Source: Planctomycetota bacterium
GTDB taxonomy: Bacteria > Planctomycetota > B15-G4 > SIAN01
Length of the DNA stretch: 64,000 bases
Assembly: GCA_031409275.1 (NCBI GenBank)
Contig: JANNXA010000016.1
Coordinates: 160,001 to 224,000 of the forward strand
Direction of reading: 5' to 3'
Shown: positions 1-64,000 of the stretch, in pieces
Layout: each line of letters begins with the position of its first letter
How positions within the stretch are numbered: the first letter of the stretch is position 1
Notes under the pieces: model-generated
Seen by the model: only the letters and a program-made list of their open reading frames with translations
Told to the model about the DNA's origin: nothing
The model's database searches: none
Program-made: the position numbers and the translations under genes

Positions 1-183
1 GCCGGCGAAGTCGTAGCGATCGACGGTGGCCGGCCGCTCCGGATCGCGCCAATCGGGATCGACGGTGTAGACGCGGACGTCGTCGCCGGCAGCGCGGCCG
101 GCGCGAGCGAGCGCGAGGACGTACTGCTCGGTGCCGGAAATGTACTTCGGGAAGAATTGATGGACGACGTAGAGCACGCGCAT
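1..183 (-). CDS. GT4 family glycosyltransferase, N-terminal part (runs off window edge)
   Basis: Manual translation from ATG (cat at 181-183): MRVLYVVHQFFPKYISGTEQYVLALARAGRAAGDDVRVYT, a typical GT4 N-terminus. Confidence 0.8.
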   Translation of the reverse strand, partial: MRVLYVVHQFFPKYISGTEQYVLALARAGRAAGDDVRVYTVDPDWRDPERPATVDRYDFAG

Positions 184-458
184 CACGGGCACGATACGGT
201 GCGATGGGAAACGATCGCCCGATCGCCCCAGCGACCCTTGGCTGCCCCGCGACCGTCCCCGCCCGCTCTGCCGAAAGCGATGGTGGCCCGCTTCGCCCGC
301 CTTTACGCGGCCCGCGCAGCGAGCTATGCAAGCGCCCTCGCATCGGCTCGTGCCCGCGACGTCCGCCAGCACCGACAAGTGCGCCGCCCCCACCCCTCGA
401 ACAGGCAACGAAACCCGCTCCGCCGGTGCTGCGCCGACCGGTCGATCGACCGACGCCG

Positions 459-1670
459 ATGAAGATCGCCCTCCTCTCCTACGAGTACCCACCCGAGACC
501 GGCTTCGGCGGGATCGGCACGTACGCGTGGTACCAGGCGCGGGCGCTCGCGAAGCTCGGCCACGAGGTGCACGTCCTTTCGGGCGCCACCGAAGTCACGC
601 CGCTGCGCAGTTCCGCGCACGACGGTCTCACCGTCTTTCGCTATCGCGCCGGCGGCGGCTTCATGAAGGCGCTGAAGCGCCTCGACAAGCACAAGCTCTG
701 GTGGACGAAGAATCGCATCGAGAACGGCTGGTGCATGCACCTCGGATTGAAGGAGCTGCGCCGCCGCTTCAGCTACGACGTGGTCGAGATGCCGGAGTGC
801 GGCGGCGAGGGGCTGCTGCTCAACTGGCTGCAGCGCGCGAAGACCGTGATCAAGTTCCACTCGCCGGCGCAGCTGATCATGCCGACCTACGACGTGCGAA
901 AGGCCGACCACCTCGCGTGCTCGTTCGTCGAGAAGCTGGCGATTCGCGGGGCGGACGCGTTCACCTCCTGCAGCCAGTTCCTCGCCGATGAGGTGCGCAC
1001 GAAGATGGGCGTGCGGCGACCCATCAAGGTGGTCGCCAACGGCATCGACCTCGATCTCTTCGACGCCGAACAGCAGATCGACGCGCGCGCCAAGTTCGGG
1101 CTGCCCGCCGGCAAACCGGTCATCTTCTTCGCCGGCCGCATGGAGAAGCGCAAAGGGATCCATCTCTGCCCCGAGATCTGCGAGACGATCCTGAAGAAGC
1201 ACGACGTCGCCTTCGCCTTCGCCGGCAGCGACCTGTTCGGCTTCATGGAGAAGGAACTGCTGCCGCGGATCAAGGGCCAGACCTTGAAGGGCTCGGTCCA
1301 CTACCTCGGCAAGCTCACCTTGCAGGAGGTCGGCTCCTGCCTGCGCCAGAGCGACATCTACTTCATCCCCAGCCTCTGGGAGAACTGCCCGTACTCGTGC
1401 CTCGAGGCGATGGCGGCCGGCCGCGCCATCGTCGCCAGCGACGCGGGAGGATTGCCCGAGCTGATCCGCGACGGCGAGAACGGATTGATCGCGAAGAGCG
1501 GGGAGGCTGCCGGTTTCGCCAGCGCGATCGAGCGCCTCATCGAGGACGCGCCGCTGCGCGCACGTCTCGGAGCCGCGGCGCGCCGCACCGTCGAGGAGCG
1601 CTATACCGACGTCGGAATCGCGCAGCAGTCGCTCGACTGCTGGAAGCAGGCGCTGCAGCTGGGAGCTTGA
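459..1670 (+). CDS. GT4 family glycosyltransferase
   Basis: MKIALLSYEYPPETGFGGIGTY start; FAGRMEKRKG; PSLWENCPYSCLEAMAAG (EX7E motif). Start moved to ATG 459 within ORF 204..1670. Confidence 0.9.
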   Translation: MKIALLSYEYPPETGFGGIGTYAWYQARALAKLGHEVHVLSGATEVTPLRSSAHDGLTVFRYRAGGGFMKALKRLDKHKLWWTKNRIENGWCMHLGLKELRRRFSYDVVEMPECGGEGLLLNWLQRAKTVIKFHSPAQLIMPTYDVRKADHLACSFVEKLAIRGADAFTSCSQFLADEVRTKMGVRRPIKVVANGIDLDLFDAEQQIDARAKFGLPAGKPVIFFAGRMEKRKGIHLCPEICETILKKHDVAFAFAGSDLFGFMEKELLPRIKGQTLKGSVHYLGKLTLQEVGSCLRQSDIYFIPSLWENCPYSCLEAMAAGRAIVASDAGGLPELIRDGENGLIAKSGEAAGFASAIERLIEDAPLRARLGAAARRTVEERYTDVGIAQQSLDCWKQALQLGA

Positions 1671-1671
1671 G

Positions 1672-4600
1672 ATGGGCGTCCTGCACATCGAAGGCGAACC
1701 CGAGCGCGACCTGTCCCGTGAAGCCTACGACCTGACGCGCCGCCTCCTGCTCGAGCCGAAGGCGGTCTGCCACGCGCCCTTCGGTGCGCTCCACCTCGGC
1801 GACCAGCTGCGGCAGTGTCGCCACGGCGCCGCGGACCTCGGCGATCCGCGCAGGACCACGCTGGCCCAGGCGTTCTCTGGCGTGCCGGCGGACCAGCTGC
1901 GCGAACGATTCCAGCGCTACCTCGTGCGCCGCGACGAGTGCGCGCGCTGCGTCGGCGACTGGGAGGATGGTGCCGCGGCCGAGAGCCCGGCGCTGCGCGA
2001 ATACGACGATGCGCTGCCGCCGGTGAACGGGCTGCCCCCGCAGCTGCGCGCGTTGTCGATCGACGCGAGCGGCGAGCTGCCCGCGGCTCGGCTCGCCGAA
2101 GTGCGCGAGCTCATGCCGCAGCTCGACCATCTGACCCTGATCTGCACGACGCTCGAACGCGGCACGCGCGCCGCTTCGCTCGCCAGCGAGCTCGACTCCT
2201 TGCGCAGCCGCGGTCGACCCAGGCTGCGAATCATCGCGCGCGGCTTCGTGCCGGAAGCCGCCGCCATCCCGCCGGGCGCGAGCGAGGTCGAGGTCGACCT
2301 GCCACTCACGGCCCCTCCACTCGACGCGCCGCAGCAGGAACGGCTCGCCGACCTCGCCGACGATCTGCGCGAACGCAAGGCGTCTCTGTCCGTGCAGTGC
2401 GAGATCGGGTGCTCCACGTGGAGCGCGCTGCGCGGCTGGCTCAGCCGCTGCGGAGCGTGCGGCGCGGCGGCGGCGCCGCTGCTGGTTCCGCGCGGCACGG
2501 ACGACTCGCTCGCGGCGCTCGACCCCGACCTGCTCGCGGTCCTGCACGGGATCTTCTTCCGTTGGGGCGTCGAGAGCGGCATCGCCGCCGAGGCGCAGCA
2601 CGGTGAGCCTTCGCAACGCGCCTTGCTGAATCGGCTGCGCGAGTGGCAGCGCGCCAGCGCCAGCGCCGCGACCAGCGGCAACGCGTCGCTCGATCTCCCG
2701 GCGCCCGACTTCAGCGAAGAGGGAGAGGCGCGGCGGCTCCTGCAAGACCTCCTTCGCGCCTACCACCATCCGCAGATCGAGCGCTGGCTGCGGGCGCTGG
2801 TGCAGGCCGATGGTTTCGTGGGCGCCGCGCGCGAACGGTTGAGCTTGCGCCTGGTCACGCTCTGGCTCGCCAACGTTTTCGAGCGCCACGAGATGGCCTC
2901 GCTGCTGCGCGACATCTACCGCGATGCCGAGGCGGCGCTGACGCAGATCGCCGCCGATCGCGCCACGCTGGCGCAATCGCCGCTGGCGAGCTGGCACGAC
3001 AACTGGATCGCCGCACTCGCGCTCGAACGCCCGCCGCGCAGCGCCACACCGTTCCAGATCGCGCCGGCTGCCGCGCCGACCTCCCGGCACGCGCAAGTGA
3101 CCGTGATCATCCCCTCGTACAACCACGAGCACTTCATCGGCCAGGCGATCGACAGCGCGTTGGCGCAGAGCGGACCGGGCGTGCGCGTGCTGGTCGTCGA
3201 CGACGACTCGACGGACGCCACCGTCGCGGTGGCGCGCCAGCGACGCGACCCGCGACTGCTGGTGCGACGCAACTCGCGCAACCTCGGCCTCGGCGAGAGC
3301 CTGCTGCGCGCGCTGCGAATCGTGCGCACGCCGTTCGTGGCCATCCTCAACTCCGACGACTTCTTCCATCCCGAGCGCATCGAGAAGCTGCTGGGCGCGT
3401 TGAAGCAGTCGCCGCGCGCCACCGTCGCCGCCTCGCTGGTGGTGCCCGTCGACACGCAGGGGCGCACGCTGACGCTCGCCGACGCCTCGCCGATCTTCGA
3501 CGGCAAGCGCATCCACGATTGGCTCTCCTGGTGGAGCCACGCCGGCACGCCACCGACCGACGGCGACCTGCTCGGTCCGCTGTTCGAGCGCAACTGGCTG
3601 ATCACTTCGAGCAACCTGGTCTGTCGGCGCGACTTCCTTCTGCGCAACGCGCGACTCTGGCGCGACCTCGAGTACTGCGTCGATTGGCAGCTCTTCCTCG
3701 CCGCCGCCGCCGAGGGCGGCCTGCGGGTGGTCGCGGAGCCGCTGCTGGGCTACCGGCTGCACGCCAGCAACACCGTCTGGTTCGACACCGAACGCAGCTG
3801 GCGCTTCTACGTCGAGTCGCATCGCGTCGTCGCGCGCGCGCTCGAACAACGGCTGCGGACCGATCGATCGCCGCCGAAGGACCGTTTCGAAGCCCACCTC
3901 GAACTGGTCGCGCGCCATGTCGCCGCGAACCCCGACGCCGACTGGGCCGGGATCTGGCTCGGCCAGATGCTCGAACGGCTGAAGATCCCGTCGCGCGCAT
4001 TGCGACTCGGCAAGAGCCGCCCGCTGATCGAGGTCCTCGAACGGCTGCGGGAGCTCCGCCTGAACGCACGCGACGTCGCGGCGGCCGTCGGTGACCGGCT
4101 CGCATGGTTCCATCGCATGCGCGGCGAGGAGCCCTACCTGCGCTCGGAGCGCAGCAGGGCCGAGGCGCTCGCCTCCGAGTTGTCGCGTCTGCACGGCGAA
4201 CTGCACGGCACGCTGCTCGACCGCCGCAACGTCGAGAAGCTGTGGCACCAGGCCGAGCGCGAGCGCGACGCGGAGATCACCGGGAAGAGCGAGCTCTATC
4301 AGCGGTTCGACGCGCTGAACGGCGAAGTCGAACACGCAACGCGCGAGCGCGACGCGGTGAAGCAGGCGGCGGCGGCGGCGCGCGACGAAGCCGCGACGGC
4401 TGCCGCGACGGCCGCCGCTGCAGCCGCCGCTGCCGCCGCTGCAGCCGCCGCAGCGCTCGCTCGCGCGCGCGAGGAACAGGCACACGCGATCGCGCGGGAA
4501 CGTGCCGTTGCCGAGGATCGCTTCCTGGCCGAGCAGGCGAATGCCGCAGCCAGGAGCGTCGCACTCGAACAGCAGGCGCAGCGGGAACGTGGCGAACTCG

Positions 4601-6249
4601 AACAGCTAGCACAACGGGAGCGTCGCGAACTCGAACAGCGCGCGCGAAAGGAACGTCTCGAACTCGAGCAGCGCGCGCGACAGGAACTCGACGAACTCGA
4701 GCAGCGCGCGCGACAGGAGCGCGAGGAGTTCGAACGCAACGAGCAGGCGCTCGCCGCGAACCTCGCCCGACTCGAGGGCGAGCTCGCCCAGCAGAAGTCG
4801 CTCTCCCACCAGCGCACTGCCGAGCGCGACGCCCTGCTGCGCACTCCCGAGTACCGCTTCGGCCACCTCGCGCTCAACAAGCTGCCGCTGAAGCAGCCGC
4901 TGCGCTTCCTCGAGAAGAAGGCCTCCAAGGCGAGGGCGGTCTGGAACGGCAAGCGCCTCGCGCTCGAGCGCCGGAGCGGCAAGCCGCGCGTCTTCGCGAC
5001 CATCTGCTGGAACTTCCCGATCTACTCGCAGACCTTCGTCTACCAGGAGCTGCTGCAGCTCGAGAGGCGCGGGTTCGACGTGCGCGTCGTCTACAGCAAA
5101 CTCGATCCGAAGGACCGCCTGCATCAGCAGTTCGAGAAGCTCTGGGACCTGAAGCGGCCGATGCACCTCGACCGCGTGGTCCACGAGTCCGATTTCCGTC
5201 TCTTCAAGGCGCGCTTCCCGGACCGGGTCGAGCGCCTCACGCAGCGGCTGTGCGCCGCTTCGGGCCTCGCGCGCGAGCAGCTCGAGCAGCACGACAACTT
5301 CCTGCAGGGATTCACCTACGCGCGCCTCGCTGAGGCATGGGGCGCCGAGTACCTCCACTCCTACTTCTTCTACGATCGCTCGCTGATGTCGCTGATCGCG
5401 GGCGAGGTGCTCCAGCTGCCGCACGGCGTGTCGTGCTACGCCGATCACGTGATGAAGGACTACGAGCTGAAGGTGGTGCCGCTGCACCTCGAGACGTGCG
5501 ACGTCGTCGTCGCCACTTCGCATCGCATCAAGCGCGAACTGCTGGCGCTGGCGCCCGATACGCCCGAGTCGCGGATCCTGGTCAAGCCCAACGCGATCGA
5601 CTGCACCCGCTTCCCGGTGCTGCCACGACCCGAGCCGCACCCTGGCCAGCCGTTCCGCCTCGTGGTCACCAGCCGCATCGAACCGAAGAAGGGGCTGATC
5701 TACCTGGTCGAGGCGGTGCACCTGCTGCGCGGCGCGGGCATCGACGTCGAGGCGCACTTCGTCGGCGACGCGGATCACGGCGTGCCCGCGTCGGAGAACT
5801 GCAAGGCCGAGTTGTGCGCCCGGATCGAAGCGCTCGGCCTTTGGGGCAAGGTCCATCTCGAAGGACGCCAGCCCGAGCAGAAGGTGCGCCACTTCCTCTC
5901 GATCGCCCACCTCTTCGTGGCGCCGTTCATCGAGACCGAGAGCGGCGACAAGGACGGCATTCCGACCGCATTGATCGAGGCGCTCGCGACCGGCCTGCCG
6001 GCGGTGGTCACCGATTCCGGCTCGATCCTCGAGGTGGTCGACGACCGCGTCGATGCGCGCGTCGTGCCGCAACGCGACCCGCGCGCGCTCGCCATCGCGA
6101 TCCGCGAACTGCTGCAGGACCCGTCCGGCCGTCGCTTCATGGCGATCAAGGCGGCGCAGAAGGCGCGCGAGAAGTTCGACGTCTCCGTGTGCGAACCGTG
6201 GTTCCACGAGCGCGTGCGCGCGGCGCTGGCCGCGCGACGCAAGGCATGA
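1672..6249 (+). CDS. Multidomain glycosyltransferase: SPASM-like/degenerate radical SAM region + GT2 + coiled coil + GT4
   Basis: N-terminal CHAPF..C..LG..TL...CARC; GT2 VIIPSYNH..VVDDDSTD..LNSDD from ~3097; poly-Ala and 11-aa repeat coiled coil; GT4 SRIEPKKG..DGIPTALIEA from ~4987. Confidence 0.85.
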   Translation: MGVLHIEGEPERDLSREAYDLTRRLLLEPKAVCHAPFGALHLGDQLRQCRHGAADLGDPRRTTLAQAFSGVPADQLRERFQRYLVRRDECARCVGDWEDGAAAESPALREYDDALPPVNGLPPQLRALSIDASGELPAARLAEVRELMPQLDHLTLICTTLERGTRAASLASELDSLRSRGRPRLRIIARGFVPEAAAIPPGASEVEVDLPLTAPPLDAPQQERLADLADDLRERKASLSVQCEIGCSTWSALRGWLSRCGACGAAAAPLLVPRGTDDSLAALDPDLLAVLHGIFFRWGVESGIAAEAQHGEPSQRALLNRLREWQRASASAATSGNASLDLPAPDFSEEGEARRLLQDLLRAYHHPQIERWLRALVQADGFVGAARERLSLRLVTLWLANVFERHEMASLLRDIYRDAEAALTQIAADRATLAQSPLASWHDNWIAALALERPPRSATPFQIAPAAAPTSRHAQVTVIIPSYNHEHFIGQAIDSALAQSGPGVRVLVVDDDSTDATVAVARQRRDPRLLVRRNSRNLGLGESLLRALRIVRTPFVAILNSDDFFHPERIEKLLGALKQSPRATVAASLVVPVDTQGRTLTLADASPIFDGKRIHDWLSWWSHAGTPPTDGDLLGPLFERNWLITSSNLVCRRDFLLRNARLWRDLEYCVDWQLFLAAAAEGGLRVVAEPLLGYRLHASNTVWFDTERSWRFYVESHRVVARALEQRLRTDRSPPKDRFEAHLELVARHVAANPDADWAGIWLGQMLERLKIPSRALRLGKSRPLIEVLERLRELRLNARDVAAAVGDRLAWFHRMRGEEPYLRSERSRAEALASELSRLHGELHGTLLDRRNVEKLWHQAERERDAEITGKSELYQRFDALNGEVEHATRERDAVKQAAAAARDEAATAAATAAAAAAAAAAAAAAALARAREEQAHAIARERAVAEDRFLAEQANAAARSVALEQQAQRERGELEQLAQRERRELEQRARKERLELEQRARQELDELEQRARQEREEFERNEQALAANLARLEGELAQQKSLSHQRTAERDALLRTPEYRFGHLALNKLPLKQPLRFLEKKASKARAVWNGKRLALERRSGKPRVFATICWNFPIYSQTFVYQELLQLERRGFDVRVVYSKLDPKDRLHQQFEKLWDLKRPMHLDRVVHESDFRLFKARFPDRVERLTQRLCAASGLAREQLEQHDNFLQGFTYARLAEAWGAEYLHSYFFYDRSLMSLIAGEVLQLPHGVSCYADHVMKDYELKVVPLHLETCDVVVATSHRIKRELLALAPDTPESRILVKPNAIDCTRFPVLPRPEPHPGQPFRLVVTSRIEPKKGLIYLVEAVHLLRGAGIDVEAHFVGDADHGVPASENCKAELCARIEALGLWGKVHLEGRQPEQKVRHFLSIAHLFVAPFIETESGDKDGIPTALIEALATGLPAVVTDSGSILEVVDDRVDARVVPQRDPRALAIAIRELLQDPSGRRFMAIKAAQKAREKFDVSVCEPWFHERVRAALAARRKA
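4561..4740 (+). repeat. 33-bp coding tandem repeat (~5.5 units) encoding hendecad ELEQRARQE-type coiled coil
   Basis: ACTCGA(A/G)CAG recurs at 4563, 4596, 4629, 4662 and 4695; preceded by a GCC/GCG-rich poly-Ala tract at ~4390-4460. Confidence 0.85.
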
Positions 6250-6262
6250 GCGCGGGCGTGGC

Positions 6263-7153
6263 ATGGCGCGCCTGACCTTCTGCGTCCCGACCTGGAACGG
6301 CGCGCCGTTCATCGAGCGGACGCTCGCTGCCCTGCTGGCAGTCGACGGCGCCGCGCTCGAGGTGATCGTCGGCGACGATGCGTCCGACGACGGCAGCGCC
6401 GATCTGGCGCAGCGCTTCGCGCGCGAGCGCCGGGACGCTCGCGTCCGCGTCCACCCCTTCCGCGAGCGGCTCGGTCTGGCCGGCAACTGGAACCGGACGT
6501 TGCGCCTCGCGCGCGGCGATTACGTCTGCCTGTTCGGGCAGGACGACCTCTGCCACCCGGACTTCGCGCAGCGTCTGGTCGGCCGCCTCGAACGCCACCG
6601 CGACTGCGCGCTCGCCTTCGGCCGCCGCGACTTCGTGATCGCCGACGAGCCAAGCCGCGCCGCGATGGGCGACTTCTTCGAGCGGCGCTACCCCGAGATG
6701 ATGCGGCCCTTCGAGGCGCACGTGCAGGCGCTCGGCGAGGTGATTCCGGCGCGCGTGATGCTGGACGAAGCGTTGCGCTTCCGCTTCGAGATCAACCTGA
6801 TCGGCGAGCCGAGCTTCGCGGTGTTCCGGCGCGACCATCCGGCGGTCGCCGTCGGCTTCGACGAGCAGATGCAGCAGATGATCGACTGGGAGTTCTTCAC
6901 GCGCTTCTTCGCCGAGGCACCGGTCGCTCGCTGCCATGACACGATCGGCAGCTACCACGTCCACGCGCGCGGTTCGTCGCTCGCGAACGCGAAGCTGTCG
7001 CGCCACTACCGCGAGTTCGACCACCTGCTGGGCGTCGTGCTGGAGCGGTTCGCTGCGACGCTGACCGCGATCGATCGCGGCGCGCTCGAGGAACGGCGCA
7101 ACGAGGCGCGCCGCCTCGCGCTCGAGCATGCCGCGCAGGAGGCTCGCTCATGA
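6263..7153 (+). CDS. GT2 family glycosyltransferase
   Basis: MARLTFCVPTWNG..VGDDASDD..GNWN..FGQDD..IGEPS..DWEF. Confidence 0.9.
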   Translation: MARLTFCVPTWNGAPFIERTLAALLAVDGAALEVIVGDDASDDGSADLAQRFARERRDARVRVHPFRERLGLAGNWNRTLRLARGDYVCLFGQDDLCHPDFAQRLVGRLERHRDCALAFGRRDFVIADEPSRAAMGDFFERRYPEMMRPFEAHVQALGEVIPARVMLDEALRFRFEINLIGEPSFAVFRRDHPAVAVGFDEQMQQMIDWEFFTRFFAEAPVARCHDTIGSYHVHARGSSLANAKLSRHYREFDHLLGVVLERFAATLTAIDRGALEERRNEARRLALEHAAQEARS

Positions 7154-9027
7154 GCGGCGCGCGCGGGCCGGCCGTGGCGTGCGCGCTCCTCGTCGCGCTG
7201 CTGGTCGGCGCAGCCACCGCCTTGCGCATCTCGATCACCCACGCGCAGCCCGGCTGGGATCGCACCTCGCCGGTCGGCCTGCTGAAGAGCGATCCGGCGC
7301 TCCTCTATTGGTTCACCGAACGCCACGCTGCAGATGCCAGCGCATCGAACGACGACCTCGCCGCGACCACCTCGGTGCAGTGGCCCGACCCCATCGATGC
7401 GCGCGTCGAGTTCCCGCAACTGCAGATGCAACTCGCGGCGATGACGTGGCGGTGGTTTGGCGCCGGGATGCCGCTGCACGAGTGGTGCGTGCTGCTCTTC
7501 TCGCTGCTCGCCGCGACCGCGCTTTGGGGCGTCTTCGGCCTCGCGCACGAGCTGACCGGGCGTCGCGACCTGGCACTGGCCGCGACCGCCGCCGCCTTCC
7601 TGCTGCCGGCGACGTGGCGCACCGCGAGCTTCGTGCTGCTGGGAGAGGACGTCGCGCTGCCGGCCCTGGCGTTCCACTTCTGGCTCGCAGCGCGCGCCGC
7701 CCGATTGCGTACGCCGGCCGCCTTCCTGCTGGCGGGGCTGCCGTTGGCCATCGCCATGGCGGCCTGGCACGCCACCGGGTTCTTCGTCGCCATCGAAGCC
7801 GGCGCCTTCTTCCTTTGGTACCTGCGCAGCGGAGCCAACCCCTTCTCGGTGGCGCGCGCGTGGCTCGTGCTGCTGCCCTTCGCGCTTGCCTGCGCAGTCG
7901 AGCCGATGCTTCGTGGCAAGCTGCAACTCCTCTCGCTGCCGATGCAGATCGCGCTGGCGCTGCTGCTGATGGCGGCGATCGAGTCGCGGCGAAAGCTGGC
8001 CTTTGCAACACGGATCGGCGCCGCGCTCGCGCTGGTGGCGGCGGGCGCCGGTCTCGCCTGGCTCGCGGCGCGCCTGATGGGCGGCGGCATCGGCGACTAC
8101 TCGCACGTGTTCCGGCTGCTGCTCTGCAAGCTGCGCTACCTCGGCGAGTTCCCCGCCGATCCCAACGAACTGCCCTTCGAGGTCCGCATCCTCTGGCAGG
8201 GTCCCTTCGACACCACACAACTCGGCGCGCTGCTGAAGAACCTCTCGGCTCCGCTCTTCGTCGGCCTGCTCGGCGTCGCGTTCGCGCTGCCGGCATGGCG
8301 ACGTGGCACCACGGTCGAGGCGGTCGAGCGCGCGCGGGCCGTGCTGGCGCCCGCCGTGCTGGTGGCGCTGCTGGCGTCGTGGCTCATCCAGCGCACGCTC
8401 GTGCTTTCGGCACTGCTCTTCCCGGTCGCCGCCGTAATCGCGATCGAGACGCTCGCCTCGTGCGCTGCGGTCGCGAATTGCCGCTTCGTGCGGGGGGGTC
8501 TCGTGGCGCTGCTGCTGCTGGTGCCGGCGGCGCAATTCCCCGAGTTCGTCCGTTTCGTCGAGCAGAAGAACCGCTGGTACGAGCCGCGCCACAGCGCCGA
8601 GATCCGCGCGGCGGTGGAAGTGATCTCGAAGCTCGTGCCGCCGGGCGAGGCGGTGGCCAGCGACGAGATCAACTCGACCGCGATGCTGGCCCACACCGGC
8701 CACCCGATCCTGGTGCAGCCGAAGTACGAGTCGACGGCGGCGCGCGAACGGCTCGAGGAGTACCGCACCGCAGCGACGCGCGGCACGCCGGCCGAGCTCG
8801 CCGACTTCCTGCGCCGCCACCGATGCCGCTATCTGCTATTCGACTGGTTCCAGCTGTTCGCGACGCGCTACCAGGCGGGGCTGCGTTACGACAGCAACGA
8901 GATGGACGGCGACAGCGCGCTCGCGATCACCTACCAGACGCCAGCGGCGCTTCCCGGGTTCAAGCTGCTCTGGCGCAGCGGCGGGCCGCGCGACGGAATG
9001 CGTCTCTACGTGCTCGAATCACCCTGA
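7150..9027 (+). CDS. GT-C fold multi-TM glycosyltransferase, DPY19/STT3-superfamily-like
   Basis: About 11-13 hydrophobic segments; KSDPALLYW after TM1, [25 protein letters not shown]-terminal soluble [14 protein letters not shown] overlap with the upstream GT2. Confidence 0.75.
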
Positions 9028-9512
9028 CGGAAGCGGTCGAGCACTTTCTGGTTCTGCGCGAGGAACGCCTCGGCCCAGTGGTAGCGATCGAGCAACCCGG
9101 CGGTGTCGCGGCGCAGCATGGTGAATGCGGCGTAGATCGCCTCGATCGTGGCGAGCCCGTCATCGGGATCGGTGAGCTTCTTCGACATGCGCGGATAGGC
9201 GCTGACCAGCGGCGGCAGCGAGCGCACCGGCAGCTCGGCGTAGAGGCGTTCCATTCGCGGCGCCAGGCGCCACGTCGAGTCGATCACCAGCAGCCCCGCC
9301 TCCGCGTCCGCGACCGAGAGCTGCGGCCCGCCGATTCCCAACCGGACGTAGGCGTCGAGCGGCTCGCTGCCGCGCTGCGGATAGGGCCAGAAGCAGAACT
9401 CCCGATTCGCGCGGAGCGGTTCGACCGAGCACTTGCGGCGATTCTCGCGCGGATGGACCACGATGATGGTGGGAGGGTGGTTCACGCGGCGCGGCGCGTT
9501 CTCGACGTTCAT
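9006..9512 (-). CDS. TDD-superfamily (Tsr3/DTW-like) putative RNA aminocarboxypropyltransferase
   Basis: [18 protein letters not shown] (DxTW), [20 protein letters not shown]. Confidence 0.75.
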
Positions 9513-10147
9513 CGCGAACGCTCGACTGCGACCGCGCCGTTCCACTCGCCGTCGCTCCAGAGTCCCTCGTTGCCGGCGCGAGCGGCTGACTCGGCCGCAC
9601 GAAACGCGTCCGGGAAACGACCGGGACCGTACTTGTCGAAAAAGCGCGAGTAGCCCGCTCGCACCATCGCGAGATTCACGCAGCGACCGTCCAGCAGCAC
9701 GTAGGCCAGCAGGCGACCGTACTCGTCGCGCTTCGCGACATCGGGCTGCTCGAAGATCAATTGCACCTCGCGGCCGGTCACCAGTGCGACGAGCGCCGCT
9801 GTCGCGCGCTCGTAGCCGGGAGCATCGCGTTCAGGCGTGTTGATGTTCAGCAGCCGGACCTTCTCCCGCGGAGTGATCGAGCCGACCAGCTCGACGTGCA
9901 GTGTGTCGCCGTCGACGACTTTCACGACCGGGCCGGAAAGCGGCCGTTCGCCCGATTCGAGCGTGAGCTGGTCGTTCGCCGACCGGCCGACCGCGGCCGC
10001 GACCGGGGCGCGAGCGGGTTCCGTTCCACCCTCGGGGGCGGTCGAGCATCGCTGCGACTGCTGCCAAAGCAGCAGCAACACGACCACGATCAACGCCGGC
10101 ACCCCCCCGCGCCGCCGCCGGCGCGGCCCGCCCCACCGCATCGCCAT
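9509..10147 (-). CDS. Thermonuclease (SNase) family protein with N-terminal anchor
   Basis: [38 protein letters not shown]. Confidence 0.9.
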
Positions 10148-10266
10148 TCCCCGCTCCGCACACCACCAAACCCGCCGCCACGGCGCGCCACCGTATCATT
10201 CGCGCCTCGTTCCGCCGCTCCCGCGCGATGCCCGCGCCGCGGCCACTCAGTCGTGAGGAGGAAGTG

Positions 10267-11286
10267 ATGTTCGCAGCGATGGTGTTGGCGGCGTCGGCGG
10301 CTCTCGCCGGCGGCGACGACAAGGTTCCCGACTTCGGTGCCGTCGAGTGGTGGAACTCGATGCCGTTGACGACCGGACGCCTGAAGGGGCGCGCCATCTT
10401 CGTCGAGTCGTTCCGCACCTGGTGAGGCCCTTGCACCGGACAGCTCCCCCACTTGACGGCGCTTCACGAGAAGTTCCGCAAGAAGGGCGTGCTGGTCGTC
10501 GGCGTGTCCGACGAGACGCATGAACTCATCGACGAGTACGTGAAGAAGCACGCGATCGCCTTCCCGATCGCGCGGATCGACGAGAAGGGCGGCTTCGAGG
10601 CGGCGATCGGCGTCCAGGGCTTCCCGAGCGCGGCGTTGATCGGCGCGGACGGCAAGCTGATCTGGACCGGCCATCCGGCCGAGGTCGACGCCATGCTCGA
10701 CAAGGCGGCGAAGGCCTCGAAGATGACGCCGCTCCTGCCGGCGGCGTGCAGCGCCGCGGAGAAGCTGCTGAACGACGGCAAGAGCGGCCTCGCCTGGGCC
10801 GAGCTCGAAAAGGTCGCCACCGCCGGCACGTTGCAGGGCGACGACCTGAAGTCGGTGACCGACCTGATCGCCTACTTCGAGAAGGACGCCACGGCGCTCT
10901 GGAAGGAGGCCGAGGCGGCCGTCACCGCCAAGGACTGGATGAAGGCGGCGAGCGTTTGCGAGCGCCTGGTCCCGTACGCCGGCAAGGAGCCGGGTGATCT
11001 GGGCAAGGCGAAGCTCGCGGAGCTGCGAGCCGACCCGGCGCTGGTGAAGGAGATCGACGGCGCCAAACAGAACGCCACCGGAGCCGAGTTCGAGAAGGAG
11101 CTCGAGTTCAAGGAGGCGCAGAAGATCTACAAGCAGGTGGTCGCCAAGTTCGCCGGCAGCGAAGCGGCGAAGCAGGCGCAGAAGCGGCTCGACGTGATCA
11201 AGACGGACGGGCTGCTGAACATGGACAAGAACTGCGAGCTGTGCCGCGGGGGCAACCGCCCGTGCTCGCGACACGCGAAGGGCTGA
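10267..11286 (+). CDS. Exported TlpA/thioredoxin-like selenoprotein (UxxC) with helical C-terminal domain
   Basis: ORFs 10228..10425 and 10453..11286 share a frame; TGA at 10423-10425 gives FRTW-U-GPC; later VGVS and QGFPSAALIGADGKL; RBS GAGGAGG before ATG 10267. Confidence 0.85.
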
Positions 11287-11321
11287 CGCCCGACGACGAC
11301 CATTCGACCGATCGAAGTTCA

Positions 11322-11362
11322 GGGACCCGTCGCCGCTCGTCGGTGGCGGGTCCCGTTCGTTC
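11322..11362 (+). terminator. Probable intrinsic terminator hairpin
   Basis: 14-bp stem GGGACCCGTCGCCG / CGGTGGCGGGTCCC (two G.U pairs), 5-nt loop, followed by GTTCGTTC, just after the selenoprotein stop. Confidence 0.55.
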
Positions 11363-11384
11363 TGTCAGGCGCTCTAGCACCCCG

Positions 11385-11630
11385 CGCCGGTGGCGAACTC
11401 CGCGCCGGCGGCGCACGGGGACGCCGGTGGCGTGCGCACCGGTGGCGGGGATGTTTCCACCACTGCGCACCGGTGGTGCGCACCGGTGGCGGGGATGTTT
11501 CCACCACCGCAGAAATCTCGCCTTGCCCAGCGAGCGGCGCCGTTGACAGGCGCGACGGTTCATCGACCTCCGTAATCGCCGGGGAGCCGGGTGCGGAAAG
11601 GGCGGGAGAAAGATCCCCGCCACCGGTGGT
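11385..11630. repeat. REP/MITE-like inverted-repeat element, copy 1 (left end duplicated)
   Basis: TGCGCACCGGTGGCGGGGATGTTTCCACCAC at 11433 and 11477; inverted GGTGCGGAAAGGGCGGGAGAAAGATCCCCGCCACCGGTG at ~11590-11628. Confidence 0.8.
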
Positions 11631-11634
11631 GCAG

Positions 11635-12963
11635 TCAGCTCCGGTAGAGCGATTCGAACTGCTCGGCAATGGTCGCGGCGCTCGGGACCTCCTGCCGCGA
11701 GACCCGGAGGGCCTGCCAGAGACCCGGCTCGTTCACGAAGCGGGCGAGCGCGGCGAGCAGGTCGGCGGCGTCTCCGGGTCGAAACGCGAGGCCGTTGCCG
11801 CGCGCGGCGAGCAGCTCGTCCATGCCACCGTGACCCGCGACGATCACGGGCAATCTCGCGAGCGCGGCCTCATCGAGGGTGATCGGCGCGTTCTCGTACC
11901 AGCGCGACGGGACCACCAGCACGTCGATCGAGCCGAGCACCGCGGCCAGACGCGCGCGCTCGAAGCTGCCGTGGAACGTGATCGCCGAGTGGTGGAAGCG
12001 TGATTCGAGTCGCCGCGCGTAGGCACCGCCATCCCACGGCGACGTGCCATGGATCGCCAGCGTCGCCCTCGCCGGCCCACCGCCAGCGCCATCGATCAAC
12101 CGGCGGAACGCTTCGAGCAGCAGATCGGCGCCCTTCGAAGGCAGCAGCGATCCGACGAAGCCGAAACGCAGCGGTTTGCCAGGTTCCGCGCGCGGCGCGA
12201 GCGCCGCCGCCACTTCCGAAGCGACGCCGTTCGCGATGACGACTCCGCGCTCCATGTGCAGGCCGTGGCGGCGATGTTCGTCGAGCACGAAGCGCGACGG
12301 GGCGGTGATCACGTCCGCACGGCCGAGCTGCGCCAGCATCTCGGCGCTGCGCCGTCGAATGGCGATCGTGCCGAGGTTCTCGGCGAGGTAGCGCGGCAGA
12401 CCGGCGAGCGCCGCGAACGGCTCGCGCGCGAAGCGCTGCAACGCATAGCGCGCCCGCTTCTTGCCGATGCAGCGCGCGCAGCGCTGCGGTTCGATCTCGG
12501 CGCAAAGGTGGCCATCGGGCGTGAAGCGCTGGCCGCGCGCGCAGAGGTGCCAGAAGTCGTGCAGCGTGACGACGACGCGGGCACCGGCCTTTCGAGCCGC
12601 CTCGATCAGGTCGATCGAGAGTCCGAGCGTGTGGTGGAAGTGAACGACGTCGACCCCCGCCGCGAGCTCGCGCTCGAACGCGGCGTGAACGCCCGCATCG
12701 AGATAGGTGCCGCGCAAGGAGGTGGCGCGCTCCGGCAACGTCTTCAGCCGCGTCACCGCGACGCCTTCCACCCGCTCCCGCAGGGTGGCCAGCAACGGCA
12801 GGTCGGGCCAGCCGGTGCGCACGAAGGCACGCACGTCGTGGCCCCGTTCCAACAGCGCGCGCGCCAGCCAGTGGGCAGAGAGCTCGGCGCCGGCGTGCTC
12901 GCGCGGCGGGTACCCGTGCGCGACGACGAGGATGCGCAGCGGCGCGTTCAAGCTCGACTTCAT
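11635..12963 (-). CDS. GT4 family glycosyltransferase with Cys cluster
   Basis: RILVVAHGYPP..GAE; TLHDFWHLC..C..CARC; FVGSLLPSKG; PSRWYENAPITLDEA. Confidence 0.9.
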   Translation of the reverse strand: MKSSLNAPLRILVVAHGYPPREHAGAELSAHWLARALLERGHDVRAFVRTGWPDLPLLATLRERVEGVAVTRLKTLPERATSLRGTYLDAGVHAAFERELAAGVDVVHFHHTLGLSIDLIEAARKAGARVVVTLHDFWHLCARGQRFTPDGHLCAEIEPQRCARCIGKKRARYALQRFAREPFAALAGLPRYLAENLGTIAIRRRSAEMLAQLGRADVITAPSRFVLDEHRRHGLHMERGVVIANGVASEVAAALAPRAEPGKPLRFGFVGSLLPSKGADLLLEAFRRLIDGAGGGPARATLAIHGTSPWDGGAYARRLESRFHHSAITFHGSFERARLAAVLGSIDVLVVPSRWYENAPITLDEAALARLPVIVAGHGGMDELLAARGNGLAFRPGDAADLLAALARFVNEPGLWQALRVSRQEVPSAATIAEQFESLYRS

Positions 12964-13147
12964 CGTCCCCCGATCCATGGAAGAGCGCGGCCATCATGCC
13001 GCGATCGGCCGCGTGGCCGAGCAACCCAACGAAGCGCGAACAGTCGAACAACTCCTTCCCCCGCGCCCTCGCCCGCGCAATCATCGGCCGCTCCGACTGC
13101 CTTCCGGCAGCGCCGGTGCCGTCCATCGATCTGCCGAGGGAACCGAA

Positions 13148-15238
13148 ATGAGCGCGATCGCCTCCGCCTCGACTACCGCGGCGACTCCGGCCCCCGCCAT
13201 CCCGACGAGCCATCCGCGCGGCCTCTACGGCCTCTTCATGACCGAGATGTGGGAGCGCTTCTCCTACTACGGCATGCGCGCGCTGCTGATGAACTACATG
13301 ACCGTCTACCACGGCTGGCTGCCGTCGCAGGCATCGGGCGTCTACAAGTGGTACACGAGCCTCGTCTACCTGATGCCGCTGTTCGGAGGCATGGCCGCCG
13401 ACCGTTGGCTCGGGCTGATGCCGTCGATCATCATCGGATCGGTCTTGATGGCGCTCGGCCACTTCCTGATGGCCTTCGAGCAGGTCGAGATCTTCTACGT
13501 CGCGCTTGGCGTGCTGGTGCTCGGCAACGGCTTCTTCAAGCCGAACATCTCGACCCTGGTCGGGAAGATGTACTACAAGAACGACCCGCGTCGCGACGGC
13601 GCCTTCACGATCTTCTACATGGCCATCAACCTCGGCGCGTTCCTGTCGCCGCTGGTGTGTGGTTGGCTGCGCTACAACATGGGCGCCGTGCCCGGCATGG
13701 GCTTCCATTGGGGCTTCGCTGCCGCCGGGATCGGGATGCTGATCGGCTGCCTGACGTTCGTCGTCTGCAAGCGACAGGTGATCCGCGACGTCGAGGTGAC
13801 CGGCAACGAGCTCAAGCTCGCCCGCCACCAGACGCAGTCGGCCGCGGCGAAGCAGTCCGCCGCCGACGAAGCCACCGGAGGCACCGGCGGTGTCGGCGGC
13901 ATCGTCACCAGGCTCTTCCCGTGGGTCTTCACCGCGGTCGGCCTGTTCCTGGCGGGCTACGCGATCAACGAGCTGATGGGCGCTGCCAAGATCGGCGGCA
14001 AGCAGATCGCCAGCGCGGTCATGCCCATCGCGTACGGCGCGATCTTCACCGTCATGAGCGTCACGCTGTTCCGGATCAAGGGCGCCGCACGCGACAAGAG
14101 CACGGTGATCTTCTTCGCCTTCATCTTCATGGTCATCTTCTGGATGGCCTTCGAACAGGCCGGCAACGCGCTCACGACGTGGGCCGAGCACAACACCGTG
14201 TTCGAGATCGGCGGCTGGCGCATGCCGTCGGAGTGGTGGCAGTCGGTGAACGCGGTGCTGATCGTCGCGCTCGCGCCGCTGATCTCCTCGCTCTGGCAGC
14301 GGCTCGGCAAGTACGAGCCGACGACGCCGACCAAGATGTTCCTCGCGCTCGGGTTCATGGCCGCGGCCTTCGTGCCGATGGTCGTCGCGGCGGGCAAGGA
14401 AGACGCGACGCGCACCCGCGTCCCGTGCGCCGCCTTGCCGGCGCAGTACGTGCTGGCGGACGCCGCGACCGGCACCTTCGGACCGGCCCCGGAGAACGCG
14501 GGCAACGCGGTGACCGGCGTCGACGCCGGACGCCTGCGCTTCAAGGACGGGCAGCTCGAGAAGGACGGAGCGCTCGGCCACTACCTCGTGATCGATCTCC
14601 TGAAGCCGACCGTCCCCACCGCGTTCGCCGAGCAGGTGCTCGGCGTCGCCAACGCCGACGGCGATCGGATCGGCGGACTCGATCAGTTCTGCCGCGGCGC
14701 CTCGAAGGAGTCGCCCAAGGTCCGCAAGTTCGAGGGCGTGCCGGCGGGCTACAAGCTGCCGTTCACAGCCGACGAACTGGCGAACCTCGGGATCGACTGG
14801 AATGTCGCGACCAGCACCATGACGTTCACCGCGTATGCCGAAGCGCCGACGCGGACCGAGATCCTCATCGCGGGCGCCACGCCCGAGTGGCGCGATTCCC
14901 TGATCGCGCTGCGGGAGCAGTCGAAGAGCGCGCGCGTCAGCGGCGTCTGGCTCTTCATCCAGTACCTCTTCGCGACGCTCGGGGAGCTGTGCATCTCCCC
15001 GGTCGGTCTCTCGCTGGTGACCAAGCTCGCGCCGCTTCGCTTCGCCGCCCTGTTCATGGGCGTGTTCCTGATGTCGAACTCGCTCGCGCAGTACGCGGGC
15101 GGCCTGCTCGGCGAATCGTGGGGCCTGATCCCGCCGGTCGACTACTTCACCTTCTTCGTGTGGACGTCGCTCGGCGGCTGCATCCTCGCCGGCCTGCTGA
15201 TCAAGCCGCTCAAACAGATGATGCACGACGTCCGATGA
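13148..15238 (+). CDS. POT/PTR family peptide:H+ symporter with large extracytoplasmic insertion
   Basis: EMWERFSYYGMR, GNGFFKPNIS, FYMAINLGAF, WWQSVN, GELCISPVGLS. Confidence 0.92.
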   Translation: MSAIASASTTAATPAPAIPTSHPRGLYGLFMTEMWERFSYYGMRALLMNYMTVYHGWLPSQASGVYKWYTSLVYLMPLFGGMAADRWLGLMPSIIIGSVLMALGHFLMAFEQVEIFYVALGVLVLGNGFFKPNISTLVGKMYYKNDPRRDGAFTIFYMAINLGAFLSPLVCGWLRYNMGAVPGMGFHWGFAAAGIGMLIGCLTFVVCKRQVIRDVEVTGNELKLARHQTQSAAAKQSAADEATGGTGGVGGIVTRLFPWVFTAVGLFLAGYAINELMGAAKIGGKQIASAVMPIAYGAIFTVMSVTLFRIKGAARDKSTVIFFAFIFMVIFWMAFEQAGNALTTWAEHNTVFEIGGWRMPSEWWQSVNAVLIVALAPLISSLWQRLGKYEPTTPTKMFLALGFMAAAFVPMVVAAGKEDATRTRVPCAALPAQYVLADAATGTFGPAPENAGNAVTGVDAGRLRFKDGQLEKDGALGHYLVIDLLKPTVPTAFAEQVLGVANADGDRIGGLDQFCRGASKESPKVRKFEGVPAGYKLPFTADELANLGIDWNVATSTMTFTAYAEAPTRTEILIAGATPEWRDSLIALREQSKSARVSGVWLFIQYLFATLGELCISPVGLSLVTKLAPLRFAALFMGVFLMSNSLAQYAGGLLGESWGLIPPVDYFTFFVWTSLGGCILAGLLIKPLKQMMHDVR

Positions 15239-15260
15239 GCCGATTCAGGCGAGCCCAGGC

Positions 15261-16094
15261 GTGATCCATCTGGAGGGTCGCATCGCCGTCGAGGCCGCGC
15301 TGGCGGCGGGTCGGCGGCGGGTCGAAGTCGTCCTGCTCGACGAGGGCAAGCACGCCGAGAAGCTCGATCCGCTGCTGGCGGCGGCGGCGCGGCGCAAGGT
15401 GGCGGTGCAGCGCGTGCCGGCCGGAGAGCTCGACGTGCTGGCGCACGGGCGCTCGCACGGCGGCGTGATGGCGCGTTGCGAGCCGCTGCCCGCGACGACC
15501 GAACGCGAGCTGCTGGCGACGCTCGATGGCCTCGGCAGCGCCCCGCTCCTGCTGCTGCTCGACGGGGTCGACGACGACCGCAATCTGGGATTCACGCTGC
15601 GATCGGCCGAGGCGCTCGGCGCGACGGCGGTTCTGGTGAAGAAGCATTCGCTCGACTTCGACGAGACCGAGGTCTCGCGCAGCTCGTCGGGCGCGTTCGA
15701 GCGTCTTCCCCTGGTGCATCTCGACCGCGAAAGCGGGCTGCTGCCCGAGCTGCGCCGGCGCCGCTTCGCGATGGTGGCCTGCGTCGCGAATGCCAAGCGC
15801 GCGATCTGGGAGCACAACTTCGCCGGTCCGACGCTTTTCGCCGTGGGCGGCGAGAAACGCGGGCTGTCGGCGGCGGTGCGCGACGAGTGCAGCGACTTCG
15901 CCCGCATCCCGATGCACTCCGAAGTGACGTCGCTGTCGCTCTCCCATGCGGCGGCGATCCTGCTGGCCGAAGCCGCGCGCCAGCGCCACGTCGCGGCCAA
16001 GTTCGCCGCCGCCGCGGCGGCGGCTGCGGCGCTGTCGGCGGCCGCCGCAGCAAACGTTCGACCTTCCCCGCCCGCTCCTGGAGCTCCCGCGTGA
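15261..16094 (+). CDS. TrmH/SpoU family RNA 2'-O-methyltransferase (RlmB-like)
   Basis: LDGVDDDRNLGFTLRSA; VGGEKRGL; IPMHSEVTSLSLSHAA. Confidence 0.88.
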   Translation: MIHLEGRIAVEAALAAGRRRVEVVLLDEGKHAEKLDPLLAAAARRKVAVQRVPAGELDVLAHGRSHGGVMARCEPLPATTERELLATLDGLGSAPLLLLLDGVDDDRNLGFTLRSAEALGATAVLVKKHSLDFDETEVSRSSSGAFERLPLVHLDRESGLLPELRRRRFAMVACVANAKRAIWEHNFAGPTLFAVGGEKRGLSAAVRDECSDFARIPMHSEVTSLSLSHAAAILLAEAARQRHVAAKFAAAAAAAAALSAAAAANVRPSPPAPGAPA

Positions 16095-16415
16095 CCGATT
16101 CGTCCAACTTCGAACTCGAGCGTGCAGTCGCGGCGGAGATCCGCGCGCAGCTCGACGCTCTCCCACGCGCGGGCGCGACCATCGACCCCTCTGCGATCGC
16201 TCGCGCGCTCGATCCCGAATGGCCTCGCCACTTGATGGCGACCGTGCGCGAGGTGGCGCGGCAGATGGCGGAACGCGGGGAGCTGGTGGTGACGCGCCAC
16301 GGGAAGCCCGTGACCGAGTGGCCGTGGCGTGGCGTCATCCGCCTGCGCGCCGTGATGCCGGGCGGTGTCAAACCGGGCGCAAGCGCTGCGGACGCAAATC
16401 CCGAGGAGGCGCCGC

Positions 16416-16435
<20 letters not shown>
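16091..16435 (+). CDS. DUF3253 domain protein
   Basis: ATIDPSAIARAL..LMATVREVA..GELVVTRHGKPV..RGVIRLR; GTGA overlap with the upstream gene. Confidence 0.75.
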
Positions 16436-17048
<613 letters not shown>

Positions 17049-17182
17049 GGGCGCAGAGGATACGCGACGCCGGACGAGCGCGGCGCCGAAGCGAAGCGGG
17101 CGCCCCACCTTGCGATGGGACGCCCGCGAAACACCGTTCTGGAACGCTCCGGATCGGCCGGAGCTCGCGATCGAGCGGCTCG

Positions 17183-18778
17183 TTACTTGACCGGCGCTCC
17201 CACCAGTTCGGAGGCGAACGCGATCCACTCGTCGTTGACCTTCTTGAAGATGTCGAGGCCCGTCACCTCGAACAGCTCCTCCGACTTCTTGCGCCACTGC
17301 GGGATGAAGCCGCCAGGCACCGCCGCCGCATTGCAGCAGGCACGCAGCCAGCGCTGCCCCTTCTCGCCTTGGCTCTTGGCCACGAAGTTGAACATGCTGA
17401 ACGACTTGGCGACGTCGGGGTCGCCGAACTCGGCCAGCTTCTTCATCGCCAGCGTGTCGATCGTCGGCCCCTCTTCCAGCGCGAGGCGGTGGTAGATGTC
17501 GGCCGTGCCCTGACGCAGCGCGCTCTCTTCGCTGTTGTCGCCCTTGCCCTTCGTCGCGTACTTGCCGGTGTCGAACGCAACGCACTGCACCGAGTTGCGG
17601 CCGAGGTACTCGAGCGACAGCCAGTTGCCGACCCCTTCGTAGAGCCAGTCGGCCACGTCGTTCGAGCGATCCTGGTTGTAGTGGATGTTGACCAGGTCAT
17701 GGCCCATGTTGTGGGCGATCATCCCTTCGAGGTCGGACTGGTCGGCGGTGCGCCACTGGTGCACGTAGGCGGGCGCCGTGCCGCGGCGCATGCCATGGCC
17801 GGCGGCCTCGAGCTGCTTCTGCCGGTTGGGCCCCTCGAAGGTCATCCCGTAGTACTTGTTGAGGAACTTCTCGTTGAGGTTGATGTCGTCGGGCCCGAAG
17901 AAAGACTCGGTGAACAGCCCGTCGGGGATGTAGTCCTTGAAGTCGTCGGAGATGTAGGGATCGACGAACTGGACGCGGAACCCCTCGATCAGGTTCTCGC
18001 CGAGCTCGAGCAGGCTCTTCACGCGGTCGTCACCGCACTCCTCGCGGTAGATGATCCGCATGTGCTGGCTCTCGGCCGTGTGGAAGACCGTGGCGTCGCC
18101 GTAGACCTCCTTGCCGATCCGCGTGACGTCCTCGGCCGTCGGCACGATCTTGATCGACTGCTTGGCCAGCTCGATGCGCTGCGCATTGGCCTCCTTCGAG
18201 GCCTTCATCTCGGCGTCGATCTCGCGCTTGATCTTGCGCGACGCCTTGCCGTAGATGGTCGAGTCGAGCCAGGACTTGAGGCGCTCCATGGTCTGGATGA
18301 GCGCGGTCTGCTTGCTCTTCCATTCCGGCGTCCCCTTCTTCAGGGAGTCGCGCTGCTTCTTCAGATCCTCGATCTCGTCCTGGCGCTTGCCGTACTCCTT
18401 GGTCAGCCCCCACAGGCTCTGATCCCTCAGGAAGACGGAGATGTTCTTGATGTCGTCGCCGTTGACACTGACGCTCGCCTTGCCGCCCGCCTTGACCTTC
18501 TGCCCCTTCTCGAGCTTGTAGGGGCAGGCACGGGGGTTATCCATGTCGGCGACCCACAGCTCGTTGGTCTTCGGCGAGTAGGTCAGCTTGCCGGCGGTCT
18601 CGTCGAGCTCGATGCCCGACTTCGACTCACCGACCAGCAGCAGCTCTTCGTTCACTTCGATGCAGAAGGCCTTGAACTTCTTCGCGGTCTTCGGGTCCTT
18701 GAACTCGATCTTGAAGATCTGCGCGGTCGCGTTCGACGCGAGGCACAGCACGGCGAGGAGGGCGGCGAGCAAGCGCAT
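17183..18778 (-). CDS. Secreted protein with gluzincin-like C-terminal domain (HNMGH, no catalytic Glu)
   Basis: Signal peptide MRLLAALLAVLCLASNATA; Lys-rich coiled coil; AHNMGH...WLYEG. Confidence 0.65.
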   Translation of the reverse strand: MRLLAALLAVLCLASNATAQIFKIEFKDPKTAKKFKAFCIEVNEELLLVGESKSGIELDETAGKLTYSPKTNELWVADMDNPRACPYKLEKGQKVKAGGKASVSVNGDDIKNISVFLRDQSLWGLTKEYGKRQDEIEDLKKQRDSLKKGTPEWKSKQTALIQTMERLKSWLDSTIYGKASRKIKREIDAEMKASKEANAQRIELAKQSIKIVPTAEDVTRIGKEVYGDATVFHTAESQHMRIIYREECGDDRVKSLLELGENLIEGFRVQFVDPYISDDFKDYIPDGLFTESFFGPDDINLNEKFLNKYYGMTFEGPNRQKQLEAAGHGMRRGTAPAYVHQWRTADQSDLEGMIAHNMGHDLVNIHYNQDRSNDVADWLYEGVGNWLSLEYLGRNSVQCVAFDTGKYATKGKGDNSEESALRQGTADIYHRLALEEGPTIDTLAMKKLAEFGDPDVAKSFSMFNFVAKSQGEKGQRWLRACCNAAAVPGGFIPQWRKKSEELFEVTGLDIFKKVNDEWIAFASELVGAPVK

Positions 18779-18978
18779 GAGGTGGACGCTCCTTCGAGTC
18801 GGTCTCGGCGATCAGAGCACGCGGAGAGGTCGACCGTTGGGTGGTAGCCATTCGCGGGCGGTGCTGCCGCTCATGAGTGGGGCTGCGGATGATAGTCGCC
18901 CCTGAGGCGGCCGGGGAAGACGGCCGAGGAACGCGAGCGGCCCGGGCACCGGGACGCCGTCGCGCGGCCGCAGTCGCC

Positions 18979-20268
18979 TCAGTACGGACCGCGCCGGGCA
19001 GGAGTTCCGTGGAGCGCCGCCGCAAGACGGCTCAGGGCGCGGCGCAACAGCGGATCGACTCCTTGCGCGTAAGGCCCGGCGCGCTCGACCGCCTCGGTCG
19101 GCGCGACCCCGACCCCCTCGAGCGAGCTGCCATCGCCGACCGGGACCTCCATCAGCGGCGCTTCGAGGAAGTGGCCGCCGGGGAGCGGAAAGAACCCGGC
19201 GCCGAGCACCGCCCCTTCGGTCCGCTCTCCGATCAACGCACCCAGCCCCTCCGCCCGCACGTTCCAAGCGAGGATCTCCTTGGCGCTGCGCGTCCGATCG
19301 TCGATCAGGAAGGCGACCGGTCGACGCCACGGTGCCACGCTGCGCACCGTCGATCCCTTGCGCCCGGCCCGAAACGGCGCCAGCAGGCCCGGGATCTCGT
19401 CGGCGTAACCGCCGCGGCCGCGCAGGTCGACGATCAGCGCGTCGCAACGGGCCAACGGCCCGCGCAACGCGTCGGCCAGCATCTGCGCCGAACCACGCGC
19501 CACCATCCAGAGGTGGATCACGCCGATCCGGTGGCCGCCGTGGGAGACGATGCGAATGCTGCGCCGTCCCGCCTCGAGTCCGCTCGTCGACTCGGACGTG
19601 AGCTGCAGCCCACGCTCCGGTCCGCGCGCTTGCGACCGCACGCGCAAGTCGATCCCCTCGCCAGCCTCGTCGGTGGCGAGCGTGAAGAGGCGCGACTTCT
19701 CTTCGCCCGGGTCGTACCCGGCATCGACCACCCACTCGCTGTCGAACGGGACGTCGCCAGCCACCGCGACGATCTCATCGCCGATCCGCAGCCCCGCTTG
19801 CTCGGCCGGTCCACGCTCGAACAGCGCGCGGACGAACAGACGTCCCTCGACCATCTCCTCGAGCAGGACGCCGAACGTGGGCGACGGCTTGCCCGAAAGC
19901 TCGTTCATCATCGTTCGGTAGATCGGCTCGCTCAGCACCGCGGCGTGCGAGGCGCCGACTTCGGCCACCATCGCGTTCAGCACCTCGCGCAGCTCGAGTC
20001 CAGGAGCGGCGGCATCGGCGCGCGGTCGCCACTCGCGTTCGAGCGCACGCCAATCGATGTCGTCGCGCGAGCGCATGTAGGGCGTGCTGCGCAACGAGCG
20101 CACGCAAGCGTCGAAGGTCTTGAGCGTCGCATCGGAAGGCGCGAGAGCCGGCGCACGAGCGACCGCCATGGCGGGCGCCGCCCATAGCGCCGCGCTCGCC
20201 ACCATCAGAGAGAGCGCGGCCCGCCACGAGACCGCACCACGAAGCCGGCCGATGAGATTCGCGCGCAT
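18979..20268 (-). CDS. S41 family peptidase with PDZ domain
   Basis: GPAEQAGLRIGDEIVAV; IVDLRGRGGG; TRSAKE; IGERTEGAV; LEGVGVAP. Confidence 0.88.
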   Translation of the reverse strand: MRANLIGRLRGAVSWRAALSLMVASAALWAAPAMAVARAPALAPSDATLKTFDACVRSLRSTPYMRSRDDIDWRALEREWRPRADAAAPGLELREVLNAMVAEVGASHAAVLSEPIYRTMMNELSGKPSPTFGVLLEEMVEGRLFVRALFERGPAEQAGLRIGDEIVAVAGDVPFDSEWVVDAGYDPGEEKSRLFTLATDEAGEGIDLRVRSQARGPERGLQLTSESTSGLEAGRRSIRIVSHGGHRIGVIHLWMVARGSAQMLADALRGPLARCDALIVDLRGRGGYADEIPGLLAPFRAGRKGSTVRSVAPWRRPVAFLIDDRTRSAKEILAWNVRAEGLGALIGERTEGAVLGAGFFPLPGGHFLEAPLMEVPVGDGSSLEGVGVAPTEAVERAGPYAQGVDPLLRRALSRLAAALHGTPARRGPY

Positions 20269-20354
20269 GGTCGATTCGACCTCCTCGGTCCGTACGACGC
20301 CGCTGCCGCGATGTGAGCAATGATCTTCCGATTCGCGGTTCGCGCGGCGCGGCC

Positions 20355-21905
20355 TCAATCGTCGCACGCCCCCGGCTCGAGGCGATAGTCCTGCTCATCG
20401 TCGCCGACGTAGCCCAGTTCAAGGAGCTGCTCACGATCGGCCGGATCGACGCGATCGGCGGCGCCCGAGACCAGCGCCGCGAAGCGTCGCGAGTACTCGT
20501 CACCGACCTGCAGACGCAGCTCGTCGATGGTGGCGCGCTGCTCGCGCCAGAGGTTGCGCTGCTCGCGTGGATCGGCGCCGACGTCGTAGAGCTCGCGGCA
20601 CTCGACGAAGTAGCCGGGATCTTCGGGGCGCTCGAACGGCGGCAGCTTGGGGCGTGCGCCACGCGGGTTGAGGATGAATTTCCAGCGCGGCGTGCGCGCC
20701 GAGAGGATCAGGTTCTGCCATTCCGCCCAGGCGATCTCGCGGATCGGCGCCTCGGGCCGGCCACCGCGCAGGACCTCGGCGAAGGAAGCGCCATCGAGCC
20801 CCGCCGGCACTGTCCCGCCCACGTGGTCGAGCAGCGTCGGGAGCAGGTCGACGTTCTGCATCAGATCGCCAAACCGCCCGGCCTTCACGCCTGGCCCGCG
20901 CACGATCAGCGGAATGCGCAGCACCGCGTCGTAGACCGAATTGCCATGGAACCAGAAGCCGTTGTGGTCGGCGAGCTCCTCGCCGTGGTCGGCCGTGATG
21001 CAGATCAGCGTCGAATCGAGGAGCTTCGCCGCACGCAGCGCGCCGACGATGCGGCCGATGCGCTCGTCGGTCGCGCGGATGCCTCCGTCGTAGAGCGCGG
21101 TGACGTAGCGCGCGTCGGCGGGATCGAGCGGCGTGCGGGCACGCATCTTCTCGTCGAGGTGCGACTTGATGCGCGCGTTGAACGCCGACTCGGTGGGCGC
21201 CGGGTCGATCCGCAGCGTCCCGTGGTAGTCGCCGGCGAACGCGGCGTGGAAGCGCGGCGGCGGCGAGTAGGGCTGATGGACGTCGTAGAAGTGGATCCAG
21301 CTGAAGAAGGGCCGCCCGCCGCTCTTGCGCTGTTTCAGGAAATCGAGGAAAGCGTGCTCGACGGCGTCATCCCAGCGTTCGGTGCGTTCGCCCGGCATCT
21401 GCGGCTTGGCGTCGAACCAACTGCCGCGCTGCGGCGCAAAACGCGCGAAGGCGAGGGCGTGGCGCGTCGTCTTCTTGACGGGGAAGTAGGAGACGAAGCC
21501 GTGCGCTTCGTAGCCGAGCGCGACGAAGTCATCGACGAGGTCGCTGCCTTCGTCACGCAGTCCCTCGAAGTTGTCGAGCAGCCCGTGATTCGACGGGTAG
21601 AGGCCGGTCAGCATCGAGCTCAGCGACGGCCCGGTCTGGCCGCGCGGCGTGAAGAACGCGTCGCAGCAGAGCCCCTCGGCCGCCAGCGCGTCGATCGCGG
21701 GACTGACCGGCTCCGCGTAGGGCGAGTAGCCGTAGCAGCCGAGGTGATCCGCTCGCAGCGTGTCGACCGACACGATCAGCACGTTCGGGCGCGCCGCGGA
21801 CGACCCGCGGTCGGCGTCCTCCCCGCAGCCCGCGACGGCGCCCAGCAGCAGCGCAAGGCTGCTGACGGCAAACCGGCGACGTTTCGGGGAGACGGGGTAG
21901 CTCAT
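20355..21905 (-). CDS. Sulfatase-like lipoprotein (Thr at the usual Cys/Ser formylglycine position)
   Basis: Lipobox VAGC; PNVLIVSVDTLRADH; QTGPSLSSMLTG; HFYDVHQPY; TADHGE. Confidence 0.85.
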   Translation of the reverse strand: MSYPVSPKRRRFAVSSLALLLGAVAGCGEDADRGSSAARPNVLIVSVDTLRADHLGCYGYSPYAEPVSPAIDALAAEGLCCDAFFTPRGQTGPSLSSMLTGLYPSNHGLLDNFEGLRDEGSDLVDDFVALGYEAHGFVSYFPVKKTTRHALAFARFAPQRGSWFDAKPQMPGERTERWDDAVEHAFLDFLKQRKSGGRPFFSWIHFYDVHQPYSPPPRFHAAFAGDYHGTLRIDPAPTESAFNARIKSHLDEKMRARTPLDPADARYVTALYDGGIRATDERIGRIVGALRAAKLLDSTLICITADHGEELADHNGFWFHGNSVYDAVLRIPLIVRGPGVKAGRFGDLMQNVDLLPTLLDHVGGTVPAGLDGASFAEVLRGGRPEAPIREIAWAEWQNLILSARTPRWKFILNPRGARPKLPPFERPEDPGYFVECRELYDVGADPREQRNLWREQRATIDELRLQVGDEYSRRFAALVSGAADRVDPADREQLLELGYVGDDEQDYRLEPGACDD

Positions 21906-21946
21906 CGAGGCGGCGATGTTAGGGCGAGGCCGTCACGCCGCAGCTA

Positions 21947-23284
21947 ATGTCGCGCCGCATGAGGATCCAGGACAAGTACGGCTCCCCCGATGAGCGCTAC
22001 AGCTACAAGAGCGCGCTGATCGACCGCATGCGCACCAGCAAGGAGCCGCTGCAGGCGGGTCGCCTCACGCTGCGCATCGCCGAGAAGCTCGGCTTCTGCT
22101 GGGGGGTCGACCGCGCCGTCGCCATGGTCTGGGACGCGATCCGCAAGAACCCGAGCCGGCGCCTCTGGCTGCTGAACCAGATCATCCACAACCCGAAGGT
22201 GAACGAGGACTTCCGCCAGAACGGCGTGCAGTTCATCTTCGGCAAGTACGCCGAGCCTGGCGGTTTCAGTCGCGTGCAGCGCGGCGACGTCGTGATCATC
22301 CCCGCCTTCTCCGCCGAGGTGGAGCACCTCATGCGGATGGAGGAGATCGGCTGCGAGATCGTCGACACCACCTGCCCATGGGTCGAGAAGCCGCATCGCC
22401 GCGTGAAGAAGTACGTCGAGGAGCGCTTCACCGTGGTGATCCACGGTCAGCCGGGTCACGACGAGACGCGCGCGACGTGCAGCCTCGTCGACAGCCTCGC
22501 GGGCAAGTGGCTCGTGCTGCGCAACCACGAAGATGCCGACCTGCTCTGCGCCTTCCTGCGCGGCGAGGTGCCCGCGGCGCTGCTGGCCGAGCGCTTCGCG
22601 AAGCAAGCCAGCAAGGGCTTCGATCCGACGCGCGACCTGCGCGAGATCGGCATGGTTAACCAGACGACGATGCTGGCCACCGAGTCGGCCGAGATCGCGA
22701 AGAAGGTCGGCGCCGCCGTCGCCGCGCGCGATGCCGTCGGCGCGAACGCTGCCGGCAAGTTCGCGAGCGGCGCGGTTCCGCTCCCCGCCGAGCTCTTCGC
22801 AGCAGATTTGAGCCGCGCGCCCACCACCCCCATCGGTCCACTCCCGGTGCTCGCGTCGGCTCCAAATCTGCCCGCACCGCCGCAGAAAAGCCCCACCAGC
22901 TTCAAAGATTTCGACACGATCTGCCCGGCGACGCAGGACAACCAGGACGCCGTGATCTCGCTGACGGCCGAGCAGGCGCCCGACCTCTTCCTGGTGCTCG
23001 GCGGCTACGACTCCTCGAACACCGCCAACCTCCTGCGCGCGGCGCACGCCAAGCACGGCGCCTACCACCTGCAGGAACCCTCCTCGATCACGCCCGACGC
23101 GATCCGCCATCGCGATCCAGCGACCGGCCTCGAAGTCGTCACGTACGGCTGGCTGCCCGCCGGCCCGCTGCAGGTCGCACTGTCGGCCGGCGCGTCGACG
23201 CCCGACACCGAGCTCGCCGCCGTGATCGGCAAGCTCGCCGAAGCGGTCGGTGCGCCGGTGCCGATGGTCGCGTCGACGAGCTGA
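21947..23284 (+). CDS. ispH: 4-hydroxy-3-methylbut-2-enyl diphosphate reductase, with internal Pro/Ala-rich insertion
   Basis: GFCWGV, IIHN, DTTCPWV, NQTT, DTICPAT, SSNT, GASTP. Confidence 0.95.
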   Translation: MSRRMRIQDKYGSPDERYSYKSALIDRMRTSKEPLQAGRLTLRIAEKLGFCWGVDRAVAMVWDAIRKNPSRRLWLLNQIIHNPKVNEDFRQNGVQFIFGKYAEPGGFSRVQRGDVVIIPAFSAEVEHLMRMEEIGCEIVDTTCPWVEKPHRRVKKYVEERFTVVIHGQPGHDETRATCSLVDSLAGKWLVLRNHEDADLLCAFLRGEVPAALLAERFAKQASKGFDPTRDLREIGMVNQTTMLATESAEIAKKVGAAVAARDAVGANAAGKFASGAVPLPAELFAADLSRAPTTPIGPLPVLASAPNLPAPPQKSPTSFKDFDTICPATQDNQDAVISLTAEQAPDLFLVLGGYDSSNTANLLRAAHAKHGAYHLQEPSSITPDAIRHRDPATGLEVVTYGWLPAGPLQVALSAGASTPDTELAAVIGKLAEAVGAPVPMVASTS

Positions 23285-23432
23285 ACCGTCGCGCGCACGC
23301 GAGATGGCCATCTTCCGCCGGGTCGCCACATCCTCCCGTGGCCGCGTTGGCGTGCGTCGCACCGCTTCCTGCGAGCCATCGACGCGTCAGAGGACGGATC
23401 GTGGCGGAGATGTCACGCGCTGCGACCCTCGC

Positions 23433-23912
23433 TCAGGTGCCGGCCGCCTTCTTCGCATCGCCCCTGTGCTCGGCGGCGGCCGCGATGTCGGCGAGGTCCT
23501 TCGCGCATTGCTTCACCATCAGCTTCGACATGATCGCGAAGAGTGGGGAGAGGAGGTTGGCGACGAAATTCAGCGGGCGCCCGACCACCTCCATCTCGAT
23601 ACGCGTGCCGTTCGTTCCGTTGGGCACGCAGCGAATCTCCGACGTGAACTCGAACCCAGCGGCGGAGCCGCGCAGCGAGTAGCTCCGCGGCGGGTTCCAC
23701 GCGGCGATCGTCATGTCGATCGTCGTCCCGCGGCTCCCCGGCGCCCCGCGCGTCTCGCGGATGACCGTGCCGGCGCGGATCGGTCCGGACGTCACGATCT
23801 CGACCTTCTGGATCGCACGGATGTTGTCACCCGCGTGCGCGAAGTCCGAGGCCACTTCCCACACTCGCGCGGGTGGCGCGGAGGAATCGTACGTGCAGAG
23901 CATCGGTTTCAT
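23433..23912 (-). CDS. SRPBCC family protein
   Basis: APPARVWEVASDF..GTVIRETR..WNPPRSY..C-terminal helix DLADIAAAAE. Confidence 0.8.
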   Translation of the reverse strand: MKPMLCTYDSSAPPARVWEVASDFAHAGDNIRAIQKVEIVTSGPIRAGTVIRETRGAPGSRGTTIDMTIAAWNPPRSYSLRGSAAGFEFTSEIRCVPNGTNGTRIEMEVVGRPLNFVANLLSPLFAIMSKLMVKQCAKDLADIAAAAEHRGDAKKAAGT

Positions 23913-24181
23913 CGGGCGAGCCTCGCTGGTTTCATCGACGCTTCGGATCCCATCGCGATGCGGCCGATCGGTGCGCGTCGCGACGATCGATCCACGGCCG
24001 AGTCGGGGAATCTACTGCGCACTCCCGCCACCCGCGAGGCGCGCCGGCCGGAGCATCCGCACGGCATCGGGTCGCCCGTCCACCGACTTCCACGACGTGG
24101 CAGTCGGTGCATCGTCGATCCAGGCAATCACATCCCCGACGAGGGTCCGGTCGAAGCGAGAGGTCGTTGGCGGCGCCTCGC

Positions 24182-24982
24182 TCAGCGCCGCTTCGCCGCC
24201 ACCTGCAGATGGCCCGCGAGCCCCCACCACTCGGGGCGCGAATGGACGCGCTCCTCGGCGGCGACGAGGTCACGCATCTGCGCGGGATCCTCGAGCCACG
24301 TTTCGTTGCTGCGCTGCACGAGGCAGGTCTTGGCGATCAGCGAGAGCGGCTCGAAGCCGGCGCGCTCGAGCAGCGTTTTCAGCTCGTCTGGCTCGAACAT
24401 CTTCATGCCGAACGCCTCTTCGCTGCGATCGCTGCGCCACTTGGTGCGACCGGTGCGCAGCAGGTCGAGCGCGGCGTCAGGCCCCTTCTCGCCGAGCAGC
24501 GACTTCACGCCGGCGATCCGACTGTCGACTGACAACACCACGTGGCCGCCCGGCTTGACGATGCGCGCCAGCTCGGCCAGCGCGCGCGACGGCTGCTCGC
24601 AGAAGGAGAGCGGATCGCCCTGCGCGGTCGCGAAGTCGAGCAGCCCGCTCTCGATCTCGCTCATCTGCTCCATGCCCGCCTGCACGAAGCGCGTCTCGAG
24701 GCCGCGCGATGACTCCGCTTCGGCGGCCTCGCGCGCCGCGCCGACCATCGCGCCGCTCAGGTCGAGGAAGACGACGTTCATGCCGCTCTTCAGCAGGCGA
24801 CAGCCAAACCACCCGGTCCCGCACCCAAGATCGGCCGCCCACGCCGGCCGGTTCACCGGCAGGAACGGCTTCAGATGGCGCCACGACACGTCGCGGTAGA
24901 AGCGCCAGTAGGGCGTGTCGTAGATCGTGTCGTACTTGCCGGCGACGCGATCGTGGTACTTGCGGTTGCCGTCTCGTCCCAT
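24182..24982 (-). CDS. Class I SAM-dependent methyltransferase
   Basis: ADLGCGTG; LDLSGAMV; ELARIVKPGG. Confidence 0.88.
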   Translation of the reverse strand: MGRDGNRKYHDRVAGKYDTIYDTPYWRFYRDVSWRHLKPFLPVNRPAWAADLGCGTGWFGCRLLKSGMNVVFLDLSGAMVGAAREAAEAESSRGLETRFVQAGMEQMSEIESGLLDFATAQGDPLSFCEQPSRALAELARIVKPGGHVVLSVDSRIAGVKSLLGEKGPDAALDLLRTGRTKWRSDRSEEAFGMKMFEPDELKTLLERAGFEPLSLIAKTCLVQRSNETWLEDPAQMRDLVAAEERVHSRPEWWGLAGHLQVAAKRR

Positions 24983-24994
24983 GGGGCGAGCAGG

Positions 24995-26779
24995 CTAGCG
25001 CAGCAGGACGACCACCTCGACGACCTTGCCGGCGCTCGCGAAGCGCGGGGCGCTCTGCCCCTCGCGCGTCGCGTCGCGCGCGAGGACGGTGTAGCGGCCG
25101 GGCGGCAGCGCGACGATCTGGCAGCGGCCGTCCGGCCCGCTCGTCCCGTCGCTTTCCGCGGCCATCGCGACGCCATCGGCATCGAACGCGAGCAGGTGCG
25201 CACCGACGACCGGCGCGCCTGCGTCATCGACGACCCGCACCGCGAGCCGCGTCTCGGCGCGCAGCGCGACGACGAGCGGCGCGTGCGGTCGATCGGAAAC
25301 GTCCAGTGCCGGCCTCACGACACGCCCCCACGGCACCACCGGCCGCGGCTGCTGGAACCGCAGGCCATCCGGCGCGCGCAATTCGTAGCGACTCGGCTCG
25401 AGGAACACGATCTCGAAGCGGCCGGAGTCGTCCGTCCACGCGCAGGCGATCGCGCTTTCATCGACGTCGGGGGCATCGCCCGCCCCAGCTCGCCGCAACG
25501 TGACCGGCACGTGGGCGAGCGGCGTCCCCCACGGATCGGTGAGGAGACCGCTCACTGCACCGCCGGGAAGCTCGAAGTCCGCGAGCGCGGTCGCGGCCGC
25601 GTGCTCCCCGCGGTCCTCCACCCGGCGTTCGAAGTGGCGCACCGACGACCAGCTCTTCTCGACGCGGAACCGCCAGCGACCGCTCGCGGCCAGCGGCAGC
25701 TCGAAGCGGCCCGCCGCGTCGGTCATGGCGCGCTGCCCGAGATCGTCCTGCTCCTCGAGCCCTTCGGCGGTCACCTCGAGTCCGGCCGTCGGCACGCCGC
25801 CGATCGTGACGCGCTCGCGAGCGACGACGTCGCGCGCATGCCTCTCGAAGCGCACCTCCCGCGTCGTCCCGTCCGCGAGCTCGAACTCGCGCCGGACTAC
25901 GGGCCACTCGGACGGCTCGATTTCCATCGAGCCGTCGAACCCGCGGTAGCGCGGCGCGCCTGGCACGTGCAAATGGATGAGGCTTCGCTGCGGCCAAGCA
26001 TCCTCGACGGCGAAGCGGCCGTTCGGGTCGCTGCGAGTCGAGCGCCACCCGCGAGTGCCGACGAACCCCAGGAGATCGACGCGTCGTCCAGCGGGATCGC
26101 CGAGCGATGGATCGATCTGGCCGATCACGCGCGTCCGCGATGCGACACGCAGCGTCACGTCGTGGGTCGACGCCGGCGCAAGGTCGAGCGCGAGCCAGCT
26201 CGTCGCGTCGGCGCACCGTTCGTTCGCGGAGAGCAGCACGGAGCGCGGCCGAACGTGGTCGAAACGGAAGCGGCCCGCTCCGTCCGTGCTTCCGAGCGGC
26301 TCGAGCGGGTCGCCGCGCGCCACGGCGCGCTCGAGTTCGGCTCGGTCGGCGACGAACACGGAAGCGAACGGGAGCGGCGCACCGGCCCCGTCGACCACCG
26401 TCCCAGAGAGCTGCGCTGGTCGCGCAAGGACGAGCTCGAGCGGCCGCGCACCGCCGGGCAGCGTGACGCGGTACGTCTCCGACTCGAGGTCGCCGTCCCC
26501 GAGCGCGGTGACCATACAATCGCCCGCCGCGAGTTCATCGAGCGCGAAGGCGCCTTCCCCGTCGAATGGATGCGCGAGGGAGCGCCGCTCGGTGCGGCAG
26601 GGAGCGCGCAGCTCCCAGGAGGGGTCATCGGCGCGGCGCACCTCGAGGAGGAAACGCGCGACCGGATCGCCGCGCTCATCGACCACGAGGCCGCGGAGGT
26701 GTTGGTCGGGAGCGCAGCCCGGGAGCAGCGCGGCCAGCGTCGAAAGCGCGAGCACGATCGAGCGCACGGCGGCGACCAT
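24995..26779 (-). CDS. Lipoprotein with repeated carboxypeptidase-regulatory-like (Cna-B-type) domains
   Basis: Lipobox LPGC; repeated GxVVDxxGxP and TDxxGRF units. Confidence 0.75.
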   Translation of the reverse strand: MVAAVRSIVLALSTLAALLPGCAPDQHLRGLVVDERGDPVARFLLEVRRADDPSWELRAPCRTERRSLAHPFDGEGAFALDELAAGDCMVTALGDGDLESETYRVTLPGGARPLELVLARPAQLSGTVVDGAGAPLPFASVFVADRAELERAVARGDPLEPLGSTDGAGRFRFDHVRPRSVLLSANERCADATSWLALDLAPASTHDVTLRVASRTRVIGQIDPSLGDPAGRRVDLLGFVGTRGWRSTRSDPNGRFAVEDAWPQRSLIHLHVPGAPRYRGFDGSMEIEPSEWPVVRREFELADGTTREVRFERHARDVVARERVTIGGVPTAGLEVTAEGLEEQDDLGQRAMTDAAGRFELPLAASGRWRFRVEKSWSSVRHFERRVEDRGEHAAATALADFELPGGAVSGLLTDPWGTPLAHVPVTLRRAGAGDAPDVDESAIACAWTDDSGRFEIVFLEPSRYELRAPDGLRFQQPRPVVPWGRVVRPALDVSDRPHAPLVVALRAETRLAVRVVDDAGAPVVGAHLLAFDADGVAMAAESDGTSGPDGRCQIVALPPGRYTVLARDATREGQSAPRFASAGKVVEVVVLLR

Positions 26780-26880
26780 TCAGCGGCTCCTCGGGCAGGG
26801 AAGGGCCTGTGGGTCTAACTCGTGGCGAACGAGCCGAGAAGACGGCCGAAGCCGCGCGTGGCGCGCCGCTCCTGCCGGAG

Positions 26881-27975
26881 CTACCCCTTCACCGTCGCGC
26901 CGCCGCAGCTCGAGCCGGCGCCGGCGGTGCAACCGAAGCAGTGCGGCGCCGTGAGGATCGAGCGCCCCTCGAGCAGCGTGCGCGGCGCGTCGTGGATGGT
27001 GAGCGGCCGGCCACCGGCGCCGGTCAACTCCATCTCGAGCATCTGGTTGAAGTCGCAGTCGAAGAGGCGGCCGTCCCAACCCACCGAAAGCGTGTTGCGG
27101 CACATGAGGCCGTCGACCGCGGCGGGGTTGAACGCGGCGACGAGCTTCGCCATGTAGTCGGCGAGGTTGCCCGACTCGGAGAGGAAGTCGAGGAAGCGGC
27201 TGATCGGCATGTTGGTGATGGCGAAGAGGCGGTCGAAGACGACGCCGAAGCGACGTTCGAGCTCGCGCTTCCACTCGCGTTCGAGCGACGCCTGACCGGC
27301 GGGCAGGAAGGCGCCGACCGGGTTGGTCACCAGGTTCAGCACGAGGCCCGATCCGGGCTTCCCGTAGCCGAGCGCGTTCAGCCGGCGCAGTGCGGCGATC
27401 GACTGCTCGAAGACGCCGTCGCCACGCTGCGCATCCGTCTGCTTGCCGGCGTAGAAGGGCAACGACGCGACGATCTCGACTTGATGTTCCGCGAGGAACT
27501 CCGGCAGGTCGGTGAAGCCGTTCGCGAGCGTGATGGTCAGGTTGCAACGATCCATCACCTTGGCGCCAGCGGCCCGCGCGCGCCGCACGAGGTCGCGGAA
27601 GCGAGGATGCATCTCGGGCGCACCACCGGTGATGTCGAGCGTCGGGATCTGCGCGTCGACCAGCAGCTTCATGCAGGCGTCGAGGACCGCGTCGCTCATC
27701 GACTCCTTGCGATCGGGGCCGGCGTCGACGTGACAGTGCTTGCAGGTCTGGTTGCAGACCTTCCCGACGTTCACCTGCAGGATCTCGATCTGCCCCGCGC
27801 GCAGCGGCGAGTGGCCGGCGCTTGCGCATGCGGCGGCGAAATCGCGAGCCAGCGGCAGCTCGCGCAGCTTGGCGATCTGACCGGCGGCGACCGCGAGCTC
27901 GTGGCCGCGGCGCGCGAGCGTCGGCTGGATCTTGATCGGGGCCGGCGCGCGGCCGGCGGAGTCTTGGGCGTTCAA
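26881..27975 (-). CDS. arsS: Arsenosugar biosynthesis-type radical SAM protein with DUF3641 C-terminus
   Basis: NVGKVCNQTCKHCHVDAGP; DITGGAPE; DCDFNQML; HCFGCTAGAGSSCGG. Start uncertain (TTG 27975 chosen). Confidence 0.85.
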   Translation of the reverse strand: MNAQDSAGRAPAPIKIQPTLARRGHELAVAAGQIAKLRELPLARDFAAACASAGHSPLRAGQIEILQVNVGKVCNQTCKHCHVDAGPDRKESMSDAVLDACMKLLVDAQIPTLDITGGAPEMHPRFRDLVRRARAAGAKVMDRCNLTITLANGFTDLPEFLAEHQVEIVASLPFYAGKQTDAQRGDGVFEQSIAALRRLNALGYGKPGSGLVLNLVTNPVGAFLPAGQASLEREWKRELERRFGVVFDRLFAITNMPISRFLDFLSESGNLADYMAKLVAAFNPAAVDGLMCRNTLSVGWDGRLFDCDFNQMLEMELTGAGGRPLTIHDAPRTLLEGRSILTAPHCFGCTAGAGSSCGGATVKG

Positions 27976-28006
27976 GGGAGCGGGGTCCTTTGCGGCTCGC
28001 CGGCCG

Positions 28007-28339
28007 TCACATCGACAGCTTGTGGACGTGGCCGCACATCTGCACGCCATGGACGAGCGTCGCGCCGCCGCGGATCGCCGCCGCGACGTGGACCGCCTCG
28101 GTCATCTGCGCCGCGTCGGCCCCCTTTTCGAGGCAGGTGGTCGAGTAGGCGTCGATGCAGTAGGGGCACTGCACCGCGTGGGCGACGGCCAGCGCGATCA
28201 GCGACTTCTCCCGCTCGCTCAGCGCGCCGTCGGCGAAGACGGCGCCGTACCAGGCGAGGAACTTCTGCCAGAGCTCGGGCGCGTCCTTGCCGATCGTGCC
28301 GAAGTCCTTCAGGTGCTGCGGGTCGTAGTAGTTCGACAT
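28007..28339 (-). CDS. AhpD/CMD-family peroxidase-like protein associated with ArsS
   Basis: YYDPQHLKDF..REKSLIALAVAHAVQCPYCIDAY..GATLVHGVQM. Confidence 0.88.
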   Translation of the reverse strand: MSNYYDPQHLKDFGTIGKDAPELWQKFLAWYGAVFADGALSEREKSLIALAVAHAVQCPYCIDAYSTTCLEKGADAAQMTEAVHVAAAIRGGATLVHGVQMCGHVHKLSM

Positions 28340-28446
28340 CAGGAACTCCGAAGGATCGTGCGGCGGCTATCGATGCCGCCAACGAGCGGCGGGAGTCTAC
28401 GCCGCTACGCAGCCGACGCGTGCCGCGGATGGAGGGCGGCGTTCCT

Positions 28447-28878
28447 TCACGTGCGTGGCGGCGGCGGCAGCGGCGCGAGGCTCCGCCACGGCTCGTCGTG
28501 GGCGACGTCGATCAGCGGAGGGCCCTTGCAGTTCGCCGGCGAGAGGATCGCGAGGAAGGTGCATGGCACCGCGAACACGTTGTAGCTGCCATGGACCGTG
28601 TCGCGCGGGATGTGGGCGAGCTCGCCGGCGCGCAGCAGCCGCTTCTCCCGGCCGACGAACTGCTCGATCTGGCCGTCGAGCACGTAGAGCGCCTCCTCGA
28701 ATTCCGGGTGGCGATGGAAGGCGTGCGCCTTGCCCGGCGGCATGCGGACGCGGACCACTTGCAGCTCGCGCGCGTCGGTCAGCCCAGGCCGGCACAACCA
28801 CTCGTGCGGCCCCCACGGCAGCTGCTCGATCTGGCACTCCGCATCGGTCACGAACTTCAGAAACTCGCACGCGCACAT
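28447..28878 (-). CDS. Cupin domain protein
   Basis: HAFHRHPEFEEALYVLDG..HIPRDTVH. Confidence 0.85.
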   Translation of the reverse strand: MCACEFLKFVTDAECQIEQLPWGPHEWLCRPGLTDARELQVVRVRMPPGKAHAFHRHPEFEEALYVLDGQIEQFVGREKRLLRAGELAHIPRDTVHGSYNVFAVPCTFLAILSPANCKGPPLIDVAHDEPWRSLAPLPPPPRT

Positions 28879-28887
28879 CACCAGCTC

Positions 28888-29097
28888 CACCGGTGGCGGG
28901 GATCTTTCCACCGCCGTTCCCGCACCGTCCGCGCGCTCGTCTACCTCGATCGCCCCGGGAGAAGAAGTCGCGGATCGCGTCGGAACTCGAACCGACGACA
29001 GCCTGCTCGATCGCACCCCGACGCGTCCCCCGAGAACAGGGTGCGGAAACGGTGGTGGAAAGATCCCCGCCACCTGTTACGCGCGCGCCACCTGTTA
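28888..29097. repeat. REP/MITE-like inverted-repeat element, copy 2
   Basis: CACCGGTGGCGGGGATCTTTCCACCGCCGTTCCCGCACC (28888-28926) and inverted GGTGCGGAAACGGTGGTGGAAAGATCCCCGCCACCTG (29040-29076); GCCACCTGTTA repeated again at 29087. Confidence 0.85.
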
Positions 29098-29343
29098 GGC
29101 GCGCTGCGCCGAGCGCGATGGCGATCCGAAGTCGATGGCATCGCACGCCGCCAGCATCGTCGACCCCGCGAGCGGCACAAGTTTCCGTCCAAGAGGCCCG
29201 CTCGCAACGCCGTGCTGGCCAGATTCACTAAGCGCGCGCCCTGAACGCCACCGATCCAGAAGGAGCTTGTGGCGACGCTTCTCGCTCGTTGCACAATCGC
29301 CGTCCTACCGCATCAACGGAGCTCGACCTCGATGAGGATCTCG

Positions 29344-29850
29344 ATGACCACGAATGGCGCTGCTCGCCGCGGCTTCTCGCTGATGGAAGTGATCGTCGCG
29401 GTCTCGGTGCTCGCGTTGCTCGCCGGCGTGCTCACGCCGATGGTGGGCAGCGTGGTCGAGGAGAACAAGAAGTCGCGCGCGGCCGACGACTGCAAGGCGA
29501 TCGCGCAGGCGATCGGCGCCTACCTTGCCGACGTCGGCACCTATCCGCCCGGCATGCAGGCCGACTCGACCTACAACTACGGCAACGCCGCCTACTTCGA
29601 TTACGGCGCCGAGGTGCTGAACACGTGGCTCGTCGAAGGGCCGAAGAAGTACCTCGAGAAGCCGATCGGCAACGACCCGTGGGGCACGCCCTACAGCTAC
29701 CACTGCTACACGCGCAGCAACCCCTACATGGACGTCGCCGTCTTCTCGCACGGCCCGAACAAGGCGTGCGAGTCGTGGGACGGCGCGCTCTGGAACAAGG
29801 GCAAGTTCGGCGGCGACGACCTCGGAGCCTTCTTCGACTTCACGCGCTGA
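29344..29850 (+). CDS. Prepilin-type, GspG-like pseudopilin
   Basis: RRG|FSLMEVIVAV cleavage site with E5; YLEKPIGNDPWGTPYSY; SHGPN. Start ATG 29344 (RBS GAGGA) or 29332. Confidence 0.85.
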   Translation: MTTNGAARRGFSLMEVIVAVSVLALLAGVLTPMVGSVVEENKKSRAADDCKAIAQAIGAYLADVGTYPPGMQADSTYNYGNAAYFDYGAEVLNTWLVEGPKKYLEKPIGNDPWGTPYSYHCYTRSNPYMDVAVFSHGPNKACESWDGALWNKGKFGGDDLGAFFDFTR

Positions 29851-29977
29851 CGACAAAACGGCTCGGACGCGCCATCCTGTCCTCGGCGGCGAGCGCACGC
29901 CGCCTCGGACAACACCGACCACCGCCGAAAAGCCATTTTCAGCAGCGGTTTACGGCGAAAAAGTGCACCTCGTCAGA

Positions 29978-29994
29978 TCGGCACACCGCGTGCA
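29978..29994 (+). promoter_or_regulatory. Putative sigma-54 (-24/-12) promoter for clpB
   Basis: TCGGCACACCGCGTGCA = GG-N10-GC with GGCAC, ~80 bp upstream of the clpB ATG. Confidence 0.5.
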
Positions 29995-30073
29995 ATGACT
30001 CCCATGCAAGGCCGGCGGACGGGGCTCGTGAGCTCGATTCCCCGCCGACCGAAGTCGCGATGGGGAGTCGTTC

Positions 30074-32713
30074 ATGAATCCGCAGAAGTTGACCGAGAGC
30101 GTCCAGTCGGCGTTGCAGGCCGCGCAGGCCGAAGCGACGCGCCGCAGTCAGCAGGCGGTCGATGTCGAGCACCTCGCGCTCGCGCTGCTGCAGCAGGACG
30201 ACGGCCTCTTCCGCCGCCTCCTCGAGCGAATGGGGAGCGATCGCGCCTTCCTCGAAGGGTCGCTCGCCAAGGCGCTCGATCGAGCGCCGCGTGTGGCGGG
30301 ACCGGGCAGCGAACCGGGTCAGGTCTACGTCGCCCAGCGCCTCTCGAAGCTGCTCGTCGACGCCGACGACAAGCGCAAGCGGATGAACGACGACTTCGTC
30401 AGCGTCGAGCATGTCGTGCTCGCGATGATCGAGGAGAAGGGCGACGCAGCGGCCGCGCGCGCGTTGCGCGAAGCGGGCGTCACCGCGAAGGGATTCGAGT
30501 CGGCGCTGAAGCAGGTTCGCGGCAGCCAGCGCGTCACCTCGAGCAACCCCGAAGGAACCTACGACGCGCTCTCGAAGTACGGTCGCGATCTCGTCGCGCT
30601 CGCCCGCGAAGGCAAGATCGATCCGGTGATCGGCCGCGACGACGAGATCCGGCGCGTCATCCGGACCCTGTCGCGCCGCACCAAGAACAACCCGGTCCTC
30701 ATCGGCGCGCCAGGCGTCGGCAAGACCGCGATCGTCGAAGGGCTCGCGCAACGCATCGTCCGCGGCGACGTGCCCGAGGGGCTGCGCGACTGCACGGTCT
30801 ACGCGCTCGACATGGGAGCGCTGATCGCTGGCGCCAAGTTCCGCGGCGAATTCGAGGAGCGGCTGAAGGCGGTCCTCGCCGAGGTCAAGCAGGCCGCCGG
30901 CCGCATCATCCTCTTCATCGACGAGCTGCACACGATCGTCGGTGCCGGCAAGGCCGACGGCGCGATGGACGCCGGCAACATGCTGAAGCCGATGCTCGCC
31001 CGCGGCGAGCTGCACTGCATCGGCGCGACCACGCTCGATGAGTACCGCAAGCACATCGAGAAGGACGCCGCGCTCGAGCGGCGCTTCCAGACCGTGCTGG
31101 TCGAGGAGCCCAACGTCGACGACACGATCTCGATCCTGCGCGGGCTGCGCGAGCGCTTCGAGATCCACCACGGCGTCCGCATCCAGGACTCGGCGCTCGT
31201 CGCCGCGGCCACGCTCTCCCACCGCTACATCTCCGACCGCTTCCTGCCGGACAAGGCGATCGACCTCGTCGATGAGGCGGCCGCGGGCATCCGCATGGAG
31301 ATCACCTCCATGCCGACCGAGCTCGACGAAGTGACTCGCCGCGTGACCCAGCTCGAGATCGAGCGCGAAGCGCTGAAGAAGGAGAGCGACGCGGCCTCGA
31401 AGCAGCGCCTGGCCACGCTGCAGAAGGAGCTCGCCGAGCTGAAGGCCAAGGCCGACACGATGACCGCGCAGTGGAAGTCGGAGAAGGAGGGCATCGATGC
31501 GCTGAAGGTCGTGCGCGAGGAGATCGAGCGCACCAAGCAGCGCGTCGCCGAGGCGGAGCGCGGCTACGACCTCGAGAAGGCGGCGACTCTCAAGTACGGC
31601 CGCATGCCGGAACTCGAGCAGAAGCTGAAGGATCTCGAGAAGAAGACCGGCGGAACCAATGGCGGCGGCGCGCGTCTGCTGCGCGAAGAGGTCACGCCCG
31701 ACGAGATCGCCGAAGTCGTCGCGCGCTGGACCGGCATCCCGCTCACCAAGCTGATCGAGAGCGAGAAGCGGAAGCTCCTGCAGCTCGATCTGCACCTGCA
31801 TCAGCGCGTGATCGGCCAGGACGAAGCGGTGCGCGCCGTCGCGCAAGCGGTGTTGCGCGCGCGGGCGGGCCTGAAGGATCCCAAGCGCCCGACCGGCGTC
31901 TTCCTCTTCCTCGGACCGACCGGCGTCGGCAAGACGGAACTCGCGAAGGCCCTGGCCGAGCAGCTCTTCGACAGCGAGGAGTCGATGGTCCGCATCGACA
32001 TGTCGGAGTACCAGGAGAAGCACACGGTCGCGCGGCTGATCGGCGCGCCGCCGGGCTACGTCGGCTACGACGAAGGCGGCCAGCTCACCGAAGCGGTCCG
32101 TCGCAAGCCCTACTCGGTGGTCCTCTTCGACGAGGTCGAGAAGGCGCACAAGGACGTCTTCAACGTGCTGCTGCAGGTCTTCGACGATGGTCGCTTGACC
32201 GACAGCCAGGGTCGTACCGTCGACTTCAAGAACACCGTCGTGATCATGACCAGCAACCTTGGCAGCCAGCACCTCATGGAGGGCGTCGGCAAGGACGGCG
32301 AGCTGCGCGAGTCGGCCGCGAAGGAGGTCATGGAGGAGCTGCGCGCCCACTTCCGGCCGGAGTTCCTGAACCGCATCGACGAGACCGTGCTGTTCAAGCC
32401 GCTCACGCAGGAGCAGATCACGCGCATCGTCGACCTGCTGCTCCACGAGCTGAAGAAGCGGCTCGAGGATCGCCGCATCACGCTCGACCTGACTCCGAAG
32501 GCGCGCGAGCACATCGCCACCGAAGGCTACGACCCGCTCTACGGCGCGCGCCCGCTCAAGCGCTACTTGCAGAGCTCGCTCGAGAACCTGCTGGCGAAGA
32601 AGCTCATCGCCGGCGAGATCCCCGACGGCTCGAAGGTCACGGTGGATGCGGGCAAGTTCGAGCTCGAGGTGAAGGTCGAGAAGCCGAAGGAAGAGGCGGT
32701 GGCGAGCGCGTAG
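30074..32713 (+). CDS. clpB: ATP-dependent chaperone ClpB
   Basis: Two AAA+ modules ([16 protein letters not shown]), middle coiled coil, [16 protein letters not shown]. Confidence 0.97.
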
Positions 32714-32820
32714 GCGGGGGGCGACGAGAGGCGAGCGGCAGCGGCAGCGGCGAGCGGCGCGCGCGCTGGCATGAGGCTATGGTGCCCGCGTCGCCGCTAC
32801 GCCTCGCGCACGGGATTGCC

Positions 32821-33048
32821 ATGGAGCATCGCCACCTCGACGTCGCACCGGGTCAGTGGTCCATCGCGATCGTGGATTCGATCCTCGAGCGCGGTGGCGC
32901 CAGCGACGTGCGCACGCTCCTCGCGGAACTGCAGCGCGACCCCTTCGGCCCGGCAGCGGTTGCCGCCGAAGCCGCCGCGGCGCGTTCGGCGGTGTACGGC
33001 TACCCGCAGCTGATCGCCGCGTGCCTGGAGAAGTGGCGCCGTGGTTGA
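32821..33048 (+). CDS. Small putative antitoxin-like protein
   Basis: MEHRHLDV..WSIAIVDSILERG; overlaps the start of the downstream nucleotidyltransferase-like gene. Confidence 0.55.
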   Translation: MEHRHLDVAPGQWSIAIVDSILERGGASDVRTLLAELQRDPFGPAAVAAEAAAARSAVYGYPQLIAACLEKWRRG

Positions 33049-33620
33049 CCCGCCGATCGACTGGGAGGAGGTGCTGCGCGCGGCGGCGGAGCTGCAGGGG
33101 CTCGTTCCCGGTGCGGTGCTGGTCGGCGGCACCGCAGCGGCGCTGCATGCGAGGCTTCGTCCTCGGTGACTTCATGGGCGTCGAGACCGGACTTCGGCAG
33201 TTGCGCCGCTCGCTCCCGCTGGAGACGACGACGCTCGTGACGCCCGGCGGCCCCGTCGTCGTGCCGACGCCGGCCGAGATGTTGCGCGTCAAGGGTTGGC
33301 TGATCGTCTCGCGCAACGCGACGCGCGACACCATCGACTTCGCAGCGCTCGCGCACCATCTCGGCGCCGACGCCACCCGTGCCTCGCTTTCCGGATTCGA
33401 TCAGGCGTACCAAGACATCGATCGCGCGGAGAAGCAGCGCGACGTCTCGCCACTGCTCCAGATGGCTCGCCAACTCGCGGCGCCGCTCCCCAATGATCTC
33501 GCCGGACTCGATGTCGCGAACTACAAGGGGATCGTCGCGCCTTGGAATCGCTGGGAAGTGATCGCGGCTCAGTGCCGTGAAGTCTCCGTCTGGGTCGTGG
33601 AGACGCGTCCGGCGACGTGA
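33041..33620 (+). pseudogene. AbiEii-like nucleotidyltransferase toxin, internally deleted and frameshifted
   Basis: Frame from 33041: VVDPPIDWEEVLRAAAELQGLVPGAVLVGGTAAALHA, stop at 33167; another frame resumes at ~33153 with VLGDFMGVETGLRQL..EMLRVKGWLIVSRNATRDTIDFAAL. Confidence 0.7.
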
Positions 33621-33646
33621 CGAGTGAAGCCGCGGTCGAGCGGCGG

Positions 33647-35359
33647 CTACTTCTCGAGTGTGGCCATCGAGGCCGCGTCGGCGACATGGCGGTTGGCGGC
33701 CGCCTGCAGCCGCTCGTAGAGACGACCGATCGCAGCAAGCTCCTCGGCGGTGAGAGGGCGCGCGCCGCGTTGCCCCGATTCGAACTCCTCCTTGGATCGC
33801 GAGCCGTAGCGGTAGTAGGTGAGTTCGCCACGGCCTTCGGTCATCTGCCAGCGCGCCAGCGACGGCAACCCGCCGACGCTGCCAAGCTCGGCGATCCGAT
33901 CCCTCGCCCGCGCCGAAGCCTCTCGGATCCGCTTCATCGGGGCCAACCGCTCCTCGGAATCACCCTCCGGGACGGGAGCGTCGGCGAACTGCCCCTCCTG
34001 CAAGTTGAGCTGCAACATCCCCGCGTTCACGCCGCTTCTCCCGGCGAACACGTTCACCACCAGCAACGGATTGATGGCGCTCGTGTCACCGAGCTGCGCC
34101 GTGAACTCCTCCCGCAGCGGTCCCAGCGGTGCCATCAGCGTGACGCGGCCACGCCCATCGGGTGTGCCCTCGACGTCGGCGAAGAGGACCGATGCTGCAC
34201 CGCTCGAGTTCTCGTACGCCAGCGTCCAGCCAGTGGCGCGGCCGTCGAAGCCCTCGAGCGTCGACTCGAGCGAACCGCGCACCACCCACGCGGTCGCTTC
34301 GCAGGCCTCGAGGTAATCGAGCAGCGCGAGCAAGTCGAGCGAGTCGGTCGTCAAGCCGCGCAACAACGCCTTCATCTCCGGACCGAGATCCTCGACGACG
34401 TTCCCGCCTTCGAAGAGGTTCGCGTTCGTGAGCGTCTCACGCAGCTTCGCCATTCGCGGCGAGAGCGGCGCGGTCTGCGGTTCGTCGCTCGGGGACGCGA
34501 GCTCGGTCTCGTCGCGGTCTTCGGATGGCAGCAGCTGCCGCTCGGCGACGGTCGGTTCGCCGATCGCGCTCGACGCAGGGACGGGCGCAGCCGCCGCGGC
34601 AACTTCGTTCCCGCGCTCCGTCGGCTCATCGGGCCCCCATCGCTGCCAGCCCATCCAACTGCTCGCCGCCACGACCGCGGCCACCACCGCCAGCTTCGTC
34701 TTCATCGCGATCCCCACCACGCCCACTGCGCCCGTTGCACTCGCCACACCCGCCGCCGCGCTCACCGCGGCCACCACGCCCTCGGCGACCGGCTCCACCC
34801 ACCACACCAACGCCTCGAGTCCGCGCCGCCGCGCGCCGCCTGCCGTCTCGACGTCGAGCGTTCGCGCCAGCCGCTCGCGCAGTTGCGCCAACCCGCGCTT
34901 CAGCCGCGTGCGCACCGTCTCCACCGGCTCGCCACTGCGGCGCGCGATCTCGTCCGCCGACCGCTCCTCGAAAAAGCGGAGCAGCACGGTCGAGCGATAG
35001 GGCTCCGCGAGCGCCAGCACGGCATCGACGACGGCGCGCTGCAGCTCGGCGCGCGCGATCAGTTCGACGCTCGACGGCAGCGATTCATCGACCGCCGCCT
35101 TCCGCTCGCGAGCGGCGCGCCGGTCATCGCTGCGCATCCTTCGGCGCACGACGCTGCGGGCGATGGCCGCCAACCACCCGCGCACGCGCGCCGCCTCGCG
35201 CGGCGCTCGTGGCCATGCGGTCAGCAGCGTCTGCTGCGCGACGTCTTCTGCGTCCGCGTCGTCCGCGCAAAGCCGGCCAGCCAGACGGCGCACCCATACC
35301 ACCTGCGCCAGCAGCAGCTCGGGTGCAAAGTCGTCATGGCTCGAGACGGCGTCACTCAT
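33647..35359 (-). CDS. ECF sigma factor fused to a transmembrane segment and C-terminal extracytoplasmic domain
   Basis: Region 2 DAEDVAQQT..WLAAIAR; region 4 LLRFFEERSADEIA..TVRTRLKRG; hydrophobic MKTKLAVVAAVVAA segment. Confidence 0.85.
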   Translation of the reverse strand: MSDAVSSHDDFAPELLLAQVVWVRRLAGRLCADDADAEDVAQQTLLTAWPRAPREAARVRGWLAAIARSVVRRRMRSDDRRAARERKAAVDESLPSSVELIARAELQRAVVDAVLALAEPYRSTVLLRFFEERSADEIARRSGEPVETVRTRLKRGLAQLRERLARTLDVETAGGARRRGLEALVWWVEPVAEGVVAAVSAAAGVASATGAVGVVGIAMKTKLAVVAAVVAASSWMGWQRWGPDEPTERGNEVAAAAAPVPASSAIGEPTVAERQLLPSEDRDETELASPSDEPQTAPLSPRMAKLRETLTNANLFEGGNVVEDLGPEMKALLRGLTTDSLDLLALLDYLEACEATAWVVRGSLESTLEGFDGRATGWTLAYENSSGAASVLFADVEGTPDGRGRVTLMAPLGPLREEFTAQLGDTSAINPLLVVNVFAGRSGVNAGMLQLNLQEGQFADAPVPEGDSEERLAPMKRIREASARARDRIAELGSVGGLPSLARWQMTEGRGELTYYRYGSRSKEEFESGQRGARPLTAEELAAIGRLYERLQAAANRHVADAASMATLEK

Positions 35360-35369
35360 GGTTGCTCCG

Positions 35370-35398
35370 AAGAGCCCGCTCGCGGCCGTGTCGGTTCA
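35370..35398 (-). promoter_or_regulatory. Possible ECF-type autoregulatory promoter
   Basis: Minus strand TGAACC-N17-GCTCTT directly upstream of the ECF start. Confidence 0.3.
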
Positions 35399-35444
35399 AC
35401 GATGGTGCGCAGAACGTAGCTCCGCCGCCGTCGGTTCCTCCCCC

Positions 35445-36686
35445 TCACCGCCCCGCCGCGGCCGCTCTCGCCGCCAGCGGCGCGAGATCGCCGCGCCCCT
35501 TCCCCTTGTCGAGCGCGGCGCGGTAGAGCTTCGCGACCCCCTTCCAATCGGGCGCTTTTCCGCCGCGCGCGGCGCGTTGCGCCGACCGCTCGGCGGCGAG
35601 CGCGGCGCCCACCGCCTTCTCGAACGCGGCGCGCTGCGTGATGGTGCGCTCGATGGTTGCGACCGCCGCCGGCGCGGTGACGCGGCCGCGCAGCGCCGCC
35701 ACCTGGTTGCGCAGCGCCGCTTCCACCTCGCTGCCGTCGAACTCCTGCAGCGCCGCGCGAGCGAGCTGCAACGCCTCCTCGGCCGTGGACTCGGCGATCG
35801 CCTTCTCGACCTGCGCCAGCGCCGCCTTCGCATCGGCATGCCACCGCAGCAGCAACCGCTGACGCTCCCCCTCGTAGAGCTCGACGAGGTCCGCGCGCCC
35901 TTTGGCGTTGCGCAGTGCGGCTCGCTCCTTCTTCGTCGCCTCGGAATCGGCGAGGCGCGCCAGATCGACCGCCAGCGCGCCGCGCACGCCGAGCTTCGCG
36001 CAGAGCTCGTAGCCGTCGGACAGCTCGAGCAGTTCGGCTAGCGGCCCGACCCGCAGACGGTTGCGCGAGACCACACGATCGCCGCGCCGCAGCACGCCAT
36101 CGGCGCTTGGCGCCTCGACGAAGCGAAACGGCAGGCTCTTGCCGCGCCGCGACTGCTCGCGCCGATCAACGTGGAGGTGCGGCGCTTCCGACTTGCCGGT
36201 GTTGCCCGAGAATCCGATCGCGTCGCCGGCCAGCACTTCGTCGCCGACGGCGACGCTCGCACCGTCCCGCATCAGGTGGAGGTAGACGTTGACCGATCCA
36301 TCGGCGAGCTCGATGGCGACCTCGTTGTTGTCTTCGATCCGCCCGGTCGGGCCCGCCGTGTCCTCTTTCACGTACACGACTTTGCCCGACGCCATCGCGT
36401 GGATCGGCGTGCCGACTGGCAGCGGCGAGAAGTCGATCGCGTTCCAGTTCCAGACGTCGCTGTGGGAGCCCTCGCCGTTGCCGAGGAAGACGGTCACCTC
36501 GCAGCCGAGCGCCAGGGGCACGTAGCAGAGCGGGGCGTCGACAGCCACGGCATCCTGCGGCGCTGCCTCTCGCGATCCGCCGCGCGTCGCACTCCGCGCG
36601 ACCGGCGTGGCGCTCCAGAGGAGCAGCGTGCCGACGAGCGCCGCGAATCGGGCGATCGAAGTTGGCGAGTCGTCGCGTCGCGTCAT
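35445..36686 (-). CDS. M23 family metallopeptidase with helical C-terminal domain
   Basis: SHSDVWNWNAIDF; YLHL; SGNTGKSEAPHLH; signal peptide. Confidence 0.85.
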   Translation of the reverse strand: MTRRDDSPTSIARFAALVGTLLLWSATPVARSATRGGSREAAPQDAVAVDAPLCYVPLALGCEVTVFLGNGEGSHSDVWNWNAIDFSPLPVGTPIHAMASGKVVYVKEDTAGPTGRIEDNNEVAIELADGSVNVYLHLMRDGASVAVGDEVLAGDAIGFSGNTGKSEAPHLHVDRREQSRRGKSLPFRFVEAPSADGVLRRGDRVVSRNRLRVGPLAELLELSDGYELCAKLGVRGALAVDLARLADSEATKKERAALRNAKGRADLVELYEGERQRLLLRWHADAKAALAQVEKAIAESTAEEALQLARAALQEFDGSEVEAALRNQVAALRGRVTAPAAVATIERTITQRAAFEKAVGAALAAERSAQRAARGGKAPDWKGVAKLYRAALDKGKGRGDLAPLAARAAAAGR

Positions 36687-36845
36687 TCCTCTGTCTCCCA
36701 ACCCTCAAGCTACCCCGCCCGCGCGAACGCACGGTGACGCGAGCATCGACGCGGATGTCGCCAAACCAGCAGGCGTGGCATGCTGCGGCGCTCGCGTAAA
36801 AGGACGGTGCCGCCAACGCCGACCGCACGCCACGGGAGTCGCGTC

Positions 36846-38237
36846 ATGCGCCCTGCTCCGAACGCACGGTGTCCGCTGGTTCGACGCGCTGCCCTCGGAG
36901 CATCGTGCACCGTCGCGCTGCTGACGCTGACACGCGTCGCATCGGCAGGCGATCCGCCGACGGCCGCGCAGGCCGCGCCTGAGGCGAGGCCCGAGGTCCT
37001 GCCGGCCAAGGACGCCGACTTCGTGAAAGCGGTCAATCGCGCGGTCGACCTCGCCGACGCGTGGCTCGCCAGGCAGCAACAGCCCGACGGCGGCTACGGC
37101 GATTTCCGATCGCACGGCGAGCGCAACTACGTCGCTGGAACGACGGCGCTGGCCGCGCTCGCTCGCATCGCAGCCGGCGAGAACCAGTACAGCGAGCCGC
37201 TCGAACGCAGCTACGCCTTCCTCAAGTCGCACCCGCCGAAGTACACCTACGAGGTCGGCCTCACGCTGATGGCGTTCGACGCTCGTTGCGCCCCCGTCGG
37301 CGAGTGGCAACAGGTCGAGCGCATGAGCTCGGCGGACCTGGCGAAGTACGCCTTTCCGCGCAGCCTGCAGCCGGGCGATCGCGACTACCTGCAGCCGCTG
37401 GTGGAGCGGCTGGTCAAGGAGCGCTCCGCCGAGTGCTGGAGCTACGGCAACTACGGCACCGGCTTTTCCGCCCACAGCGCCGACATGAGCAACACGCAAT
37501 ATGCGGCGCTCGGGCTGAAAGCGGCCTCGCGCCTCGGACTCGACTTCGACCGCAAGCTCTTCGCCGACCTGCTCGACTACGTGCTCGACCATCAGGAGAC
37601 GAAGGGCACGCCGGTGAAGCTCATCGACGTCGAGGAAGGCAAGGACGGCAAGACCAAGGAGTACGCGCGCAAGGTCGATGCCCGCGGCTTCGGCTACACC
37701 TACGGAATGCGGGATGGAGCCGAGATCGCCGGATCGCGCGCGTGCATCGCGATCGCCTGCATCCAGCTCTCGCTCGACGAACTGCTGACCAAGGGCAAAG
37801 GCGAAGCGCTGGCGCGGGCCCGCAGACGGCGCAAGGAGGCCGCGGTCGCCATCGACTCGCAGCTCGCCTGGTTGCAGGAACACTTCTCGGTCACGAGCAA
37901 CCCGACAGGCGACGGCGGCCCCGGCTTCGGTGGTCCAGGCGGTCCACCCGGCCGCCCTCCCGGTGGCGGCCAACCCGGTGGCGCCGCCGGCCAGGGCGCG
38001 GGGTTCCTCTACTACTACCTCTACGCCATGGAGCGCGTCGGCGCGCTGACCCACCGCAAGTGGATCGGACGCCACGACTGGTACCGCGAAGGTGCCGACG
38101 AGCTGATCCGCCGGCAGAACGCGGACGGCTCGTTTCCGTCCGCGAGTTGGGATGACCCGCTCTGCGACACCTGCTTCGCGTTGCTGTTCCTGAAGCGCGC
38201 GACGCTGCGCAGCTCCGTGACGAGCGGCGAGCGGTGA
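36846..38237 (+). CDS. Secreted prenyltransferase/squalene-cyclase-repeat (alpha/alpha toroid) protein
   Basis: WLARQQQPDGGY; DMSNTQYAALGL; YYYLYAMERVG; RQNADGSF; TCFALLFL. Confidence 0.8.
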   Translation: MRPAPNARCPLVRRAALGASCTVALLTLTRVASAGDPPTAAQAAPEARPEVLPAKDADFVKAVNRAVDLADAWLARQQQPDGGYGDFRSHGERNYVAGTTALAALARIAAGENQYSEPLERSYAFLKSHPPKYTYEVGLTLMAFDARCAPVGEWQQVERMSSADLAKYAFPRSLQPGDRDYLQPLVERLVKERSAECWSYGNYGTGFSAHSADMSNTQYAALGLKAASRLGLDFDRKLFADLLDYVLDHQETKGTPVKLIDVEEGKDGKTKEYARKVDARGFGYTYGMRDGAEIAGSRACIAIACIQLSLDELLTKGKGEALARARRRRKEAAVAIDSQLAWLQEHFSVTSNPTGDGGPGFGGPGGPPGRPPGGGQPGGAAGQGAGFLYYYLYAMERVGALTHRKWIGRHDWYREGADELIRRQNADGSFPSASWDDPLCDTCFALLFLKRATLRSSVTSGER

Positions 38238-38295
38238 TCTCGGTGATTCCCATCGCTGGTGACGCTCCCCACTCACTGCGCGCGCAGCCGCCCTC

Positions 38296-39756
38296 GTGAG
38301 CGATGCGTCGATCGACGCCGCTCGCGCCCTGCTGCCCGCTTGGGTCGGCTGGAGCAACCTGGCATTGCTGCCGGCGATGGTCGCCGTTGCCGCGGCTTCG
38401 ACCTGGCTCGTCACCCGGTTGGCGACGCGCCTGCTTCGACGTACCGCGGGAATCGACTCGATGGCTCCCGACCAGCGCGCCGCACTGGTCGGACCGGTGC
38501 GTGCCGCGGTCCGGGACTTCCGATGGAAAGCGGCGCTCATGCTGCCGCTCTTCACCCTGCCGCTGAGTGACGACCTGACGTTCCTCACCACGGAGTGGGT
38601 GGCGCTGATCGGCGCCGCGGCGATCGTCTGGGTGACCGGCGCCGCCAGCGCGCCACTGCGCCGGTTCACGCCCGCCGCACGCTTCAGTGCCGTCGAGCGT
38701 CGGCGCGTCACCCTCTTCTTCGCGGTTGGACACGCACCCGTCGCTCTCATCGTCACGCTTGCCATCGCCATCGATCCATCCCGCCCGCTGGCGTCGACTC
38801 TCCTGACGCTGATCGGGATCGTCGCCGGCCTGGCGATGAGCGATCGAGCGCGGCTCGCGCTTTTCCGTCGCGCCGGCATCACGCGACCGCCGCCGCCGAA
38901 TCTCGTCGCAGCGGTCGCCGACGCGGCGCGGGAGTGCGGGGTCGCGCCGCCCCATCTCCTCGAAGCGGATCTGCCCGTTGCCAACAGCCTCGCGCTTCCA
39001 TCGAAGCACACGCTCGTGGTGACCCGTCGCTGTGTCGAGCTTTGGAATCCCCTGCAGCTCACGGCCTTCTGCGCTCATCAGCTCCGCGAATTCACGCCGC
39101 GGCACAGGACCCGCGCGAGCGTGTTCGTCGCAGCACTCAGCCTCTTGTCGATCGTCTTCATGCGACCGCTCGCTCACTGGATCGGCGCGCTGTCGACGCT
39201 GTTGGTGATCGCCGTCCTCGTGCTCGGCATGAGATGGCTCGAGCGCGTCGGCAAGCGCCGGGCCCCGGGCGACGCGGAACCGCCGGCGTCGGGGGTCGAG
39301 CGCGAAGCCGACGCCTACGAGCAAGCGCTCGCGCTCCGTGATCGCGACGCGGAAATCGTCCGGCCACCGCGCAAGGGAACGGTGGCGGCGCATCCGTCGC
39401 CATCGCGGCGATCCCTCCTGCTGGCGAAACTCGCGGGCTCGCTGGTCTTGGCGCCATGCGTGCTGGCGCCGGTCTACTTCGCCATGGTGACCGCGATCCT
39501 GCCCTACGCGATGCTGCCGTGGCCGCGCGACCTCTCCCTCGCGCTCGGCCAAGGCACGAGCGGCGAGCTCTTCGCGCGTTTCCAAGCCGCGGCGGAGGCA
39601 GGGGACGAGGCGGGTGCCGACGTGCTGGTGGCGGCCGCAGCGGCGCTGGCATCTCGAGATGAGTCCAACGGCTGGTTCGATCTCATGGTCCGCTTCGGCG
39701 TGGTCAAGGTGATCCCGTTCGACCCAGAGACTCCCGACTCGCCGGGCGAACGTTAG
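38296..39756 (+). CDS. Integral membrane protein with degenerate M48/HtpX-like domain
   Basis: Multiple TM segments; ANSLAL..LVVT..QLTAFCAHQLRE in place of HExxH; EREADAY. Confidence 0.55.
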   Translation: MSDASIDAARALLPAWVGWSNLALLPAMVAVAAASTWLVTRLATRLLRRTAGIDSMAPDQRAALVGPVRAAVRDFRWKAALMLPLFTLPLSDDLTFLTTEWVALIGAAAIVWVTGAASAPLRRFTPAARFSAVERRRVTLFFAVGHAPVALIVTLAIAIDPSRPLASTLLTLIGIVAGLAMSDRARLALFRRAGITRPPPPNLVAAVADAARECGVAPPHLLEADLPVANSLALPSKHTLVVTRRCVELWNPLQLTAFCAHQLREFTPRHRTRASVFVAALSLLSIVFMRPLAHWIGALSTLLVIAVLVLGMRWLERVGKRRAPGDAEPPASGVEREADAYEQALALRDRDAEIVRPPRKGTVAAHPSPSRRSLLLAKLAGSLVLAPCVLAPVYFAMVTAILPYAMLPWPRDLSLALGQGTSGELFARFQAAAEAGDEAGADVLVAAAAALASRDESNGWFDLMVRFGVVKVIPFDPETPDSPGER

Positions 39757-39811
39757 AAGTGGGCCGCGATCGATCGGTTGATTCGCTGGAGAATTCGGAC
39801 ACGATGCGACC

Positions 39812-40789
39812 ATGAGCGTCCGCAAACGGCTCTTGTCGGTCGTCGTGCCCTGCTTCAACGAGGAAGCGGTGCTGGCGCTCACGCACCGGCGGTTGCTCGA
39901 AAGCCTCGGCAACCAGGCGGAGTTCGACCTCGAGATCGTCTACGTCGACGACGGCAGCCGCGACCGCACCGAGCAGATCTTGTTCGATCTCGCCGACCAG
40001 GATGCGCGCGTCACGGTCGTCTCCTTCACGCGCAACTTCGGCCACCAACCGGCGGTCTCGGCGGGAATGCGGCAGGCGACCGGCGACGCCGTCGCGGTGA
40101 TCGACGCCGACCTGCAGGATCCGCCGGAAGTGATCCTGCGGCTAGTCGACCAGTGGCGCGAGGGATTCGACGTCGTCAACGCCGTGCGCCAGCACCGGAA
40201 GGAGGGTTTCGCCAAGCGCTTCGCGTACGCGATCTTCTATCGCGTGTACCAACGGCTCGCGAGCATCGACGTGCCGCTCGACAGCGGCGACTTCGCGCTG
40301 ATGGATCGGCGCGTCGTCGATGTCATGAACGCGCTGCCGGAGAAGAATCGCTTCGTGCGAGGGCTGCGCAGCTGGTCGGGCTTCCGCCAGACCAGCGTCG
40401 TCTACGAACGCCAATCGCGCGCCGCCGGCGAGACGAAGTACAGCTTCCGCAAGCTCGTCGGTCTCGCCTTCGACGGCATCGTCAACTTCTCGACCGCGCC
40501 GTTGAGCCTGATCTTCGGGCTCGGCGCAGTGACCGCGGCGCTGGCGCTGGTGGCCGGCGCGCTCTACCTCTTCTGTCGCATCGTCGAGATCCCGATCTTC
40601 GGCTACACCCCCGGCCAGGCGCCCGGCTTCACGACGCTGATCCTCGTGATCCTCTTCTTCAGCGGCGTGCAGCTCATCTCGATCGGGATCCTCGGCGAGT
40701 ACCTCGGCCGCATCTATCAGGAGACCAAGATGCGACCGACCTATGTCGTCAAGGAAGTGCACCGACGACGCGACACGAGCGAGACGTAG
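39812..40789 (+). CDS. GT2 polyprenol-phosphate glycosyltransferase (GtrB/DPM1-like)
   Basis: SVVVPCFNEE; DDGSRD; RNFGHQ; IDADLQDPP; GDFALMDR; two C-terminal TMs; GEYLGRIY. Confidence 0.92.
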   Translation: MSVRKRLLSVVVPCFNEEAVLALTHRRLLESLGNQAEFDLEIVYVDDGSRDRTEQILFDLADQDARVTVVSFTRNFGHQPAVSAGMRQATGDAVAVIDADLQDPPEVILRLVDQWREGFDVVNAVRQHRKEGFAKRFAYAIFYRVYQRLASIDVPLDSGDFALMDRRVVDVMNALPEKNRFVRGLRSWSGFRQTSVVYERQSRAAGETKYSFRKLVGLAFDGIVNFSTAPLSLIFGLGAVTAALALVAGALYLFCRIVEIPIFGYTPGQAPGFTTLILVILFFSGVQLISIGILGEYLGRIYQETKMRPTYVVKEVHRRRDTSET

Positions 40790-40964
40790 CAGCCCGTTGG
40801 AGAAGTCACCGCGAGTCTGACGAGCGGATTTCGAGTCGGGACGAGGAGGAGGTTCGAAGCCAACTCCCCTGTGAGTTGTCGAGTTGCGAAGCACGTCCTG
40901 ACTCCGACGAAGTACCGGCTTGAAAGACGCCGCCAGGCGACACGGGGAGTTCTCCAACGGGCTG
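40790..40964. mobile_element. 175-bp MITE with 15-bp perfect TIRs and GTAG target-site duplication
   Basis: CAGCCCGTTGGAGAA (40790-40804) / TTCTCCAACGGGCTG (40950-40964); GTAG at 40786-40789 and 40965-40968. Confidence 0.85.
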
Positions 40965-40987
40965 GTAGCCGCGAAGCGAGCGGCGCT

Positions 40988-42337
40988 TCATGGGTCGAGC
41001 AGTCCGCGGGAGAGCAACTCCTTCGCGATCGCCGCTCCGACCACCTCGTTGCCGAACACGGTCCAATGGCCGCTCCACACCTCGTGGAAGCGCTTCGAGC
41101 CGAGCGTCCGGAAGGCGTGGCGCACGTTGATCAACTCGACCTGACGAGCGTTCGCCCATTCGACGACGCAGCGTTCGTGCGCGTCCGGGAACGCGTCGAA
41201 CGAGCCCGCCTTGGCGGGAAAGTAGGCGACGGCGAAGCGGCTCCCTTGACCACGGCTCGAGGCGAGCGCTCGATCCAGCAGTCGCCGCGCCACTTCCCAC
41301 TTGGGCGAATGGGTCGTCAGCTGGTGGAAATCGTCGATGGCGCGTGCGATCAGTCCGGCTGCAGCGCTGGTCGGAAGCGAAAGCTCGAGGTGCTCGCCGA
41401 GCCGTTCGACCTCGATGCCGCGCGTTGCGCCGGCGCGCGGTGGTTCCGGCGCAAACAGCCTCAGGCCATCGCAGATCCCGTCGAGGGAGTCGTCCGCCCC
41501 ACCGAGCTCGGCCAGCTCGAAATGGGGCTTGGCGAAGTCGCGAAATGAGAGCGCGTTGCGATCGAGGTCGGGACCGAACAGGCCGAGCAGGACGAGGTCG
41601 GGTTCGTGTTGCAGCCCGCGCTGCTCGAGGCGCAACACTTGCTGATCGAGCCCATAGCCCATCACGCCGAAATTGAGCGCACGCACGGTGGCGTCCGGTG
41701 CGCGCCGCGCGAGAGCGGCGGCGAGCTCGCGCTCCATCACCGGGATCCACGCCTCCTCGTCGCGCACGCCTTCGCCGAACGTGAAGGAGTCGCCGATCGC
41801 GACGATGCGTCGCTCGTGCGCGGGCTGCGTCGCGGGGAGCTCGATGCCGCGCGCGCCGGCGGAGTTGATGGAGATGCCGTCGCTTCGATGTCCCGGTACC
41901 GGTTCCCAACCAAGCGCGTCATCGAGGCGATGCACCTGCAATTCACCCGGCACCGCCATCGCGAAACGAGCGCGCCACCAGTCATCCTCCGGCAGCAGCA
42001 GCTCGTAGCGCTGCGCGGGGTCGATCAGCAACACACGGGCGATCCCCTCCAGCGAAAGCCCCCCCACCATCAACATCACGGACGCCACCAGCGATCCGCG
42101 CGCAAGCCGGCGATCTCCGCGGCGACGCCACACGACGACGCTGGCACGGAACAGGCGAGCCGCTGCGACGGCCAGCAGCAGGGCCGCGATCCACGCCAGC
42201 AGCTGCGCGCGTCGACCCGGCAGCGGGCCGGCGGCCAGCACGAATCGGCCAAGCAACGGTGGCGTCGCGAAGACGGCCAGCGCGAGCAGAACGCTCGCGA
42301 CGATGGCCAGCAGGAAGGCGATGAAGCGCGCGAGCAT
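40988..42337 (-). CDS. Membrane-anchored SGNH/GDSL family protein
   Basis: Three N-terminal TMs; INSAGARG; AIGDSFTFG; NFGVMGYG; GHWTVFGN. Confidence 0.85.
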   Translation of the reverse strand: MLARFIAFLLAIVASVLLALAVFATPPLLGRFVLAAGPLPGRRAQLLAWIAALLLAVAAARLFRASVVVWRRRGDRRLARGSLVASVMLMVGGLSLEGIARVLLIDPAQRYELLLPEDDWWRARFAMAVPGELQVHRLDDALGWEPVPGHRSDGISINSAGARGIELPATQPAHERRIVAIGDSFTFGEGVRDEEAWIPVMERELAAALARRAPDATVRALNFGVMGYGLDQQVLRLEQRGLQHEPDLVLLGLFGPDLDRNALSFRDFAKPHFELAELGGADDSLDGICDGLRLFAPEPPRAGATRGIEVERLGEHLELSLPTSAAAGLIARAIDDFHQLTTHSPKWEVARRLLDRALASSRGQGSRFAVAYFPAKAGSFDAFPDAHERCVVEWANARQVELINVRHAFRTLGSKRFHEVWSGHWTVFGNEVVGAAIAKELLSRGLLDP

Positions 42338-42415
42338 CGGCCTTTTCCTATCCCGGGGCGATCGACAGTCAATCCTCGCGATTGCACGCCAAGCCACCTG
42401 AGGCACAATCCTCCC

Positions 42416-43990
42416 ATGATCGAGCTTCGAGACGACGCCAGCCGCGGCACGGACTGGCACCTGCGGATCGCTCCGCTCCTTTTCGCCGCGGTTGCGCTCG
42501 TCGCGCTCGCGCTCTTCCTCTGGTGCACGACCGCGCGCCTGCCATGGGGCTTCGAGCTCTCCAAGATGGAGGGCGGCTTCGTCGACCACGCGCGGCGTGC
42601 GGCGAGCGGCCTGCCGATCCACGCGGCCCCGACTTCGGAGTTCGCCTCGTTCCTCTACATGCCGCTCGCCCACCACGTGGCGGGTTGGTTCGTGCGCGCC
42701 GGCCTCGATGGCTACGCGGCGACTCGACTGCTCTCGATCGCCTCGCTGACGCTGGCGACCGCGCTCTCGACCTGGCTCTGCGCACGCGCGTTGCGACAGC
42801 AGTGGATGGCGTCGCTGGTGCCCGTTCTTGTGATCGCACGCTATTTCGACGTCGAGTGCTTCTACGACCAGGCGCGCCCCGACAACCTGATGTCGCTCTT
42901 CCTGGCGCTCGCCACGATCGCGCTGGCGCAGCCGCGCAGCGCAGCGGCCGTCGCGCTCTTCGTCGTCTCGGGGACGCTCGCCTTCTTCACCAAGCAGTCG
43001 TCGCTGGTCTTCCTGGCCGGCCTGCTCGGTTGGCACCTCTTCCTGCGTCCGCAGGTCGCGCTGATGGCGGGCGCGCTGCTCGCCGCGGTGGCGGCGCCGC
43101 TCTACTTCGTCCTCGACGGGCGCACCGGCGGCTGGCTCTCGAACTATGTGTGGAACATCCCGGCCACCCACCATTTCGACCAACAGGGCTTCATCGAGCT
43201 GGCGCGCGACGAGCTGCTCGGCGGCTTCCTCGTGCCAGCGCTGGTGATCGCGGGCGCGGCGATCGTGCTCGCGCGTCGGCTGCTCGCGCGCTGGCGCACG
43301 GGCCACTTCCGGTTCGAGCTGCCGACGGCGCCGGACGACCGCGTGCGCGAACTTGCGACGCACGCCCTCTTCTCGGGTGCGCTCGGCGGTCTGGCCTTCT
43401 CGCTGGCGAGCTCGACGCAGGTGCTGGCGGTGAAGAACGTCTGGGTCTCGTGCGCGGTGGCGAGCGCGCCGTTCCTGCCGATCGCGATCGAGCGGGCCAT
43501 CGCGGCGCTGGCGCCGGCGCGGAAGACGGCTGGCTCGCAGGCAGCCTGGCTCGCGCTGACGGCGTGCGTCGCGCTCGGCTTCACCGATCCGCGTCCCTTC
43601 CGGCCAACCGAGGCCGACGCGCAGGAGTGGCGCGCGCTGCACGCCGAACTCGCGAAGTACGGCCCGCGCGAGCGCACCTGGATCACCCTTCACGCGGCGA
43701 GCTACGGCGGGGTTCCCGAGGAACCCTACCACCTCCACTTCGGCGCGCTCTCCGACTTGATGGGCGGCTACTACGGCGACCCGACCGGCGTCGAGCTGCC
43801 GCCCGACCTCGTCGCGAAGGTCGCGGCGCGTTGGTACGCGGCGATCGTCATCGCCGACTGGGACCCCCGCATCCGCGCCGTGATCGGCGCGAGCTACGAG
43901 CCGGCGCCGGGCGGGCGCGCGTTTCGGCTCCCTTCCTTCAGCGGCCATCCATCGGGCAAGTCGGTGATCTGGGTCCCCAAGCGCGGCTAA
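42416..43990 (+). CDS. GT-C (ArnT/PMT-like) membrane glycosyltransferase
   Basis: KMEG after TM1; YMPL; RLLS; ARPD; FFTKQ; many TMs. Confidence 0.72.
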   Translation: MIELRDDASRGTDWHLRIAPLLFAAVALVALALFLWCTTARLPWGFELSKMEGGFVDHARRAASGLPIHAAPTSEFASFLYMPLAHHVAGWFVRAGLDGYAATRLLSIASLTLATALSTWLCARALRQQWMASLVPVLVIARYFDVECFYDQARPDNLMSLFLALATIALAQPRSAAAVALFVVSGTLAFFTKQSSLVFLAGLLGWHLFLRPQVALMAGALLAAVAAPLYFVLDGRTGGWLSNYVWNIPATHHFDQQGFIELARDELLGGFLVPALVIAGAAIVLARRLLARWRTGHFRFELPTAPDDRVRELATHALFSGALGGLAFSLASSTQVLAVKNVWVSCAVASAPFLPIAIERAIAALAPARKTAGSQAAWLALTACVALGFTDPRPFRPTEADAQEWRALHAELAKYGPRERTWITLHAASYGGVPEEPYHLHFGALSDLMGGYYGDPTGVELPPDLVAKVAARWYAAIVIADWDPRIRAVIGASYEPAPGGRAFRLPSFSGHPSGKSVIWVPKRG

Positions 43991-44018
43991 CGTGCCCCGC
44001 CACTTCTTGGGGAACGCC

Positions 44019-45539
44019 ATGGAACTGCGCGCCGCCTACGCCGAGTTGCTCCGCCGCTACGCCGAGGTGCGCGACCTCTCGGCCGTCGCCGGGCTGCTGT
44101 CGTGGGACCAGGAGACGATGCTGCCGCGCAAAGGGGCGCCGGCGCGTGCCGAGCAGCTCGCGACGCTGGCCGGCATTCGCCACGAGCGCTTCACCGATCC
44201 TCACCTCGGCGAGCTGCTGGAGCATTGCCGCAGCGCGCCGGGCCGTTTCGACGAGATCGAGAACGCGCAGCTGCGGGAGCTGCACACCGACTACGAGCGG
44301 GCCACGAAGCTGCCGAAGGAACTGGTCGAGCAGTTCGCCGCAGCGGAGAGCGCGGCGCTAGAGGCGTGGCGCGACGCGCGCGCGAAGAGCGACTGGAAGG
44401 CGTTCGCTCCCCATCTCGAGCGACTGCTCGGCTTGCTGCGCCGCAAATGCGACGCGCTGGGATTCGGCGCGCGGCGCTACGACGGGCTTCTCGACGACTA
44501 CGAGAGGGGCACGACCGAGGCGCAGCTCGTCACTCTCTTCGCCGACCTGCGCGCGCGCCTCGCGCCGCTCGTGGCGCAAGCGCTGGAACGGGCCGCCACG
44601 GTGGACGTGCGCTGCATGCAAGGCCACTTCGAGCAGGCCCAGCAGGAGCAGCTCGCTGATGCAGTCGTGCGCGCCATGGGCTTCGACCTCGACGCCGGTC
44701 GCATCGATCGAAGCTCGCACCCCTTCTGCAGCGGAATCGCCGCGGGCGACGTGCGACTCACGCGACGTTTCGTCAACGACGACCTGCGGCCGGCGCTCTA
44801 CGGAGTGATCCACGAAGCGGGCCACGGCCTTTACGAGCAGGGGATTCCCGCCGCACTGATGCGCACCCCGCTCGGCGAGGCGTGCTCGCTCGGCGTGCAC
44901 GAATCGCAATCGCGGCTGTGGGAGAACATCGTCGGCCGCAGCCTTCCGTTCTGGCGCGCCTTCGGGCCCGCGGCGGCGCGCTGCTTCCCGTCGCTCGCCG
45001 CGATCGCGCCGGAGCAGCTTTGGCGCGCGGCGAACCGGGTCGAGCGATCGCTGATCCGCGTCGAGGCGGACGAGCTGACCTACAACCTGCACATCATCGT
45101 GCGATTCGAGATCGAGCGCGCGCTGGTGCGCGGCGACCTCGCCGTGGCGGACGTGCCCGCGGCGTGGAATGGCCAGATGAAGGAGCTGCTCGGGCTGGTG
45201 CCGGCGAACGACGCGGAAGGGTGCCTGCAGGACATCCACTGGTCGATGGGCGCGCTCGGCTACTTCCCGACCTACACGCTCGGCAACCTCTACTCCGCGC
45301 AACTCTGGGAAGCGGCGCAGCGCGAGCTGCCCGACCTCGACGGCGCCATCGCGCGCGGCGAGTTGCAGCCGTTGCGCGAATGGCTGCGCGCGAAGGTGCA
45401 CGTCCACGGCCGCCGCTTCACTGCGAAGGAGCTGATCGAGCGAGCCACCGGCGCGCCCCCCTCCGCCGAACCGTTCCTGCGCTACCTCGGCGGCAAGCTC
45501 GCGGCCATCTACGGAATCGCGCCCCCCGCGAGCCGCTGA
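44019..45539 (+). CDS. Carboxypeptidase M32
   Basis: WDQET; HPF; HEAGH; HESQS; IRVEAD; GCLQDIHW; YFPTY. Confidence 0.95.
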   Translation: MELRAAYAELLRRYAEVRDLSAVAGLLSWDQETMLPRKGAPARAEQLATLAGIRHERFTDPHLGELLEHCRSAPGRFDEIENAQLRELHTDYERATKLPKELVEQFAAAESAALEAWRDARAKSDWKAFAPHLERLLGLLRRKCDALGFGARRYDGLLDDYERGTTEAQLVTLFADLRARLAPLVAQALERAATVDVRCMQGHFEQAQQEQLADAVVRAMGFDLDAGRIDRSSHPFCSGIAAGDVRLTRRFVNDDLRPALYGVIHEAGHGLYEQGIPAALMRTPLGEACSLGVHESQSRLWENIVGRSLPFWRAFGPAAARCFPSLAAIAPEQLWRAANRVERSLIRVEADELTYNLHIIVRFEIERALVRGDLAVADVPAAWNGQMKELLGLVPANDAEGCLQDIHWSMGALGYFPTYTLGNLYSAQLWEAAQRELPDLDGAIARGELQPLREWLRAKVHVHGRRFTAKELIERATGAPPSAEPFLRYLGGKLAAIYGIAPPASR

Positions 45540-45566
45540 CCGTCCGAACGCCGAGCGATCGGTCGA

Positions 45567-45663
45567 ACGACCGGGTGGCGTACGACCGGGTGGCGGGGAA
45601 CTTTCCACCGCCGTTCCCGCACATGGTGCGCGTTCGACGGTTGAAAGATCCCCGCCACCTGTT
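45567..45663. repeat. REP/MITE-like inverted-repeat element, copy 3 (almost no spacer)
   Basis: GGTGGCGGGGAACTTTCCACCGCCGTTCCCGCAC (45589-45622) then ...TGAAAGATCCCCGCCACCTGTT; ACGACCGGGTGGCG duplicated at 45567 and 45582. Confidence 0.85.
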
Positions 45664-45792
45664 CGGCGGCGGTGTGAACTACGGGATCTCCCGCTCCGAC
45701 TACGAGCAAATCCTCACCCGATTGTCCCGGCGCGATGAAGGTGACGCCTCGGAGCGGTCGAACGGAACGGCATCTACTTCTGGAGAGATGCC

Positions 45793-47085
45793 ATGGGTCG
45801 CTGCCGCCTCGCGTTCTGGTTTCCGACGCTCGTCGCATGGTTCGCGCTCGCCGCTGCGGCGCAAGCGCAGTTCACGCCCGGTGACATCTACGTCGCCTCG
45901 TGGAAGAAGACGATCTACAAGGTCGATCCGACGACCTGGGCCGTGTCGACGTTCGCCGACCAGAACGACGGCATCGACGGGGTCAGCGGCCTCCTCTGGC
46001 ACCCCAACGACGAGTTGCTGGTGCTGAGCTACTACAACGACACCGTGTTCAGCTTCGACGCCGCCGGCGTGGCCACCGCCAAATGGACAGCCGCCAATGG
46101 AATGAACGGCCCGTTCGGACAGAACGGCCTCGCGGCGACGATCGGCGGAGTCGTCTACCTCTCGAACTGGGACAACCGTGAAGTGCTCGACGTACAAGTC
46201 GGCGGGGTGCCCACCGTCCTCGCCGACGCGGTCGACGGCATCGTGCACGCCGACGGCTTCGTGCCGGGCCCCTGCAAGAACCTCTACGTCGCCAATCGCG
46301 ATGGCAAGAACGTGCTGCACCTGACGCCGGGCGGAGTCACCAACGTCTTCGACACCCTGCCCGATCAGCCCATGTCGATCGCGCTACGTCCCGATGGCTG
46401 CATCTATGTCGCGTGCCTCTACGGCGACGTCTACAAGTACGACCGCCACCTTGCCACGACGAGGCGCCGGCTGGTGAGCTTCGGCCGCAAGCTCGCGACT
46501 CCGGTGATCCGCTTCAACCGCGACTACACGCAGCTGCTGTTCACCTCGTCCGGCAAGGGCAACCTCATCGTGATCAATCCGGACACGGGCGCGCTGAACG
46601 AAGTGCTGCCGGCCGGCTCGCTCGGCTCGCCGCTCGGCATCGAGGTGGTCGGCGGCCACGATGACATCGGCATCTCCGCCTATGGCCATGACGAACGCGA
46701 ACCCGGCACCGGCGACATCTACCCGTCGATCGACGCCAGCGGCCATCCGGTCTTCGGCGAGACGCTGACGCTCGAGCTGCGCGACTTCGTCGGCGGCGGC
46801 CTCGTTTCCATCTTCACCGGTGTCGACGAGAGGCCTCAGACGCAGGGCAACGGGACCTTCTTCGTCGACCTGATGGGCGGCTACACGGTGCTCCAGCTGA
46901 CGGTCGGCGGTACGCCAGGAGTCGCCGGCGACGGCGACCTCGACTACAGCGATGACATCGGCGTCGATCCGCTGCTCGACTGCGTCGATTGGTATCTGCA
47001 GGCCTACTGCGATGACCCGACGCCGCTGAACAGCTACCGCGTCTCCCTGAGCAACGCGCTCAAGCTGACCACTCGCTCCTTCTGA
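45793..47085 (+). CDS. Secreted beta-propeller (NHL/SMP-30-like) protein with C-terminal beta domain
   Basis: Signal peptide; repeated IYVA/LYVA/VYLS blades; C-terminal YLQA..D..SLSNAL. Confidence 0.7.
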   Translation: MGRCRLAFWFPTLVAWFALAAAAQAQFTPGDIYVASWKKTIYKVDPTTWAVSTFADQNDGIDGVSGLLWHPNDELLVLSYYNDTVFSFDAAGVATAKWTAANGMNGPFGQNGLAATIGGVVYLSNWDNREVLDVQVGGVPTVLADAVDGIVHADGFVPGPCKNLYVANRDGKNVLHLTPGGVTNVFDTLPDQPMSIALRPDGCIYVACLYGDVYKYDRHLATTRRRLVSFGRKLATPVIRFNRDYTQLLFTSSGKGNLIVINPDTGALNEVLPAGSLGSPLGIEVVGGHDDIGISAYGHDEREPGTGDIYPSIDASGHPVFGETLTLELRDFVGGGLVSIFTGVDERPQTQGNGTFFVDLMGGYTVLQLTVGGTPGVAGDGDLDYSDDIGVDPLLDCVDWYLQAYCDDPTPLNSYRVSLSNALKLTTRSF

Positions 47086-47118
47086 GCGACGCGCGACCAC
47101 GGGCCGCGCGCCGCGACC

Positions 47119-47961
47119 TCAAGCGCGCGCGCGCGCCTGGATGAAGGAATAGAAGAAGACGGAGTTGGCGTCGCGCGCCACGCGGTCGAGTTCCACCTTC
47201 ATGCCGTCGACGACGTCCTGGCTCACCTTCTTCGCCGCGAGCAGTTGCGGCGCGCCGGAGAGCAGGAGTTCGGTCCAGTAGGAGAGGAACTCGGCCCGCT
47301 CGCCGGGGGCGCGATTGTCGAGGTGGAACGTCTTCACGAAGGTCTGCACGTCGTGGAAGCCGACCTGCTGCAGCAGGTTGCCGAGCTTCGCGCCGACGAA
47401 CGGATCGCCTCCGAGCTCGAGCTGATGGTCGTTGAAGGCCATCCAGTACTGCAGCGTCTTCGGGCTGTACGGGTCGATGAAGAACGTCGCGTTCAGCACC
47501 TCGTTGACGACGACGGGGGAACCGGCCAGCAGCACTCGCCGCAGCTCGGAGAGGATGCGCGCGGGGTCCGTGACGTGCTCGAGGATCCAGCAGAGGAATC
47601 CCGAGTCGAACTGCTCGCGCTCGAAGGGCAGGCTGGTGGCATCCGCTTCGGCGAGCTCGTAGCGCCCCTTCGCCCACGGCACGCTCTTCAGGAACCGGCG
47701 CGCTTCGGCGATCTGCGTGGAGCTGCGCTCGACGCACGTCACCTCCAACGACGGGAAGTGGCGCAGCAGGATCTCGGTCTGCGCGCCGACGCCCGATCCG
47801 ATCTCCAGGCAGCGACGGCGGCGATGGAACGGCAGGTGATCGTGCACCATCGGCTCGAGCACCAGCGCCTGCCGGCGCAGGCGCGCGCGCTCGCTTGCGC
47901 TGTAGCCGTGCAGGTAGCCGCGTTCGCGCGGCGCGGAGCGGGACGTCGTCTTGCGAGCCAT
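47119..47961 (-). CDS. Class I SAM-dependent methyltransferase
   Basis: YLHGY..RLRRQA; LEIGSGVG; DATSLPF; WILEHV. Confidence 0.88.
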   Translation of the reverse strand: MARKTTSRSAPRERGYLHGYSASERARLRRQALVLEPMVHDHLPFHRRRRCLEIGSGVGAQTEILLRHFPSLEVTCVERSSTQIAEARRFLKSVPWAKGRYELAEADATSLPFEREQFDSGFLCWILEHVTDPARILSELRRVLLAGSPVVVNEVLNATFFIDPYSPKTLQYWMAFNDHQLELGGDPFVGAKLGNLLQQVGFHDVQTFVKTFHLDNRAPGERAEFLSYWTELLLSGAPQLLAAKKVSQDVVDGMKVELDRVARDANSVFFYSFIQARARA

Positions 47962-47995
47962 CGATCCAACCTCTCGCGCAGCCTCGCGGCCGCGC

Positions 47996-48733
47996 TCACT
48001 TCACGCCGAGCAGGGCATCGGCGACCTTCTTCGGCGCCGAAAGGAACGGGCAATGGCCGGTCGGCAGCTCCTCGCACGCGACGTCGGCGCGAGCGGCCAG
48101 CGCCTTCAACGTCTCGGCGGGCAGCACGCGATCGTGACTGGCGATGAGCGCCGTGCGCGGGATCTTCTTCAGCAGCTCGGCGCTGGCGGTCGGATTGCCG
48201 GCGCCGATCTTCGCCGACTCGAAGGGCTCGGACGGTTGCGGGCGCACGCGCATGGCGGCGGCGGCCGCGATGCCTGGCACCACATCGTGCCAGAGGTAGG
48301 CGCTCGCTTTGGCGGCGTCGAGTTCGAGCGCCTCGCCGGACGCGCTCTTCTTGAAGCAGGCGCGGAAGCCATCGCTGAGCGGGGCCGCGGCGGCCACGCT
48401 CTTGAAGTCATCGCCGACCTTGGGCACCCACGCGGCGAGGTAGACGATGCTCTTCACCTTGGCCGCGGCGCGCAACGCCGCCTCGGTCACGTAGAGGCCG
48501 CCGAAGCTGTGGCCGACCAGCGTCCAATTGCGCCAGGCCCCGATGCGCTCGACCAGCCGCGCGACGCCCGCTTCGAAGGTCGCCTCGGACAGCGCCGTCG
48601 CATCGTCGCCCAACGCCGGCAGGTCGATCGCCTCGCATGCGACCGCGCGCCGCTCGAGTTCGAGCCGCAGCAGGTCGAAGCTCCACGCACCGTGCCAGGC
48701 GCCGTGGACGAAGAGGAATCGCGAAGAGGCCAT
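47996..48733 (-). CDS. Alpha/beta hydrolase
   Basis: FVHGAWHGAW; GHSFGG; GHCPF. Confidence 0.9.
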   Translation of the reverse strand: MASSRFLFVHGAWHGAWSFDLLRLELERRAVACEAIDLPALGDDATALSEATFEAGVARLVERIGAWRNWTLVGHSFGGLYVTEAALRAAAKVKSIVYLAAWVPKVGDDFKSVAAAAPLSDGFRACFKKSASGEALELDAAKASAYLWHDVVPGIAAAAAMRVRPQPSEPFESAKIGAGNPTASAELLKKIPRTALIASHDRVLPAETLKALAARADVACEELPTGHCPFLSAPKKVADALLGVK

Positions 48734-48825
48734 GGGAGGCGCGGAACGATATCGCGAAGCGGGCGGCGCGCGACGCATCACTCGTCGACGCGACTGGCTA
48801 CGCCTCAGCGCTATCCTCGCGCCGC

Positions 48826-50115
48826 ATGAGAATCTCGCTCGCCGTGCGCCTCGCGATCGCCTTCGCCGGCGCCTCGCTCCTCGCCCATGCGCAGGACGCC
48901 TCGACTCCGGAAGAGGTCGCGCTGACGGTCGGCCGCGACGGCCGCTCGATCGTGCGCGAGGTCCGCAGCGCACAGCTCGCGGGCGGCCGCTCGTCGCTGC
49001 GCGTCCTCGACGTGGCGCCACGGCTGCTGCCGGAGACGGTGACGCTGCGCGCGCTCAGCCAGCCCGACCTCGTGCGTCTGTCCGAGCAGACCGCGTGGTT
49101 CGAGGTGCTGAACGTCGAGAAGGCGCTCGAAAGCCTCGCCGGGCGACCGGTCGAGCTGCTGCGCTTCCATGAAGCGACCGTCGAGCGGCTCGAGGGCCGG
49201 CTCCTCTTCCCGCCCGTGGTCGGCAGCCCCGCGGGCGAGTTGAAGCTGCCGCTCTATCTCGAGCAGATCGACGGCCAGATCCGCCTGTTCGACGAGGCGG
49301 AGATCGTCCTCGACGCGCTTCCGAGCGGCGATTGGAATCGCATGCGACTCGACTGGCGCCTCGACTGCGACCGCGCCGATCGGTACCGCTTCGAACTGCT
49401 CTACGCGACGCGCGGACTGAGCTGGAGCTGCGACTGGCAGCTGCGCGCGAACGCCGAGGGGAGCAGCGGCGACCTGTCGGTCGTCGTTTCGGTCGTCAAC
49501 CAGAGCGGCGTCGCCTTCAAAGGGGCGCGGCTTGCGGTGCAGGATGAGACGATGCTCCATCCCGTCGCTGACGTCGCGACCTTGGCGCGCGAGGCGACGC
49601 TGCAGGTCGTGCTGGCGCAGCTGCGGGACGCCGCGCTCACGACGACGCCGACCTACGTGGTGCCCGGCATCGACGGCCCCAGCGACTCCACTCCGGTGGT
49701 GCGCCGTTTCGACTTCGCCGCCGATTCGGCGGCGCGCATCGGCCGCGCGCTCCCTGCCGGCAACGCGCAGACGATCGTCCTCGACGCGCGCAATCGGCCA
49801 TGGCTCAGCCCGACGACCGCAGTCGCCGCAACGCTGGGCGATGCGCTGCCGTCGTTCTTCGGCGAGCCGATCGCGGGAATCCGCGGCCGCTGCAACCAGG
49901 AGTCGACCGGGCCGCACTCGATGAGCTACCGCGTCGTGCTGACCAGCACTCGCGCCGACACGCTCGACGTCGACGTAGCGATCCCGCTGGCGACGAATGA
50001 ACGGATCGTCGAGCCGGCGATGCCGCAACGTCGCAGCGCCGACCACGCGTTCGTGCGCACGCGCGTCGGCAGCGCCGCGCCATCGACCGTGACGATCGTG
50101 GTGGACCGATCGTGA
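48826..50115 (+). CDS. Secreted DUF4139-like protein
   Basis: VREVR..V..PETV; LLYATRGLSW; VNQSGVAFKGARL. Confidence 0.65.
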   Translation: MRISLAVRLAIAFAGASLLAHAQDASTPEEVALTVGRDGRSIVREVRSAQLAGGRSSLRVLDVAPRLLPETVTLRALSQPDLVRLSEQTAWFEVLNVEKALESLAGRPVELLRFHEATVERLEGRLLFPPVVGSPAGELKLPLYLEQIDGQIRLFDEAEIVLDALPSGDWNRMRLDWRLDCDRADRYRFELLYATRGLSWSCDWQLRANAEGSSGDLSVVVSVVNQSGVAFKGARLAVQDETMLHPVADVATLAREATLQVVLAQLRDAALTTTPTYVVPGIDGPSDSTPVVRRFDFAADSAARIGRALPAGNAQTIVLDARNRPWLSPTTAVAATLGDALPSFFGEPIAGIRGRCNQESTGPHSMSYRVVLTSTRADTLDVDVAIPLATNERIVEPAMPQRRSADHAFVRTRVGSAAPSTVTIVVDRS

Positions 50116-51974
50116 AGCGTTGGCCGCTTGCGCCGATGCGTCTCGCGCCGTTGCTGCTTACGGCATGCGGCGATGATCCAGCCGCCGCCCCGACCAAGGG
50201 AACCGACGACGCCGCGGTCGCGCCGCAGGCGACCGCTCCGGTGCGCGTGCCCGTGCAGGACGTCTCGATCGCGGGCGGTGATGGAATGCTGACGCCACGT
50301 GACGTGGCGCCGATCCCGGGTGAACGCTTCACCTGGATGCGCGAGGCGCTGGCCGGTTGGTGCCATCAGTCGTCGCGCAGCGGCGAGTACCGCTTGCCGG
50401 AAGTCGTCTCCGGCGGCGTCGTGCTGCTCGACTATGACGGCGACCTCGACCTCGACCTCTTCCTGGTGAACGCCGGCACGTGGCACGACCTCCAGCCTGA
50501 CGCGCCGTTCCCAGGGCACGCACTGTTCCGCAACGACGGCGACCTGCACTTCACCGATGTCGCTGCGGAGGCGGGAGTGCGCGGCGTTGCCGGCAGCTAC
50601 TGCACGGGCGCCGCTGCCGCCGACCTCGAAGGCGATGGAGACCAGGACCTGCTGGTCACGAGCTGGGGGCGCAACTTCCTCTACGTCAACGATGGCCATG
50701 GCCATTTCGACGAGCGCGCCGAAAGCGCGGGCGTCGCCGGCGGCGGCAAGTGGAGTTCGAGCGCCTGCTTCTTCGACGCCGATCGCGACGGGACGCTCGA
50801 TCTCTACGTCGCGAACTACGTGGAGTTCTCCATCGAGGTGAATCGGGCGAATCCATGCGGAGTCGACGTGACCGGCGTGCGCGACTACTGCGCTCCGAAG
50901 GAGTACCTCGGCGTCCAGCACTGGTTCTTCCACGGCAAGGGCGACGGCACGTTCGTGGAGCAGGCGCGCGAGGTCGGACTGACGGCGACCCAGCCGCTCT
51001 CCGACCACTCGAAGGGGCTCGGTGTCGTGGCGAGCGACGTCGACGACGATGGCGACCTCGACCTCTACGTCGCCAACGACGGCACCCCGAACTTCCTGTT
51101 CGTGAACGACGGCAAAGGGCAGTTCACCGAATGCGGTGCGCAGCGCGGCTGCGCCTACGGCGCCGACGGCCGCAGCCTGGCCGGGATGGGCGTCGACGCC
51201 GGCGACTACGACGGGGATGGCGACTTCGACCTGCTGTGCGTGAACCTCTCCTCGGAGATGAACAGCCTGTACCAGAACGACGGACGCGGCTGGTTCTCCG
51301 ACGAGCACCGCGCCGCCGGGTTCGCGCTGATCGATCGCGGTGAAGTCGGCTTCGGAATCGACTTCTTCGACTACGACGACGACGGCGACCTCGACGTTCT
51401 GATCGCCAACGGCCACGTCCTCTTCAACGTCCACAAGTCGCGCGGCGGCGCCTGGTACATGCAGGCGGACCAGTTGCTCGACAACGACGGCAAGGGGCGT
51501 TTCGCGCTGGTCGCGCCGGAGCAGGCCGGCGCCTACTTCACGGTGCGCAACGCGGCACGCGGGCTCGCGACGGGCGACCTCGACGGCGATGGCGACCTCG
51601 ACGCGGTCATCGTGGCGCGCGACGAGCCGGCCGTGCTGCTGCGCAACAACCACGTGCCGCCGGGTTCGCGCGCCGATTCCTTCCTCTTCGCACTGTCGGC
51701 GAGCGGCCGCAACCGCGACGCCGTCGGCGCCAAGCTCACCTTGACCATCGACGGCAAGGCGCGAGTCGAGGAGGTCCGCGCTGGTTCCTCCTACGGCTCG
51801 AGATGCGACCTGCGCGTCCATTTCGGCGCCGCCGGGGCGAGTCAGGCCGAGAAGCTCGCGGTGCGCTGGCCCGACGGGACCGTGCAGGAGTTCGGTCCCC
51901 TGGCCGCGGGCGGCGAGTACACCTGGAAGCAGGGTGATCCGGCGCCACGGCAGCGGCGCGTGCTCCAGCGCTGA
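50112..51974 (+). CDS. CRTAC1-family FG-GAP/VCBS repeat lipoprotein with ASPIC/UnbV domain
   Basis: Lipobox LTAC; many DxDGDGDLD repeats; NRDAVGA..GSSY..HFG..VRWPDG. Confidence 0.9.
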   Translation: MKRWPLAPMRLAPLLLTACGDDPAAAPTKGTDDAAVAPQATAPVRVPVQDVSIAGGDGMLTPRDVAPIPGERFTWMREALAGWCHQSSRSGEYRLPEVVSGGVVLLDYDGDLDLDLFLVNAGTWHDLQPDAPFPGHALFRNDGDLHFTDVAAEAGVRGVAGSYCTGAAAADLEGDGDQDLLVTSWGRNFLYVNDGHGHFDERAESAGVAGGGKWSSSACFFDADRDGTLDLYVANYVEFSIEVNRANPCGVDVTGVRDYCAPKEYLGVQHWFFHGKGDGTFVEQAREVGLTATQPLSDHSKGLGVVASDVDDDGDLDLYVANDGTPNFLFVNDGKGQFTECGAQRGCAYGADGRSLAGMGVDAGDYDGDGDFDLLCVNLSSEMNSLYQNDGRGWFSDEHRAAGFALIDRGEVGFGIDFFDYDDDGDLDVLIANGHVLFNVHKSRGGAWYMQADQLLDNDGKGRFALVAPEQAGAYFTVRNAARGLATGDLDGDGDLDAVIVARDEPAVLLRNNHVPPGSRADSFLFALSASGRNRDAVGAKLTLTIDGKARVEEVRAGSSYGSRCDLRVHFGAAGASQAEKLAVRWPDGTVQEFGPLAAGGEYTWKQGDPAPRQRRVLQR

Positions 51975-52013
51975 GCGAACTCCCGCTTCGAACGGGTTGC
52001 CGCGCGGCGGCCG

Positions 52014-53657
52014 TCAACCGCCGGTCGGTTTGGCGGGCGCGCCCGCGGGCGGCTGCTGCGATGGCCGGTACAGCTCGCCCATGGGAAGGGGAAGCGCTTC
52101 GCCCTTCTTCAGCTTCTCGACGTACTCGTCGAGCTTCGGCACCGCGTTGGGCGGCAGCGCTTTCTGGGCGCGCTCGAAGTACTTGAGAGCGGCGGCGTTG
52201 TCGCCGAGGTTGGCCGAGATGTACCCGAGCTGCATGCAGGTCGAAGGGCTGCGCGGACTCACCTTCTCGGCGCGCTCGCCCCAGAGCTTGGCCTGGTCGT
52301 ACTCGCCGGCAAGGTTGAGCAGCCCGGCCAGGCGCGTCAGCAACGTCGGGCTTCGCTGCGACATCTCGAGTTCACGGCGCACGCGGGTCAGGTCCTGCAG
52401 CAGCGGCTCGATCTTCTGGTGGCGTGCCAGCAACCGCTGCCCTTCCGCCTGTTCCGCCGCATCCGTCGACCGCGCCAGCAACAGCGCGAGGCGGTAGAGC
52501 GCGTCGAACAACATCGGATCCTGCGCAAGCGTCTTGCGGTAGAGCTCCTTCGCCGCGGCCGGATCGCCCACCTTCTCCCGCACCCGCGCGGCGATCAGCA
52601 TCGCCTCCGGGTTCGTCGGCGCGATCGTGATGGCCGCATCGGAGTGCAGCTTCGCCTTGTCGAGTTCGGAGCGATCGAGGTGGATCTCGGCGAGCCGCAT
52701 GTCGGCGACGAGGTGGCCGGGACCGACTTCGGTCGTCGAGAGGATTCGCGTGTAGCGCGCGATCGCATCATCGAGACGTCCGGCGCCGCGATAGAGGTCG
52801 GCGAGGCGACCGAGGAATTCCGGGGTTCCGGGCGACAGCTCACACGCCTTCTCGAAGTTGCTGATGGCGTCCGCGTTGCGCTCGAGCATCGTCTGCGCCA
52901 TCGCGAGCTGCGCGAACAGCACGGCCGATCGCGGCATCTTCTGGGTCAGCTGCTCGAAGAGCGCGATGCCCTCGTCGTAGCGCTGCAGCTTGACGTAGAC
53001 GCCGGCAAGACCGACCACGGCGTCGCGCTCGTGGTGGGTGTCGGTGCGTTCCCAGTCGGTCGGCTTCGAGACGAGCTGCAGATAGACCCGCAACGCCTCC
53101 TCGTTGGCACCGCCGACCTCGGCGAGGATGCCGCTGAGGAGCATCCCTTCGTAGCTCTTCGGTTTGGTGACGCGCACGTAGTTCAGCTCGGAGGACGCCT
53201 CCTTCAGCCGACCCTGCGCGAGGTAGATGCGAGCTCGCGTCAAGTGCGGATCGACGGCGTTGGGGTCGTCGGCGGCGACTTCATCGACCAGCGCATGCGC
53301 CTGCGGGATCGTCGCGGGATTGCCCGCCAGGCACTCCGCGATGAAGAGGCGGATGCGCGGCGGCCGGGGATTGATCGTCTCCGCGGTCTTCACCGCATCT
53401 TCGAGGCGGCCGAGCTGACGGAGCGCGCGCGCCCGGATCTCGAGCACCACCGCATCCCCGGGATGCGAGACCAGCCAGTCATTCGACAGCGCCAACGCCG
53501 TGTCGACGTCGTAGGCAATGTAGGCCTGCCGGATCTTCTTCACGTCGTCGGGCAGGTCGTTCATGTTGACCTGCGCCTGCTGCGGCGTGGCGAAGAGCAC
53601 GCCCCCGGTCGGAGCGAGCGCGAGCAGGAAGGCGGACGCGAGAATCCTCGAGGTCAC
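52014..53657 (-). CDS. Secreted tetratricopeptide repeat protein
   Basis: Signal peptide; serial TPR-like A..L.P motifs. GTG start overlaps the M28 stop. Confidence 0.85.
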   Translation of the reverse strand: MTSRILASAFLLALAPTGGVLFATPQQAQVNMNDLPDDVKKIRQAYIAYDVDTALALSNDWLVSHPGDAVVLEIRARALRQLGRLEDAVKTAETINPRPPRIRLFIAECLAGNPATIPQAHALVDEVAADDPNAVDPHLTRARIYLAQGRLKEASSELNYVRVTKPKSYEGMLLSGILAEVGGANEEALRVYLQLVSKPTDWERTDTHHERDAVVGLAGVYVKLQRYDEGIALFEQLTQKMPRSAVLFAQLAMAQTMLERNADAISNFEKACELSPGTPEFLGRLADLYRGAGRLDDAIARYTRILSTTEVGPGHLVADMRLAEIHLDRSELDKAKLHSDAAITIAPTNPEAMLIAARVREKVGDPAAAKELYRKTLAQDPMLFDALYRLALLLARSTDAAEQAEGQRLLARHQKIEPLLQDLTRVRRELEMSQRSPTLLTRLAGLLNLAGEYDQAKLWGERAEKVSPRSPSTCMQLGYISANLGDNAAALKYFERAQKALPPNAVPKLDEYVEKLKKGEALPLPMGELYRPSQQPPAGAPAKPTGG

Positions 53658-54769
53658 GGCAGGCTCCCATCACGGGGATCACGAGACGGATCGCGGTCTT
53701 GGGCCGGCGCGAGAGGCGCGGGCTTCGCCTCCGGCCGGGTTCCGGGAAAGGCGAGCTGCGTCGGCACGAGCGTGGTGCGACCGCTCGCCGGATCGTCGAG
53801 GCGCAGCTTCTCCTGCACGTAGTCCCAGCGCAAGGGCTGGCGATGGCGATCGAACTCTGCGGCGATCGCGAGCGTCAACACGTGCATCTGCAGGAGATGC
53901 TCGGGCACGATCGCCTCGACACGATCGCGCGAAGTGTGCAGCAACGACACGTGTTCCATGTCGATGCCAAGGAGAGACGCGACCGGAAGGAAGCCTCGCT
54001 TGAGTTCGTGGCTGTCGGATGCTTCGCCAGGGAAGTCGACGACCTGAAGCGGCACGTTCGCACGTGCCGCCGCGTCGGCGACGTACTCGAGGATGCCGGC
54101 CGAAGAGCCGCCCCACCACGCGCGCGGCGCCGCGACGCCAGCGCATTCGACGGTGACGAAGGCGTCGATCTTCGCCGCCTGCTTCTCGCGCACCGTGCTC
54201 ACCCACGACGCGGAGCCGAGGCAGCCTTGCTCTTCGCCCGCGAAGCCGAGGAACATGAACGTGTGCTCGTGGTTGCTGCCCTTCAGCGCGCGGTAGAGGT
54301 TGGCCAGCAGGACGCAGCCCGACCAGTTGTCGATCACGCCGCGCGAGCCGTCCACGGTGTCGTAGTGCGCGGCGAATCCGATGATCCGCTTGGTCGTGCC
54401 GGGCAGCACGGCGATCACGTTGCGGCCGACGTCGCGCCAACGCGCCTCGAAGCGCGCCAGCTCCGTCTCGCGATCGGCGGCGCTCGCGTTCGTGGCGTCG
54501 AGGCGCGCGACCAACGCGGCGCGCGCGCTGTCGAGCTTCGGCGCCAGCAGCGCTCGATCGAGCGGCACCAGGGCCACATCGTCGGCCTCGGCCCCGGCTT
54601 CGAGGAAGAGCTCGGCCAGCCGCTTCTCGCGCTCGCTGTTGTCAGCGGGAGCGCGGCTGAGTTCGTCCACCATTCCCTCGACGGGCATGGGACGGAGCAC
54701 CAGCGGCGGCGCCTCCTGGGGCGCCAACATGCAGGCGGCGAACGCGAGCGAGGGGGTGACGAACGCCAT
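53654..54769 (-). CDS. M28 family peptidase
   Basis: AHYDT; GVIDNWSG; GEEQGCLGS; SDS; LHTSRD. Confidence 0.85.
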   Translation of the reverse strand: MAFVTPSLAFAACMLAPQEAPPLVLRPMPVEGMVDELSRAPADNSEREKRLAELFLEAGAEADDVALVPLDRALLAPKLDSARAALVARLDATNASAADRETELARFEARWRDVGRNVIAVLPGTTKRIIGFAAHYDTVDGSRGVIDNWSGCVLLANLYRALKGSNHEHTFMFLGFAGEEQGCLGSASWVSTVREKQAAKIDAFVTVECAGVAAPRAWWGGSSAGILEYVADAAARANVPLQVVDFPGEASDSHELKRGFLPVASLLGIDMEHVSLLHTSRDRVEAIVPEHLLQMHVLTLAIAAEFDRHRQPLRWDYVQEKLRLDDPASGRTTLVPTQLAFPGTRPEAKPAPLAPAQDRDPSRDPRDGSLP

Positions 54770-54827
54770 GCCTTCTGGACTCCAGGTGCGGTGATTCAAC
54801 GATCGCAACGAGCTCGTGGCGAATCGA

Positions 54828-55889
54828 TCATCCGCGATCGGGCAGCACTTTCCCTTCGGACGACTGCAGCTTGTCGCGGATGAGCGAGAGCAGGAACTCG
54901 TTCTCATCCCGATCGGCTTTCGCCTGCAGCTCGCGATAGCGCGCGACCGCGACCGCCGCCTCTTCCTTGCGTCCGAGCGCGCGCAGCGCTCTCGCCAGGT
55001 AGCTCCACGCCATGCGATCGTCGGGCTTCCCGCTGGTCACCGACTGCAGCAACGGCAACGCCTCGGCGGCGCGTTCGCGCTCGAACAGGAAGACGCCGTA
55101 GCGGAACGCCGCCGAGAACCGGCTTCGATCGGGGCCGGTCGAGACGGCCTTGGCGAAGAGCGGCTCCGCCTCGGCGGGTCGCCCCGCTTCGGCGATCGTG
55201 ACGGCCAGCTTCCAGCGCGCGTCGGGATGCGGCGGGGCGAGTTCCATCGCGAGGCGGAACTCCTTCTCGGCGCGGTCGAGCCGACGCAGGTTCAGCTCGT
55301 TCTCGCCGAGCGAGAAGTGGTTGATCGCCGCGTTCGGCGCGAAGGCGATCGACTTCTCGAACCAATCGCTCGCTTCGAGGCGCTTGTTCACCATCGCGCA
55401 CGCCATCGCGAAGTTGAAGACGAGCTCGCCGTAGGAAGCATCGCTGGTGAAGCGCGTCACGGCGGGCCGCAGCACGGCCTCCGCCTCTTCCGGCCGCGAG
55501 GTCTGCAGCAGCACGACGCCGAGCGCGTTGTGGGCCGGCGCGAAGTCGGGCATCTTCGCGAGTGCCGCGCGCACGTGCGGCTCGGCGGAACGCCATTCCG
55601 CGCGCATCAACCACAGCGTCCCGACGACCATGACGTAGCCCGGATCGGCGCTCTGGTTGGCCGCCAGCGACTCGATCTGGGCGCGCGCCGCATCGCGCTC
55701 GCCCTTGTCGAAGCGCGCGAACGCCTGACTCAGCGCCGGATCGATTCCGGGCAGGGTCTGCGCCTTCGCGGCCGACGCCCCCGACGCCAACGTCAGCGCC
55801 GTCGCGACGGCGGCTGCCAGAAGCGCGCGGCGCCAAGCGAGGTTTCGATCGCAGCGAGTCGGCGTGCGCTTCACGGTCCACGGCTCCAT
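54828..55889 (-). CDS. Secreted tetratricopeptide repeat protein
   Basis: Signal peptide; PDFAPAHNALG, PNAAINHFSLG, PDDRMAWSYLA. Confidence 0.85.
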   Translation of the reverse strand: MEPWTVKRTPTRCDRNLAWRRALLAAAVATALTLASGASAAKAQTLPGIDPALSQAFARFDKGERDAARAQIESLAANQSADPGYVMVVGTLWLMRAEWRSAEPHVRAALAKMPDFAPAHNALGVVLLQTSRPEEAEAVLRPAVTRFTSDASYGELVFNFAMACAMVNKRLEASDWFEKSIAFAPNAAINHFSLGENELNLRRLDRAEKEFRLAMELAPPHPDARWKLAVTIAEAGRPAEAEPLFAKAVSTGPDRSRFSAAFRYGVFLFERERAAEALPLLQSVTSGKPDDRMAWSYLARALRALGRKEEAAVAVARYRELQAKADRDENEFLLSLIRDKLQSSEGKVLPDRG

Positions 55890-57664
55890 CGCTGTGGAGG
55901 TGCGCCGCGGACCCAGCGATAGCGCTGGCCGATCGCGAGCTCCCGCGCCTCCTCGACCACTCCATCGGGCCAGGTCACCGTGACGCGCTCGATTCGCGAC
56001 GCCGCGCCGAGCCCGAAGCGAGCCGCAAGCTCATGGCTGCTCTGGAACGATCCCCCCGCTTGCACCATCCGCAGCATCTTTCGACCACCCGCTTCGACGA
56101 CCACTTTCGCGCCGACCGCGAAGCGGTTCTTCCCCGACTGCTCCAGCATGATCGACAGCGACCCGCCGCCGCCTCGAGCAGCGGCGTCGTTGACGAACAG
56201 CGTCGGCGCCTCGTTCTGCGCCATCACCAGCACGTCGCCGTCGCCGTCGCCATCGACATCGCCGAACGCCGCGCCGCGGAACGACTTGCGCACCGGCGTT
56301 CCCGGGAAGGCGAGCGCCGTGACATCGCGATAGCGGCCTTCGAACTCGTACGCGCGGCACGCCTGCTTGTAGGTGAGCTCCGGCGCGCGCGCGTCGGCCC
56401 CCGGATAGACGTGGCCGTTGGCGACGAAGAGGTCGAGATCGCCGTCGAGGTCGAAGTCCTCGAACGCGGTGCCCCAACCCAGCGCGAGCCAACTCTCCGT
56501 CCCCCACGCGTGGCGCGCGGTGACATCGAGGAAGTTCCCGCGACCGTCGCCCTGGTACAGCGTGTTGTCGTCGTGCGAGAAGTTGGTGCAGAAGAGGTCG
56601 AGGTCGAGATCCCCATCGAAGTCGCCGACCGCGACGCCCATTCCGGCCTGCTGCAGGCCGCTGCCGGAAAGCGCCGCGCCGGCGAGATCGGCCTCCTCGC
56701 TGAAGCGCCCATGGCCGTCGTTGACGAAGAGGTAGTTCCCGCGCGAGTCGTTGGCGACGTAGAGGTCCTGGTCGCCATCGCCATCCGCATCGAACGCGAC
56801 GATGCCCAGCGAGTAGCGCGGCTCGACGCTGGCGAAGCCGGCAGCGGCGGTGGCGTCCAGGAACGTGCCGTCGCCCTGGTTGGCGAAGAAGCGATCGGGC
56901 TCCGGCACCATCCCTTTGGGGCCGCACGCCGCCTTCAGCTCGAAGTAGGGGCAATCGACCTTGTTCCAGCAGTCGGGGTCGCCGGCCACGGTCATCGCGA
57001 AGTAGTTGCCAACGTAGAGGTCGAGATCGTCGTCGCCATCGGCGTCGAAGAAGACCGCGCCGGTGCTCCAGCGCGGGTCACCGACGCCGGCCAACGCGGT
57101 GACGTCCGTGAAGCGGCCGCGTCCGTCGTTCTGCAGCAGCTTGTTCTCGCCGTAGCAGGTGACGTAGAGATCGAGGTCGCCGTCGCCGTCGTAGTCGGCC
57201 GCAACCGCTCCCGCCCCGAAGACGCGAAGACCGGCGTCGCCGGCAGCCTCCGTGACGTCGGTGAAGCGGCCGCCGCCATCGTTCTCGAGCAGCGTGCAGC
57301 GACCGCGCCGATCGAGCGTCCAGTCGCCCTCGCCGCCGGCCGGCGGAACGAGACCGCACGCATCGACGAGGTACGCGTCGAGATCCCCGTCGCCATCCTT
57401 GTCGAAGAGCGCGCAGCCCTGGCCGATCTCCTCGAGCGCGTAGCGCTTCTTCACCGGCTCGCCGCAGTGGTTCACGGCGACGATGCCGCGCGCCGCCGCC
57501 TCATCGCGGAGCGCGAAGCGGAGCTCGGGCGCCAGCGACGCGGGCGCCTCGCTCGTGCTCGACGGACCGGGAGCGGCCGGATGCTCGCCGCAGCGCGCAG
57601 CGCACCCCGCCACGAGCAGCGCGAGGGCATTCCTTGTCCGCAATCGAGGTGGCTTCTGCGTCAC
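55871..57664 (-). CDS. CRTAC1-family FG-GAP repeat protein with ASPIC/UnbV domain
   Basis: DxDGDGDLD repeats; NRFAVGA..GGSFQS..FGLG..WPDG. Start uncertain (GTG 57664). Confidence 0.88.
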   Translation of the reverse strand: MTQKPPRLRTRNALALLVAGCAARCGEHPAAPGPSSTSEAPASLAPELRFALRDEAAARGIVAVNHCGEPVKKRYALEEIGQGCALFDKDGDGDLDAYLVDACGLVPPAGGEGDWTLDRRGRCTLLENDGGGRFTDVTEAAGDAGLRVFGAGAVAADYDGDGDLDLYVTCYGENKLLQNDGRGRFTDVTALAGVGDPRWSTGAVFFDADGDDDLDLYVGNYFAMTVAGDPDCWNKVDCPYFELKAACGPKGMVPEPDRFFANQGDGTFLDATAAAGFASVEPRYSLGIVAFDADGDGDQDLYVANDSRGNYLFVNDGHGRFSEEADLAGAALSGSGLQQAGMGVAVGDFDGDLDLDLFCTNFSHDDNTLYQGDGRGNFLDVTARHAWGTESWLALGWGTAFEDFDLDGDLDLFVANGHVYPGADARAPELTYKQACRAYEFEGRYRDVTALAFPGTPVRKSFRGAAFGDVDGDGDGDVLVMAQNEAPTLFVNDAAARGGGGSLSIMLEQSGKNRFAVGAKVVVEAGGRKMLRMVQAGGSFQSSHELAARFGLGAASRIERVTVTWPDGVVEEARELAIGQRYRWVRGAPPQRWSRGP

Positions 57665-57862
57665 GCGCGACTTGTCCCGCCGATCGAACGCCGCGAACGC
57701 GGCGCACCAGGGCGGGAATCTTAGCCGACGCATTCGAGCGGTCTCGGCGCGACGACGACGCGGAGGGTCGCCAATCCGCCGAGGAGCTGGCCGATCCGCG
57801 AACGAAAGTCGGCCCAGGCTCCCGTGCGGGGAACCCGGGCCGACGCGCGGAATGCGATGCGA

Positions 57863-60800
57863 TCAGAAGTCGGTGTGGATCTCGAGCCGCTCGACGATCG
57901 GGCGCGGCGTCGTCGGCGTCAGCGTGCTGCCGTCGAACGTCGTGTCGAACGTGATGCGCCACCGCAGGAACTGGTGACCGTTGGCGACGGCGACGTTCGA
58001 AGACCAGGCGGTCAGCGTTGCCGGGTCGACCTCCTTCGAGCCCTCGACGATCGCATCGGCGCCTTGGAACTCGACCTTCAGCCGCGCGTTGGTGGGGATG
58101 AAGTTCGTGCGCGGCTCCTGGCCGGGCGCATAGGTTCCGGTGAGCGTGTCGAACTGCCCGAGGTAGCCGACGAGGATGTCGCTCGTTCCAGGCGAGAGGA
58201 CGTTGCCGGAGCCGTCCGTCGCCACGTAGCCGCCGCCGTCGAGGCCGCTGAAGCTGAACACCGGATTGGTATTCGCCGGCGAGCGTTCGATCACACGACC
58301 GAAGTCGTGCCACTGCGAAAGGGCGACGCTGATCGGCGTGAACTCGACCGGCGCAAGCGTGTTGTTCGGATCGACCCACGATGCGAGCGGGCGGATGCTG
58401 CCGTTGACGTCCGAGCCTGGCGCGACGACGGTCGCCGTGCTGCCGGCCGGGACCTGAAGCTGGATCATCCCGTGGCCGCCGTCGCCGCCGTCGCCTGCCA
58501 CGCCGTTGTTCGAGTTGCTGCAATCGGCGTAGTCGTTGTTCGGAGCGGCGTTGTCGCCGAGCCCGCGACGCACGTCGATGATGGCGCTCTGCTTGACCAG
58601 GATCGTCGACGCCGACTGCAGGATGATCATCCCGCCGGCGCCACCGCCACCGCCGCCGCCCCAGTACGAGCAGGCGATCCCTTCGCCGCCGCCGCCGTTG
58701 CCACCCGACGATTCGAGCAGCGCGGTGGCCTCGAGCGTGATGTCGCCGAGGGCCTGCACCATGAAGGCGCCGCCGCCACCGCCACCCGCGCCGCCACGCG
58801 AGTCACCGACCGACGGCGAGCGTCCCTGCGCCGGAAGATTGTCCTCGTTGGCGCAGCAACCGTCGTTGGTCGAATCTTTGTCGATGTCGCACCAGTTGCC
58901 GCAGAAGTAGGAGTCGCACTGCGTGCCGCCGCCGCCGCCGCCCTGACCACCAATCAGCCGCTTCAACTGCCCGAGCTTGCCGAAGTAGTCGTTGCTGAGC
59001 GTGCCGTCCGGAGCGAACGGATGGGCGCCGCCGACCCCGGCGAGATTGGTGTTGTCGTCGCTCACCAGCCACTTGCCAGTGCCATCCGGCTTCACGTTGG
59101 CGATGCCGTTCAGGATGTTGCCGCTGGTGTCCTTCGGGACCACGCCGGCGCGGAACATCGAGCCGCCGCCGCCGCCCGCGATCTTGGCGTTGGTGCTGAT
59201 CGAACGGAATTCGTCGCAGTTGCCCATCTCGTCGTTCGTCTGGTACTTGCCCTTGCTGTCCTTGGTGTCGAGCGCACCGCTCTGCGCGCCGGTGCCGCCG
59301 ATCTCCTTCATCTCCCCGGTGACCGGGTCCATGCCGAGACCGGTCTTGGCGTACGTCGGCGACACCAAGGTGAGGTAGTTGATGGTGTCGGCCGGGAAGA
59401 ACGTCACCGGGTGCGAATCGCCGCCGCGGCCACCGCCGGCACGCGCCGGCCCGCCCGGAATGGCGGTGATCGAGGAGTCGTAGGCGAACTCGCTCGAGCC
59501 GTCGTCACCGCTGACGAGGATGTCGCCGGCGATGCGGACCGATCCGGTGGCCTTGAAGACCAACGGGTTGTTGCCCCGCGGAACGACGATCACGCCGTCG
59601 GGGATGTCGATGTCGGTGAAGTTGAACACGCCGTTCGTCGCGATGGCGCCCGGCAGCGCATCGGGCGTCGAACCGTCGAGCAGCGGGAAGGTCTGCGACG
59701 TCGTGTCGAGGACGATCGTCGTCGTGTTGCCACTCGCGGGGGCGTTGGGAAGGAAGCGGCCGAGACTGCCGTCCCCGTCGAACTCGAGCGCCGCCTGCAA
59801 GATCGAAGAGCCCTTGCGGTTCCAGTCGGCCGGAAGGACGCCCGATCCGATCTCGTCGATGTCGGTCTCTTCGCGTCGGTTGTCGTCGAACTCCTCGACG
59901 ATGGCGTCACGAATCGAGCCGGACGGAGCGTCCGCAACCGAGAAGGTCGTGGCGACGAGCGGGCCGCCGGCAGGCGATCCGCTCTGCGCCAGCCCCTTCA
60001 GCTCGAGGTCGTACTGCAAGACGAGCAGATGTCCGAAGGGCAGGATTCCCGACGGCTGGACTTCCACCACGGCACGGTCGATCGAGTTCTCGACCAGCGT
60101 GACGTTGATGCCCAACGAGACGCCGTCCGGGAACCCGGGCGGGGTGTCTTCGAGATCGACGAGCTCGAACACCGTGTCGTTGAGGTTGGTGGTGTCGGGC
60201 TGCAACGGACCGTCGAACACCAGCGTGAAGACCGGCCGAGCCGTGAAGAGCCCATCCGGATCGGAGAAGAGGTTGGGCGAGATGCCGGTCGAGCCATCCG
60301 TCGGGTCCGCATCGATCAGCCGCGGCGTCGTCGCCGCGACCGCCCGGAACGCGTCGGCGCTCGGCGTCACCATCGTGCGGAACGGGATGAAGATCCCGTC
60401 GGTGTCGATCGCATCCGGGTAGCTGGCGCGCAACGCGGGCTCGACGTTGGCTACGAACGAGAACGTCAGAGGGCCGGTGCGGACGGTGTAGCCGGAGTTG
60501 AAGTTGAGCCCGGCGCCTCCGTTGTCGAGGCCGCCTGTCGGCAGCGTCGAGATCGGGCGCACTGGCAGATCGGGAACGAAGGTCACCACCGGACCATCGA
60601 CGAGGTAGCGACCGCGCACCGGCTGGTTGGCCGAATCGAGGATCGGCAGGACCGTCGCGTTGATGCGGTTGGGGTCCGGGTTGTCACTGAAGACGAACTC
60701 GACGGTCTGAACCACCGGCGAACTCTGCGGCGCGGTCGTCTCCGCTTCGACGTTGACGTCGTTGGGATCAGGGAAGCGCACCGACAGGAGCGTCGCCTTG

Positions 60801-60970
60801 GGCGCGAACGTCGTCGAGCGGCTGCCGCCGCCACCACCGCCGCCGCCGCAGCCCGAGAAGCCGGCGGCAACGCCGATCGCGACCGCACTCTTCCAGATCG
60901 CCTGGCTCTTCCAGATCGACGGCGCCCGGCGGAGATCGGACACGCTGAGATCCGGGCGGTTCATTGTCAT
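57863..60970 (-). CDS. Large lipoprotein with Ig-like domains and glycine-rich region
   Basis: Lipobox FSGC followed by poly-Gly; Big_5-like P.DG..G/F...L segments; many GGxGG blocks; acidic composition. Confidence 0.75.
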   Translation of the reverse strand: MTMNRPDLSVSDLRRAPSIWKSQAIWKSAVAIGVAAGFSGCGGGGGGGGSRSTTFAPKATLLSVRFPDPNDVNVEAETTAPQSSPVVQTVEFVFSDNPDPNRINATVLPILDSANQPVRGRYLVDGPVVTFVPDLPVRPISTLPTGGLDNGGAGLNFNSGYTVRTGPLTFSFVANVEPALRASYPDAIDTDGIFIPFRTMVTPSADAFRAVAATTPRLIDADPTDGSTGISPNLFSDPDGLFTARPVFTLVFDGPLQPDTTNLNDTVFELVDLEDTPPGFPDGVSLGINVTLVENSIDRAVVEVQPSGILPFGHLLVLQYDLELKGLAQSGSPAGGPLVATTFSVADAPSGSIRDAIVEEFDDNRREETDIDEIGSGVLPADWNRKGSSILQAALEFDGDGSLGRFLPNAPASGNTTTIVLDTTSQTFPLLDGSTPDALPGAIATNGVFNFTDIDIPDGVIVVPRGNNPLVFKATGSVRIAGDILVSGDDGSSEFAYDSSITAIPGGPARAGGGRGGDSHPVTFFPADTINYLTLVSPTYAKTGLGMDPVTGEMKEIGGTGAQSGALDTKDSKGKYQTNDEMGNCDEFRSISTNAKIAGGGGGSMFRAGVVPKDTSGNILNGIANVKPDGTGKWLVSDDNTNLAGVGGAHPFAPDGTLSNDYFGKLGQLKRLIGGQGGGGGGTQCDSYFCGNWCDIDKDSTNDGCCANEDNLPAQGRSPSVGDSRGGAGGGGGGAFMVQALGDITLEATALLESSGGNGGGGEGIACSYWGGGGGGGAGGMIILQSASTILVKQSAIIDVRRGLGDNAAPNNDYADCSNSNNGVAGDGGDGGHGMIQLQVPAGSTATVVAPGSDVNGSIRPLASWVDPNNTLAPVEFTPISVALSQWHDFGRVIERSPANTNPVFSFSGLDGGGYVATDGSGNVLSPGTSDILVGYLGQFDTLTGTYAPGQEPRTNFIPTNARLKVEFQGADAIVEGSKEVDPATLTAWSSNVAVANGHQFLRWRITFDTTFDGSTLTPTTPRPIVERLEIHTDF

Positions 60971-61212
60971 GGCCGAACACTCCTCGCAGCGAATCGGGCG
61001 ATCGCCGATGGTTCGGCCAGGTCGCCCCGGAACCCCGCAGTCGGGGGACCATTGTGCACGCGCCGTGCCGCTTGGACCACCCCCGGGGCTTCCCCGTCAG
61101 GACCGGAGGCCTCCCAGGGGAGGCCGCGCCGGCGTGCGCCGACTCCGAAATCATTGCGCTCCGGCCGTCGTGCGGTTGCGCGCCGCCGTCGCCAGTCCGC
61201 GCCGCACCCCGC

Positions 61213-63885
61213 TCAACCCGACCCCACCACCGGCAGCGTGCCGCGCGTCACGCCGACCACGCCGAACTTCCCTTCCGCGTTGAGCTGACGGAACAGCGCC
61301 TTCGGCGCGACCTCGCCGCGCAGCGCCGCTCGATAGAGCTCGATCACCGTTTCAGCCTGCGCTTGAGACTCTCGCAACAACTCCACGCGGAAGCGCGACA
61401 GACCCGCCTCGCGGAAACGCGGGAGCCATTCGGCGGCGCTCTGCGGGCGATGGTGGAACAGCGTGTTGCGACAGCCGACATCGGCCAGCACCGGGTGGAG
61501 CCACCCCTTGTCGTCCTTCAGGCCGATGGCGTGGCGATCGCAAGGCCGCCCGCACGTTCGGTAGTCGGCGCCGTTCGAGAGCAGGTGCGCGAAGACGCAG
61601 TGCTCCATGTGGAACAGTGGAAGGTGCTGGTGGACCACCACTTCGAGCCGCTCGGCCGCCACGTGGTCAAGCAACGCCAGCAGTTGCTCCGCGTTCAGGT
61701 CGAAGCTCGGAGTCAGCAGGTCGACGCCGCGATCGAGCAGCACCTCCGCGGTCAGGCCGTTGGCCGCGTTCAAGCTGAAGTCGCCGACGAGCTGCAGCCC
61801 ACGCGCCGTCGCATCGTCACTGGCGCGCCGCGTCGCCACCTCCTCGAGCACCCCGAGGTGGCGCGCGAGGATGCCGTCCTTGGAAAGAGCCAGCAGCCGC
61901 GCGAGCGTCTTCTCCTCGCCCGGCTTGGCGATGCGCGTCGATGCGGGCAATGCCTGGCGCCCGGCGGCTCGCACGCGCTCGACGGCCTGGCCGAGACCGA
62001 CGAGGTCGAGGTAGTCGAGGTAGATGCGCTTCACCCCGGTCGCGAGCGCCGCCTCCACCTGCGCGTCGTCGCGAACCAGCACCGACAGCTCGAAGCCATC
62101 GCCGGCTCGAGCCGAATCGATGCCCTTGCCGTCGCGTGCGCCGACCTTGCGCGCCGCCGGTGCGAGTCGCGCCAGCGCCGGCTCGGCGGCGACCTGCCAG
62201 TGGACGCTGGCCGCGCGCGCCGCCGCGAGCTTCTCCACCATCTCGCGACGCATCCGCGACAGCTCGGAGAGCGGCGCGATCAGCGGCTCCGCCAGTGCGC
62301 TCGCCACCGACGCGTGGCCATGCGCGAGCTTGAAGATGGTCCCGCCGAGTCGGCCGAACTGCTCGGCCAGCACCGCCGCGGTCAGCGGTCGGTTGCGCGC
62401 CGGTTCGAGCGCCATCGTCGAGGTCACGGTGACCGCGTGGCCCTCGGCGTCGCGCGCGGTGACCTGCAGTGGCTGGCCGGCGCATCCTTGCAGCGAAAGC
62501 TCGATCCCGACGCGTCGACGCGGTTCGCCTTCGAACGTCGCGCGCAGCCGCTTCTCGAGCTCCGGATCCTTGGTCTTGAAGACGCGCGCGCCGATCTCGA
62601 CCTGCGTCAGGTCCGGACCGTGCTCGCGAGCGAAGCAGAGTTCCGCCAGGAAGGGCTCGCCCGGCCTCGACGCGAACGCCGACTCCGAAGGCGAAGGGGG
62701 CGAGACCTCGCCGGGATGGACGCGGCCGCCGCAGCGCACCTCGAGGATGGTGCCGCCCGCCTCGCCGACCTCAGGATCGGGCCCCTCGAAGACGACGCCA
62801 TCGCCGCGCTTGAGCGGCGCTTCGAGCGCGATCGTCGCGCGATGCAACGGCAGCGACACGTCGGCCACCCAGCCGAGGAAGACGCCCCGCTTCTTGGGGT
62901 TGCGTCCTTCGACCAGCCGCTGGTGGTTGACGCCGCCGAGGAAGCCGGCCGAGAGGCCGCGCGAAAAGGTCTGTTCGAGGTCGCGTCGCTCGCCAGCCGC
63001 GAGTTCGACCCGTCCGTTGCGTTGCGCCTGGTCGAGCGCGCGCCGATAGGTCGACGTCACCTGCGCGACGTACTCCGGCGTCTTCAGCCGCCCCTCGACC
63101 TTGAAGGAGACGACTCCGGCCGCCAGCAACTCGGGCAGCAAGTCGAGCGCGGAGAGGTCCTTCGGCGACAGCAGGTAGCGCACCGCGCCGAGTTCCTGGT
63201 GCTGGCCGTCGACGTCGAGCGTGTAGGGCATGCGGCAAGCCTGCGCACACTCGCCGCGGTTCGCCGAGCGACCACCCCACACCTCGCTGGTCAGGCACTG
63301 CCCGCTCCAGCTGACGCACAGCGCGCCGTGGACGAAGACCTCGAGTTCGAGGTCGGTCACCGCGTGGATCCGCGCGATCTCTTCGACGCTGAGCTCGCGC
63401 GCCAGGATCGCCCGCGACACGCCGCAGCGGCGCGCGAACTCGCAGCCCTCGGCGGTCGACAGCGTCATCTGCGTCGACGCGTGCAGCGGCAGATCGGGCG
63501 ACACGGCGCGAGCCAGCCGCGCGATGCCGAGGTCCTGAACGATGATCGCGTCGACTCCCGCCTCGGCGATGCGACGCAGCCGCGCCTCAGCGGCGGCGAG
63601 CTCGTGCTCGAAGACCAGCGTGTTGAAGGCGACGTAGCCCTTCACGCCGCGACGGTGGAGCTCCCCCATCACCTCGGGCAGCGTGTCGAGCGCAAGGTTG
63701 GTGGCGCGGGCGCGCGCGTTGAAGCCGTCCTTCAGCCCGAAATAGACGGCATCGGCGCCGTTCTCGACCGCGGCGCGCAGGCAATCGAGGTCGCCCGCCG
63801 GGGCGAGCAGCTCCGGAGAGCGCCCGGCGGCGGGAAGTGCCGCCCGCTTCGAAGATTCCACGGTCGGTTCCACAGTCGGCGGCAC
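61213..63885 (-). CDS. U32 family protein with DUF3656 (RlhA-like RNA hydroxylation protein)
   Basis: PELLAPAG; GADAVYFG; HASTQ; FVHGALCVSWSGQC; NRGECAQACR; KVEGRLK; MEHCVF..CGRPC. Confidence 0.88.
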   Translation of the reverse strand: MPPTVEPTVESSKRAALPAAGRSPELLAPAGDLDCLRAAVENGADAVYFGLKDGFNARARATNLALDTLPEVMGELHRRGVKGYVAFNTLVFEHELAAAEARLRRIAEAGVDAIIVQDLGIARLARAVSPDLPLHASTQMTLSTAEGCEFARRCGVSRAILARELSVEEIARIHAVTDLELEVFVHGALCVSWSGQCLTSEVWGGRSANRGECAQACRMPYTLDVDGQHQELGAVRYLLSPKDLSALDLLPELLAAGVVSFKVEGRLKTPEYVAQVTSTYRRALDQAQRNGRVELAAGERRDLEQTFSRGLSAGFLGGVNHQRLVEGRNPKKRGVFLGWVADVSLPLHRATIALEAPLKRGDGVVFEGPDPEVGEAGGTILEVRCGGRVHPGEVSPPSPSESAFASRPGEPFLAELCFAREHGPDLTQVEIGARVFKTKDPELEKRLRATFEGEPRRRVGIELSLQGCAGQPLQVTARDAEGHAVTVTSTMALEPARNRPLTAAVLAEQFGRLGGTIFKLAHGHASVASALAEPLIAPLSELSRMRREMVEKLAAARAASVHWQVAAEPALARLAPAARKVGARDGKGIDSARAGDGFELSVLVRDDAQVEAALATGVKRIYLDYLDLVGLGQAVERVRAAGRQALPASTRIAKPGEEKTLARLLALSKDGILARHLGVLEEVATRRASDDATARGLQLVGDFSLNAANGLTAEVLLDRGVDLLTPSFDLNAEQLLALLDHVAAERLEVVVHQHLPLFHMEHCVFAHLLSNGADYRTCGRPCDRHAIGLKDDKGWLHPVLADVGCRNTLFHHRPQSAAEWLPRFREAGLSRFRVELLRESQAQAETVIELYRAALRGEVAPKALFRQLNAEGKFGVVGVTRGTLPVVGSG

Positions 63886-64000
63886 CTATTTCCCGATGAA
63901 GCACTGCACGATCGACGACCGATCAAGCGCGAGGCCGGTCAGCGTATCCGGGAGTTCCCGGACGCGCGCCCTCGTGGAGCGACTCGATGCCCGACTGCCT

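What the first reader, a model, noticed from the sequence alone, without database searches (positions are those of the whole stretch)
459..9027. Four-gene glycosylation operon ending in the DPY19-like enzyme: candidate undescribed pathway
Seen: GT4, the SPASM-GT2-coiled-coil-GT4 fusion, GT2 and the GT-C are co-oriented with 1-bp and 13-bp gaps and a 4-bp overlap. Another GT4 is divergent at the window edge and one more lies at 11635-12963. No Wzx/Wzy/Wzm/Wzt or sugar-nucleotide genes were seen in the window. Inference: cytoplasmic GTs assemble a lipid-linked glycan that the GT-C transfers to an envelope acceptor.
Basis: partly seen in the sequence, partly recalled or inferred. Interest (0 to 1): 0.7.

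Follow-up and report, generated by a model that had tools for sequence, protein, structure and literature searches.

The report
Bacterial DPY19-like enzyme beside glycosyltransferase cassette
The four sugar-transferring genes are real, but they are likely two separate units: three genes that would build a surface polysaccharide, and a membrane enzyme most like the animal enzyme that puts mannose on tryptophan, which may mean some bacteria make a protein modification thought to be limited to animals and a few protists.

Summary
The four genes and their spacing (1 bp, 13 bp, 4-bp overlap) are confirmed; the one-pathway reading is mostly not supported. A GT2 lies directly upstream of the GT-C in 3 of 79 related loci, all close relatives whose unrelated neighbours are syntenic too. 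The GT cassette occurs without the GT-C in two sister genera, and in another Planctomycetota family the GT-C occurs in 36 of 61 genomes while the fusion gene was found in none. The GT-C (7150-9027) is the real point of interest. Its family profile matches C. elegans DPY19 (E 2e-16) far better than STT3 (1.5e-3); folds tie. It keeps DPY19's catalytic acid, the phosphate-binding residues and the Pro-x-Tyr-Glu tryptophan-binding loop, and lacks the OST metal ligand and WWDYG motif. It therefore likely moves one sugar from a polyprenyl monophosphate, not an assembled oligosaccharide, most likely onto exported proteins, possibly tryptophan. Against this, two activity-critical DPY19 residues are not kept and no WxxW substrate class was found. 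The coiled-coil fusion resembles ABC-exported polysaccharide enzymes. This scan already noted bacterial DPY19-like genes in at least 21 other genomes; my paper searches found no published description.

The parts
1..183 (-). 5' end of a divergent GT4 gene (451 aa, continues left of the window); part of the conserved GT cassette
   Evidence: C16:158828-160183; present beside the cassette in G321-G325 and G218
459..1670 (+). GT4 glycosyltransferase, 403 aa, soluble
   Evidence: Pfam PF00534 E 1e-34, PF13439; 64-91% identical orthologs in six family genomes
1672..6249 (+). 1525-aa fusion: four-cysteine SPASM-like start (aa 33-93), degenerate radical-SAM-like barrel (about aa 121-338), GT2 (aa 477-708), A/E/R/L-rich likely coiled coil (about aa 781-1100, length variable), GT4 (aa 1120-1496)
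6263..7153 (+). GT2 glycosyltransferase, 296 aa; weak best hits are polysaccharide GT2s, not polyprenyl-phosphate sugar synthases
7150..9027 (+). DPY19-like GT-C membrane glycosyltransferase, 625 aa; key residues D48, R157, E166, W206, R415, V418, P524, Y526, E527
11635..12963 (-). further GT4, related to GT4s of the genome's Wzm/Wzt locus; syntenic in the genus only as far as seen

Best explanation
The four genes are adjacent and co-oriented, but they are likely two functional units: a three-gene cytoplasmic cassette predicted to help build a surface polysaccharide, and a DPY19-like membrane enzyme that likely transfers a single sugar from a polyprenyl monophosphate to exported proteins, most likely to tryptophan by a C-glycosidic bond. 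Shown: gene layout; closest characterised sequence is C. elegans DPY19; conservation of most active-site residues; each unit occurs without the other. Inferred: (1) the donor is polyprenyl-P-hexose made by one of several unlinked GT2 synthases of the genome and flipped outward; (2) R157, R415 and W206 hold the phosphate, D48 acts as the acid/base, and P524/Y526 with W349/F353 hold the acceptor ring on the periplasmic face; (3) the +3 pocket differs from DPY19, so the sequon is probably not the strict WxxW; (4) the GT cassette, with its variable-length coiled coil, feeds an ABC-exported glycan, perhaps via the genome's Wzm/Wzt locus; (5) the GT-C came to lie behind the cassette in the ancestor of one lineage and stayed by ordinary synteny.
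For: The family profile hits DPY19 at E 2.3e-16 against STT3 at 1.5e-3 or weaker. Pfam Dpy19 matches 41 of 57 members and STT3 0 of 57. Foldseek's top hits are the DPY19 structures, TM 0.80-0.81, against STT3 0.64-0.75 and PglB 0.51-0.59. HMMER aligns E220=E166, W262=W206, H375=H319, K383=K327, R471=R415, L474=V418, P576=P524, Y578=Y526 and E579=E527; E71=D48 falls in a sub-threshold stretch. E71D keeps about 80% activity in DPY19 (PMC10154233 section 9). 94 of 96 family rows keep all 11 chosen residues. WWDYG occurs in 0 of 57 and Rx6DxE in 0 of 57; Rx6[LIVM]RE, the DPY19 form, occurs in 16 of 57. Independence of the two units. Background synteny in the genus. Candidate donor synthases in the genome. 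A coiled coil marks ABC-dependent glycan assembly (PMC11231755 passages), and the genome has Wzm/Wzt-like genes.
Against: VIA-align ties STT3 (Z 30.3-30.5) with DPY19 (Z 29.7-30.0), so the fold does not decide. E71, R211, E220 and R471 are shared with STT3 (PMC6801728) and do not show tryptophan chemistry. K473, whose loss removes 90-100% of DPY19 activity, is L417 here and variable. F264 is A208. R219 is G165 in this subclade. The match of Y395/F401 to W349/F353 is my by-eye reading; HMMER aligned that loop otherwise. No substrate class emerged: WxxW in predicted exported proteins is 1.27-fold over shuffles, like W-x3-W at 1.21; it is not enriched near the gene. No eukaryotic DPY19 was in my tree. 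The GT2-GT-C junction is kept across the genus, and five more protein pairs share longest-contig lengths.
Confidence: 0.42

Rival explanations
1. The units are separate, and the GT-C uses a polyprenyl-P-monosaccharide as DPY19 does, but its acceptor is not tryptophan carbon: an O- or N-linkage on a protein, or a lipid or glycan.
For: K473 and F264 are not kept; there is no WxxW signal; the fold ties with STT3. Recurring neighbours are sulfatase-like proteins (13 of 142 neighbour slots against 53 of 4048 genes in this genome) and other GT-C-like membrane proteins (6 loci), which suggests general envelope decoration.
Against: The P-x-Y-E loop that binds the indole in DPY19 is nearly invariant (P 57 of 57, aromatic 57 of 57, E 57 of 57), and the OST hydroxyl-binding WWDYG motif is absent. 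The neighbour counts are not independent of kinship.
Confidence: 0.33
2. One reading: the GT4, the fusion and the GT2 assemble a lipid-linked oligosaccharide that this GT-C transfers en bloc to an envelope acceptor.
For: Tight spacing with a 4-bp overlap. The same order is found in same-genus genomes G324 and G218 and the GT2-GT-C junction in G325. Five further protein pairs share longest-contig lengths (DNA not seen). The genome has no STT3/PglB hit, so an OST role is vacant.
Against: The cassette occurs without the GT-C in G322 and G321. The closest unlinked homologs (L004, L005; 54-58% identical) share the same G165/E506 active-site variant, and their genomes gave no fusion ortholog. The OST metal ligand is absent. 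There is no linked flippase or initiating transferase.
Confidence: 0.12
3. Lineage-specific recruitment: in this genus the duplicated GT-C adds single-sugar side branches to the cassette's polysaccharide after export, as GtrII- or ArnT-type enzymes do (analogy recalled).
For: The genome has a second DPY19-like paralog (42% identical, C42) that could keep the ancestral job; the linked copy belongs to a distinct, well-supported clade with its own residues.
Against: The distinct residues predate the linkage; unrelated neighbours are equally syntenic.
Confidence: 0.13

Closest known systems
C. elegans DPY-19 / human DPY19L1-4 tryptophan C-mannosyltransferases (Pfam PF10034; PDB 7ZLG, 7ZLH, 7ZLI)
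   Same: Best profile match (E 2e-16); 592 of 625 residues superposed at 3.4-3.5 A; acid in the first loop, R-x8-E, W262, R471, L474-type floor and P-x-Y-E loop kept; no OST metal ligand at the DNE position.
   Different: Bacterial; 13-14% structural identity; Asp for Glu71; K473, F264, H577 and (in this subclade) R219 not kept; below the Pfam cut-off on its own; no thrombospondin-type substrates found; activity untested.
Oligosaccharyltransferases STT3 / AglB / PglB
   Same: Same fold (Z 30.5 STT3, 27.9 AglB, 21.8 PglB); shared catalytic acid and arginines.
   Different: No WWDYG, no DxE metal motif; Pfam STT3 hits 0 of 57 members; profile match 13 orders of magnitude weaker than to DPY19.
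Coiled-coil polymerase/terminator proteins of ABC-dependent glycans (WbbB, WbdD, K. pneumoniae O7 ORF6; PMC11231755)
   Same: The fusion has GT modules separated by a long, variable-length, likely coiled-coil spacer; the genome has Wzm/Wzt-like genes.
   Different: No sequence homology was tested or shown beyond the GT folds; the N-terminal module is a degenerate radical-SAM-like domain; the transporter is unlinked; no terminator activity is identified.

Membership tests
DPY19 C-mannosyltransferases | Closest sequence family is DPY19 rather than STT3 | tested here: met
   the query alone scores 23.9 bits against a cut-off of 27.2, its own-genome paralog passes
DPY19 C-mannosyltransferases | STT3/DPY19-type membrane fold with luminal dome | tested here: met
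   model pLDDT 95; TM 0.81; Z 30.0, rmsd 3.5, 592 aligned
DPY19 C-mannosyltransferases | Catalytic and phosphate-binding residues E71, R211, E220, W262, R471 | tested here: met
   D48, R157, E166, W206, R415; E71 lies in a sub-threshold stretch and HMMER offsets R211 by one residue at a gap
DPY19 C-mannosyltransferases | Trp(0) pocket: P576, Y578, E579, Y395, F401 | tested here: inconclusive
DPY19 C-mannosyltransferases | Trp(+3) pocket: R211, K473, L474 | tested here: not met
   K473 is L417 and variable across the family; R157 and V418 kept
DPY19 C-mannosyltransferases | Monophyly with eukaryotic DPY19 | not tested
   no eukaryotic DPY19 or STT3 sequence was available as a stored protein; the tree holds bacterial rows only
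DPY19 C-mannosyltransferases | Transfers mannose from polyprenyl-P-Man to Trp in WxxW/C | not testable with these tools
   needs an assay
Oligosaccharyltransferases (STT3/AglB/PglB) | WWDYG motif and DxE/DxD metal ligands | tested here: not met
   0 of 57 for each pattern; aligned position reads D-E/F-x-N-S
Radical SAM/SPASM enzymes (fusion N-terminus) | CxxxCxxC cluster motif | tested here: not met
   absent in 13 of 13, although the barrel resembles radical SAM enzymes
Radical SAM/SPASM enzymes (fusion N-terminus) | SPASM/Twitch auxiliary-cluster cysteines | tested here: inconclusive
   four invariant Cys; no Pfam hit; model pLDDT under 60 there
Conserved four-gene pathway | Mutual linkage across independent lineages | tested here: not met

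The most novel reading that the evidence does not exclude
Uncultured Planctomycetota, and other bacteria with this family, carry out tryptophan C-glycosylation of exported proteins with a DPY19-type enzyme and a sequon different from WxxW. C-mannosylation would then not be confined to metazoans and alveolates, and eukaryotic DPY19 may share an origin with this bacterial family.
Probability: 0.38. Interest if true: 0.85.

Novelty: new variant of a known kind. Interest (0 to 1): 0.55.

Why it matters
[quoted passage not shown] A diverse bacterial family that keeps the DPY19 active site makes that claim directly testable with existing reporter and peptide assays, bears on where DPY19 came from, and could supply bacterial enzymes for C-glycosylation. 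The four-gene operon itself matters less: it looks like a local juxtaposition, and showing this keeps the enzyme from being mis-assigned as an oligosaccharyltransferase.

Tried and rejected
Single-sequence search of solved structures found only spurious hits; the profile was needed. The WxxW substrate search was null. The Pfam TSP_1 search was empty, but so were its controls, so it shows nothing. The promoter/terminator scan gave chance-level counts. No RNA holder was listed, so co-transcription is untested. The search with the TPR-subfamily alignment was swamped by TPR repeats and returned no recognisable eukaryotic DPY19; the metagenome scan with one TPR member gave one TPR-only locus. Foldseek on the fusion N-terminus gave only weak barrel hits. 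The full-length fusion search of family f7 ran with a stricter first look and was repeated with the N-terminal part. Rejected: the linked GT2 as donor synthase (its hits differ from those of the AglJ/ArnC/PgfS-like GT2s); an active radical SAM domain; an N-oligosaccharyltransferase. No complex prediction was run. Look-ups of earlier findings by sequence and by place showed nothing.
Full report
Observation. The window is G000:C16:160001-224000, from a 5.6-Mb genome that is 93% complete. Its closest relatives are labelled Planctomycetota. The four genes are at 459-1670, 1672-6249, 6263-7153 and 7150-9027, with gaps of 1 and 13 bp and a 4-bp overlap. Pfam calls them GT4, GT2+GT4, GT2 and, weakly, Dpy19. 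The divergent GT4 and the GT4 at 11635-12963 are real. Left of the window lie two BNR/sortilin-like proteins, a sulfatase-like protein and a general ABC-2 exporter pair; none of the 9 left-flank proteins scanned hit a flippase or initiating-transferase family.

What the GT-C is. It has 61 homologs besides itself, and a profile of 57 of them finds 618 clusters at E<=1e-30 and 1418 at E<=1e-3. The profile's best solved relative is C. elegans DPY19 (E 2.3e-16); STT3 chains follow at 1.5e-3 and weaker. Pfam Dpy19 matches 41 of 57 members and STT3 none. The model is confident (pLDDT 95). Foldseek ranks DPY19 first (TM 0.81 against 0.64-0.75 for STT3), but VIA-align ties them (STT3 Z 30.5, DPY19 Z 30.0), so the assignment rests on sequence. 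An Atlas search with homolog P0041 shows bacterial Dpy19-labelled clusters dominated by Planctomycetota, Verrucomicrobiota and Lentisphaerota. A second bacterial subfamily carries C-terminal TPRs, has Glu at the catalytic position in 20 of 20 and scores up to E 1e-29 with Pfam Dpy19.

Active site. From the alignment and PMC10154233 (sections 8-10 and passages read): E71=D48 (sub-threshold stretch; E71D keeps about 80% activity), R211=R157 (same R-x8-E spacing, offset by one at a gap), E220=E166, W262=W206, R471=R415, L474=V418, P576=P524, Y578=Y526, E579=E527. E579 is reported as essential (PMC8433626 passage). Y395 and F401 I match to W349 and F353 by eye; HMMER did not align that loop so. 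94 of 96 rows keep all 11 chosen residues (rows of at least 500 aa only). The OST motifs WWDYG and Rx6DxE occur in 0 of 57. Against a plain DPY19 reading: K473 is L417, F264 is A208, and R219 is G165; and R211, E220 and R471 are shared with STT3 (PMC6801728 section 6 and passages). The inference is a metal-independent enzyme using a monophosphate-linked single sugar, with a retained indole-binding loop and an altered +3 pocket.

Is it one pathway? From the GT-C side: a GT2 lies directly upstream in 3 of 79 loci (2 of the 64 with at least 3 kb upstream), all 66-74% identical to the query; the call kept 80 of 100 matches. The other loci show varied neighbours. The gene was found in 9 of 301 genomes of the phylum, mainly families f1 and f7, and in 36 of 61 genomes of f7, where the fusion's N-terminal part was found in 0 of 61 (the same query rang in 7 of 42 genomes of the own order). 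From the cassette side: G322, another genus, has divergent GT4, GT4, fusion and GT2 followed by unrelated genes, and its only DPY19-like gene sits in the kinase/pntA context of this genome's second paralog. G321 has the GT4s and fusion followed by the nuclease gene, with no GT2 or GT-C found (86% complete). Within the genus the order is kept in G324 and G218 and the GT2-GT-C junction in G325; G323's contig ends in the GT2. Unrelated neighbours are kept as well: 13 of 15 genes of L003 have their best hit in this region, and a fourteenth is the GT4 my gene caller missed. In the tree (quick method, bacterial rows only) the query lies in a 27-row clade (SH-aLRT 100). Linked copies fall in one 13-row subclade (support 81); five of its members share longest-contig lengths with fusion homologs, indirect support for linkage across that subclade. 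The sister subclade holds L004 and L005, which are unlinked, gave only 27-28% GT4-domain hits to the fusion, and carry the same G165/E506 variant. So the linkage is real but confined, and is not tied to an active-site change.

The cassette. The fusion's length varies from 1465 to 1804 aa in 12 homologs, while the C-terminal GT4 part stays near 412 aa; the spacer is A/E/R/L-rich (no coiled-coil predictor was run). An extended coiled coil is described as the marker of ABC-dependent glycan chain-length control (PMC11231755 passages). The genome has Wzm/Wzt-like genes at C49:93214-95548, beside GT4s that are the closest paralogs of the divergent GT4, three initiating transferases and five Wzy_C/ligase-like genes. 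The N-terminal module folds like a radical SAM barrel without CxxxCxxC, after four invariant cysteines; its role is unexplained, perhaps an iron-sulfur-binding or scaffold relic.

Donor and acceptor. The genome encodes several unlinked short GT2s whose best families are AglJ, ArnC, PpgS or PgfS, all below cut-off (8 scanned, one), and 15 PMT_2 matches. Which sugar they load is unknown. No acceptor class emerged. Sulfatase-like neighbours are frequent (13 of 142 slots against 53 of 4048 genes here), but kin are not independent and other genomes' baselines were not measured.

Literature and prior notes. Searches for DPY19 with Planctomycet (0 papers), with bacteria, 'bacterial homolog', GT98, prokaryote/Asgard and searches gave no listing describing bacterial DPY19; I saw only listings for most, and passages of PMC13738210 and PMC4973528. 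The library lacks most subscription papers, and Pfam already labels many of these proteins. This scan holds 24 earlier notes from at least 21 genomes on bacterial DPY19-like genes; I had reached the same reading before seeing them.

Verdict. The DPY19-like enzyme is a new variant of a known kind, with about 0.4 probability of tryptophan C-glycosylation. Interest 0.55.

Noticed in passing
window 10228-11286 (+): Thioredoxin-like gene with an in-frame TGA in W-*-G-P-C, conserved in L003; the genome has tRNA-Sec and SelA, so it is likely a UxxC selenoprotein with a helical C-terminal part.
   Followed up: partly
L083 (G000:C42:20973-22922): Second DPY19-like paralog, 42% identical, with the exact Rx6LRE motif of DPY19; it sits between a kinase-like gene and pntAB and may be the better candidate for assay.
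   Followed up: partly
window 7150-9027, residues 165 and 506: A 27-row clade has G165 and E506 in all members, where most other members have R and F; possibly a specificity subtype.
   Followed up: partly
proteins P0175-P0205: Bacterial DPY19-like subfamily with C-terminal TPRs and Glu at the catalytic site; one member is labelled Candidatus Erginobacter.
   Followed up: partly
window 1672-2700: A degenerate radical-SAM-like barrel with four upstream invariant cysteines is fused to glycosyltransferases; found only in family f1 among the genomes searched.
   Followed up: partly
window 39812-40789 (+): PgfS/GtrB-like GT2 (E 1.6e-87, below cut-off), a possible polyprenyl-phosphate sugar synthase, followed by an unannotated membrane protein at about 41606-43990.
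   Followed up: no
window 9006-9512 (-): TSR3/DTW-like gene overlaps the GT-C's 3' end convergently by 22 bp.
   Followed up: no
L001:12213-18820: Two paralogous BNR/sortilin-like proteins flank a sulfatase-like gene just left of the divergent GT4.
   Followed up: no
L024, L027, L031, L036, L037, L067: In one clade the DPY19-like gene is directly preceded by another uncharacterised membrane protein family that looks GT-C-like; not scanned.
   Followed up: no
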